A DNA stretch of 64,000 nt, taken from Bispira polyomma. Taxonomy: Eukaryota. Under the pieces are notes generated by a model that worked only from the letters and a program-made list of their open reading frames with translations, made no database searches and had not been told where the DNA came from. The stretch covers positions 40,858,001-40,922,000 of the forward strand of contig OZ287753.1 of the NCBI GenBank assembly GCA_965649765.1, written 5' to 3'. The translations under genes were made by a program, and so were the position numbers. This document shows positions 1 to 64,000 of this stretch, piece by piece. The stretch's first letter is position 1; each line of letters starts with the position of its first letter.

Positions 1-142
1 ACCCCTAAGTTTGGACGGGTCCATTACTTCCAACCAATCCACGAAAGCCTTTCATGTTATTTCTAGAATGGCAGCGCCCTTTTTAAGGATGCTGGCGTCC
101 TTATCAGAATGTAAACAAAACCAGGGGGCGCCTGACTAAAAA
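1..142 (+). mobile_element. HINE-like (Helentron-associated) dispersed repeat, family D, 3' part cut by window edge
   Basis: Shares ccaaccaatcc..aagcctt..atggc(a/g)gcgcc core with 14348-14558, 50027-50238 (rc) and 62199-62360; ends in small hairpin cagg-gggcg-cctg followed by A-run. Confidence 0.55.
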
Positions 143-828
143 TCCCCATAAATGCCTTGCTCTTTTAGGGGGTTTCTTTTTTCATCAAACTTTCTGTATT
201 AATTCTGTCAGTGGATATTATTGTCTGCTAACTTTTTTTCAAGACAATAACTTGAGACATCATTATTAAGTGAATACACTGTAGAAGTAGTGTGTCTTGA
301 GGTATTCTGCTGTCATTTTGTACTTAGTCCATGTTCACATGTATCTAAATTACAACACCTGACGGCAGATATATGACAATGACATATTAATCCCTTTATA
401 AGCTATCTTTACTTATTTTAATGTGATTTATGACATCCAACATCTATGATGCGAACAAATTATTTATTCAAACATGTTAATATAATTGATGTTACCTTGT
501 ACATATTCTGACATTATTTGAATTTGGTTGGGTTTGACGTCGCTGTTAACAACTTAGGTTATGTCACGACGGCGATTCCAATTCCACTAACAAGTTTTAA
601 GTTTGCCTCACCGGATTGTCAAAAGAAATCCATTCTGAGTATGTAGAGGTAAAATTGTCTCCATTTTATGCGTTATTGACTTACCCTGTTATGCCCCGTT
701 TCGACACCAGGGGTCATTTTTGAAACAGCACCTATATCTAATTCAAACCTTTTAACTTGACCAACTAACCTTGACCATTCGGATTTTCATTGACCAGAAA
801 ACAATTGCCTGTCATAATATGACAACAG

Positions 829-1327
829 GGTCCTTATTCACAAAAGGTCTTAATCCCTATATTAGTCTTAACTTAGTCTTAAGCTAATGGGGGCCGTGGT
901 GGCCTAGTGGTTAGCAAGCATTGTGCTTCACAATCACTGGTCTCTCACCTCTGGGTGGCGTGAGTTTGAATCCCGTCAATGCCTATGTGGGAAAGGTGGT
1001 AGTTCCTTACTGTGGGCCGCTGGTTTCAGTGCAGAACCTTGACCGACTGTATGCAGTGTTTCCTCCAGCGTTTCCAACTACCCGTCCCAATATAACCTAC
1101 TAAAAGGTACTAGAGTGGACGTTAAATATCCAAATTATAATTCTTAAGCTATTAATCTTCGTCTTTGTTTTTGGTCTAAAGGGTTATGATTTTTTTCTTT
1201 GTCCGAGTGACAGTCAGATAAGATCTTTGATGAGTGGTAACTTTGCTCCCAACACTAAAACTAATAGTAGACAGTCTTAAATATTTTAAGACTAAGTAAA
1301 GAGTAAGACCTTTTGTGAGTATGGCCC
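829..1327. mobile_element. PIF/Harbinger-like MITE containing a nested SINE
   Basis: 24-bp TIRs ggtccttattcacaaaaggtctta versus rc gggccatactcacaaaaggtctta; perfect 3-bp TSD CAG (826-828, 1328-1330); internal agtcttaa/ttaagact motifs. Confidence 0.8.
889..1141 (+). mobile_element. tRNA-derived SINE family A (V-like central domain), full length
   Basis: A-box tggcctagtgg and B-box-like gagtttgaatccc; 12-bp TSD tcttaagcta(a/t)t at 877-888 and 1142-1153; homologous copies at 21394-21540 and 63899-64000. Confidence 0.85.
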
Positions 1328-3699
1328 CAGAGGTATTGAAAGTGACATTAAAACTAAACTAAAAATTAGTTGTGCTGAAACGGCTCCCCTCAGGATGCCG
1401 TTTTAAAATTGCGCTGGTGTTGAAATGGCTCCTTTACAAAAAGCCTATTCTAATTGTGGAGTCATTATACTGATTATGTCATATTTCCCTGGCGACTTCC
1501 TTTCTATACATGTTCTATTTTCCCATAACTTCCTATCTGAAAGATTTTTTATAATTTTTACAAATAATAGTCATTTTTTTATTTGTAAAGGAGACAGTCA
1601 TTACTACTTTGCAATGTGGTATATACGCCATGATGTATATAAAGGGTAGCTTTGCATATAATTGCCAATCAAGGGTAAAATTATATGTCTCGTACAAACT
1701 AAGTGGAATATTTTTGGGGCTTTGCATGATAGAATGGAAATCTGTACAAATGGGGAATAAAAGTGGACAAACATGTAATTTTCTAATAATAGGTATAATA
1801 ATGCTTGTTATTTCTTCGGGAACAAAAGAGAGTTTAGGTAGAGCCCTGCGATATACCTGGCTAAATATATGCAAAAAAGTGCTTATAGTTACCAACAGAA
1901 ACCCTGGAATGTTGTTAGTCTTAGAGTTCTAGAGGGAAATATTGAATATTAACCCTTTCAAAGCCATAAACCAAGAATAGCATCAGAGATGCCAAAACCA
2001 TACAAACCATGACATGCCACAAACATACACAAGTAATAAATATGTGTACCAAATATGAAACAACCTTATACTAGCAATTTCCAAGAACTAGCAAACATTA
2101 GCGGCCACCACCCGAACTCTCGTCAACCCAGTCTGACAAATATACATATGGTATATATACCAATATTTCAGGGTTAGGAGCATGTGAGGAAAAATTTAGG
2201 ACAGCGAAAATCCTGGAACATTTATTATCCGAACATCATAGGGAAAATGATGAAAATCTGTTTGAAAAATAGAAGTTTATGAAATAAAAAATGGTAATTC
2301 TGTATGACAATAACTGGATGATATCCAATTTAAATTACAGTTTCTAGTTGTAGGAAACAGGTCAACGTGACCTTATCTGGTACTTTTCTCATTTGATGGG
2401 CAGAATGAAAATATAATTTCTTTTAATGAATGATATTTCACCCCAAGCATTTATTTACTGCCAAACTATGAGGCGTATAAAACCCCCATGCAGTGTATGA
2501 AACCATCTTGGATTAGAAAAAAAGCCCCTCCCCCCACTATACCAGATTAGTCTATCTTTCTCCCCCCCCCCTCCCACACACACTCTAGATTAGCCTATCT
2601 ATCACCTCCCTCCCCACCACATTAAAATCTCTGGGGTTTTTTTGTACAAAAAAACGTTTTGTCTTTTTTAGAAAAGGGCTTTTAGTCCCATAAAATATTC
2701 AAAGAAATACATTTTGGAGGGACAAGGAAGATTCTTAAGAGCTTATACCACTTTCAATGAAAAATGTTTAAATCTGATGTATAATATATCTTTGAGGTGA
2801 TTAAGAGGGATTAACTTGTATAAAGACACATGATACCCCTATGACGTCATCAAAAGGTTATCCCTGATGAATATGACGTAATTAAATTGTAACAATCCAT
2901 ACCCATAATAAATGTGTGACTTATATGTCAGTGTGTTTTTTTTTACAAATTCTTTACAAATACATTGACTGATCTTATTTTGTATATTTCTATAAATATG
3001 TATTTAAGATTAAGGTTTCAACTAGTTTGAGGTCCAGGTTCGAATCCAAAATCAAATCAAATCAATTAGTTTAAGATTCTTGGGGTTTTTTCAATGAAAG
3101 ATAATTTATAGTTACAATTAGCATAAAACTAAAGTAGGCTTAAAATGCAATTCTAAAAATCGATATTGGTTCAAAATATTGAAATATATATTTAGACAGT
3201 GATACTCCAGTGAGAATATCAATATTAAAACATTTTGATTTAAACTGGTAAATATTCTGATATCGATATAAGATACCCACACAATACATTAAAGGAAGAT
3301 TTCATTTCCTTCAGCAATAATACTCGTTATAATTCCACTCTTTCTTAGATAACTCAGTGACTCCAAAAGTATTCACAACTATACATCAAAGTACTATTAA
3401 ATCAGTTATTTTTGGTTATGTGCAACAAAACATAAATAAAAAATAAACACAAACATTTTTCAGAAGCGTTGTTTTTTATGGTCATTCTAAAACCATCTGT
3501 CAAATTTATGAAGGGTATTAATGATATTTCATTTGTTTCCAAGATGTAAAAGTCATTTGGATAAATATGCCTAAAAGATGGCACAAAGATAGCTCAGAAT
3601 CAGCAATCAAGTAAGCATGAACAATCACATTTGTCAAATGGTTTTAATAGATAACAGTTAAAAGGGTTTTTAAAAAAGCACAAACAAATGTGGAACTTT

Positions 3700-4780
3700 T
3701 TTGTTGAAGTTTACTTAGTATAGGTTTCAAGCCTTGTCGGTAATAGAGGGCAATGACAACGCAGATGAGCTTGCCAAACAAGCTTTGAATTTTAATGTTT
3801 ATGTGGCGTTCACACTATAAAGACCTTGGCCACATTTATACCAGACTACCAAAAATCATAAGATAGGGTAAGGGAGAGAATGGGTGAAAATGCTCATTTA
3901 AATATCATTAATGTAGCATTAATCTCACTTCTTTCAAAATGTATGATGCAACATGGCCAGACCATGTCCAGGATATGGCCAGTTTATACACAGGATTTGC
4001 CCAGCATTTACCAGACCTCACAAGATTATGATCAGACTATGCTAAATTCATACCAGATTATTCCCGATGCCATACTAGATCTAAGCAGATCATCCCATGT
4101 TTATGAAACCGTGATTCCAAATTAGACCAGATTACACCAGTCCTGTCCAGATTATACAAGATTAAGCTATTACACGTTTTATCCCACTCTACCTGATTTC
4201 AACCGTTTATACCTCACCAGTTTTGACAAGATTATGCCCAGACTACACTGTGACATATCCAGTTCTCTTGAGATGTGACTTTTAGAGCTGACCATCCACG
4301 GCTGTTTTGATCATGTCCTTGCAAAATTATCGACTCTGACACCAGATTGTTCTGATCTTTCCAGTTTATGTCCAAATGTTGAAAAATTTCTCCAGATCAC
4401 ACAAGATCTTAACATTAGAAGTGAACGGCTCTATAGATTGTCAAAGTGTGAACCTAACATTAGATCTAAAAGTTCTCTTTACAAACTTGAAAGTCAGTGT
4501 AAAATAATGTTTTTAGACAAAAGTGGCAAGCTCAATAGAATGCGTGTCCCAATATAAAGTTCTATCAAATTAACCCTATACTGTTGGAGGCTTATATTTT
4601 TGGACAGATTTGTCTCGTGGGGAAGAAATTGCGAGAGCAAGATAAAGACATTTTACTCATAAGTATTTATTTAAAAAATTTGAAGTAGTGCCCTGGTGCA
4701 TTCCTTGCCATTACACTGTGCATCATATTTTAATAGATTGTAATGACTTTATTCATATTCGTTATAAATATTTTAATGTA
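3700..4780 (+). pseudogene. Decayed I/Nimb-clade LINE ORF2 3' part (RNase H end plus C-terminal Cys/His knuckle), split by a MITE
   Basis: IEGNDNADELAKQAL at ~3744-3787 (RNase H C-terminal motif); after the insertion KWQAQ, RGEEI..RHFTHKYL..PWCIPCHYTVHHILIDCNDF..RYKYF at ~4520-4778; stops and frameshifts. Confidence 0.75.
3802..4459. mobile_element. Harbinger-like MITE inserted in the LINE relic
   Basis: Ends tgtggcgttcacact ... agtgtgaacctaaca (imperfect TIR), TSD TTA (3799-3801, 4460-4462); interior of degenerate accaga-type short repeats; LINE peptide resumes on both sides. Confidence 0.7.
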
Positions 4781-4788
4781 AATGAAAT

Positions 4789-5103
4789 GGTCTCTGTGGC
4801 CTAATGGTTAGAGTGTCAGACTTGGGATCTGAAGGCTCCCAGTTCGATCCTTGATCGATATTGTATTCTTGGACAAGGGGCTTCACACAAAGTTGTTCCT
4901 GTTTTCCCAGGTGTATAAATGGGTATCTGGCCGCTAAAGTATTTATGCACTGTATGTGGCAGCATGGCTAGTATGCTTTCTGAGGGAGCTGAGACTGAAC
5001 AATTGGTTTACAAGTGAAAGAACACAGGGCGGGGGTTAAACTGTGAAGTCGGTTGAAATAGAGGTGATATCAGAGTATAAACATAATAAAATGAAATGAA
5101 ATA
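4789..5103 (+). mobile_element. tRNA-derived SINE family B (CORE-like domain)
   Basis: tRNA head tggcctaatggttagag..gttcgatcc; CORE-like cttggacaagg..cttcac..cccaggtgtataaatggg; (aaatg)n tail; end-to-end similarity with 44388-44711 and 60869-61190. Confidence 0.8.
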
Positions 5104-5154
5104 GTACATTTGTTATGAGCACAATTATACAAGATAGGGCCATTTCAAATGCAC

Positions 5155-5418
5155 TTCCTCATAGGCAGCCACTATGTTCGCCGAGGTGCTTGAGGACGAT
5201 CATTTATCAACGTCCCCAAGGATCTTTAATCTGCCACTGAAGATATTACTCACTGACAAAGGACCGCCATTTTAAGTGCTCATCCAAGCCACTAGGCAAA
5301 CTTGTGTTCACATCTTTCCTAAGGATGTTATCCTACCAAATCAAACTAGCGGCCGGTACCAGGAATAGAACCAGGGACCTTTTGATTATCAGACCAACAC
5401 CCTAACCACTAGACACAC
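5155..5418 (-). mobile_element. tRNA-derived SINE family C (Deu/Nin-like domain)
   Basis: rc begins gtgtctagtggttagggtg..ggttctattcc; body has ggaccgccattttaagtg and aacgtccccaaggatcttt..tgccact shared with 8781-9084 and 24105-24339. Confidence 0.7.
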
Positions 5419-5879
5419 ATTTACATAAATAATGATTCAATGAGAATGTTTAAATATGTTTTAATGTGATTATATATAACTTCCTAAGATAAATACACAT
5501 GTAGGTTTGTAAAATAATTGTAAAGTAATTTATTTTTTTTGTACGGTGTGTTGTCTTCTTTGTTATTTATTGTTTCTGGGCCTTATTGTCAGAATTTAGT
5601 ATATGTTATTAATTTATCTATTGTATGTTTGTGTTTGTTTTATTTATTTAATTATTTATAAATTTATTAATTGTGTCTTTTATTTATTTTTTTCAGTTTT
5701 TAATGTGTTGTGATATGACATAATTGTACATTAAAGAGCCATTAAACTAATAACCTTACTTCTGGTTAAGGACTGTTGTCATACGTGCTGTATGCAGAAT
5801 CTGGCATGTGGTAAAGTGGCTCTAATAAGTTCTCAAGAAATATGAAAGAACTAGTTTGCTGTATGTGTGGTACAAAGTG

Positions 5880-6252
5880 TGGTAGATATGAGATTCTGTC
5901 AAGAAATCTCTTATTTTTCCTCCAGTAACCTCAAGAGATGAAAGAGACTTTCTTTTCCCTCTGTTAAACCCACCAAGTGGGCTGGATCTAGAGATTTCTG
6001 AATCGCTGCCCCTATGTTTTGGAATAGTCTATCACTAGCAACACTTTCTAGGTTTAGGGAAAAACTTAAAAGCTATCTCTTTAAACTCGCAGTTCTCTCC
6101 CTGTACACCGACGAATCCTTCCTTATAACTTGGCCATGTTTTTTAAAACTTTTCTATTGGTCAATTGATTCTGTTGTTGTGCTTTATAAAATGCTCCGCA
6201 TCAACAAGGCACGTATAAAATGCAAAATACAATACAAAACAATAAAAAATAC
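5880..6252 (+). pseudogene. L2-clade LINE 3' fragment
   Basis: GSRDF*IAAPMFWNSL..FREKLKSYLFKLA, typical L2 ORF2 C-terminus; (aatac)n-like tail at ~6226-6252; same family as 21555-21900. Confidence 0.75.
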
Positions 6253-7689
6253 TGTAATTATGACTTTGAGCAGCTGTATACTGCAGATATATCGAATGCT
6301 GCATAATGTATGTATGGAAACAGCTCTCTAAGATCATAGCTACATTATCTGTGATTGTCAAGGAAAGTTTCCATATATGTGGTTTATGGCATCCGCAGGT
6401 ACGCAATATACGGCCTCTCAAAGTCATAGGCAATGAAGGGGTCCAGCTTAATGGAACAGCATATTTATCGTACTTTGTACCATGCCTACAACAAGAGGTC
6501 TTTGAGGTCCTGTATGGGTCCTTAGATCTCGACCCTGATATGTATGTAGAAAAAGATGGCAGTGCACTTGCTGAAGGTTAGTTGTTTTGCAAAGCAGAAA
6601 ACCTTGACAACTAGCCTGTTCTGGTGAACTGTCTGTCATGATATTGCACAAGATGTGTTGAGGGTGACGTTAAACTCTACCTAAACTGAACTGCATGACG
6701 GATGGCAAATACCTGCATGTATGGACATTGACCTTCATGGTTAGATGGTATATGGGTTGTCGGATTGGCATTGAAGGCTTCTGTGTAATTCTTTTATGTC
6801 AATATGAATCATTCAATACGTTAGAAGATCATCAAATATATCAAAATATATGTCTTCAAAATACAGAAGGGTGCTATTTCGTTTGAAGTGCCTGTGAAAC
6901 TGCAAAGATGGGGGGCATTTAGTTGAATTTCTGATGATTATTAGGCTGTGATTTCATTGGCTTCAGTAAGTTTGCTTTATGGGCAAAGATACTGGTTAGT
7001 CTTTCTTAGGCCACATTGGTTGTCCTCTTAAAATGTGTTCCAAATTTTGTTGTTAACCTATTCTTGTTATTAGATGTTATCAAAGTTTAGTGGACTAAGG
7101 TATATTACAAAACATGATTTATTTGACCTTTTATACTTGCTGGGAAAAATGCTGACCACATGTAAATATTATTATTATTATCACTGCAAGTCACTTTTCT
7201 ATTTTTATGTGAGTATTGGGTGATTGCAAAGATTCTCAATAGAAGCATTTCACATCATGCTGTGAATTATGGGAATTATGACTAAGGCTCTTGGTCATGA
7301 TGTATGTCTGGGAAAGTTGGCAGTAGACTTGTTGAAGGTTACAGAGCAGACGAACTAACTCAATTCTTATGTATTATACCAGTGACTTACCAGTTGTGGT
7401 ATGACACCAAACGTGTTAAGAGCGATGTTAAACTAAACCAAAGACTTGTTTCACACTTGCGCCAAGCAAGGCTAGTTTCCGAGCCCTGGAGTGCAATGAA
7501 GCTTGAAATGGGAAGACAAGGCTTGGGGTATCGTGGGAGTGTGTGGCGGCAAAATGGAGATTTCTCTCTTGTCTATTTAGCCTTGCTCATGCCTCATGTT
7601 TGTCAGAGAGAGTGTCTCATTTAATTAGGAATTAATTCAAAATCTATACACATTCACTTCAATTAAGTATAGGTAACACATATAAGTAA

Positions 7690-8600
7690 TAGTTTATTTA
7701 CAAGGAATATGATCAGATTATGCTGAATAAAATGTATATGTGCCATATTTGCTGTAATAAATGGCCACTCTCTTATTAAAGCCCCATCGTTCTTTTTTTT
7801 AAAAGAGGTTTCCAGTTCCAGAATGCTAAACGCTAATATTATAGCAAGTACTACAACAAAATATAATATAGAGAATCTGTTAAATATAATAATTGGAAAT
7901 TGTTAAATTGCCTCGAGACAGTACTGGAAATATAAAAAATATAATGACCTGTATCAGATGATAATATGATGATGCAGATCAACAGGTGTAATTCCATTCA
8001 CCTATGGTCTAGGATCGAGATATTTATTGTGGATAGCTTAATTGTTTTACACATACTAGAATGCTTTTTAAACAATATATTACAACCCCGTCTTTCAACA
8101 TTTGTTTTCTTTTTTTATAGTATCCACCTCTTCTATGGCAGAAATTACAGTATTTTGAATTAGTTAAAACAACAAATGAGACTTTCTGACAAATATAAGC
8201 CCTAAGCATGGCTATTGTCCATTCCAATGGGAGGGGGGGGGGGGGGACCAGAATCCATGTTTTTCTTTCATTATCTGTCGTTATTTCTTCATATTCAAAG
8301 TCAACCCACCGTTCAAAGTATTTGACCATTATTTGTGTGAGCAACAGAGTACACCCTGAAAAAGGGAGTATTTTTTAAGTTAACTGAAAGAAAACAAAGT
8401 GGGTTTTTTTCCTTGATGGAGTAATTGATCTCTTTGAATTTTTGCAAAGATCTAAGACTACAGAATGAGAGATTTTGGAATAGATCAACAATGAGACTTC
8501 TCCACCACTGGGCGATAATGGAAGGAAATTAAAAAAATGGAAATTCTTAACTGGTCAAGAAAAGTTCACTAATTTACAATTTTTGAGAAATTTACTTGAA
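7690..8600 (-). pseudogene. Probable highly decayed L1/Tx1-like LINE 3' region
   Basis: Fragments YFERWVDFEYEEI..TW, NSKYCNFC (zf-RVT-like) and a terminal KERWG, followed by AATAAA on the minus strand near 7693; heavily frameshifted. Confidence 0.4.
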
Positions 8601-8780
8601 TGAATTTTTACTATTGATTATTTTTAGTTAAGATATCAACACAACTTTCAAATTTTTCGAAAATTGTGATTTTTTTTGTTTTAGTTGTTATAAGTTTTAT
8701 TTTTTTTAAAAAAGAATATGGTTGTATTTTATTCAAATGTACGTCAAAGCACTGTTGAACCTTTTTTTATTGCACATGTG

Positions 8781-9084
8781 CAGCCAACCAGCACCAGTAA
8801 CTGTCACTCCCTCTATGCGAAGAGAGAGAGAGAGAGAGAGCGAGGCTTGAGTATGACACCGTTTCTCAAACTCCCCAAGGTTATTTAGTCCGTCACTGGA
8901 GATAGCACCCCAATAACAAGTGGATCACCATTTCAAGTGGTCATCTGAACCACTATGTACATGCAACATTTAAATGGCCATCCAGGCCACTTTGTACCTG
9001 CTTATACCTAGGGGTCCTAACCCGAGCTCAAACTCAGGTCCTCATGATTTTTAAGCGAGCATGTTACCGACTAGGCCCTAATGG
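8781..9084 (-). mobile_element. SINE family C copy with internal (GA)n
   Basis: cagccaaccagcaccagtaactgtc..aggcttgag.atgacacc..ccatttcaagtggtcatc; degenerate tRNA head at 9030-9084 (rc). Confidence 0.7.
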
Positions 9085-9227
9085 CATATAGTATTATGCT
9101 TATTATACCACAAATACATTAATACTGCTAAAAATATTCCTTGTTTATCTATTGAGGCCACGCACACTTAGAACTATTATTGTCACTGGTTCAAAGAATA
9201 TAAGCAATCAAAGTTTATAAAGGGGCA

Positions 9228-10836
9228 TATAATGACAAAATGATAATGCCAAAAAAGATAATGCCAGGATTATAATGCCAAAGATAATGCCAGGATTATA
9301 GTGCCCAATTTTTTTTAAAAGCCAGATATAATGCTAGAATTATAATGCCAGATTTTTCAAATTCACGTAAAGAAGTATGAGACTGGGTGAGTGAATCAAT
9401 AGTGTGAAGTGGATGGGGGCACACATGTTACAGCCCCTCCTCACTCCCCCCTTATTCCAGTAGAAGGTTTGAGGTCTTGTGAATTTGGGGCATTTGCATA
9501 TCAGCCCCTCATTACTAAATTGTTAATATTTTTCTGGAATAATTGTTTTGATTTTTAAAGAGCTTAATGTGTGCATGCACATTTGTCCCTTTTTACTCCC
9601 TTCCCACACACTGCTTCTCATTCCTGTAAAAGGGTTTTTGATGTGTGTTGGATATCTGGGTGTGGATATTCTATATCGTGGGTGTTTATTACCTTTATTA
9701 AATTTCTGAATAAATGGGGCTGTTGAAAAAACCTTCTTGATCCATATTATCAGGCGTTTAATTTTATATCAAATAAGTCCAAATTTATTACTCTGTACAA
9801 TGAATTTTTTTTATTTTCCAGAAAATATGTAAAGCTTGTTCAATGTTTGAACAAGTCAGTTGCATGTTTGTTTGTCCGTCCCAATTCAGTCTTGACCAGA
9901 CAGCTTGCTTTCTCCACTTAATTCCCTTTGTGCTATTATGTGATTTCTGTAAACTAGCATACAAAATCTTTCTAACTTTCTTAATAATGGTGTGTTTTTC
10001 ACAAGTCAAAAACCTTCTTGATTAGAATTACCAGGCGTTTATTTTGATATCAAATTTGTACACCTTTACTACTAAATTATATGTAATGACTTTTTTGTCA
10101 TGCAAAGCTAATTCACTGTTTGAAGAAGTCTTTCAAACGGTGTGGGTCCAAATGCATTCTAGACTACACAGCTTGATTAAGCCCCTCTTCTTTCAGAGCT
10201 TTTAAAAAAAACTTAGAAACTTCAAGTTTTCTTAAAAATTAAGTGTTTTTCAAAATTTAAATTCCAGCCTCACCAGCAGCTTTATCGGCATGTTAAGGCG
10301 CTAAAGATGATACTAAATATGGCTATATGTAATATAAAAATTCTATTCTTTTAAAATTCCACATTTGGTCAGTTTATTACTCCAAAGCTAGCTCTCAACT
10401 TGTTCACTTTTAATCAATCATTGTTACATAAAGGGTCAGTAAATTGTATTTTGTGTATTCATTGGGCTTAATCTCTTTTAAAATAACTTACAAATTACAA
10501 ATGATTGTAACTTTCTTAATAATGAACTACCCTACAAACTGGCAATGCTTGTAACTTTCTTAATAATGAAGAATTTTTTAAATTTTAAAACCAGCTTCAT
10601 CAGCACTTTGAGTCGTTTAAGCTGATACTAAATATGGCTTTCTTTAATTTAGAAACTCTATTCTTTTTAAAAATTCACATTTATTTACTTGATTAAGATT
10701 TAGCCCACCACATATTCACTTCTAATCACACATCGTTAAAGGGCCATGCTGAATGATATTTGTGTTATCATTTGAATCTAAAATCTCGAAATGCCTGTGA
10801 CTTTATTGATAATTAGTGTATCTAACTCATTTAAAA

Positions 10837-10914
<78 letters not shown>

Positions 10915-11064
10915 AATAAACATATCTTTATTTATATTAATAAAACAAATCTAAATGTTTAAAAACAATTTTATTAACCGTATGCATATCAGACACTGAT
11001 GAACTTGGAGAAAACCGTTGTCATTTTTATCAGTTTCTTATAAAATTTCTTTACTCTCTTCATT
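9228..11064 (+). repeat. Left inverted arm of foldback element
   Basis: Matches rc of 12108-13960 apart from about four substitutions spotted by eye, a different (TA)n length and a ~49-bp indel beside the microsatellite. Confidence 0.95.
10840..10910. repeat. (TA)n microsatellite; shorter mirror copy at 12262-12297
   Basis: Perfect TA dinucleotide run. Confidence 0.98.
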
Positions 11065-12107
11065 GGCATCACCGTCTTTACCATCCGGTTCCCCACTGTC
11101 TACTGTTTTTACCATCCGATTCCCTGCTTTCTGAACTGTATTCACCATCGGGTCCCCGCTGTCTGAACTGTCTTCGCCACTGTTTTCCCTGCTGTCTGTA
11201 CTGTCTTCACCATTCAGTTCCCCGCTGCCTACTGTCTTCACCATCCGGTTCCCTGCTGTCTGTACTGTCTTCACCATCGGTTTCCCTGTTGTCTGTACTG
11301 TCTTCACCATCGGTTTCCCTGTTGTCTGTACTGTCTTCACCATCAGGTTTCCTGTTGTCTGTACTGTTTTCACCATCGGATTCCCTGTTGTCTGTACTGT
11401 CGTCACCATTAAATTCCTCGTTGTCTGTACTTGCATCACTATCAATAAGATCATCAAACAGCTGATAATTGTGATGTACAGCTAACTTTAGAGCTTTTCT
11501 GAAGTTATAATCCTTTTCCTCCATGAGATTTTCAACCTCTCCCATGATTTCATTGTGTATGGTACTGTTTTTCAACTTACGGGTTTGTAAGCACAATATC
11601 TTTGTACTTTTTCACAATAAACTTTTTATATTTGTAAAGTAAATCGTCAGTAGCTTTCTGCCGTGATTCAAGGTTGGAGTTCCCATCTTCTTCATATTCT
11701 GTAACTAATTGACCATATTCGTCATCGTATGCATTGTAAGCCTCACTGACAATATCATCCCATCCTGATTCATCATCACTTTCCTCATCAAACCTTGACT
11801 TTTTAGAGACTTGCCCTTCGTCTTCTGGACATCCTCTTTTGAAATGTTTCTGTAAATCCATTTGTGAGGCAAATAGCAATCCACAGTCGATACAAGAACA
11901 CGGCATGGATTGCTGCTTCCCCATGCTGGTACTAGACATACAGGAGCATTTTAACGGTTGAGGTTTATCCATGATGTTGTCGCATTGACTGCAAACCGCT
12001 GAATGACTCGATTGTTTCTTTTTATTTATTTTTAAGACATCCGTCTTCAATCGATTGTCATCCGGGGTTTTTTGTTTAAGGTCCACCAATAAATAACCAT
12101 AAGTTAG
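11038..12107 (-). pseudogene. 5'-truncated, frameshifted gene: Maverick/Polinton-type packaging ATPase C-terminus + C2HC zinc finger + helical domain + acidic repeat tail
   Basis: TYGYLLVDLKQKTPDDNRLKTDVL (12104 downward) resembles the PYGYLLIDLxxxTPxxxRLRTxIF C-terminal motif of Polinton ATPases; CIDC-x12-H-x4-C finger; ORF pieces 11577-12089, 11207-11596 and 11038-11457 join by frameshifts; stop TAA 11038-11040. Confidence 0.7.
11075..11432 (-). repeat. 33-bp coding tandem repeat (DSTDNRETDGE units)
   Basis: Unit ctgtcttcaccatcggtttccctgttgtctgta at 11265, 11298 and 11331, with degenerate copies either side. Confidence 0.9.
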
Positions 12108-12257
12108 AATAAAGAGAATAAAGAAATTTTATAAGAAACTGATAAAAATGACAACGGTTTTCTCCAAGTTCATCAGTGTCTGATATGCATACGGTTAATA
12201 AAATTGTTTTTAAAAATTTAGATTTGTTTTATTAATATAAATAAAGATATGTTTATT

Positions 12258-12299
<42 letters not shown>

Positions 12300-13960
12300 T
12301 AATGTTCTGTGCAGATGAAGCAGGTTTTTAATAGTGTGTTAAGTACATTAGTTTTGAATGAGTTAGATACACTAATTATCAATAAAGTCACAGGCATTTC
12401 GAGATTTTAGATTCAAATGATAACACAAATATCATTCAGCATGGCCCTTTAACGATGTGTGATTAGAAGTGAATATGTGGTGGGCTAAATCTTAATCAAG
12501 TAAATAAATGTGAATTTTTAAAAAGAATAGAGTTTCTAAATTAAAGAAAGCCATATTTAGTATCAGCTTAAACGACTCAAAGTGCTGATGAAGCTGGTTT
12601 TAAAATTTAAAAAATTCTTCATTATTAAGAAAGTTACAAGCATTGCCAGTTTGTAGGGTAGTTCATTATTAAGAAAGTTACAATCATTTGTAATTTGTAA
12701 GTTATTTTAAAAGAGATTAAGCCCAATGAATACACAAAATACAATTTACTGACCCTTTATGTAACAATGATTGATTAAAAGTGAACAAGTTGAGAGCTAG
12801 CTTTGGAGTAATAAACTGACCAAATGTGGAATTTTAAAAGAATAGAATTTTTATATTACATATAGCCATATTTAGTATCATCTTTAGCGCCTTAACATGC
12901 CGATAAAGCTGCTGGTGAGGCTGGAATTTAAATTTTGAAAAACACTTAATTTTTAAGAAAACTTGAAGTTTCTAAGTTTTTTTTAAAAGCTCTGAAAGAA
13001 GAGGGGCTTAATCAAGCTGTGTAGTCTAGAATGCATTTGGACCCACACCGTTTGAAAGACTTCTTCAAACAGTGAATTAGCTTTGCATGACAAAAAAGTC
13101 ATTACATATAATTTAGTAGTAAAGGTGTACAAATTTGATATCAAAATAAACGCCTGGTAATTCTAATCAAGAAGGTTTTTGACTTGTGAAAAACACACCA
13201 TTATTAAGAAAGTTAGAAAGATTTTGTATGCTAGTTTACAGAAATCACATAATAGCACAAAGGGAATTAAGTGGAGAAAGCAAGCTGTCTGGTCAAGACT
13301 GAATTGGGACGGACAAACAAACATGCAACTGACTTGTTCAAACATTGAACAAGCTTTACATATTTTCTGGAAAATAAAAAAAATTCATTGTACAGAGTAA
13401 TAAATTTGGACTTATTTGATATAAAATTAAACGCCTGATAATATGGATCAAGAAGGTTTTTTCAACAGCCCCATTTATTCAGAAATTTAATAAAGGTAAT
13501 AAACACCCACGATATAGAATATCCACACCCAGATATCCAACACACATCAAAAACCCTTTTACAGGAATGAGAAGCAGTGTGTGCGAAGGGAGTAAAAAGG
13601 GACAAATGTGCATGCACACATTAAGCTCTTTAAAAATCAAAACAATTATTCCAGAAAAATATTAACAATTTAGTAATGAGGGGCTGATATGCAAATGCCC
13701 CAAATTCACAAGACCTCAAACCTTCTACTGGAATAAGGGGGGAGTGAGGAGGGGCTGTAACATGTGTGCCCCCATCCACTTCACACTATTGATTCACTCA
13801 CCCAGTCTCATACTTCTTTACGTGAATTTGAAAAATCTGGCATTATAATTCTAGCATTATATCTGGCTTTTAAAAAAAATTGGGCACTATAATCCTGGCA
13901 TTATCTTTGGCATTATAATCCTGGCATTATCTTTTTTGGCATTATCATTTTGTCATTATA
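12108..13960 (-). repeat. Right inverted arm of foldback element
   Basis: Reverse complement of 9228-11064; retains extra segment 12298-12346 and is followed by extra terminal bases 13961-13978. Confidence 0.95.
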
Positions 13961-14347
13961 ATCGTGTATACTAAACGGGCCCCTATAGTAGTGGCATACC
14001 ATAAATTTAGTCATTTGTCACAAAGAGGCCAATGGTATTTGTGTATCATTGCACATAACAACAAAAAACCACAGACTGCTTGACTTGACACTAAAACAAC
14101 TGTCAGTATAAGATGACCGGCTCATATGATGGCTGAATAACAGTGACAAATTCAGTGGAAAACTTGGGATTTCTGTCTGTCTATCTGTCTGTCTATTTGT
14201 CTGTCTATTTGTCTGTGAGATATATTGTATTTTTATTTATATATTCATTTATAAGAGTAACTTGGCATATATATCGACAGAGACTCTAAAGTTACTCTAT
14301 ATTGTGAACTTCATAAATTCAGTTCTAATAAGGTGCGATAGTGCCAA

Positions 14348-14558
14348 ACAAGAGTTGTGGTTAAAAAATGCACTAACGTTTGATATGGGTAATATATACT
14401 CAGGCAAATCTGTCACCCCCTTCAGCTGCGTCTGATAATAATAATTTGACACCCCTCGTGTTGATTGCTTTCAACCAATCAATGAATACCCTACATATTT
14501 CGAAGATGGCGGCGCCCTGCTAAGAATGAAAACTACATCAGGTTGTGCCTGATCAAAA
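14348..14558 (+). mobile_element. HINE-like family D copy
   Basis: Starts aacaagagttgt; core caaccaatc..aagatggcggcgccc; ends in hairpin atcagg-ttgtg-cctgat plus aaaa. Confidence 0.55.
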
Positions 14559-14998
14559 GTGAATGAAACAAAACAACAACATATAAACAAACAAAAGGAA
14601 ATCCTTCTACATTGTTGCACTCCAGCCTCTAACGCATGCTACCATGGCGAATGACTTATCGCATCTTTAAATTTGGTGTCACGTGGCCCAGTGGTTTAAG
14701 AGTTTTGTCTTGTGATTACAATGTCACAGGTTTAACTCCTGATTGGGGAGGTTGATCTGGTGATATGAAGGTCCTAATTTAACTCCCGCTGATCCTTTAG
14801 GTTTCTTGTGGGACAACATCTTTGGTCAACATGTGAACATTCTTTTGTCTACTGGTAACAACTTAACGTATGTTGTAAGACTATCCATGAATATGTGCTG
14901 TTTAAGGGTGATATATATATATATATATAAATAGGATACAAGAGTAGAAAAGAAAATAGGGTACTGCTATATACGTGTAGAATCTTAATAACAATAAA

Positions 14999-15209
14999 TG
15001 GCCTAGTGGTGAGAAGCCCCTGCTTCAAAAGAATCACTGGCCAATGTGACTTGGAATCATGTTCGTTCCTTTATGTGGAAAAGTTTTCCAGGTACTTGTC
15101 ATTGGTCAGTGGTTTACGCTGCTTCATCACTGGTTTCTTCCATCATTGAATCTGGCCGTCTCAATATGACATAAGCTGTTGAAAGAGACATCAAACCCAA
15201 CTAAATAAA
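14999..15209 (+). mobile_element. SINE, family A-related subfamily
   Basis: tggcctagtgg head; atgtggaaaag..caggtacttg..gtggttt..ggtttcttcca; 3' end gttgaaag.gac.t.aaacccaactaaat shared with 19306-19514, 27822-28038 and 61262-61503. Confidence 0.7.
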
Positions 15210-16449
15210 GGTTAGTCGTTCTGTGTAACCCTGATTAAAAAACCAAACAGACAAAAATATACCCTCATTTGGTAGAGGCTGCAACCCTAGCTCAAATTTC
15301 GTGCTACCAGAGTTGTATCATCAACTACTGATTAATACAAAGGTTAATAAGTGCTGCATTTACCACCCCCATCCCCCAAACCCCCATTGATCATATTTAT
15401 CATCCAGTTTAATCACATTTCTACTTGACCTTCGCCCAATCCTAGTCATCCTACAATAATCCTCCAAACATTTACCCAGACGATGATTTTACACAGATTT
15501 CCATTGTGTGTTTGCTTTTTCCCATTATACCAACATCTTGTTTCCGTCTAGTGTTTAGTTGCAAAAATACCAAAGTTTACACCGAGACAAAGGGCTGTCG
15601 ACGAGTAATTAGGCCCTTGCAAATGAGGCGTGATTAAAACAACGGATTCATTGACGTAGGTCGCCTATGACATTTATCAATCTGTGTTTTCTATAAATCT
15701 CAACCATATGGCAATTCATATTCAAGATATTCAAACTTTGGTGTTTGTTTGTGTGATTTTTTTTATATATTAAAAATACTTGGACAAGATGTGTTCTTTT
15801 TTCCTCCATGTATTGACCTTTGAATGGTTATATAAGAATATCTGCTCTTCCAAAAGTCAGCCATTAAAAAGCCTGCTTTTGTGTTTAATTCTCAAAAAGG
15901 TTTTTTTAGGTTTAATTCAAAAGGTTTTAAGGCTAAACCTGCATTGCTTTGTCAGCCCATTTTTGAGTCACAACACAATGCTATCATAAACAAAAATTAA
16001 AAACTTGATTTATTTTGTGAAACCAAAAGGTTCTGTCTGATGAAATATTTATCAAGAAGCCACATGTGTCATGAATGGAGCTTGAGAACTTAAATTGCCC
16101 CACAACTCTGCTCGTTGGTACCATAATATCTTCCAGTAGGACAGATTCTAGCCCCCCCCCCCCCCCCCCCCTCGAAAAAAAAGAAGAAAAAAAAACAAAC
16201 CAAAAAGGGTAATAATGTTTTAAATGGTACCAACGTTGGGCAGTTGACTTACTGCTTGTAACAAACAAATGCAAAAGAAGTAATTGACATAAAATTGAGC
16301 TCAGTAAAATGACATATGACCTTCAGTGCCCTACCCTAGATAAGTTGACTTGATGGAGAACAGGGGTAAGTAAAAAAGGCAAAGTTGGGGAAATTAGTTT
16401 TAATGCTACTATGTTATGTCTAATAATTATTTACATACTGAAGTATTTA

Positions 16450-16730
16450 GGGCCACCTTAGCACCAGGAAAATTTAGAGTTAAAACTTTAAGGTGACCTT
16501 AACCTGAGGATTTTCAGGCTAAAGTCAGAAAGATTTTGAGTTTAGGGTAGGGTTTTAGGTAAAATTGAGTTTACAAAGTTGAGTTTAAGGTTACCTTAAC
16601 CTAAGAATTAGGGTTAGATATTTTAAGAATTTTGATATAGGAGGTAACCTTAGTTTAATTTAAGGTTGCCAAAGGAGAATTATAATTATAAGTGAAATGA
16701 TTTAGATGAAATAAGGTGGTAAGGTGGGCC
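16450..16730. mobile_element. Small MITE-like element with internal palindromes
   Basis: 16-bp TIR gggccaccttagcacc versus rc ggcccaccttaccacc; internal ttaaggt(g/t)accttaa palindromes. Confidence 0.55.
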
Positions 16731-16802
16731 AAAAGAGTTATCTTTAACATTTAAGTATCTATTAATATTGTAAAAGTATGTAAATAAAGCCCCAAAGCCC
16801 AA

Positions 16803-17380
16803 TTAGGAAGTAGTGGATTTAGAAAGTAGGGCCTTGAAGGCCAGGGCCACTTGCTCAGATACATTGTGGTCCTGGACGATGTACTTCCACATACAATCCG
16901 AGGTCCAGGTGCCATGACTTTGAATATCTTGAATTGGTACATTACTATTAAATGCTAGGGTGGCACCTGAACGCGGGAAGGTGTGGAAGGAAATCCCCGA
17001 ATGCTGCAGACCCAGCCTGATAAGTATTAAGGAAAGGTTTTTCCTAACCTGAGAGTCAAACATAGGAAACCATGTCTGATTTTTCTTGAATTGGAATAGA
17101 GGAGAGTTTTTGTGACCTGGAGTAATTGCTAATAGAACTCTAGTAGCTGCCACTGGGCACAAGGGTGAACCATTTAGGGAAGGAATTTTTAACACCTTAA
17201 CTACGTTTTTAGACTGAAGGGTTTTGGACCATTTTATTATGATATGCAACCCAGGGGGAGCAAATAGGACATCCCCCCGGGCCAGTTGCACCAGAAGAGA
17301 AAACTGGTCAGCAGCATGAGGGACCAGGTTGGAGATTCTTAGAAAAGAGAAAAAAGGCTATTAGGTAAACTGCTTCCTTA
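16803..17380 (-). pseudogene. DIRS-order (DIRS/PAT/Ngaro) retrotransposon tyrosine recombinase, inactivated fragment
   Basis: AVYLIAF(fs)FSFLRISNLVP, KWSKTLQ, LCPV, SFHTFPRSGAT, HGTWTSDCMWKYI; +1 frameshift in the T-run near 17350-17355; HxxR arginine read as proline. Confidence 0.85.
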
Positions 17381-19305
17381 TAATACCTGCGCTGTTGATA
17401 ATACCACCTTACCTGGCTGTTCAAGTATATGTCTGTCATATGTAGTATGGATAGTACAGTGTTGGAAGTGAATTCAAATTTAATTTGCATAAAAGGTAAA
17501 TATAACTAAATGTGTATAACAGATGAATGCATGAGCTTGAGATAATGTGAGAACTGTCCAAATCTGTAAATCTGTAAATCAATATAGATTTAAATATAAA
17601 CTTACTGATCAAACTAGAAGGACACAGAGTAGAATTCTTACCTCCTCTAAAGCGGCACAATGGTGGAACAATATGCCCTTCTAACTGGATCCGCTCCAAA
17701 ATTGAATAAATACTTTCCAGAATCTGTGCACTCTGATTCCTCCATTGAATTACATGTAAAAGTAGGTTCATAGTAGTTTTTGTGTGTAATCCAGGTGACA
17801 AATAAACACACAAACCAACAGACAGGGGCAAAAACATAACAATCCCTGTAGTTCCTTCTATTTATGGTAATACAGTAGTTGTAGAAGTTAATGGCTAGGT
17901 GAGTAATATCTTACCTTGACATTTCATAACTCTTTGTACATAATATTAGTAGCTTCAAGGTCAATAGCAGAACAACCTAAAACTCCATTGATTTATGTAA
18001 CTCAATGGTCTGAATTTGAAAATTTGTTTTTAATTGAAAACTAACTTTTAATGTGATACTATAATTTTAATGGACTTCTGGGTAATATTCTATTACAAGG
18101 AAGTTCATGAAGATAGTTTACTGACCAACAGTATCTCAGAGTCAGATATTTGTTTTAAATGAGGAAGGAACTAAAGCATGCCATTTAATACGTTATATAT
18201 ACTTATTGTTTTGTGATATTGTAACAGTATCGGAGTACTAATTTTGTAGAATTGATATACACCCCCAAAAATTCTAAATATTATATAAAGAAATACATAC
18301 ATAACACAAACAACGTAAGAAGGTCTTTTTGCTTAAAACACTAGAACTACTATTTTTTCACAAGGTCGAGTGTAATACATAGTCATCCATCAAATCACTT
18401 GAAGCTTCTTCTTTCACGTCCTTATATTCTTCATATACATAAAACTATTTTGATTGACTTTCTTCATAGTAGTAGTAATTTAACCAGTAGATATTCTGTA
18501 TAAGATATTAGATAGTAGATATATATTTATATATACATACTGAACCATATTAACATATTGTTCACCTATTTTAAATTGAAGGAACTATTTTACCTTTCAT
18601 GTTGTACTGTGTTTGATGAGGTAAAAAATGTTAGACTAGCCCAAGGCCCCAAAATTCTAAAATACACTATATTTGACAAACTAATCTCATTTCTCGTTTA
18701 ACATAAAGAGTTAGTCCATTTTAACAAAATTGTCATTTTAACATGAAGAGCTTGTGTCATTGATCTTTGTTGGTTTAAAAGTATGGACCAAAAAGTAGGA
18801 TTTGTTAAAGCCAGTTAAGTAGTCCCTTTAGTAACATTATATATGTTAAATATACACCCAGATTCAGGTGATGCTTTTAATTTGTCATGCTAAATCTAAA
18901 TATTCCATAGATATGGCACATGGTTCCAAATGGATTAAGCCTTACCTCACATTTAAAAATGCTCGCAAATGCCTTTGTAACAAGCTGACTTGATTATTGC
19001 AATTCGCTACTGTATGGTATTAGATAAGGGCAAATGAACAAGCGGCAGAAAATCTAAAGCAATGTTTGCAGAATTGTGTTATTAAACTGGCCTATAATCT
19101 TATAAAAAGCCGTCTAGATCAACAGCTCCAACTTTTTTTTTTTAATCGACTCTTTGTTGGATCTTAATTTGGATATCGACTCTGGAGGATGGCTGGACAT
19201 TAATTGTTGTTCTATATAGAAGTTTAACATCACCAAATACCAGAATTTCTATTACGTGAAAAGCATAGAACAGCTGAGATTTTGCATTTGTGTTCCTATG
19301 TCTCA

Positions 19306-19514
19306 CAGTGACCTGGTGGTTAGAAGCGCTTGCTAATAATTACCGGTCTCTCACCAATGTGGGTTCTAATCTTGTCTGTTTCTTTATGTGAGAAAGCATG
19401 TCAGGTACTTGCCATAGGTTGGTGGTTTACAGTGGCTTCAGTATTGGTTTCTTCCATCGCTATATATGACTTAAGTTGTTGACAGCGACGTAAAACCCAA
19501 CTAAATTTGTAATA
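19306..19514 (+). mobile_element. SINE, family A-related subfamily
   Basis: Same head, body and 3' end (gttgttgacagcgacgtaaaacccaactaaat) as 14999-15209. Confidence 0.7.
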
Positions 19515-21393
19515 AATGTTACGTCTCAAATCATTGTAAACTTCCCATGGTTTGTTATGGGATAATCCTTAACGAAACTTGTTTAAGCCTTCCTGCTATT
19601 TTGGATGGATTTTATGAATGGTAAAACTTAATATATGGTATAAATTTAGAGCCAGGTAAAAGGCCAGTAGAGCCTAAAACCAGTTGGAAGCAATCCGTCT
19701 TAGTGATTTATCTTGTTGACTGTTATTGAGGTTGTTATTACAGTAAGTAATTTGGGAGTTGTGAAAGCCATTCTTTTAACCAAACCACAGTTAACTTCTT
19801 GTACAGCCGCCACAATAACAGAACCATCTCCCATCTGAGGCAAGGTACATATACAAGAATTGTTGAACACAAAAAACTAGAACATTTGTTTTTGTTGTAG
19901 TAGTACCTATCTATAGAGAAATTACAGTGGCCTGTTTCCTATATTAGCTAAGAAATGGTTAGATAAAAATGTATTACTTCCTCTACACATTATTATTACT
20001 GTCTAATAATAATGAAATATTCTACTGGTTGCATTTTGATGTCTAATTCAGGCCTGTGTTGAAAAAAAAGACCTTGTCCCACTTAAACAACCTTGGCTTT
20101 CATCCCTAACTGAACTCAAACTCGTCTTCTGAGTGACTTGTGCATTCTTTTCCCATTCTTTAAATATACGATGGTCAGTACAGCCACTTGTCGGTCAAGT
20201 TAAGCATCATATTCGCTATAGAATCAATGGGAGGTCTAACTAAGCAATGACTGAGGGACTCTTGTGCATGGCCAACAGGAATGGGCAATCCTTATGCAAT
20301 CACCGTGCAATCCTTGCAAAGCAAGGTCAACTCCACCATGTTGATTCTAACATGACCTCCTCTGCTGTGTGCTGTCAAACAGGTGAGCATGTGGTATTAT
20401 TTTAACATTTTTATGTCAGGTGATAAGAGGCATCAAATCTAGTTAAATGTTATTGTTTATGTTTGTTTATGACTGTGTTTTGTCACACCTAGCTCGCCGC
20501 AAGGACTCTAAGAAGAGTTTGTAAGTACAATATTTTGCTTAAAAAGAGCACCGGTGTAGCTTACATTTTGGTGTTGTTATATGCAGGAGGCACATAAAAA
20601 CTCATAGGTCCAGCTGTGTTCATTTGTTAATAGTTCCATAGCACCTCAATTCATACGTAGGCATTCTGTGTGGTGTGGTAAAAAGTACTGGTATATGTTA
20701 AACTATAGAACTATGGCATACTCTGTGGTACACATCCCACTTAAGATCCAACTATAGTAATCCGATAGAAGAAAAAAGGCTTGTGATCAGAAATTGTCCA
20801 GTCACAACCGGCTGACGTATATTCTGGTTGACAGGTGAGTTGACACAGATAAATTTTCAATTTGATATACCAAAAAAATTTAGTTTACATTTGCTAAACA
20901 TTTTGTATGCTGTTCATTTCTCCAATAATCAAGTGAAGTTTGTGCTATTTTGAGCTATTCAGAAACAAACAAACAAAAACAGCCTCACAACAATTGCTTA
21001 CCATTGGCTTCATGTGTCAGCAAAATAATTCATGGAACATCACAATAAGGTGTAGAGTAACACAAACAAATTTTCCACAAACTTACACAACAGTTATGCT
21101 AACAAATATGTAATTTGACTCTGTGTTGGCGTTCTATTTGGTGAAGCCTTTTTCAATATTATGAATTATTTCTAAATCATTCTAAGTCAAGTTTTGCAGT
21201 ATCCCCTACGAACAAAAGTAGCCAATATACACAATTAATTGCATCATGGAACAGCTTATTGTGAGCTATGTAACCATTTGTATATTGACTAATTATTAAA
21301 GTCCAAACAGTTTTGAATTATTTAAGAATAATTGTTAAGGACAGAACAATAGTTAGATTTAAGATTACATGTACATATATATACCACCTTAAA

Positions 21394-21540
21394 CAGTGGC
21401 CCAGTGGTTAGCAAACATTGCGCTTCACAATCACTGGTTTCTCACCTCTTGGATCGGCTGGCGTGGGTTCGACTAACATCGATGCCAATGTGGGAAAGGT
21501 GGTAGTTCCTTACTGTCAACCGCTGGTTTCAGTGCAGAAC
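21394..21540 (+). mobile_element. SINE family A, 5' half
   Basis: Close match to 895-1037 (agcaaacattgcgcttcacaatcactgg..gtgggaaaggtggtagttccttactg..ctggtttcagtgcagaac). Confidence 0.85.
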
Positions 21541-21554
21541 AAAGGGGGGGATAC

Positions 21555-21900
21555 CAAGTTTGAACAGATAGGTTTTAAGGTTTTTTTCTAAACCCAGAAA
21601 GTGTTTCTGGTGATCTAAGCCCAACAGACTATTTCATTACATCGGGGCAGTGATTGAGAAAGCTCTGGATCCATCCGTCTTGGTTAGTTTAACAGAGGAT
21701 ATAGAAAGTCTTTTTTCTTCTCTAGAGGTTAGTGATGGCCAGATAAGTAACAAGGTAAGAGGGTTGTTAAGAGGCAACAGCTTTGAAAGTGGTGACATAG
21801 ATTTTAAACAAAATTCGAGAATGAATGGGAAGCAAATAAATTTTTTTGAGGTATGGCGAGACAAATATACCAACTTACAAATGCTAACTCTCACTCTATA
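21555..21900 (-). pseudogene. L2-clade LINE 3' fragment
   Basis: rc reads SSVKLTKTDGSRAFSITAPM*..SL..LRSPETLSGFRK..LKTYLFKL; homologous to 5880-6252. Confidence 0.75.
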
Positions 21901-23546
21901 AATATCAACAAAGACAATAAATTGACTATTTGTACTTTGTATTGATCTGCCGCTTTATGGCCCAGTGGGTTACACAGTTGCTTAGGAAGGCAGAGAACCT
22001 TCATTCTATCCCAGCCTAGTGTAATTAGGTATGGGCAAATATATAATGGCTTGGAAATGCCGGTTTTCTTTCACTGGATTCTATCCCCAGTGGCAGGCTA
22101 AAGAACATTGGGAGCATCGGTAAATGATCACCCTCAAGTTTTTATTTCCAGTTAGGGGAATGCTAGTTTCTGGTGCTGGTTGGCTGTACTTTGGAAGTCA
22201 AATATAGAATTGGGTACAGATAAAGAATGATAGATACAACTGGGAGGTCACTCAGCAAAATGTATACACCTCCACCAAGATACCAAAAATTAAAACAGAT
22301 CCACTCTTCTATGATGTAAATCGGTTTTGTAGTTTTTTACCTTATTTCTGCCAACAAACAAACAAAGGATCACAGAAAAAAACTGATGCCTTGATGAAAG
22401 CAAAAAAGTCGAAAACATAGCGCAATGCTCCGTCGTTTAACAAAAAATTCAACAAAATTTAAAAAAAATTCAAATATATGTATGCCACAATTTAACTATT
22501 TATTATATATAGACTTTTTTCTATTAATTTAATAAAATAAAGAATTGTTTTTGTATTTGGAACACCTTAAAAGGTCACTAAAGTGCAATATACAGGCATT
22601 GTAAGATCAAAGTAGCAAAACATAAATTACAATTTTTTTTTAAACTCTATTTTTTCTTCTAAAGTGTCTCTTTTCTAAAAAATCATGACAGATAACCGTG
22701 CTTTGCCCATTTTACCAGACACTCAAGTGCCAATTATTACTGCAAACAGATCTACCGCTTGTGGGTGCATTGTTTTTGCAACTAGAGATGGTTCTGTATT
22801 TGCTGGTAAGCTTGAACCCCTATTTTAAAACCTCATCACTAGTTTGATTACACCAATGTCAATACAGAACTGGTGTCAAGGGGGTGACAATGTAAGCTTA
22901 TAGTTTATTGCAATCTATTGCAAGAAAAACCACATCTGATTCGAATCGATGGCTTCGTCTTACAAGCTGGGGTTATAGTTTCATAATGTTGATGAACCAT
23001 TTTGTCATTAAGTTAGGGTATAGATGAAAGGTTGAGGGTTATTTTGCTTAGTAATAACTCACTGAAATCGTGTTGTATATAAAGTACATTAGACACAATT
23101 CTTCAGGGGTTATATAGAAAAATAACAATGTTCTTTAATGAAAGTATTGAATCAGATTATGTGTATGTATCATTTGTTATGTATCTAATTGTTATAAATC
23201 AAGTTTAGCTAGCGAATGAAATAAAGCATGATTTCTCTGTCGTGGATACTTACAGACAATTCCTAATTATTACCTGTTACTTACAGTTTTTAGTTGATAG
23301 GGTAGTTTTGTCTGCAAAAGTTCAAAATAAGAAACGTGAAATTATTAGTCAAACCAAAATAATTATGTCATGTATTACTTTGATATACATTGAAGACGTG
23401 GGTAATATACTAATTAGATTTCACCAAACAATTACATTTAATATAAAGACCTATTTTCATGTCTTATTTTACATTAGATATAGTAATCCTAATCAAATGT
23501 ATACTCAGTAGCACAGTAGGTACGGTTGTCTAGTATTTAGAGCACT

Positions 23547-24150
23547 GAAGGATGACCAGCCAACCAGCACCAATAACTGTCATTCCCGTAACTAAAGACA
23601 GAGGCTTGAGCATAACCAGCCTACCTGCACCAGTAGCTGTCATTTCCATAACTAAAGACAGATAATTAAGGACGACCAACAAACCAGCACCAGTAACTGT
23701 CATTCCACTAACTAAAGACAAAGGCTTGAGCATAACCAGCCAACCTGCACCAGTAGCTCTCATTTCCATAACTAAAGACATACGACTGAGGATGACCAGC
23801 CAACCAGCACCAATAACTGTCATTCCACTAACTAAAGAAGGGGGCTTGAGGATAATCAGCCAACCTGCACCAGTAACTGTCATTTCCATAACTAAAGACA
23901 GATGATTGAGGATGACCAGCCAACCTGCACCAGTAACTGTCATTGCCATAACTAAAGACAGATGATTGAGGATGACCAGCCAACCTGCACCAGTAACTGT
24001 CATTTCCATAACTAAAGACAGATGATTGAGGATGACCAGTAAACCTGCACCAGTAACTGTCATTTCACTAACTAAAGACAGATGATTGAGGATGACCAGC
24101 CAACCAGTAACTGTCATTCCACTAACTAAAGACAAAGGCTTGAGGATGAC
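23547..24150. repeat. 60-bp minisatellite (~10 copies) derived from the 3' part of SINE family C
   Basis: Unit cagccaacc(a/t)gcaccagtaactgtcatttccataactaaagacagatgattgaggatgac; single-copy version at 8781-8858 and 31482-31543. Confidence 0.92.
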
Positions 24151-37600: not shown

Positions 37601-39337
37601 TCTTTCAGCTACAAAATACGCTGTACAAAGGTTAACTCTGGGATGGTCATAAAACTGGGGCACCTTAAACATCATCTTCAAAAAAAAGGTTAAATAATTT
37701 TTTTCAAAAACATGTCTAACAAACAAAGTGTTTGTCTCTTGTGTACAGATATTTGTGTGAAATAGAATAATAACATGTCCAAAAATAGCTTTTAACAGAA
37801 GTGTTAAAATAGAAATAAAAATTACCACGAAAGATGCCAAAACAGTTAACTGTAAAAAATTACAATAAACTCATCCCTACCATCAGTCGACATATGCATA
37901 TATCATGGTAGAAAGTCCAATTTAGTGGATTTTGAAATTTTGAAACCAGAAATTCCAATTGAACTTTCTGGTGGCAGAAACGGCAACTTGAACTTTCAAC
38001 CATGACAGAATCACTCATTTATTAAACAATACTTATACCTATAGGCTAAACACTAATGCAATAAACAGTTAACATTTGCGTTAACGTTACTGTATTTCAC
38101 ACTGTGCGCCTGTCTTTTTAAAAAGACAACTTTTGTTGCAGAACTGGGAAAAAAAAATACATTTTGTTGTAATCAATGTAATTTTACTTATCACCACCGT
38201 ATCAGTGTTATCAATATAAACCCCTGTTAAACTTGTAACTTAATAAATCTTCCTCCAACTTCAAACATAAATTTATTTAATTGCACATATTAATGATGAA
38301 GTGTCTACTTGGTTAGCTTAAACATGTGTGGTATTAATGATCCATAAAGGCTTTTTTAAACAATATGAATAGTTTACTTTAAAATAATGAGTCACCTTGT
38401 GCTTTACTAACTTAGCCTGGGGTAAGGCTTCAATTTGTTTTACAATTGAATATGATAATGATAAACTAGGCATATTTAATTAAAGAAATCCTAGATGATT
38501 TGAAATACTACTAAAATTATAAGCCTTTTGAAAAATGTGTATGTGTAATTAATGCCAAATTAGAATGAGTCAATCTTGTTTATTGTTATCATTATAACAA
38601 ATTACAATATTTTCAAATATAGGATTACAGTAACTATGAGAATTACGCCTAAGGAAAGGCTAATATAGTCTTATATAGTTTTATCTAACAAATGGTAATT
38701 ATGATCTACGCATGACATGGTGGCAATTAATTATGTTTGCCATGAATATGTATTTTTGACATTTTCACAATTAATTACAAGAAAAACCAACCCTTATCTG
38801 TTGAATGTAAGTTTTTATTTTCAAACTCTTGGAAAGAAAATAAATTTATCATCTGATTTAATTATATTATTATTATACTTCACACGTCGGGGGTCTTTCA
38901 CAACAAAAACGCCATCCTCTTTAATTAAAATGCTATACAATCTTACAGTGTGAATAGTTGCACTTCATAAAAAAATGTAACCAATGGAGAAAAAACCCAA
39001 ACCAAAGATATCACTGTTGTTTGGCTAAATAATATAGATGTTTTCCAACTACCACCACCCATGGTGACCTAGGGTTGAATGAAATGCAAAAATTATCCCA
39101 ACCAAATGTGTACAAAAGCAACCCTTGACATACAGCTATATGTGATGTCTCCATGTTTGTTGTGTCATTGTCCCAATCTGTGGTGGTCATGATATATAGT
39201 GTCCATGTAATAATTACTTCTGTAGATGACGGTTTCTTTATCTTCAATAGACACACATTTTAAGAATTGACTTAATTCATTTAGTTAGTACATGGCTGGT
39301 ATATTTCTGTTTAGGTAATGACTTCTTGTGTTCTATT

Positions 39338-39670
39338 CTAATCTAATCTAACTTTTATAGTGCTTGATCTTTCCTTCTTAGAGGATTCTAAGGTGCAGAC
39401 CTAGACAGTATCCTTATTCAATTTGCATTTCGGTTAGACAAGCATGGGTCAGCACCATGGAGACGCCAGGTGAAATTAGGGCTATGGTGGAAAAGCCTTG
39501 TTAAATAAGTAGGTTTTAAGTTTTTTCTAAAGGATGTGAGTGAGGTTGCACAACAAATTTTGGCAGGTAATTCATTCCAAAGTGTTGGAGCATCATGGGC
39601 AAGGCTATTGTTAAACTGACGTTTAGATTTGTGTACTGCTGAGATAAATCTTAGAATGGTCAGGGAGTTG
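39338..39670 (-). pseudogene. L2-clade LINE 3' end with (ATTAG)n tail
   Basis: rc HKSKRQFNNSLAHDAPTLWNELP..TSLTSFRK.LKTYLFNKAFPP*; tail ctaatctaatctaa at 39338-39351. Confidence 0.8.
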
Positions 39671-42600
39671 TATAAAACATAGGCGGGGGGGGGGGGGGGT
39701 CATCCTTACTATTTCAGCTTGAAACATGAGTCTAACAAACCAAATTTTTAGCATTTATGTTCACAATATATTCTGGCATTGTCTATCAGACTCAACCATT
39801 GAATTTCTTGAACTACAGGTACTCTTTAATCATCATCACTAAATAGCTTTTACCTTTTTCCTTTATAGCTGGTTTTTAATGTACAAGTATGTCCACTGTG
39901 ACCAGTTGCTGAATATTTGATCTCTTCAGAAAGACCTTTTTAGACTTGTTTAAGACTCACGTTTTTGCCCAAAAGTCTCATTTGAGTTGGAGCCATCGAC
40001 AAAAGGTATATTAAATGGATCTGTCCCGACAAAGTCGCTTATGGTTTGGAAAGCCTAGTTCGATTTATGGCATTATATATATTAGTACATTATGCTAAAT
40101 TAACAGTATCCACATTTTAAAATTATTTCTCAAATGAAATGGGCCTTTAAGACAGACATAAGCAGTAGGACTAGGCTAGAGTATTGTTACAAATGATCAT
40201 TTAGTGTTTCAAGTCTATATATACACAACCCTAGGGTCACACACAGGCTCTAGATTCTACTAAGTAGCCTTGGTGGTTGCCTATTAATGTCTTTCTGCGG
40301 TGCCCAATATATACATTTTTTTAAACAAAACCCCCAATTTGTCCATGTCACTTACTTTGCTTAATCTCCAACTTTTATAAAAATCAATATTCAAACTAAC
40401 GCCATTTATAAATACATATTAATATTATGAAGAAGAAATTGCCCTACTCTGGGAATTGAGGTTAGAAATGAAAGCACTGCTGTGCTAACCCAATTAGCTC
40501 TTCTCTTTAAGTTATAGCAGTGTTTAAGCCATCCCTGTCCACTGTAAGGAGGTGCTGAAGACAAATAACTCAGCCACTCAACTCTTTGATTCTTCTCTCT
40601 AAACAATCTTTCTCCTTTTATCTGAAGTCTAGTTTAGCTCATTTTTTTTTAAAGAAAAAAACGGGGTTAGAAGATCAAAGGCTAAAAAACAGTGGTGTCT
40701 GTCTGAATTCAACAGAAAGTAAGGTAGTATTTGACTGAAACTTCATAACTACTATTTATTATTATATTTTGTATCTGCCACTGCAGCCTAAAGAGTGCTC
40801 ACTGGCTTAGTAACACAGAGGACCAAGGCTCGATCCCAGACGTGGGACAACTAGGTATGACATAACCACTGTCCTATCCCAACTGGCAGGAGAAATAACA
40901 TTTTGAGGACATTGACAAAGGGTCATCTTCAAGCTTTTATCTTCAGGTAAATCTGATAGCTCAATATACCTGTACCGGTGCAGTCGAGAACGATTAATTA
41001 ATGCTTCAAATACCAGATACAGGTATGTATAAATTTGAAAACAACAACATTAAGAATGAATACATTAGTTATTGGTAAGAAAGTAAAAGTGCCCTTTATA
41101 ATGTGTCTTACTTACAGTTGCACACTAAATGAGAATCAGCCCCTAAAGGTAAATGGAATTCTCTTTGACACATGCGCAACCAAGACCCTTCACCAAATTT
41201 AATGCAAACTGATCTGGTTGATATTGTGTAATTCTGGTGACAAAGCAATTAAGCAACCAATGGTTACAGCCCAAATAAAACCTTCCTGACTGGGGAAAAT
41301 CAGAACTAGTAGTGTTTCAATTTTGAGTTTTAAAGTTTATGTCTCTTTTTCTTTCTTTGGGTGGTGAGAGTTGGCAATAGAATAGTAAACCTTGTGTATA
41401 TTCATTAAATGCCCAACTAAAACAATGCTATTCATTGCTGTGTAGATATGTGTGCCAATACAAGGGTATTAGGCCAACAACATACAGCTCACAGGTCAAA
41501 CTCTTGGCCATTACAAGGATTGGTAAGGTCAAGACCTCTTGTCACGGTGACAAGCAACGTGCTTATTGCAAAAATATTTGGATTCTTGTGATATACAAGC
41601 ATATACCAATACGAGTCAATCGAAATATTTAGTCCCTATCTCTACCTCTTTGCTAACTAGATGTTCCACATATTACATACATTCTATACATTAAACCAAG
41701 GGTCCAATTTGAAAGTAGTTTCTTATATGATGGACCTTGGGCTGTAAAATATCCCTTCCTCATGGCATAAGTATTCTTTCTGCTGTTTGGCTAAAGCCTC
41801 CCCTACCATAGTTTTTAGCCACCAATCACTAGTTGTCACCTTCATGTTTTTGACACTTTGTACTGTTTAGAAATGTTGAAACTTGGTTGCAATTTCAGAA
41901 ACACTGCTACAAGTTATGTTTGTTGTGACAAAATTCAGTTTCTAATTCCCCCATAAAATTAATCATTACACGGTTATTGGTAAATTATATGATCTTGCTC
42001 ATTACGTTATATATACATAGTTCTGGCTAGACCTTGAGATACAATTACTATTGTGTTTTTTCTACACACAGAACACCAGTATCAAACTGAGTTTATAATG
42101 ACATTGTAGCTTATCCTACCAGTTTAAAACACAGCTCTAACACAAGACAAAAGAACTTTTCCACCTAGCATTGCATGTAAAGCCTTTTAAAATATTTATC
42201 ATGGTCATTCCTTGGTGCTGTTGGAACTGTAGGGTTCTTTTGAGCAAGTGTTACATTATTAAAGCCATTTATGATGAATGGCCCAGGTGAAATATGAACT
42301 CCTTTGTATAGTGGCAGCTACAATCGGCAACATCTACATCAAAATTTGGTATGTCTCCCGTGCAACATAGACAACATTTTATCTACATCTGACAAAGAAA
42401 AAACAATATATTCTTATTATAGATTTTATTATTGACATTTCTTTGGAGTTTACCAAGATGATGCTACATTTTTTCAAGTAGAAACTTAAGTCAATGACTT
42501 AAAGACTTTAGGGTCAATCTAGTTGGTTGTATTCTTTCTCAGAGACAAGATGGAGGTTCTTCCACATTTAACACAACTGAAGAGCCAATTAACTGGCAGA

Positions 42601-43205
42601 CTCCTGTGGGAAATCTAGCTTGTTTATTAGAACAACAATTTGGTAAATTTATGCTTATATTTTACAGATGTCTAAGTACTTTCTACCACTCACAATAATA
42701 ATAATAGTAGTAATAATAAGTCAAACCTATGGGGGATGTGTATGGCTGTGTGTTGTGTATCTGTATAGTTTATGCTTTACATCATTAGTGTGAGAAAACA
42801 CTAAAACAAGATCAACTTGGTGGCCAAATCTTTGCCTCTGATGTTAAATGAAAGAAAAATAGATGGTGTGTATGTGTGTACTTGTAAAAGTCCTAGGGTT
42901 TCTTACTCCACCACTTATTAGTTATGGGGAGAAGTAATCACTGGTTCCCATTTTGGGGTTCTTTAACACAGATCCATCAACCCATCCTGAGTTTCTTTAA
43001 AAGCTTTCTATAATGCTGTCTTTGGTGAGAACTTTAAAGGTCATTTTACTGTGTAATTATTTTATTCTTGTATTCCTATATTGTAATTTGACACATATTT
43101 CTTAATATATAATAATAAAAATGCATTGTTGTAAAGTGTTACAATTAAACCTTTGTTATTGTGATTATTGACAATTTTTAAACAGTATTATTTATTGGTA
43201 TCTGC

Positions 43206-43410
43206 CATTGTGACCTAGTGAGTAAACACACTCCCTTAGTAACACAAAGGACCTGGGTTCGATCACATTCTCCAGGTACGTATAGTATATAGTAGTATGA
43301 CCACTTGAAATGCTGGTACCTCTGTTATTATATATTTTGCCCCCTATTGGCAGGCCAAAGAAACCTTGGGAATGTTGATAAATAGAAACCTTGTCTTCAA
43401 GTTTTTGGCC
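43206..43410 (+). mobile_element. SINE family C copy
   Basis: gtgacctagtgagtaa head, gggttcgatc B-box, atgaccacttgaaatg and ggcaggc.aaagaaaccttgggaatgttgataaat. Confidence 0.7.
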
Positions 43411-44387
43411 CAAAGAGCTGAATTATGCTGGATGATTATGAAAATGCCATCTGGTGCTGTTAATTCCAAAAAGCAAAGATGATTTGGCCATTTTAAATTT
43501 AGTTTTGTTTCAATTTTGTTCAGCAGATTTAATGGTACTAAAAACCAGTGCTGAAGCACAATAAACAACCGATCTATGACAGTAGGTACCTGACGAACTT
43601 TCCCACATAAAGGAACAAAGACACAGACATACTTTGTTGGCCATCAATATGAATAAATATAAATCTATCCACTGTCAATTAGCTACTATGATAACATTAA
43701 GAAGAATGCAAAATATGGTTGTTTTTATAACAAGACAACATGCCTTTTTCCATATCAGTATGTCACTGTCTTAAAAATACAACAAGTTACTGGGACTTTA
43801 TGGTAGGGTCTAACATATATATATAGAGAGAGAGCACATGCTATACCATTTAGGCTACAGTTATATAGCAATTTAACCAATTATTTCAGCAAATCAAGAT
43901 ATGAGAAATGTTATATGATATGGCTATATCTACATAAATACATACAAAGAGAAGACAATACACAATCATTATACCACATATTGTTGGGCAGAACTTCCAG
44001 CCATTGCTGTACCAGTGTACACATATACATGTGTACGTGATTAGTAGTTTGTGGTGAGTTCACAAACTGTGTAGCAAGAGTCAAGAGAGACAAATGATTG
44101 TTTGATGATTTCCTGGTGAATTTCTTTGACAGGTTTGTCAGCTTAATTAAACCGACAATGCATTACCAGCCTCGCTCTGGTGCCATGTTGGACGTTTAGT
44201 CTGCACCTGTATACACTCTAATTTCACCTATTATCGCTCATCTCATTGACTGAATTTTTTACAGTGTTTCTTTTCTCTCTATTTTCCTAATGGCCTATTT
44301 GTGTCATATTATATAAGATGATCTGTGTTTATATTCCCATCTATTATATTTTGTATGACATAAATATGACGTTATTGATTTAAACGT

Positions 44388-44711
44388 AATGTGTGTAGAT
44401 TTATAGTCTGACATCACCTCTATTAAGGTCTTAGCCAAATTTAAAGTTTACACCCCCAGCCTGGATTCTTCCACTTGTCAACCAATTGTTCAGTCTCAAC
44501 TTCCTCAGGAAGCATACTACACTTGCTGCCACATACAGCGCACAAAGACTAACACCCAGTAGCGGCCAGGTACCCATTTATACACCTGGTTGGAGAGGGA
44601 CAACAAGCACCTTGTCCAAGGGTATAACACCAGGCCTGCAGCGAGGATTGAAGCGAGACCCTCGGATCCCTCAGATCCAATGTCCGACACTGTAACCGCT
44701 AGGTCACAGAG
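44388..44711 (-). mobile_element. SINE family B (CORE-like), full length
   Basis: rc colinear with 4789-5103 and 60869-61190. Confidence 0.85.
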
Positions 44712-47700
44712 ATATAATATAGTAAATGCTAAGGTTATGTTGAAATCTGCCACTCACATACAGTGTTTGTCATATTACACCAATGAATGGTCTGTGCCAG
44801 ATGTTCGGGGTAGCTTAATCAGAGATATAGGGACATACATTACAAATAGCTATACATAGCTATAATATCAATATTATTTGAATAGTTTGTGGTCACCAAT
44901 ATTCTTGAGTTAAAGATAAGTTTATGATTAAATCTTAATTTTTGTCACCAGGACTGTTTTATCATTTTCCACAAAGCTATAAATTTACTAATTATAGTAA
45001 TATGTAAATGTAGCGCCTTATATCATATTTAAAAAGCAGTAGCATAATTTTATATCTTTCCCCGTTCCCCTATTTCTCATTTTCCACAAAGCTATAAATT
45101 TGTAAATTACAAAAATATGTAAATGTAGTGCCATATATTATATTAGAAATGGTACTATATTTGTATAGCCTTTTCCCTTCTTGTAAAAACAAAAGAGATT
45201 TAGTTGATATTTTTTTGTTCACTTATTTCTTTGCTGTCAAGTTATTTTGAAAGAGAATATCCTTTAAAACTATATATATATACCAATCGTATATACACAT
45301 TGTCTACTTCAGATGAATATATAAGTAAATAACAATAAGAAACACTACACATGCCAACACAAATAACTTTCTCTCTAAAGACATACCCCCCTTTAAAACG
45401 ACCTTATCTTGTTTTCTCTTTTTTCCACTGTCATTTTATTGTAAGTTGTGTAACAAGTAACAACACTCGAACTTTCTCTGTGATCGCCTTTTTTTAAAAT
45501 GTCTCTATTTACTTTCAACAGGGACCAAAAAGGGGGACAGTTTTACTTTCAAACCTTTCTGTCTGAATAGTCTCCAACATAAAGGAGTCCGGCTTGTGAA
45601 CTGTAATTAGAAGCAAGGTGTTCCATTACTGTATGCTGATAACATGACCTTTTTGTGTGTCCTCATAAAAAGACCAGAAGCTATTTTAAAAAGCACATAA
45701 CAGGGGATAATAGAAGCTACTAGTAGGATATTGATTATATATAAAGGTAATTGAGGGATGTTTTTAAAAAGTACAGATAAGCCTCAGTTTAGGGTTATCT
45801 TAAAGCTAAAATACATGTTGGAATATTAATAACAAACATTGCCATACAATGTAGCATTAATTTGATTTATTTTTTATTTCATTTAGGGAAATATCCTTTC
45901 GGTGGTGGAAATTATTAACCATGCATATCTTGTGATAACTGCCTGCGAATGAAGGTGGCATTATCTAAAATGATTTTATTCCAGAACACAACAATTTTGC
46001 CATACCTAACATTGATGAAGTAAAATTTTAAAACTGTGCAAATGCAACAAAAGGCTTTATTATGTCACTGATGACGTTTGCCCTTGTCATATTTTAGAAT
46101 GAAGAAAGCTTTCAGTAAATGTACCTTGGATTAGGAGTTAACAATATTTTGTCAAGTATACATGTATCATTGCTTAGTGTTTCTAGACTATAGTTCATAC
46201 CACAGATGTGGGACAGATCCAATTAGGGTGATGATCACTTTCAACCCTGATCCTGTCTTAAATTAGCATTTACAACATACTCTGCTATAACACACAACAC
46301 GGGCCAAGGTAGTTACACTGATATATATATATATATAAAAACAAGTCAAAAATTATTTACGGCTATGATATTGAGGGATATTTTAAAGATAATTGGGTTT
46401 CATTATGAAAAGGGCACCGCCATCTTAGAAATAATATTTGGCCATATCACCATTAGTGTATTTCATACTGTGTGTCTTTTTTAAAAGACCCACGCTTGTT
46501 CTCCTTTGTTTTTCTCCCCCCAGGAAATGGGCAGATAATGTGACAAGAAAAGCACAGCTGGGACTGGATACATATGTCATCAATATCGGTATCATTGGGA
46601 ACGTCAGGAACTTAACCTTCCATTATTATACTGCTGCTCTGTTGTTCTCCTTAATACAATACAACAGAAGCCTATGGTACAATAAGCTAGACATCCTCTC
46701 TCTCTATGTACATATAAACACTAACATTCATCACTAACTAAGGTTATATATATAAATCTAATCAAAAGTGGGCAGAAATGTTAGACAAAAACAGCTAACA
46801 ATGTTACAATTTTTTAGGCTATTTTGCTTTACCTAAGTTTATTGTTTTCTAGTTAAATTTTTTGGGTTTTTTTTTTTTTTTTTTTTGGAGGGGGGGGGGG
46901 GGTTAATGGGGGATAGGGGGGATAAGGGGGGCACTGAGAACACTAAGGCTGATACTAGGCCAGTGGATCACCGTTGATAATAGGCAAAAAAGGAGGGGCC
47001 CCAGAGCAGTGCAACAGAGGGACAGGCATTTACTGTGACTTTCAATCCCTCTACTTAAACTGAATGAAGACACTTTTCTGGCTATATCTTCTACATAAAC
47101 TCCAAAATCTTACATCTACAATATAGATCCTTTTTGATATGTACCTTTAAATAGGTTATACACAACAGCACCGTCAGTTTGCGTTTTAATTTTCAAGTTT
47201 AGACATGCAGTAGAAAGAAGCTTTGCAATCTCTGTTTGCTAAGGTTTTTATATGAGGGTATGATGGGGTGGATATCAGGTTGAATGGGGGTGGGGGTGGG
47301 GGGGGGGGGTGGGGTGGGGGTGGAGAGATGTACCAGAAAATCCTGGGCCCAGAGAAGAAGAACAATGGCCACTCGTGACAATGGCAGCTATCACACATGC
47401 ACAGTGGTTACTACTCTTAATAGACCTAGAGAATGTCATTCTCTTCTACTATGACAAACCCACACACAGACAACACTAGGAGGGCATGTACTGTGCTTAT
47501 TTTGACTAAAAGAAACTCCAGGTCTACCCTTATTGTACATATGTACTCACAAGTCATCATCTGTGATGACCTTTTGGTTCAAACAATTATATACCCATAT
47601 TTAATTTATTGTCGCTTTTATTCCATTAATGCTATTTCTATTTATACATTTTATGAAAATAGATAGCTATATTAATACATCTAAAATGATGCAAAAAATA

Positions 47701-48254
47701 TTTTAAAAATCCAATATATGCAAGTTGTGAAATACGTATGCATCCTATATGTAGGTGTCATTAAAATAAACCCTTTTTTGGCATTTAAAAGAATGGTATG
47801 GTAGTCAAAATGTTCAATTCCTAAACTATATGAAAGTAATGATGGCAATAATTTATATTAAATAATTGATCAGCACAACTTATGGTGGTTTTTTTCTCTT
47901 GGGAACTTGCAGCATTTATTGCCCGATTTGGATCTTTATATAGGTCAAGATTTTCAAAAGCATATTTCGACAGGGGATATGGAATTGGTGTTCAGCTGAT
48001 GTCCATATGATGACTATCAGACAATGGTCTCACAATGGCTTTGTTTGAATATCATCATGTTTAAAGCTTACAAAATTGAGATACGCCTTGCCTCTGGTAA
48101 GGGAACTCAATGATATTTCAAATTCATCTTCAGAAAGGTTTTGGTGAACAACTTTTATAAGCTTTTGGTCAGGCTACAGTGCTGTATGCTGCTTGCTATG
48201 GTTTCTGCAGAAGGTGTCTGCTACTCACTGTCACAAATCTGGTGGGACATTGGT

Positions 48255-48450
48255 ATAATAACCAGCATGGCACTCGATTGAGTGCATACCTCCGCCAATG
48301 CACCAAAAATTAATACAAATTCTTGGATGCACCATTCTACTAGGATCTGCTCCAAAGGTTAATGGATATTTTCCTGGACTCATGCTACATCCCCCCACCA
48401 AATTTCATGTAAAGTGGTTTAGTAGTTTTTGGTGTAACCCAATCTAATCT
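48255..48450 (+). mobile_element. HINE-like family E fragment
   Basis: aaccagcatggcactcgattgagtgcatacctccgccaa start; ggatctgctccaaa; accaaatttcatgtaaa..agtagttttt..gtaacc; related pieces at 22235-22380, 29410-29530 and 61617-62490. Confidence 0.6.
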
Positions 48451-49237
48451 AACTTATATAGTGTTTAATCTCTGTGCTAGTGGATGTTAAGGCGCATGAG
48501 ACAGGAAAAGTATTTTCAAAATTTTGTATAACCATTGGACGCCCAGGGGTCATGACCGTAGAAATGCCAGAAATGCAAAGGAGGTTAAGTTGAAAAGCCT
48601 TGCTAAATAGGTTTTGACCTTCTTTGTGTACGCCTGTTGTAAAACAAACAAATGGGTACAAAGGCCAAAACATAATCTCATTGAGTGAGGTAATGCAATA
48701 ACTTGCATGGAATTTTATCACTGGGCTGTTCAGTGCTGTTATATATGACGTCATACACTGTTGCCATCACTACCCTAGGGGCAGCTCTTATGTTAAAGTC
48801 CCACAGGGACTTATAACCCATGTCCTCCCTGTATATACTTACATCCTTATATCTCTGTAAATAATAACAAGATGACTATGGTGGAAACACTAATTAAAAC
48901 ATATTATGCATCTCTAGTTGTTTTTTTTTCTACGTTATGATATAGTTTTGTATACTTTCTATGGTATTTATTACACGGAGCTTTACCAGAGCTTTGTACA
49001 GAGAATTGAAGTTACCTAATTATAACTCTCAAAATTAGAAACATAGAGTCTGTAATATGCATGTGCGGAGTTACAAGATGCCCAAGGCTATAGAATGAAG
49101 TGATTAACATATAAGGTATTGAAGTGGGTATTAATCAGTTAATAGAAGTTGCCAGGATACATTTTGGTCACATATACACACGTTATACATCTATCGTCTA
49201 TTAATTACTGTGGGCGATTCTATGTCAAATGTTACAG

Positions 49238-49440
49238 TTTTTTGGATTTATTCGAATTTCAACAGTTTCGGCCATATTACGATGGCCAAGTTTAATGGTG
49301 GGGAAACCAGTGCTGAAGCCACTGGCAAATGGCAAGTACCTGACAAACCTTTGCTACATGAATGAACAAACAGGATTCAACAACACCAGTAAGAGGTGAG
49401 GTGATTGTGAAGTGAGCTCTTCTAACCATTAGCCAACCAC
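49238..49440 (-). mobile_element. SINE, family A-related subfamily
   Basis: rc gtggttggctaatggttagaagag..ttcacaatcacc..tgtcaggtacttgcc..gtggcttcagcactggtttcccca. Confidence 0.65.
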
Positions 49441-49734
49441 AACCATATGTCAAACAAGATGAGCCCTTGTTGTAACACTCAAACAATGTACTATATCAAT
49501 TACTTGTTGTCTGGATAGTGCTATTCTATATGAGGCTACCTCATAGTAATATATAATTTTAAATACATTCTAAAATCGGAATAATTTGTCTTTTAGTATA
49601 CACTTTTTTCACAAGCCGTTTTCACACATCTAAAATATGGCCTTTGGCAGTGGTTGGGGCAATCTTAAAGGTTAGCTCAGCATGTCAAATGTAATGTTTT
49701 ACACGTACAGGGAACACAGTGAACGATCAGATAA

Positions 49735-49771
<37 letters not shown>

Positions 49772-50026
49772 TATGCCTATATAAGGCTGTGGGGTGTGTG
49801 TGTGTGAAACTGATAGAGAGTTTTTTACATATTGTACAGCTGTAAACACTTAAAGTAACAAATCTCTTCATCAACATGATATACACCATATCAGTGTATC
49901 TCCTCTAACTCAGAATAACTTGCCTCAAACCAATGAGGTGATGTTCTCTCTCTATAATTTTACACCACCTTTCACACCCCTCTGTATAAACTGGTACATA
50001 TGTTTCTCTCTATCCCCACCTTTTGG

Positions 50027-50238
50027 TTTTTATCAGGCTCAGGCTGATGTTATTTTCTTTCTAAAAAGGGGGCCGCCATCTTAGGAATACTATGTAAGGC
50101 CTTCATGGATTGGTTGAAAGCAAATGACCCGTCCAAACTAAGGAGTGTCAAAGTTATTGTGATCAGGCGCGGTCAAATCAAATGTTAGTGTATTTCACAC
50201 TGTGCCACTGTGTCTTTTTAAAAAGACAACTCTTGTTG
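50027..50238 (-). mobile_element. HINE-like family D, near full length
   Basis: rc starts aacaagagttgtctttttaaaagacac; contains ttagtttggacgggtc, caaccaatcc and aagatggcggc; ends atcagcctgagcctgataaaa. Confidence 0.65.
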
Positions 50239-50881
50239 TTTTTGCTGTGAATCTCTTCTTTTATGAGCTTTCTGCAGACACTGGGTGACAATAATGACAT
50301 TTGTTTTAAGGGTGTTTTCAAACTACTTTCATACACAATGGACTTTGTCTAACTCTGTTCTCACAAATTGCCTGAAGATCTCTCTCTTTTTTGGGTTTTA
50401 AAAGTCCACAAAATCACCAGTCTAATGTTACAACTTTCAAAACATAAAAAGCTTTTAAACAACTTAAAAAATTGCCCATTTGGCACATAACTACTATTTT
50501 CACAATGTCCATAAATTTCAAGCCTGTTTTAAGTTTTAGTGCATGACGTGTATATATAGCTAGACAAACACATTTTAACATGCCCCACAAATCCCCACTG
50601 GTGTTTTTAAGGTAATTATACATCTTACATGTAACACTAGACCCTTACATTTCACAAGTTCCTATATAATTTATACACATTTTAAATCACAGTTCTTTAA
50701 TTAAACTTTTTTTTTTTTTCAGTTGCAAGTTTTGCTTTTTCGAAATTTTAAATGAAGTAAACGAAAAAAAATCTAATGTATGAGTGTATGAGTTAAGTTT
50801 GGGTTTATTTGGTTACATTTTTGGTTATATTTTTTGTTTTCTATCAATTCCTTTACTGTGTAATTACAGATAATTACAATG

Positions 50882-51513
50882 GGACACATACTGTACTGTA
50901 TTATTAGTATCAGACTCAATCCCTACACCCATCTACTGGACACATACTGTATCACTAGTATCAGACTTAACCCCTATACCCATCTACTAGACACATACTG
51001 TACTGTATTATTAGTATCAGACTCAACCCCTACACCCATCTACTAGACACATACTGTATTATTAGTATCAGACTTAACCCCTATACCCATCTACTAGACA
51101 CATACTGTACTGAATTATTAGTATCAGACTTAACCCCTACACCCATCTGCTGGACACATACTGTATTATAAGTATCTGACTTAACCCCTACACCCATCTA
51201 CTGGACACATACTGTATCACTAGTATCAGACTTAACCCCTACACCCATCTGCTGGACACATACTGTATTATAAGTATCTGACTTAACCCCTACACCCATC
51301 TACTGGACACATACTGTATCACTAGTACCAGACTTAACCCCTACACCCATCTGCTGGACACATACTGTATTATTAGTATCAGACTCAACAACTACACCCA
51401 TCTACTGGACACATACTGTATTATTAGTATCAGACTCAACAACTACACCCATCTACTGGACACATACTGTACTGTATTACTAGTATCAGACTCAACCCAT
51501 ACACCCATCTACT
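50882..51513. repeat. 51/56-bp minisatellite, 12 units
   Basis: Unit starts 50882, 50938, 50989, 51045, 51096, 51152, 51203, 51254, 51305, 51356, 51407, 51458; consensus ggacacatactgt(actgt)attattagtatcagacttaacccctacacccatctact. Confidence 0.95.
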
Positions 51514-54007
51514 TATACTCAGAAGAACTACACTAAGTCAACGCTTACATCGACACGATTTGTGACAACTGATGACAGCCAATTTGCAATTGCAAAAACA
51601 GATGTTGTTGTTCTTATATAATATGGTCTCTGATGTCCGAGTGGTAAGAAAGTTGGTCTAGTGATTAGAGGGTCCATGGTTTGTCTCTCGGTCGGGGGGG
51701 GGGGGGGGGGGGGGGAGTGCTCTGATGATAGATTAAAAGGTTTCCAGTTGCACGTGCTATTTTACCAGTAGGATAACATCCTGGACAAGATAATTAACAT
51801 TTAAAACGACTATATAAGATATTTTCATTATCTGAATGCAATATTTATTTTTTTGCTGAAGCGCAAACTTTGCACTTGTACTTCGGATGTTGGATTTGGC
51901 AAATTCTATTTGTAAAAAAAGAGAATAGGTAAAGATAAGTCAAAATAAGAGATAAAAATTTGCTGTTGCATATCAGGTGTCGTCAGACGCAGATCTTATA
52001 CACCAGAACACAGGCTAAACCACCCCCACCCGTGTAATTTTAAGGATATGAGATGGTTTTGTTAATTAAAGGAGAAAGACTGTAACCATTCCTTGAGCCC
52101 TGTGATTACCTAACAATAAATCTCTCCCTCACTATCTAAAGGGAAGGCAAGGTTTCAGATTTCTCTCATAACAAGATCTGTTACGTGTAATCATGGTCAT
52201 TAAGCTAATGCTACATCCCATAGAAAGGAAATGGCCATGTCTTCATTCAACTAGTCTTGTCAAAAATTAGCTTAAATTTCAGCTTAACGTAAAAATAGGA
52301 TTTTTTTTAATTATTTGTTCAAAAGTTAAATGACTTTCATCTATATTCTACTGATATGTCACAATATTCTGTATATATATTTGCAGTCAAAGGTGGACCA
52401 TGTCCTCATTCAATTCATTTATCTAAGTTTTAAGATTCTACTTAAAGTCATATTGATTTTTTTCAGTTAAATGATGTTACTGTATATTTTACTGATATAT
52501 GCCAATTTATGCTGTCTATATGCAGCTAAGACCTGTAGCGCAAATTGACAAAGATTCTTCTTCTAAATTTTTTGTCTCAACTAATTTGATTGGTTCAAAA
52601 TATTGCTTAAAATAATCTGATTGGCAGACACTGATTGACAAAAAAAAAAAAAAATATTAGGAACTGTATTGTAGTAATATTTTTAGATATTTTCATTCAT
52701 TTCCAAAGCAAATAAGACAGACTGACAAACTTTGGCTGTTTAACCGGGTAACAAATGGGTTGACTTGAAGCCAAAATCTGGTCATGTTTGTTGTTTTGGT
52801 GGTCTTAAAAGAGAAGTGGTCCATTTTTAAAGGTTCAACTTTTACAGACTTACTGAAGGGTTAGACAGATATGCATTATTGTGTGATCACTTCTTCAAAA
52901 GACAAATCAATATTTGTAACTGTAAAAAAAATGAGGACATAAGCATCATATTGCTATCTTAAAAACCTTATTTGTTTACAAATCTTCCATGCCTTTCACT
53001 TTATAATCCCTACACAGTCTAAAACAAATAATTCTATACAATATTAATACAGGTTATAATTAAGAACCATAAGATGAGCCGAGATATAATTACATCGATA
53101 GTTAAGTTACTAGGAGTTACATAATCTATCTGCCAGTAGGTAGGACCAAGGTTTATAATAAAACTAGATTCCAGCTGTCAGATATAAACACTAATTATAT
53201 GGCATCCAACCATGTCTAAAATTATAAAAAGAGACTTCAAAGTCTACAGTAAATTGTCTTGTGACGTCACAGGGCGGGTATTCTCGAAACAAAAAAAAAA
53301 AAAACACAAATTAAACTCCTACTCAACTCCAGACACATGCCATGTGGAAATCACTGTACACGGGAATAAACATATACTTGTGACCATTTATTTTAACAGA
53401 TATTTCAACATTGAATTAAAATATGTAGTCACTTTTTTTAGATATATGTTTACTGTAGATAAAGTTATCGAGAATCCAGAGTTGAATTGAGTATGAGTTT
53501 TCGTTTAGACTCTAAAAATGATAAAGGAAATAAGATGGCTTTGTATCTGTCAAAAGGATACAGGTGTTTTGTCTGTCTGTTGAGTAGCAACCGTCAAAGC
53601 AGTCCCACTGGCTTGATAACCAGGTAATTTGGAGGGAGGAGTCACCTTTTTGTGTGATTGTTGTGTCTAGTTTGTATATAACAAAGATTCCAAACAGCGA
53701 GGTTTACAATGTACGAGTGTATCTTACTGTGACGTATGTTATGTTCCAGTGTTGTGCTGTACAGCCTTGATAAGACTCCAGAAGTATGCATTTTTGATGT
53801 TAATTAAATGTTGAGGTTAAAGTATGTCATAGTTGGTCGATTTGATCTAATGTTATTCACCACAGAAGAAACGCTATCAAGTTGACATCATGGGCTGTGA
53901 CGTATTACAGTAGCAAAAATCGTGAAATCAGAAATCTTGTTTTATTTTGCTGAGAAAAATTATTTATATAAAAAGAAGGCAAGGTCAGATCAATTGTTCC
54001 GGGAGCA

Positions 54008-54176
54008 CAAGCTTTTTATAAACACCCATATTAGCACCTATGTACCCATGTAATACACCTGGATGGAGGACAACTTTGTGTTTGAAGTACCTTGTCCAAA
54101 GGGGTAGAATCTCCTGACTTCTCCTAACTGATCCTGGGGCCTCTGGTTCAAAGTCAAACACTCTAACCGCTAGACC
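54008..54176 (-). mobile_element. SINE family B, degenerate
   Basis: tacacctggatggaggacaactttgtg..aagtaccttgtccaa; rc head ggtctagcggttagagtg. Confidence 0.6.
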
Positions 54177-57100
54177 AGTATTTTTTTTTACATAATGAAT
54201 GCTACTAATTAATTTTACAAATAATCTACATTTAACATCGCCTGTAACTACACTAAACTAACGTAGATAGAGTAAATAATACATTAGCCACATGGGCCAT
54301 GAATTAGGCTAATATATTGAGTTATTGCATATTCTTTATGAACCAGGAACAAACCTGATAAATTGTCTAGGAAATATGATTACCTATCAACATATGACTC
54401 AGGATATCTATACACCTAAAACTACAGTCATATCAAAGAGATGTATGGCAATGCACTGCTGACATACAAAAAACAAACAATGGACATATGTTATTGCTGC
54501 TGTTGTTGAAGCATTTATACAACACCTGATTGCTACAATCCTCTAAGGCTCTTGTTCTTCGAAAGGAGCAGTCCTACAACATAACCTGGGTCGTCATCAG
54601 TAAGCAATGCCGTGTTCACACTTTACTCAAGGATGTTATCCCATCAATGAACCTAGTGGTATTAGCAGGAGTCCTCAGTTCACCAGACAAATTCCCCCAA
54701 CCAGTACTCAAACCAAGGACATTTTAAATAGCAGAGCAGGGGCTCGAACAGCCCCGAGAACGTGGACAGTGTGATCAATACATTATGAATGTAATGTTAG
54801 ATTTTTAACTGAATACCATAATCTACATTATAACATCATTTTATATCTTATATAAGTTAAGCATTATAAATCATGCACAGCCTTAACCAATTCCACATCC
54901 TTTCTCTATAATAAGCCCCATTGGGTTTTTTGCCTGTGATATTGAAGCACACATATTAATAATCCTCTTTGTATCAGAGGCTTTTGACACACACAATACA
55001 CACACCTACTTATCAACAAGAGATATAGGGGGTATTTAACTTCTTATTATCGCTCAGGGATGAGAGGGAAATTACCTCTATTATCGCCACATTATATTAA
55101 GTATAATGCTGTACTATAGACGGTAATAACTACCCAATTTGTATCAACAGCTTACAGCTCCAGTAGCAGTTCAACAGATACCATTCCAAAGAAGCTGCAA
55201 GTTGCCCTTTTAAGGTTAGACCATACAATAATGCAATGCTATATACAAATATATAGACATATCAATTTATATACTAACAGAATCCTTCAGTTACTGTCAT
55301 TGATGTGATATACTTCTTGATTAGGTTTATATGACTTTTCCTGTAGCCTTGTAAGACACTGGTCACGCACACAAAAAAATATGAGCTTTTCTGAACTGCC
55401 TAAGGGCAAACGGATCTAGATCCTTTCAGAATCCCTAGAAATTATAGCAGTAAGAAGGAGTAACTGAGGTGTTGAAAGCCAAAGATTTTGATGAGCTCTG
55501 GCTAATTAGTGCTACATAATTATAAGCCTGACAGTTTATACAATTTAATGATGAGGGTTAATGAGCTGCACACAAAAGCTTGACAGGTGATAGGTGCTGG
55601 GGAGAGTTTTTAATATGTGTGAGAAACCCTCTCTAATCACAAAAACCTGATATCTGATGATATAGTGTGTGATGTTTGAAGGAGCTTAGTATCATTATCC
55701 ACTGTATCATTATCATGCTATTTCAGAGGTTGTGGTGTAGGTACAAAGAGGAGCTAGGTAAGGGGTGAGAGGTGAGAGTATTAAAATACCCTGGGCTGTG
55801 TATTTTTCAAAAAGTAACTCAAAACCCAGACTCAACTCAAGTGAAGGCTAACTAACCTCCTTGTATATGGAAATAACCCATACTTGTGACCATTTACTTT
55901 AGAAAAGCTTTCAGCACTGAATTCAAATATAAAGTCAGATTTTAGATAGCTTTCCCTCTTACTAGAAATAGGGACACCGTATTGGAGCTAAGTTCAAGTC
56001 TTAGTTGAAATTGTTTTTTGCAGAACATATGGTCAGTGGGTATCAAATAGCCAATTTACTTCTTGTTTCCAACTGATAATATGATTTGAGAAGTATTTTG
56101 ATCAGATGGAGAGGTGAGGGAGGGGGAAATAACCCCTGCAGCATTTTGTAGTTTTCCATGGTATCAGGTGGCTAAAACAAAAAGAGGGGAGGTGAATGGC
56201 AGGGACAATGAGTTTTTGTACTAAATACCTGTCACATAGCATATCACTATATATGACATCGGATGTCACACTACATGAGGTGGGGGTTTACAGTGGAGAA
56301 AATAAATTGAGCCAGAGTTGCAATTACTGGAATCCCTTGCTAAATATATGGTATCCACTCTGGCTCCAAATTGGTCAACAGATAATTGTTGTTTAGTTCT
56401 CAGCACCCCAGGAGATAAATGGAAAAAAGGGTAACTGCATTTTTGGTTTTGGCCATTAGACATTATTTAGAAGCTACATTGCTGTTTTGCTACAATTCTT
56501 TTACACAGACAGTTTTTGAGTTTTTGTTTATAATAGAAGACTTAGGGTTTCCAGTCTTTCATCTAATGCTAAAAAATAATCTTCTTCCCTGTACCAAGGC
56601 ACCTTAATTTTTATATCCTTATATATGTGAATTGATCTCATGACCATCATATTAACAAAATAGAGAAGCTTCAAGCATGCTTTGATACATAGAACCATAA
56701 ACATACCAGTTCACCCCAGCCTTTTTCCTATCCATACTTTTTTCCTCACTTAAATGTATCCTGATTGTGGCTTTCATACTAAGGAGGAAATGTCAATTAA
56801 TACAAGTATATAAATTTGCACCCACATCTGCTTTCCTAGAAAAACCAGTATTTATGATCCAGGAAAAGGTTACACACAGAAAGGAGGTTTTCCCCCTTTT
56901 TAGCCCACTGGGTTTTATATAATTTTGTTTTCACCAGCTGGTTGGGTAAGACCTAGCCTTGCTTATTATTGTCTACATCATACATTTAAAACATTTTCAG
57001 CCCAAGAGAAAAGTACCGCCGGGAATTGAAAGGAAAATTTTCAGGAAATAGGTTACAGATAGCTGGAGTCACCAAAACACACACCACAGACTACTTCCGG

Positions 57101-60100
57101 TATTTATTAAAGGTCTCACATATAATGTTTTAAACAAATAAGTCTGCTGTACTAACAATATCCTATTGCTAAAGGGAATTGAAGCAAAATATAAAAATAT
57201 TTTCGGGATGTCGTTTGCTTGCCGACAGACATGGGTTCTGGGAGTAACACATGCAGTCGTCTGCTAGTCAACAACTTGGGGGTTGAAATGATTCAGTTTG
57301 CGAAACAGCTACATAACTAAAGTACAACAAAATTCAAGACTATTCTAAAGCTGACCTGGATGACCAGTAGAGAACCGAGGACATCCGATACTAGCATGTC
57401 TTGGCCACAGAAGTTTTGAACTATTTCTAACTTCCGTAGATATCCCTAGGACATGCTAATTTTTTATTAAACAAAAGTTAAACATGGTTATATGTGAAGA
57501 AAACGAAGACAAACTTCAACGCAACATTTATTGTATATACTTGGAGATGACGCATATAGAGGTATTTACCAGTGATGACATCTGTGCATACTTGTGAATT
57601 CTTAGCCACATACCAAATCTTATGTCAATCAGTTCAGTAGTACCAACTAAAGAATTCAGGTGAAAACATAACCTCTTTGACAGAGGCAACAAAACACCAT
57701 GTGTCTTGTCTTACAAGTAAAGTTGACATTTAAAAAAAAATCAATAAAAGAATGGCAATGCCATCAATGCGTCCAAAGTATTGAAATTCCTCCAATTTGT
57801 TAAAATTTATCACACAAGTCACCAAATCATCCGTCAGTGTGTATAACTCAGACCAACTGCTATATCCAAAGTTCATATCTTACATATAATACTAACTATG
57901 ACCATGCTGCCAAAAAAACAGGTTGTGTAAAATTGATCAGCTGTCATTTTAAAATTGAGGTCTCTTTGTAAAAATCCAAAGGTTTTACATATTTGGTATG
58001 ATAACAAAAACCATGGGATACCTGCTGCTTTGGAACCCAATAGAAATATCTGTAAAAGTGTACATACAATCGTCTTAGATAACTATGCTACTGTCACCCT
58101 TAGATAATAAAGAGATTTTTGCTGAACAAAATCAAGAGTAAATACATAATGCTAGTAAACTGTATAATACGTGTGTGTACTTAGTGTTATTTTTAACTAA
58201 TGACAACTTCTGAAGCTAGAGGTCAGACCTGTTATTAAACAAGATTTCAATTTTGTGAATTAAGTTTAAGGATAGCTTTTGTAAAAAATTGGTGAAAGTA
58301 AAACAGCCTCGTTTTGATTGTGATAGATCTGTTAATAAGTAGACGATCGTAACATTCCTTAATGAATGGCGGTTTAAATAGAAGCTTATAAAATCTGAAT
58401 TACTTTTTAAATATATATATTTTTTTTCAAAGGCCAATTTATAACATTTTTATAGTATGTGTTTGTATACTTGGAATTTAAAAAAAATCCATATCAAAAG
58501 ATTGCATACTTCACATTATTATTCATCAGTAATAAATATTTTTTGTTGCTTAAATCATTTGACATTCTTATTTAAATTGAAATTAATACCCAGTTCATTT
58601 GAACTGAAATGTGCAAGTGAGTTGCCCATTTCACGAAATGGGTAAGTTCATGGATGGGGTGTAACATATATATAGTCAGATAAATATATACAGTGTATAC
58701 CCACTACCCCCCTCCCTACCCTTTCAATACTCATGCACAGTCCATTCCAGTAAACAATTAAGTGACATTTTACTGACATGACAGTTGATGTTTATGGAAG
58801 ACTTTCACAACCACAATATCTTATGATTACTGTCTCTTTACAGAGAGGACGAAATCTGATCTTTCCTAAGATGTTTGGAGTACAAATACAGGCGTTGTCT
58901 GGCGTGCAATTCCTCAAGCTGTTTAAAAAGAGCAAAAACAAAACCCCACTTCAAAACTGTCTTTAATTCCGAGTCAATTGTTATATGTCGTTATCTAACA
59001 TGATGTCTAAATCAAAAACCTTTACAATACTTGGCTAGCTACTGTGGGACAATCTAGGCAATCTAAGGCAACCTCGAATACAGTTGCAGTCTCAACTTGC
59101 CCCTAATGGCCGTTTTCCACTTTGCATTTTGCAAAAGAGAGGCCTGTACGAACTATGCGATCTACAACTCACACTCATCCCCACTGAACGGACATGTTTT
59201 TTAGTTGTTTCATTAATTGTTCTCATGGTACATGACTTCCAAATTATCTTATAATAGTGAAAGATAAAGTTGTTAATGAATTTTTAAGTCATTTTTGATG
59301 GTTTTGTCAGTCTTGAGAAAACATCCCTACCTATTTCCATAGCTTCCATGGGGGTCTAATTAGCGTGCACAGGGCTTACGTTGTACAAGCTCCACTCGAA
59401 TGGGGCCATCCCTATTCAATCACTACACGTTTACTACACGTTTATTGCAATGGCAACTCGACTTTTGCATTTCTCAACCCTTACATTTCTCGAATGTCCA
59501 CCACTGCTGTGACCATGCTGTGAGCAATCCATTGTAAAAATTTACTTTTTATTTAAACTAACTTTTCGCAATGGCTGGCATCTTTCATACAATGCATATT
59601 TACCACAAAGATGGTGAATTTTGCCCTTTGTGATCTTGCTTACGTCCTATGTGTTCTAAAACCTTTTAAAATCATTGTTTGTGCGAACGATACGCGCAGA
59701 CAACATGACCTGGGGGTGATCGATCGCTTTAGTGTCATACTCGGATCTCAATTTCAAAATCACTGTTGTGGAAGTCATTGAAGTGTTGTCTTAACCTAGA
59801 ATAAATGTTTATGCCTTATAGTCTTTATATAGCTTTGTTTATACAAACCCGAACATTTCATATCAATGTTTTTATTATATTTTATCATGGCTTTTGGGAA
59901 TTGACATAATAGCTTGTGTGTGCAAACATTTGGACATGTAAAGACAGGATTTCTTTCTTGACTTGCGCCTGCAAAGAGTTGGATTTACAATTTAAAAAAA
60001 AATTAGCTGCTTAATAACACAAATTACATAATTTGTATGATATAAACTTTAAATGATCTAAATGAGGACAAACTTAGAGTGGATATCATTCCTAAAGCAT

Positions 60101-60868
60101 GTGATCTAAAGTTGTAACTTAAGATTTTTATTTGCACATATTTTTACAAACATGTTTTACCTTGTCTACAAACAATTTGTTTTTTTTTTATTTGTGAAAA
60201 GAAATCAAATTTCCCACCTGCGAAAGAAAGGAAACTGACTTTTAAACATTCAGTCTTTATTTGTCAGTGAAGAAAAAAAAAACCGAACCATTGCTTGTGA
60301 TATCAGATGTTATTTTGTTGACAGTGAAGAGTTCACACATGTTAATGAACTGAACCTTATACTGTCAACACATGTATTAGCAAGATAACTTGACACAAGG
60401 TTTGAACAATATGATATTGGATGTTAATAGCTTGATGTCATCTTTTAGTTCAAGCATTCACTTGAAAATGGAATACTTTTGAAGAGTTGACATCTGTTAT
60501 TTAAATAAGTTTTGTTATAAGAAGGCTCAAATATCTCCACTCTCTAAATTATGTATAACACATAAGCCTGGAAGCTTTAAAGGTGGGGTTTTATAAAGTT
60601 TTCTGACAGATTCTACTGATAAAAAACTAAGCTAACAGACACTTTGACCACATTTAGATAGATATAAATTGTAACAGAAATATATGAATATTAACTATAT
60701 ATGACAATTTTAAACTTATAGCTATAGTCTCAAAACAAATCTAGTAGAACCATTGTTATCTGAACTTTTGTTATCTGAACTTTTGTTATCTTAAAATTCT
60801 ATTTTAAGAACTCATTTCTACTACCCAAATTTATTTTCCTATTATTTTTTTTTCTATTTTATGTACAT

Positions 60869-61190
60869 GCTCTCTGTGGCCAAGTGGTTAGAGGTTCTGA
60901 CTTTGGATCTGAGGGACCTGGTTCAATTCTCGCTCCTGGCCTTGAGATTGTACCCTTGGACGAGATACTTTACACAAAGTTGTCCCTCTCCACCCAGGTG
61001 TATAAATTGGTTCCTTGCCGTTAATGGGTGTTATTTTTTGTGCCGTATGTGGCAGCACGGCTAGTATGCTCCTAAAGGAGCTGAAACTGAACAATCAGTT
61101 GACAAGTGGAAGAACCCTAGACTGCGGGTGTAAATGAAATCTCAACAGAGGTGATATCAGACTATAAACCTATACACATTTACATTTACA
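60869..61190 (+). mobile_element. SINE family B (CORE-like), full length
   Basis: tggccaagtggttagag head; cccttggacgagatactttacac..ctctccacccaggtgtataaat; (acattt)n tail. Confidence 0.85.
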
Positions 61191-61261
61191 ATCGATGTAG
61201 CTTTCTTAACATTTTTTCATAATAGAGATGCTACTGAAACCTTAACCCTATCACGGAGAGT

Positions 61262-61503
61262 AGGCGGAGGCCTAGTAGTTATATAAGCGTCTGCTTTAAT
61301 ATCACCAGTCTCTCACCTCTGAGGACAATGGTTTCAAATCCAACTGTTTTCTGCATGTGGCAAAGTTTGTCAGGTACCTGCCATACACCTTGCATTGGTT
61401 TAATGGTTTTCAGTACAAACCGCACTTCTTTCCTCCACCAATAAATTTGGCAGTCAAATTATGATGAGAAATGTTGACAAAAAAGTTGTATAAAACCCAA
61501 ATA
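61262..61503 (+). mobile_element. SINE, family A-related subfamily
   Basis: ggcctagtagtt head, atcaccagtctctcacctctg, tttcctccaccaataaa, 3' aaaacccaa. Confidence 0.65.
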
Positions 61504-61550
61504 TAATTTTAAAATTCCTAACCAAAACGAAACAAATTGAAATAAATTAT

Positions 61551-61820
61551 GCTTTTAAAGTGGTACAACATTATCCAGTTCGTAAATATCTCAGGGACTA
61601 TACCAGAATGTTCAAAACCAGAAGGGCACTCAGTAGAGCGCATACCTCCCACAAGGTGGAGTGCATACCTCCTACAAGATAGAGCGCTTTTAAAGTGGTA
61701 CAACATTATCCAGTTCGTAAATATCTCGGGGACTATACCAGAATGTTCTAAATCAGAAGGGCACTCAGTAGAGCGCATACCTCCCACAAGGTGGAGTGCA
61801 TACCTCCTACAAGATAGAGC
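61551..61820. repeat. 135-bp tandem duplication spanning flank and HINE 5' end
   Basis: 61551-61685 repeated at 61686-61820 with few mismatches. Confidence 0.92.
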
Positions 61821-62490
61821 GCATACCTCCCACAAGATAGAGCACATACCTCCAACAAGATAGAGTGCATACCTCCAACAAGATAGAGGGCATACCTCTG
61901 ACAAGGTAGAGTGCATACCTCCGACAAGATAGAGTGCATACCTCCAACAAGGTAGAGCGCATACCTCCAACAAGATAGAGCGCATACCTCCGACAAGATA
62001 GAGCGCATACCTCCGACAAGATAGAGCGCATACCTCTGACAAGGTAGAGCGCATACCTTCAACAAGGTAGAGCGCATACCTCCAATAAGGTAGAGGACAT
62101 ACCTCCAACAAGGTAGAGCACATACCTCCAACAAGGTGCCACATTGCCAAAACATGGAAAAAGTTACCATTTTACCCTTCTACACAGATCCACTCTAAAC
62201 AATAGTTGTCTTTTAAACAAGACACGTGACCACGGTGTGAGAAATGTTGATCTGACACCCCTCAGCTTGGTCAGGTTGATTCCTTCCAACCAATCCATAA
62301 AGGCCTTACATATTTTTTTTAACATGGCAGCACTTTCAAACATGGTCGTGCCCTTTTTTAAGTGAAATTATTTACCTCTTTCTTGGCCCATCGATCCATC
62401 TCCCCAGCTAATCTCATGTAAATCGGATGACTAGTTTTTTGTGTAATCCTGACAACAACCAAACAGATATGAGCCAGAACATAACCTCCT
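61617..62490 (+). mobile_element. HINE-like family E element with internal tandem array and nested family D fragment
   Basis: 5' accagaagggcactcagtagagcgcatacctcc; 3' tcatgtaaatcgg..agttttttgtgtaatcctg..aaacaga..aacataacctcct; family D piece at 62199-62360. Confidence 0.6.
61769..62136. repeat. 23-bp minisatellite, 16 copies
   Basis: Unit tagagcgcatacctccaacaag(a/g) every 23 bp from 61769 to 62114. Confidence 0.95.
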
Positions 62491-62493
62491 CTA

Positions 62494-63048
62494 TAGCCCA
62501 GTCACACCTACACGTAGCATCGTAACAATGTAAGTAAGCAATATAACTGAAAACGTAGTAGCTCCGTGTCGAACTGACGTCATTTCCATGATTAATACGT
62601 TAATTGTGATGTTTTGTGACGTTTTATGACGTTTCGTGACGATTTTTGTAGTTATGCACACAAAGCGGGGGCAAAAATCAATCACCTTACTGGTACGATA
62701 TCACTACTTACTACTAAGTAGATATACTGTTTGCTACTTACAGGTGCGCCTTACTGCGTTTTGCTACCTAGTGAAATGTTCCACGATGAATACTTATGCA
62801 GACGAGTGGAGACGTCCTCGAGGAACGGAGAGCTCTATCACGATTATTTCAAACAGTTTGAAATAAATGTTGCAGGGGACCAAACGGTGACATTTCCGGA
62901 ACAATATCATCCATTGAGCAATGTCACGAACGAACGCACCAAACATCCTCACTTAGGCATTACCTTCTGCTATGTTAATACTAGGTTTCCAAACAGTTAA
63001 AAACATCACACACACGTAGCTCCAGCACGTGTAGGTGTGACTGGGCTA
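62494..63048. mobile_element. Young non-autonomous TIR DNA transposon (Harbinger-like ends)
   Basis: Perfect 22-bp TIR tagcccagtcacacctacacgt / acgtgtaggtgtgactgggcta; flanks CTA/TTA (or TA/TA); CpG-rich interior. Confidence 0.85.
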
Positions 63049-63898
63049 TTACAGAATAATATTGAACAGTGTATATATTATTACAACAAGGTACTTTATA
63101 GCCTATTATCAAATAAATAGTTTTACTACTATGTAATATAATAATACCCTGTTAACTAGATAAGGTGTCTAATATTTACTTATCTAATGTAAGTATGGGA
63201 CATACGCATTTCATGAATGAAGTCCACACAAATATATAGATTTCCTCATTAATGGGAATAATTAACCTAAACATGTTACGATTCCTTATAATAGAGTTTT
63301 TAGCGAGGAACTCAAATATGAAGTTAGATTTTAGATATTTGTCTTGGACACAAAAATACATATATTTTGAGATGATTGTGATTTTAATTTTAATAAGAGA
63401 CCAGTTAAAAATATGGCACCCTTTTTTGCTATAAAAATTGTATCACATTTACTGGGTTGCTTTTGTAACATTTGAACCGGTGACGACTTTGTGTTAACAT
63501 TTTTACAACTTTCAACTAAACATTTCTTTTCAAAATCACACTTAACATATATTGTACACATTTGTTGTGTCAGGATGTAAAAGGGACGAAATATGGTTTA
63601 TGATGTGCTCCCTTATTATGATAAATGTTTCTCAATTTGTCAGCATATTTCACATGAAAGTCTACCCATATGTCTAACATTTCATAGTTTCCTCTGTCAC
63701 TACTCGTTAAAGCTGCACGCGAATATATATATATGTACAAATGTGTGTAATTTACTAGTCTTTCTCTGGCCCAATCAATTAGAAAACACCAGTTTCAATT
63801 GATTTATGTATTTGGTTTTTTAAGCCACATTCAAATAGCTTAGGTCATATCACGACAGCAAGATTTAAACAGTGGAGGAAACCATCGGCTTATGGCAA

Positions 63899-64000
63899 TT
63901 TGAATTTGAATTGGGATATTTAACATCCACTCTAGTACCTGTTTAGGTTATATTGGGATGGGTAGTTGGAAACGCTGGGGGAAACACTACATACAGTTGA
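63899..64000 (-). mobile_element. SINE family A, 3' part cut by window edge
   Basis: rc matches 1045-1135 (tttcc.ccagcgtttccaactaccc.tcccaa.tataacct..aggtactagagtgga.gttaaatatcc) with (ttcaaa)n tail. Confidence 0.85.

Follow-up and report, generated by a model that had tools for sequence, protein, structure and literature searches.

What kind of mobile element is the foldback that lies in this 64-kb stretch of the Bispira polyomma genome (the window), and how is an element without replication genes copied? An earlier note, made from the sequence alone, placed it at 9222..13983 with GGGGC..GCCCC ends, found neither the end motif nor the TSD of Mavericks (Polintons), and proposed that viral genes travel between the ends of another DNA-transposon superfamily.

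Boundaries and anatomy of the window copy

The element extends from 9230 to 13992 (Table 1). Its right end reaches a terminal AGTAGT and GGCATA lies on both sides, so a trinucleotide end motif and the 6-bp TSD that was thought to be missing are both present, and the GGGGC..GCCCC ends were a coincidence of flank, TSD and internal motif ("GGGGC" being flank plus TSD). The motif is reversed, 5'-(ACT)2//(AGT)2-3' in place of (AGT)2//(ACT)2, which is why such Maverick ends are easily misread; it is a trinucleotide repeat that elements with pPolB and integrase (INT) share, and lies outside the three vertebrate types listed in PMC8097293. The left tip is gone, with 34 bp missing relative to the right arm, the ACTACT motif included. 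An empty site was not seen for region 8860-9500 in three contig-only runs of one study; one read-study contig, which may come from the assembly's own sample, was exact over 8930-9257, 28 bases beyond the left junction (threshold 31).

Table 1 Features of the foldback element and its flanks in the window
Feature	Position	Strand	Remark
Left TSD, GGCATA	9224..9229		Identical to 13993-13998
Left arm, without terminal 34 bp	9230..11064	+	Inverted-repeat comparison
Arm segment common to the pPolB-proximal end of 16-20 kb family A Mavericks	9230..9731	+	Opens with ATAATGCC array
(TA)n tract	10840..10911		Partner tract 12262-12298 is shorter
3' part of zinc finger-ATPase-zinc finger gene	11038..12103	-	Split over three frame pieces
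33-bp tandem repeat coding for acidic tail	11071..11443		Repeat analysis
Central-deletion junction	12104..12107		About 3.35 kb removed, by comparison with the 8.3-kb palindrome at C13:29.51 Mb
Complete right arm	12108..13992	-	Inverted-repeat comparison
Terminal motif AGTAGT (other strand 5'-ACTACT)	13987..13992	+	Same ends in all 13 two-ended relatives
Right TSD, GGCATA	13993..13998		Directly after right-end AGTAGT

The earlier account of the interior held up well: near-perfect inverted arms (99.9% identity in the outermost 1.5 kb), subterminal motif arrays, a coding spacer with a Maverick-type gene fragment, and no transposase. The arms align as inverted pairs at 9228-10844/12344-13960 and 10875-11064/12108-12297, and 12298-12343 lacks a counterpart in the left arm. 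One substitution separates them across the outer 1,466 bp, and four substitutions are found outside the (TA)n region. The gene remnant encodes the last ~25 codons of the ATPase, a second C2H2-like finger (~11830-11900), a helical domain and an acidic repeat tail. The outer arm segment shared with family A was 97% identical to the Maverick at C1:9.98 Mb for ~400 bp and 86% beyond; family A itself has a TIR of ~150 bp. The copy in the window is a non-autonomous palindrome derived from a Maverick, with its centre deleted and one end broken; it has lost both centre and tip and is probably immobile now.

Relatives in the same genome

Seventeen regions were examined, and both ends were found in 13, comprising ten foldbacks and three long elements. 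All 13 had the terminal motif (two with one change) and a 6-bp TSD (11 exact, two with one mismatch). The three long relatives measured 16.6-19.6 kb and encoded pPolB (E 7.7e-32) and an rve integrase (3e-10). Because these 16-20 kb Mavericks have the same ends, likewise with 6-bp TSDs, the ends of the foldbacks are Maverick ends. This leaves a negligible probability for a Teratorn-like element in which Polinton cargo is flanked by the termini of an unrelated cut-and-paste superfamily; the absence of a transposase, the long arms and the GGGGC/GCCCC near the ends had pointed that way, but the longer copies proved to be Mavericks. Foldback, MULE and Galileo transposons have long inverted arms and Teratorn carries viral cargo, but no DDE transposase family is involved here. 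The earlier description as chimeric was right about the chimerism and wrong about the partners: both are Maverick lineages, one supplying the ends and another the ATPase gene.

The family is multicopy, and "non-autonomous foldback" fits it: the arms are palindromic, and neither pPolB nor integrase was found in the window or in an 8.3-kb palindrome at C13:29.51 Mb. In the latter, a zinc finger-A32 ATPase-zinc finger gene lies in each of the arms, which reach ~4 kb. The two copies that retain the centre have the same zero-loop centre with mirror-image arrays, and the shorter foldbacks map as central deletions; most copies in this genome have lost the ATPase. Capsid genes were absent from the foldbacks and present in three hybrid elements.

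The two arms of a copy change together. In 8 of 11 copies the two arms differed less from each other than from the closest arm of any other copy, for example 0.07% versus 1.57% in the window and 0.67% versus 4.08% at C7:35.5 Mb; among the other three, two are duplicates of one insertion and one ties. Indels occur in both arms of a copy, and substitutions and indels also distinguish arms. Chromosomal gene conversion could homogenise arms in this way. The close match of the window arms over their outer 1.5 kb would also be expected of an assembly artefact or a one-off chromosomal inverted duplication. This is very improbable, given that the TSD surrounds the whole palindrome in ten other foldbacks at nine independent sites, that arms are separated by substitutions and indels, and that one centre is common to two copies.

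A fused packaging-ATPase gene across end types

A natural longer ORF of the fused gene at C3:17.785 Mb matched Pox_A32 and Adeno_IVa2 above cut-off, and its fold matched viral packaging ATPases (best PDB fold, STIV2 B204), which identifies an A32-type packaging ATPase of which the window retains the tail only. In the Atlas, the C-terminal domain retrieved generic C2H2 look-alikes only. The foldback gene was 35-36% identical to family A Maverick ATPases (best 150 of 932 candidates scored) and separate from helper ATPases in a quick tree (SH-aLRT 99). With ~0.5 kb shared and such distant ATPases, the foldbacks are not simple deletion derivatives of their helper. A family A ORF had weak capsid support in the Atlas.

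The fused gene was found with four different Maverick end types. Two other kinds of foldback end, both flanked by a TSD of 6 bp, correspond to the ends of the Mavericks at C5:2.50 Mb and C4:96.0 Mb; of these partners, the one at C5:2.50 Mb had no INT match. Three hybrids consist of a family B end and the gene joined to B's integrase tail and capsid half, with the repeat array joined inside the integrase tail; no family B-ended foldback was found among 12 new loci. Elements of 11 kb with capsid genes, considered as an unfolded autonomous parent, were rejected as such, having neither pPolB nor a complete integrase and being hybrids that involve Maverick family B. A pPolB or INT match lay near none of 47 gene loci, of which 17 fold back and three are joined to the capsid half of a helper. 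Many of these loci had no more than 2-6 kb of flanking context on each side, and nine seem to be copies of a single truncated piece that were carried along passively. Helpers A and B have ATPases that are 48-67% identical, and the fused gene between A and B ends is 78-90% identical; therefore the gene moved after the helpers split.

Comparison of family 1 with C9:15.72 Mb gave omega 0.19-0.22, and with the three hybrids 0.14-0.24 (dS 0.26-0.39); values were 0.35-0.37 against an 80-codon piece at C10:25.57 Mb and 0.21-0.63 within family 1. The fused gene has thus been under purifying selection between end types (omega ~0.14-0.24), and the elements conserve a gene of their own while lacking replication genes, as a satellite would.

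A metagenome scan with a single protein found nothing; with an alignment it returned 80 loci and one viral contig. Long-read assemblies of the bivalves Pinctada, Mytilus and Mya contain numerous copies of the gene. In outside contigs the gene adjoins capsid genes (L157, L159), PC4 (L156) or, in L160, an ORF without a Pfam match that we label polymerase-like because of a motif. Two of nine contigs in the gene's clade had at least 2 kb downstream, too few to judge architecture. Judging by these neighbours, the fused gene is an ordinary Maverick gene in other organisms, and the observed selection could have acted in lost autonomous parents.

These gene arrays with capsid and polymerase-like neighbours would suit an origin as plain copy-back defective leftovers, in which an autonomous Maverick with the fused ATPase folded at its repeat array, the palindromes were mobilised passively, the gene had no function for them and the parent was lost or unsampled. 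The loss of the ATPase from most copies fits this origin too, as does an old element at C10:28.79 Mb that combines a different pPolB class with INT and an ATPase of 47% identity. We nevertheless regard it as unlikely. Unseen parents would be needed for four end types, and the examined A and B Mavericks (three and six copies) carry an ordinary ATPase only. No parent emerged from an arm-interior search (best 40 of 395 candidates scored; five new loci read, each free of Maverick genes over 20 kb) or from 199 outside ORFs run on the 18 widest-context loci, and the array junction of the hybrids falls inside the integrase tail. The other pPolB class gave no match near the gene in the examined regions, and three loci of that class held no close copy of the fused gene.

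Proposed propagation of the foldbacks

The explanation we favour, and consider fairly probable, is a Maverick derivative that resembles a satellite, depends on helpers and can change its ends: its palindromic arms combine a polymerase-side Maverick end with the fused gene, and full Mavericks with the same ends would copy and insert it. Dependence on end-sharing Mavericks for copying and insertion is likely, and these would act as helpers. Helper pPolB would prime at the shared ends; the displaced strand would fold at the centre into a hairpin, and copying of the hairpin would yield a head-to-head dimer, keeping the arms alike. Helper integrase would insert this two-ended dimer, and recombination with another Maverick's end would change the helper. 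The element's own ATPase may aid entry into helper capsids or alter helper packaging. Once in a chromosome, the palindrome would tend to lose its centre, as in the window copy.

In copy-back defective genomes, and in yeast pGKL1-derived hairpin plasmids with inverted dimers, a single protein-primed end is likewise present twice, in head-to-head orientation about a hairpin centre; the foldbacks differ in being integrated with TSDs, heritable and carriers of a conserved gene. Helper dependence together with a packaging gene of their own characterises phage satellites such as PICIs, and the foldbacks would share both traits. Unlike PICIs, they are eukaryotic and without their own integrase or replicase, and their packaging hijack is putative.

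Mavericks as described in PMC8097293 and PMC10748475 have, like the window family, a 6-bp TSD, a repeated trinucleotide end motif and an A32/IVa2-type packaging ATPase; the foldbacks lack pPolB, INT and capsid, and consist entirely of a single inverted repeat, with arms up to ~4 kb versus reported vertebrate TIRs of 46-1,447 bp. Pieris polintons (bioRxiv 10.1101/2025.02.07.637071) have ~2-kb gene-bearing TIRs with duplicated core genes, and polB-less ones stay mobile; they keep a unique core, whereas the foldbacks have no core, a gene foreign to the helper and several end types. Transpovirons (PMC5499653), linear elements of ~7 kb with TIRs, descend from Polintons, need a helper and travel in its particles, but they code for an SF1 helicase, are parasites of protist giant viruses and are neither palindromes nor ATPase carriers.

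A more specific version of the favoured explanation, which we put forward tentatively, is that these are satellites of animal Mavericks, with ~4 kb hairpin genomes that integrate as head-to-head dimers, a zinc finger-packaging ATPase kept for entry into helper capsids, and helper switching through acquisition of the new helper's origin end. The characteristic molecule expected under this model is a ~4-kb hairpin or an 8-kb dimer. The zero-loop palindrome, two equal origin ends and co-changing arms are the expected trace of protein-primed strand-displacement copying, and selection on a packaging ATPase in a capsid-less element would be understandable if the particles were supplied in trans. That animal Mavericks replicate freely and form virions has been inferred rather than observed (PMC8097293, PMC10748475); if the satellites are real, the genomic copies would be fossils of such free, strand-displacing replication. 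Screens that demand capsid genes and a size of 10-50 kb (PMC11131425) would overlook such elements.

Borders and ends of the window element

Sequence self-comparison confirmed the inverted arms and coding spacer described in the earlier note (9228-13960). The arms differ by one substitution across the outer 1,466 bp, by three more close to the inner edge, and further around a (TA)n tract; the copy in the window is either young or has undergone recent conversion. The minus strand of the 1.04-kb unpaired middle codes for an ATPase tail, a C2H2-like finger, a helical stretch and an acidic repeat, split into three frame pieces. The right end is AGTAGT, GGCATA is found at both sides, and the left arm begins 34 bp into the sequence of the right arm; therefore, the element spans 9230-13992. 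The GGGGC terminus proposed earlier proved to be flank plus TSD (GGCATA).

Coordinates of the window element and of truncated gene pieces elsewhere in the assembly
Feature	Position	Basis or remark
Inverted arm pair, outer	9228-10844/12344-13960	sequence self-comparison
Inverted arm pair, inner	10875-11064/12108-12297	sequence self-comparison
AGTAGT end motif of window element	13987-13992	right end; then GGCATA
GGCATA, left copy	9224-9229	identical to hexamer directly after right-end AGTAGT
Truncated gene pieces, C11	2.14, 1.82, 2.85 Mb	
Truncated gene pieces, elsewhere	C10:2.05, C12:13.68, C8:1.91, C8:3.20, C13:15.80, C13:4.92 Mb	

The element termini are multicopy: a search of the 1.04-Gb genome with the terminal 211 bp, in which 40 candidates were scored, gave at least 44 matches. 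Ends and TSDs were surveyed in 17 regions, comprising 13 two-ended relatives, 3 one-ended relatives and the window itself. All 13 two-ended relatives carry 5'-ACTACT..AGTAGT-3' termini (one change in two of them, an additional unit in one) and a 6-bp TSD (11 exact, 2 with one mismatch). Three of them are the longer copies that the earlier note had suggested seeking (16.6, 17.1 and 19.6 kb). All three are broken, and their TIRs are ~150 bp in the two where resolved. Their ORFs encode pPolB (DNA_pol_B_2, E 7.7e-32), integrase (rve, E 3e-10), an ATPase and a probable capsid protein, a label drawn from weak Atlas support and similarity to outside ORFs. The same termini and TSDs thus bound pPolB/integrase-bearing elements, which overturns the earlier claim of non-Maverick ends; judged by sequence, the termini of the window element are Maverick ends. 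The window arm shares ~500 bp with the pPolB-side end of the long Mavericks (97%, then 86%), and no sequence common to the two was found further inward. According to PMC8097293, vertebrate Mavericks end in (AGT)2//(ACT)2, (AG)3//(CT)3 or (AC)3A//T(GT)3 with 6-bp TSDs; compared with these vertebrate types, the motif of the present elements reads as (AGT)2//(ACT)2 reversed.

The genome is very rich in Mavericks (932 first-look candidates for the packaging ATPase). TIR-bounded elements of 7-10 kb at C14:25.755, C11:55.707 and C6:74.733 Mb had ATPase plus capsid and/or integrase matches and no pPolB match, and ATPases at C11:7.90 and C2:38.19 Mb fall in one clade with theirs. A capsid+ATPase element of this group (C6:6.178-6.194 Mb) is itself a foldback, its genes directed inward; folding back therefore also occurs in a further Maverick-related group. 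Nested Mavericks lie at C2:35.14-35.19 Mb. Accessory ORFs at C2:47.755-47.758 Mb and in family B, another Maverick family, are TBP-like (E 9.7e-12), BIR/IAP (E 1.5e-18) and PC4-like. Two family-B left ends lie back to back with identical flank (C1:4.3697 and 4.3737 Mb), which suggests an inverted segmental duplication. Tandem arrays occupy window positions 23429-24227 (60-bp units, with solo relatives at 8770 and 31472), 50843-51527 (51-bp) and 61699-62204 (23-bp).

Structure of the palindrome family

The remaining ten two-ended relatives are foldbacks of 2.7-8.3 kb and belong, as does the window element, to what is here called family 1. In the longest, at C13:29.51 Mb, the arms reach ~4 kb and both carry the zinc finger-ATPase gene described below, in outward orientation. 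This copy and C7:35.52 Mb have in common a zero-loop centre whose repeat arrays mirror each other; the centre is absent from the other copies examined. Against the C13:29.51 Mb arm, shorter foldbacks align as central deletions whose breakpoints differ; relative to it, the window copy lacks ~3.35 kb (junction 12104-12107). Chromosomal palindromes usually end by losing their centre through deletion, and these alignments indicate that the palindrome of family 1 does likewise. The window copy, lacking the centre and one tip, is probably dead.

In 8 of 11 copies, the two arms resemble each other more closely than they resemble any foreign arm; of the other three, two are duplicates of a single insertion and one is a tie. 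Indels are present in both arms of the same copy. Thus the arms of a copy evolve in concert, and the data do not distinguish hairpin copying from in-place conversion as the cause. Four family-1 copies with identical flanks (C9:31.77, C2:7.20, C7:54.83, C5:37.65 Mb) represent one insertion that has travelled within a larger unit, either duplicated or mobile.

The zinc finger-A32 ATPase-zinc finger gene and its changing ends

The longest natural ORF of the gene (467 aa, C3:17.785 Mb) runs finger, proline-rich linker, ATPase with intact Walker motifs, finger and helices, and matches Pox_A32 and Adeno_IVa2 above cut-off; the top matches of its predicted structure (pLDDT 70) are viral packaging ATPases. 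Its relatives number 315 at E<=1e-20, the named ones, often multicopy, coming from Pinctada, Mytilus and Mya. Between its ATPase and that of the end-sharing Mavericks (the putative helpers), identity is 35-36%. In a quick 72-row tree it groups with outside homologues (SH-aLRT 99), chosen by likeness to the gene, and apart from all helper ATPases.

The gene is also present in a foldback ending ACTACAATGGGG (C3:16.15 Mb, TSD GTGTTG), whose ends match the pPolB-side end of a Maverick at C5:2.50 Mb (pPolB and capsid matches, none for INT), and in one ending ACTACTATGGGTC (C8:48.20 Mb, TSD TGTAGA), whose ends match the pPolB-side end of a Maverick at C4:96.0 Mb (INT, capsid, ATPase, pPolB tail). 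Three ~11-kb hybrids (C2:47.75, C3:98.08, C11:55.94 Mb) consist of a family-B AGTAGT-type end (76-89%), the gene with one array, and the B capsid half (81-94%), the junction falling inside the integrase tail of family B. With these, the gene is known from four end types. The ATPases of family B and family A, the long Mavericks sharing the window element's ends, are 48-67% identical, while the gene is 78-90% identical between A and B ends; its switch of ends must therefore postdate the split of the helpers.

Among 47 gene loci, 17 fold back and 3 have capsid genes; family-A queries gave no pPolB or INT match at any, many having short context. When 199 outside ORFs were compared with the 18 widest-context loci, the only addition was an integrase tail in two hybrids. 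Nine truncated pieces are alike, with part of the ATPase and ~175 bp of family-B end, and were probably amplified inside another repeat as passive copies of one fragment. A genome search, which scored the best candidates, gave no foldback with family-B ends among 12 new loci.

Origin and propagation of the palindromes

Outside contigs from the same clade place the gene next to capsid genes (minor in L157, major in L159), PC4 (L156), a CARD-RING gene (L175) and, in L160, an ORF labelled polymerase-like by a motif. The capsid, PC4 and polymerase-like neighbours indicate that the gene is an ordinary component of another Maverick lineage. They also speak for the main rival account, which we consider less likely: the palindromes would be leftovers of passive copy-back from an autonomous parent since lost, and such a parent could account for both the origin of the gene and the selection on it. 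At dS 0.26-0.39, pairwise omega for the ATPase was 0.19-0.22 in comparisons with C9:15.72 Mb and 0.14-0.24 with the hybrids. An 80-codon piece gave 0.35-0.37, and comparisons within family 1, where changes are few, gave 0.21-0.63; the pairs are not mutually independent.

The account we consider most likely, and favour with some confidence, is that the element is a hairpin or dimer replicon, copied by the helper's pPolB acting at the shared end and inserted by the helper's integrase, which would explain the 6-bp TSD. The retained ATPase likely aids packaging of the element or alters that of the helper. New ends would be gained through recombination with co-replicating Mavericks, of which the three hybrids may be by-products.

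Non-autonomous Polintons are listed in Repbase/Dfam. No description of palindromic, helper-switching Maverick derivatives was found in searches of full-text, mainly open-access papers. PMC8097293, PMC10748475, PMC11131425, PMC8502044, PMC5499653, PMC6431247 and bioRxiv 2024.01.15.575659 were among the literature consulted; bioRxiv 2025.02.07.637071 describes TIRs of ~2 kb that carry genes, and polintons that are mobile despite lacking polB. Short context at many loci, genome searches confined to the best candidates, the nine passive-looking fragment copies and the lack of a B-ended foldback count against reading the palindromes as helper-dependent, end-swapping derivatives. On the sequence comparisons made here, there is a real chance that the family of the window element is a Maverick satellite.

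What the first reader, a model, noticed from the sequence alone, without database searches (positions are those of the whole stretch)
11038..12107. Spacer encodes ATPase C-terminus fused to a C2HC finger, a helical domain and an acidic 11-aa repeat tail
Reading upstream of the track ORF gives TYGYLLVDLKQKTPDDNRLKTDVL. From memory this resembles the conserved end of Polinton/Maverick A32-like packaging ATPases (PYGYLLIDL..TP...R.RT); the T codon ACT is one base from CCT (Pro). The frame runs on into C-x2-C-x12-H-x4-C, an acidic linker, and a helical segment (LKNSTIHNEIM..RKALKLAV) reached by one frameshift near 11597, then DSTDNRETDGE repeats. Canonical Polinton ATPases stop soon after that motif, so the ~300-aa extension is an unusual architecture. 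The three overlapping track ORFs are one broken gene.
Basis: partly seen in the sequence, partly recalled or inferred. Interest (0 to 1): 0.7.

Follow-up and report, generated by a model that had tools for sequence, protein, structure and literature searches.

The report
Mirror-image Polinton with zinc-finger ATPase
This is the broken tail of a virus-like Polinton gene, in which the DNA-packaging ATPase carries a widespread zinc-finger and helical extension of no named family, and it sits in the middle of a 4.8-kb mirror-image jumping element whose two arms copy the same end of a Polinton and which was likely spread by the enzymes of full-length Polintons.

Summary
The spacer encodes the last ~23 residues of a Polinton A32-type ATPase, a C2HC finger, a helical domain and a 33-bp acidic repeat, with a frame break near 11584-11586. 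The extension is no one-off: its profile finds 763 protein clusters, and 74 of the best 150 have the ATPase in the same chain. In metagenome contigs integrase follows the gene (5 of 10). It matches no Pfam family above cut-off and no clear fold.

The fragment lies in a 4,763-bp palindrome (9230-13992) with a 6-bp target duplication. Both ~1.85-kb arms copy one end of a full-length Polinton family in this genome (96% over 430 bp; that family's own inverted repeat is ~150 bp). Thirteen such loci (12 insertions) were examined. The longest (8.3 kb) carries the ATPase gene in both arms around a minisatellite fold-back point. Here the centre, with the Walker motifs, was deleted, likely after insertion. 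None of 42 finger-bearing stretches has a polymerase, so spread was likely in trans.

The scan noted palindromic Polinton satellites before in other genomes (three unchecked notes). Verdict: new variant of a known kind.

The parts
9224..9229 (.). Left copy of the 6-bp target-site duplication GGCATA
   Evidence: sequence; table
9230..11064 (+). Left arm of the palindrome: one Polinton end read inward; lacks the outermost 34 bp and a 46-nt piece beside the TA tract that the right arm has
9229..9305 (+). Subterminal ATAATGCC-type short repeats (mirror copy at 13883-13963)
10840..10910 (.). TA microsatellite inside the left arm (shorter mirror copy at 12262-12297)
11065..12103 (-). Unpaired spacer: the 3' part of the ATPase-finger gene, which in longer sister copies is part of both arms
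12033..12101 (-). C-terminal motif of the A32-type ATPase (YGYLLVDLKQ..TPDD.RLKT); the Walker A/B part is lost at the junction
11829..11894 (-). C-x2-C-x12-H-x4-C zinc finger
11438..11768 (-). Conserved all-helical domain, no Pfam family and no clear fold match; interrupted by a frame break near 11584-11586
11074..11409 (-). 33-bp tandem array coding the acidic 11-residue tail; in-frame stop at 11207-11209 shared with sister copies
12104..12107 (.). Four filler bases at the centre-deletion junction, which joins distance-from-end 3002 to 1965 (coordinates of copy L013)
12108..13992 (-). Right arm, complete to the terminal motif ...ATAGTAGT; outer 430 bp 96% identical to the right end of a full-length Polinton on C1
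13993..13998 (.). Right copy of the 6-bp target-site duplication GGCATA
   Evidence: sequence; junction bridged by contigs in 3 of 3 runs

Best explanation
The finding is the deleted, frame-broken 3' half of a Polinton packaging-ATPase gene with a conserved zinc-finger, helical and acidic extension, lying in the centre of a non-autonomous palindromic Polinton derivative that likely arose by fold-back during replication, was likely copied and inserted in trans by full-length Polintons with the same end, and likely lost its centre after insertion. Steps: (1) SHOWN: both arms are one Polinton end, and each dated insertion has its own 6-bp target duplication. (2) INFERRED: an ancestral ~8.3-8.6-kb palindrome formed when synthesis from that end turned back in the GCACCAAT minisatellite upstream of the ATPase start; two copies keep a dyad AATAGCTATT there. 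(3) INFERRED from established protein-primed strand-displacement replication (adenovirus-type panhandle; recalled): with the same origin at both ends the molecule needs only a helper's pPolB, the displaced strand re-anneals arm to arm and evens out the arms, and a helper's integrase inserts it. (4) SHOWN for one insertion, inferred for the rest: the centre is deleted asymmetrically in the chromosome, a different break in each copy. (5) INFERRED: in its parent lineage the protein is the ordinary genome-packaging motor, and the finger plus helical bundle likely act as a built-in DNA-recognition or adaptor module. The window's copy cannot encode a motor.
For: Arms and duplication. 6-bp duplications: perfect in 8 of 9 loci checked (L018 read), 5 of 6 bases in L040. 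Same terminus on three 16.6-19.6-kb Polintons with pPolB, capsid genes and 6-bp duplications (integrase seen in 2 of the 3), whose own inverted repeats are only 87-155 bp, while the palindrome arms match their right end for 430-630 bp. All 13 palindromic loci map within ~4.3 kb of that one end, and none runs past the minisatellite. The fold-back dyad is in L013 and L018. L017 and L019 share flanks and the junction 3499|3959 but have different further deletions. The two arms of a copy pair in the tree in 8 of 8 usable loci, and private bases shared by both arms number 3-30 per copy in the 7 of these that were counted. pPolB is near 0 of 42 finger-bearing stretches, integrase near 1. Protein: Pox_A32 above cut-off in P0006 and in sister ORFs; 74 of 150 best hits fused; integrase directly downstream in 5 of 10 metagenome loci; dN/dS 0.19-0.33 between the two gene families in this genome, for the ATPase and for the extension.
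Against: No linear parent that continues past the fold-back point at high identity was found, so the fold-back event itself is not seen; the genome searches score only the best candidates. The three full-length Polintons with this end all show pPolB split over several ORFs, so the actual helper is not identified. Every independent insertion has its own junction, which separate copy-back events would also give. Arm likeness could come from gene conversion after insertion. L014's arms (1.65%) are no closer to each other than to the window's left arm (1.43-1.56%). 73 of 150 hits start within 110 residues of the finger and 34 look like stand-alone proteins, so fusion is not universal or many are gene-call fragments. 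The fused ATPases group with weak support (89/61). No function of the extension was tested.
Confidence: 0.72

Rival explanations
1. Each copy is a separate copy-back defective genome: the junction between the arms was made by a template switch during replication, not by deletion in the chromosome.
For: Junctions differ in all 12 independent insertions examined; filler bases at the window's junction; arms pair within copies.
Against: No copy runs beyond the same minisatellite, as would be expected from a longer linear template. L017 and L019 show two different deletions of one insertion, and L016, L018 and L019 keep pieces of both sides of an older centre.
Confidence: 0.15
2. The palindromes formed in the chromosome (head-to-head insertions or inversion of a resident Polinton end) and the arms were kept alike by gene conversion; the palindrome never moved as a unit.
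For: Long inverted repeats undergo conversion (established knowledge); other Polinton families in this genome also lie as mirror images.
Against: One 6-bp duplication brackets the whole palindrome at 8 loci (7 separate insertions) with unrelated flanks; the same arm content recurs on many chromosomes.
Confidence: 0.06
3. A foldback or MULE-type cut-and-paste transposon captured a Polinton gene fragment as cargo.
For: Long, internally repetitive arms around a passive middle look like Foldback/Galileo elements (resemblance recalled; one search listing).
Against: The ends are those of full-length Polintons; the duplication is 6 bp; the gene is part of the arms in longer copies.
Confidence: 0.04
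4. The palindrome is an assembly artefact, or the ORF is a host zinc-finger gene.
For: The window's arms differ at only 2 of 1,611 positions outside the TA tract, as chimeric reads would give; a weak C2H2 Pfam hit.
Against: Target duplication; arms differ by two deletions; sister palindromes have 0.5-1.7% diverged arms; short-read contigs match the right junction exactly in 3 of 3 runs and the truncated left end in 2 of 3 (one study, possibly the source sample; the left piece has only 28 bases inside the element); homologues are intronless ATPase fusions beside integrase.
Confidence: 0.03

Closest known systems
Polinton/Maverick elements (Barreat and Katzourakis 2021, PMC8097293: passages, section 7, first part of section 14, supplement searched; Kapitonov and Jurka 2006: recalled, not held)
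   Same: 6-bp target duplication, short repeated end motif, A32-type ATPase; full-length relatives here carry pPolB, integrase and capsid-like genes.
   Different: No pPolB, integrase or capsid gene in the element. Arms of 1.85-4 kb copy one end, against 46-1,447-bp terminal repeats in intact vertebrate elements. The end motif (ACT)2AT//AT(AGT)2 is not among the three that paper lists.
Polinton A32/FtsK-like packaging ATPase (Pfam PF04665 Pox_A32; adenovirus IVa2 PF02456)
   Same: Walker A, Walker B and the C-terminal PYGYL motif in homologues; Foldseek hits to A32, IVa2 and virophage ATPases.
   Different: Adds a disordered linker, a C2HC finger, a ~110-residue helical domain and an acidic tail, and often an N-terminal C2H2 finger (8 of 21 whole ATPases). 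The full-length Polintons with the same end have a short ATPase without it, 33-42% identical.
Snap-back and copy-back defective genomes; palindromic derivatives of linear protein-capped replicons (recalled; two searches returned no paper on this for Polintons)
   Same: Both ends from one terminus, a fold-back centre, dependence on a helper's polymerase.
   Different: Here the molecules are integrated with target duplications and survive as a repeat family in an animal germ line.
Foldback/Galileo-type elements and MITEs (recalled; search listing only)
   Same: Long inverted arms, variable middle, non-autonomous spread.
   Different: Ends and duplication length are of Polinton type; no DDE transposase link found.

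Membership tests
Polinton/Maverick, autonomous | 6-bp target-site duplication | tested here: met
   GGCATA in the window; perfect in 8 of 9 loci checked
Polinton/Maverick, autonomous | Terminal inverted repeats with a short repeated end motif | tested here: met
   ACTACTAT...ATAGTAGT, shared with three full-length elements; the window's left end lacks the outer 34 bp
Polinton/Maverick, autonomous | Encodes protein-primed PolB | tested here: not met
   no match in the window's element or in any of 42 finger-bearing stretches
Polinton/Maverick, autonomous | Encodes retroviral-like integrase and capsid proteins | tested here: not met
   absent from the window's element and its palindromic sisters; integrase fragment in 1 and major capsid in 4 of 42 stretches, all other element types
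Non-autonomous Polinton derivative | Ends shared with a full-length Polinton in the same genome | tested here: met
   96% over 430 bp with the C1 element's right end
Non-autonomous Polinton derivative | Several independent insertions without own replication genes | tested here: met
   13 loci, 12 insertions examined
Non-autonomous Polinton derivative | Mobilisation in trans by a helper | not testable with these tools
   inferred from ends and duplications
A32-like packaging ATPase | P-loop domain with Walker A/B upstream of the PYGYL motif | tested here: met
   met in sister copies and homologues; deleted in the window's copy
A32-like packaging ATPase | ATP-driven DNA packaging activity | not testable with these tools
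   no assay
Described Maverick ORFs PM/PZ/PW | Homology of the finger-helical domain to the ORF between ATPase and integrase | tested here: inconclusive
Known folds (PDB, BFVD) | Structural match of the helical domain | tested here: inconclusive
   no BFVD hit at E<=0.001; best Z 7.1, rmsd 3.0 over 62 residues, none at Z>=8
Foldback/MULE DNA transposon | 7-12-bp duplication and DDE transposase-type ends (recalled) | tested here: not met
   6-bp duplication and Polinton ends

The most novel reading that the evidence does not exclude
The ATPase-finger gene is the working part of a packaging-hijack satellite of Polintons, an animal counterpart of phage satellites that redirect a helper's packaging. 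In this genome it is never beside pPolB (0 of 42). It sits on at least two unrelated Polinton ends (ACTACTAT family and ACTACAAT family; gene 82-88% identical, arms unrelated), is also spliced onto the capsid half of a second Polinton family at three loci, and stayed under purifying selection while these families diverged (dN/dS 0.19-0.33). Its extra fingers would let it pick its own mirror-image genome for the helper's capsid. Against: in metagenome contigs the same gene sits in a normal slot before integrase, so the selection may have acted in an autonomous parent that is missing from this assembly.
Probability: 0.2. Interest if true: 0.8.

Novelty: new variant of a known kind. Interest (0 to 1): 0.5.

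Why it matters
Two things. First, a lineage of Polinton packaging ATPases carries a conserved C-terminal finger-plus-helix module (763 clusters at 50% identity) that has no Pfam family and that my searches did not find in print. How Polintons choose their DNA for packaging is unknown, and this module is a concrete candidate. Second, transposed palindromes whose arms are one Polinton end, and whose arms pair within each copy, are the products expected from protein-primed strand-displacement replication with panhandle formation, a model proposed for Polintons but, as far as I recall, not observed directly. The family gives dated, countable material: arm divergence from 0.12% to 1.65%, and centre deletions caught at different stages. 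The window's own fragment is a dead remnant.

Tried and rejected
TA target duplication with ends at 9228/13960 (first reading): rejected once sister copies showed 34 further terminal bases and 6-bp duplications. Fold-back through the local inverted pair of Pro-rich repeats around the ATPase start: it would restart the second arm at another place than the one seen. 'The gene occurs only in satellites': weakened by integrase-linked copies in metagenome contigs and L054. IMG/VR scan with the finger profile: 38 pattern matches, none confirmed. ESM Atlas: recognition 1807, below the reliable level, generic finger hits only. No fold match for the helical domain; absence shows nothing. No RNA holder listed. 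The central junction was not among the listed contig pieces, and no empty-site joint was listed (lists cut). L017 and L019 were left out of the arm-pair count because internal deletions put non-homologous sequence into the cut arms. The inverted repeat around L056 is two LINE-like fragments, not element ends. Weak Pfam hits on P0001-P0003 (E 0.009-0.5) were disregarded. Literature searches without a matching description: Polinton, palindromic, nonautonomous: 6 papers, listings only; 0; 0; 0; 0. Passages read in 10.1101/2023.08.22.554363, PMC11414722, PMC11131425, PMC6431247 and PMC10294476 held no palindromic Polinton or finger-fused ATPase. Repbase and the 2006-2007 founding papers could not be seen and may describe long-armed non-autonomous Polintons; bioRxiv supplements were not consulted.

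Full report
OBSERVATION. Frame 11577-12128 holds the ATPase end motif, the C-x2-C-x12-H-x4-C finger and the acidic linker. Frame 11207-11611 holds the helical segment and the acidic units, a 33-bp array of 10.3 copies. The break between the two frames lies near 11584-11586. The stop at 11207-11209 is shared by L013, L014 and L020, and most of ORF 11038-11481 is the other frame of the repeat. The Thr codon before YGYLL straddles a junction: the window follows its sister L013 up to 12103, then has four filler bases, then the inner end of the right arm.

THE PROTEIN. A search for longer homologues gave 9 proteins of 349-551 residues, 30-54% identical. All align through the ATPase end and the finger, and most through the helical part; the only named ones are from Mya arenaria. 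Pox_A32 passes its cut-off in P0006 and in two sister ORFs of this genome. A profile of the finger-helical domain finds 763 clusters at E<=0.001 among 1.84 billion representatives. Of the best 150, 74 have ATPase sequence upstream in the same chain, 3 have more than 110 residues upstream without it, and 73 start closer to the finger, so they are stand-alone genes or gene-call fragments; 34 look stand-alone. The whole ATPase is present in 21, with Walker A intact in 18 and an N-terminal C2H2 finger in 8. The last zinc ligand is Cys in 114 of 119 matches to the finger pattern, and 111 of 117 tails are over 30% Asp/Glu. A model of a natural homologue (mean pLDDT 84, pTM 0.55) shows ATPase, disordered linker, finger and helical domain as separate units and matches A32, IVa2 and virophage ATPases. 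The extension alone folds confidently (pLDDT 90) but has no clear structural match and no Pfam family beyond generic fingers. In 10 metagenome loci the ATPase lies upstream in 7, integrase directly downstream in 5 and pPolB nearby in 1. So the long form is the regular packaging ATPase of some Polintons. Whether all fused forms share one origin is open: they form one group of 27 of 33 rows with support 89/61.

THE SETTING. The window is G000:C6:40858001-40922000 in a 1.04-Gb animal genome (likely a mollusc, inferred from the homologues). The gene fragment lies between inverted arms of about 1.85 kb. The element runs 9230-13992 with GGCATA on both sides. Its right end is complete and its left end lacks the outer 34 bp. 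The spacer has at least 42 matches in the genome (40 of 64 candidates scored). Thirteen loci with both arms were examined: window, L013-L020, L040, L041, L044, L045; L017 and L019 are one insertion duplicated. Target duplications were checked in 9: perfect 6-mers in 8 and 5 of 6 bases in L040. Lengths run from 2.7 to 8.3 kb. Mapped on L013, every copy consists of two opposed pieces of the same ~4.3-kb end, and none continues past the minisatellite upstream of the ATPase start. In the longest copies the gene is in both arms, pointing outward. L013 and L018 keep a turn at AATAGCTATT inside the minisatellite.

THE LIKELY HELPERS. The end search also found three 16.6-19.6-kb Polintons (C1, C2, C8) with the same ACTACTAT terminus and 6-bp duplications. 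They carry pPolB and capsid-like genes, integrase was seen in two, and their ATPase is short and lacks the finger. Their inverted repeats are 87-155 bp, whereas the palindrome arms match their right end at 96% over 430 bp and more weakly to about 630 bp. Both arms therefore come from one end. All three show pPolB in pieces. Among 51 stretches of 5-30 kb examined, 43 held the finger domain, one locus being counted twice; of the 42, none had pPolB, 1 an integrase fragment and 4 a major capsid gene.

HOW IT MOST LIKELY WORKS. Arms of one copy pair with each other in 8 of 8 usable loci (support 0.91-1.0), differ by 0.12-1.65%, and share private bases; the window's arms differ at 2 of 1,611 positions, the youngest seen. 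L017 and L019 were left out because deletions spoiled the cut. This fits arms made equal at or just before insertion, as in panhandle formation during protein-primed strand-displacement synthesis (established for adenoviruses and proposed for Polintons; recalled, with the end-motif argument in PMC8097293, section 14), though conversion in place is not excluded. Junctions are unique to each independent insertion. L017 and L019 share flanks and one junction but differ in a later deletion, and L017 keeps 23 bases of the segment that L019 retains. That shows deletion after insertion for this case. In the window the deletion took the promoter side and the Walker motifs from one arm and nearly the whole gene from the other.

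REALITY CHECK. Logan contigs match the right junction exactly in 3 of 3 runs (13952-14700) and the truncated left end in 2 of 3 (8930-9257, only 28 bases inside the element). These are at most two samples of one study and may be the source. No listed contig spans the centre.

THE BOLDER READING. The same gene, 82-88% identical, also sits in a second palindrome family with unrelated arms (L025, L026) and in three linear elements joined to the capsid half of another Polinton family. Pairwise dN/dS between the families is 0.19-0.24 for the ATPase and 0.31-0.33 for the extension, against 0.46 and 0.62 within the window's family (Nei-Gojobori, pairs not independent, post-insertion changes included). 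The gene was therefore constrained while it moved between ends. A packaging-hijack satellite would explain this, but an autonomous parent missing from this assembly explains it as well, and relatives elsewhere sit in a normal position before integrase. I give the satellite reading 0.2.

WHAT IS KNOWN. PMC8097293 (passages, section 7, first part of section 14, supplement searched) gives 6-bp duplications, terminal repeats of 46-1,447 bp and three end motifs, not the one seen here. Ten library searches and passages of five other papers showed no palindromic Polinton derivative and no finger-fused ATPase. The founding papers and Repbase could not be seen, so prior description is not excluded. Three unchecked notes of this scan report palindromic Polinton satellites in other genomes; they agree with my reading, were looked up after it was formed, and are not evidence. 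Two other Polinton families in this genome also lie as mirror images.

VERDICT. Real and correctly recognised as a Polinton ATPase remnant; a new variant of a known kind in both protein architecture and element structure; interest 0.5.

Noticed in passing
G000:C9:50390000-50418500 (L123-L125): Another Polinton family as a giant mirror image of at least 28 kb: ATPase, major and minor capsid and integrase on both arms, inner arms 99.0% over 9.9 kb, centre about 80 bp; outer ends not reached.
   Followed up: partly
G000:C6:9001260-9011080 (L126-L128): Palindrome with 4,750-bp arms at 99.87% holding capsid, integrase and ATPase genes; ends and duplication not defined, so an assembly artefact is not excluded.
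   Followed up: partly
L025:1170-7397 and L026:1795-7771: Second palindrome family with ACTACAAT ends and ACGGTCAC subterminal repeats, carrying the same ATPase-finger gene on an unrelated arm.
   Followed up: partly
L027, L030, L048 with neighbours: Three polymerase-less and integrase-less elements: ATPase-finger gene joined to minor and major capsid-like, TBP-like and BIR genes 75-90% identical to a second full-length Polinton family.
   Followed up: partly
L033, L035, L069, L071, L072: Full-length Polintons here encode a TBP-like protein (Pfam PF00352) and some a BIR domain; I did not search for a protease gene.
   Followed up: no
L017, L019, L042, L043: One insertion (duplication AATGAA) recurs with the same flank on four chromosomes, so it was amplified inside a larger repeat or duplication.
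   Followed up: partly
L055 and L060 with neighbours: Distant ATPase-finger genes (finger domain 27-29% identical) in ~8-kb elements with AGTAGT ends and no other Polinton core gene detected.
   Followed up: partly
window 32671-33354 (-): Sulfotransferase exon (PF00685, E 4e-22), resembling heparan sulfate 3-O-sulfotransferase (recalled).
   Followed up: no
window 16806-17357 (-): ORF that looks like a tyrosine-recombinase fragment of a DIRS/Ngaro element (recalled; no Pfam hit at E 0.01).
   Followed up: no
window 23549-24150, 50894-51513, 61551-62135: Minisatellites with periods 60, 51 and 23/135.
   Followed up: no
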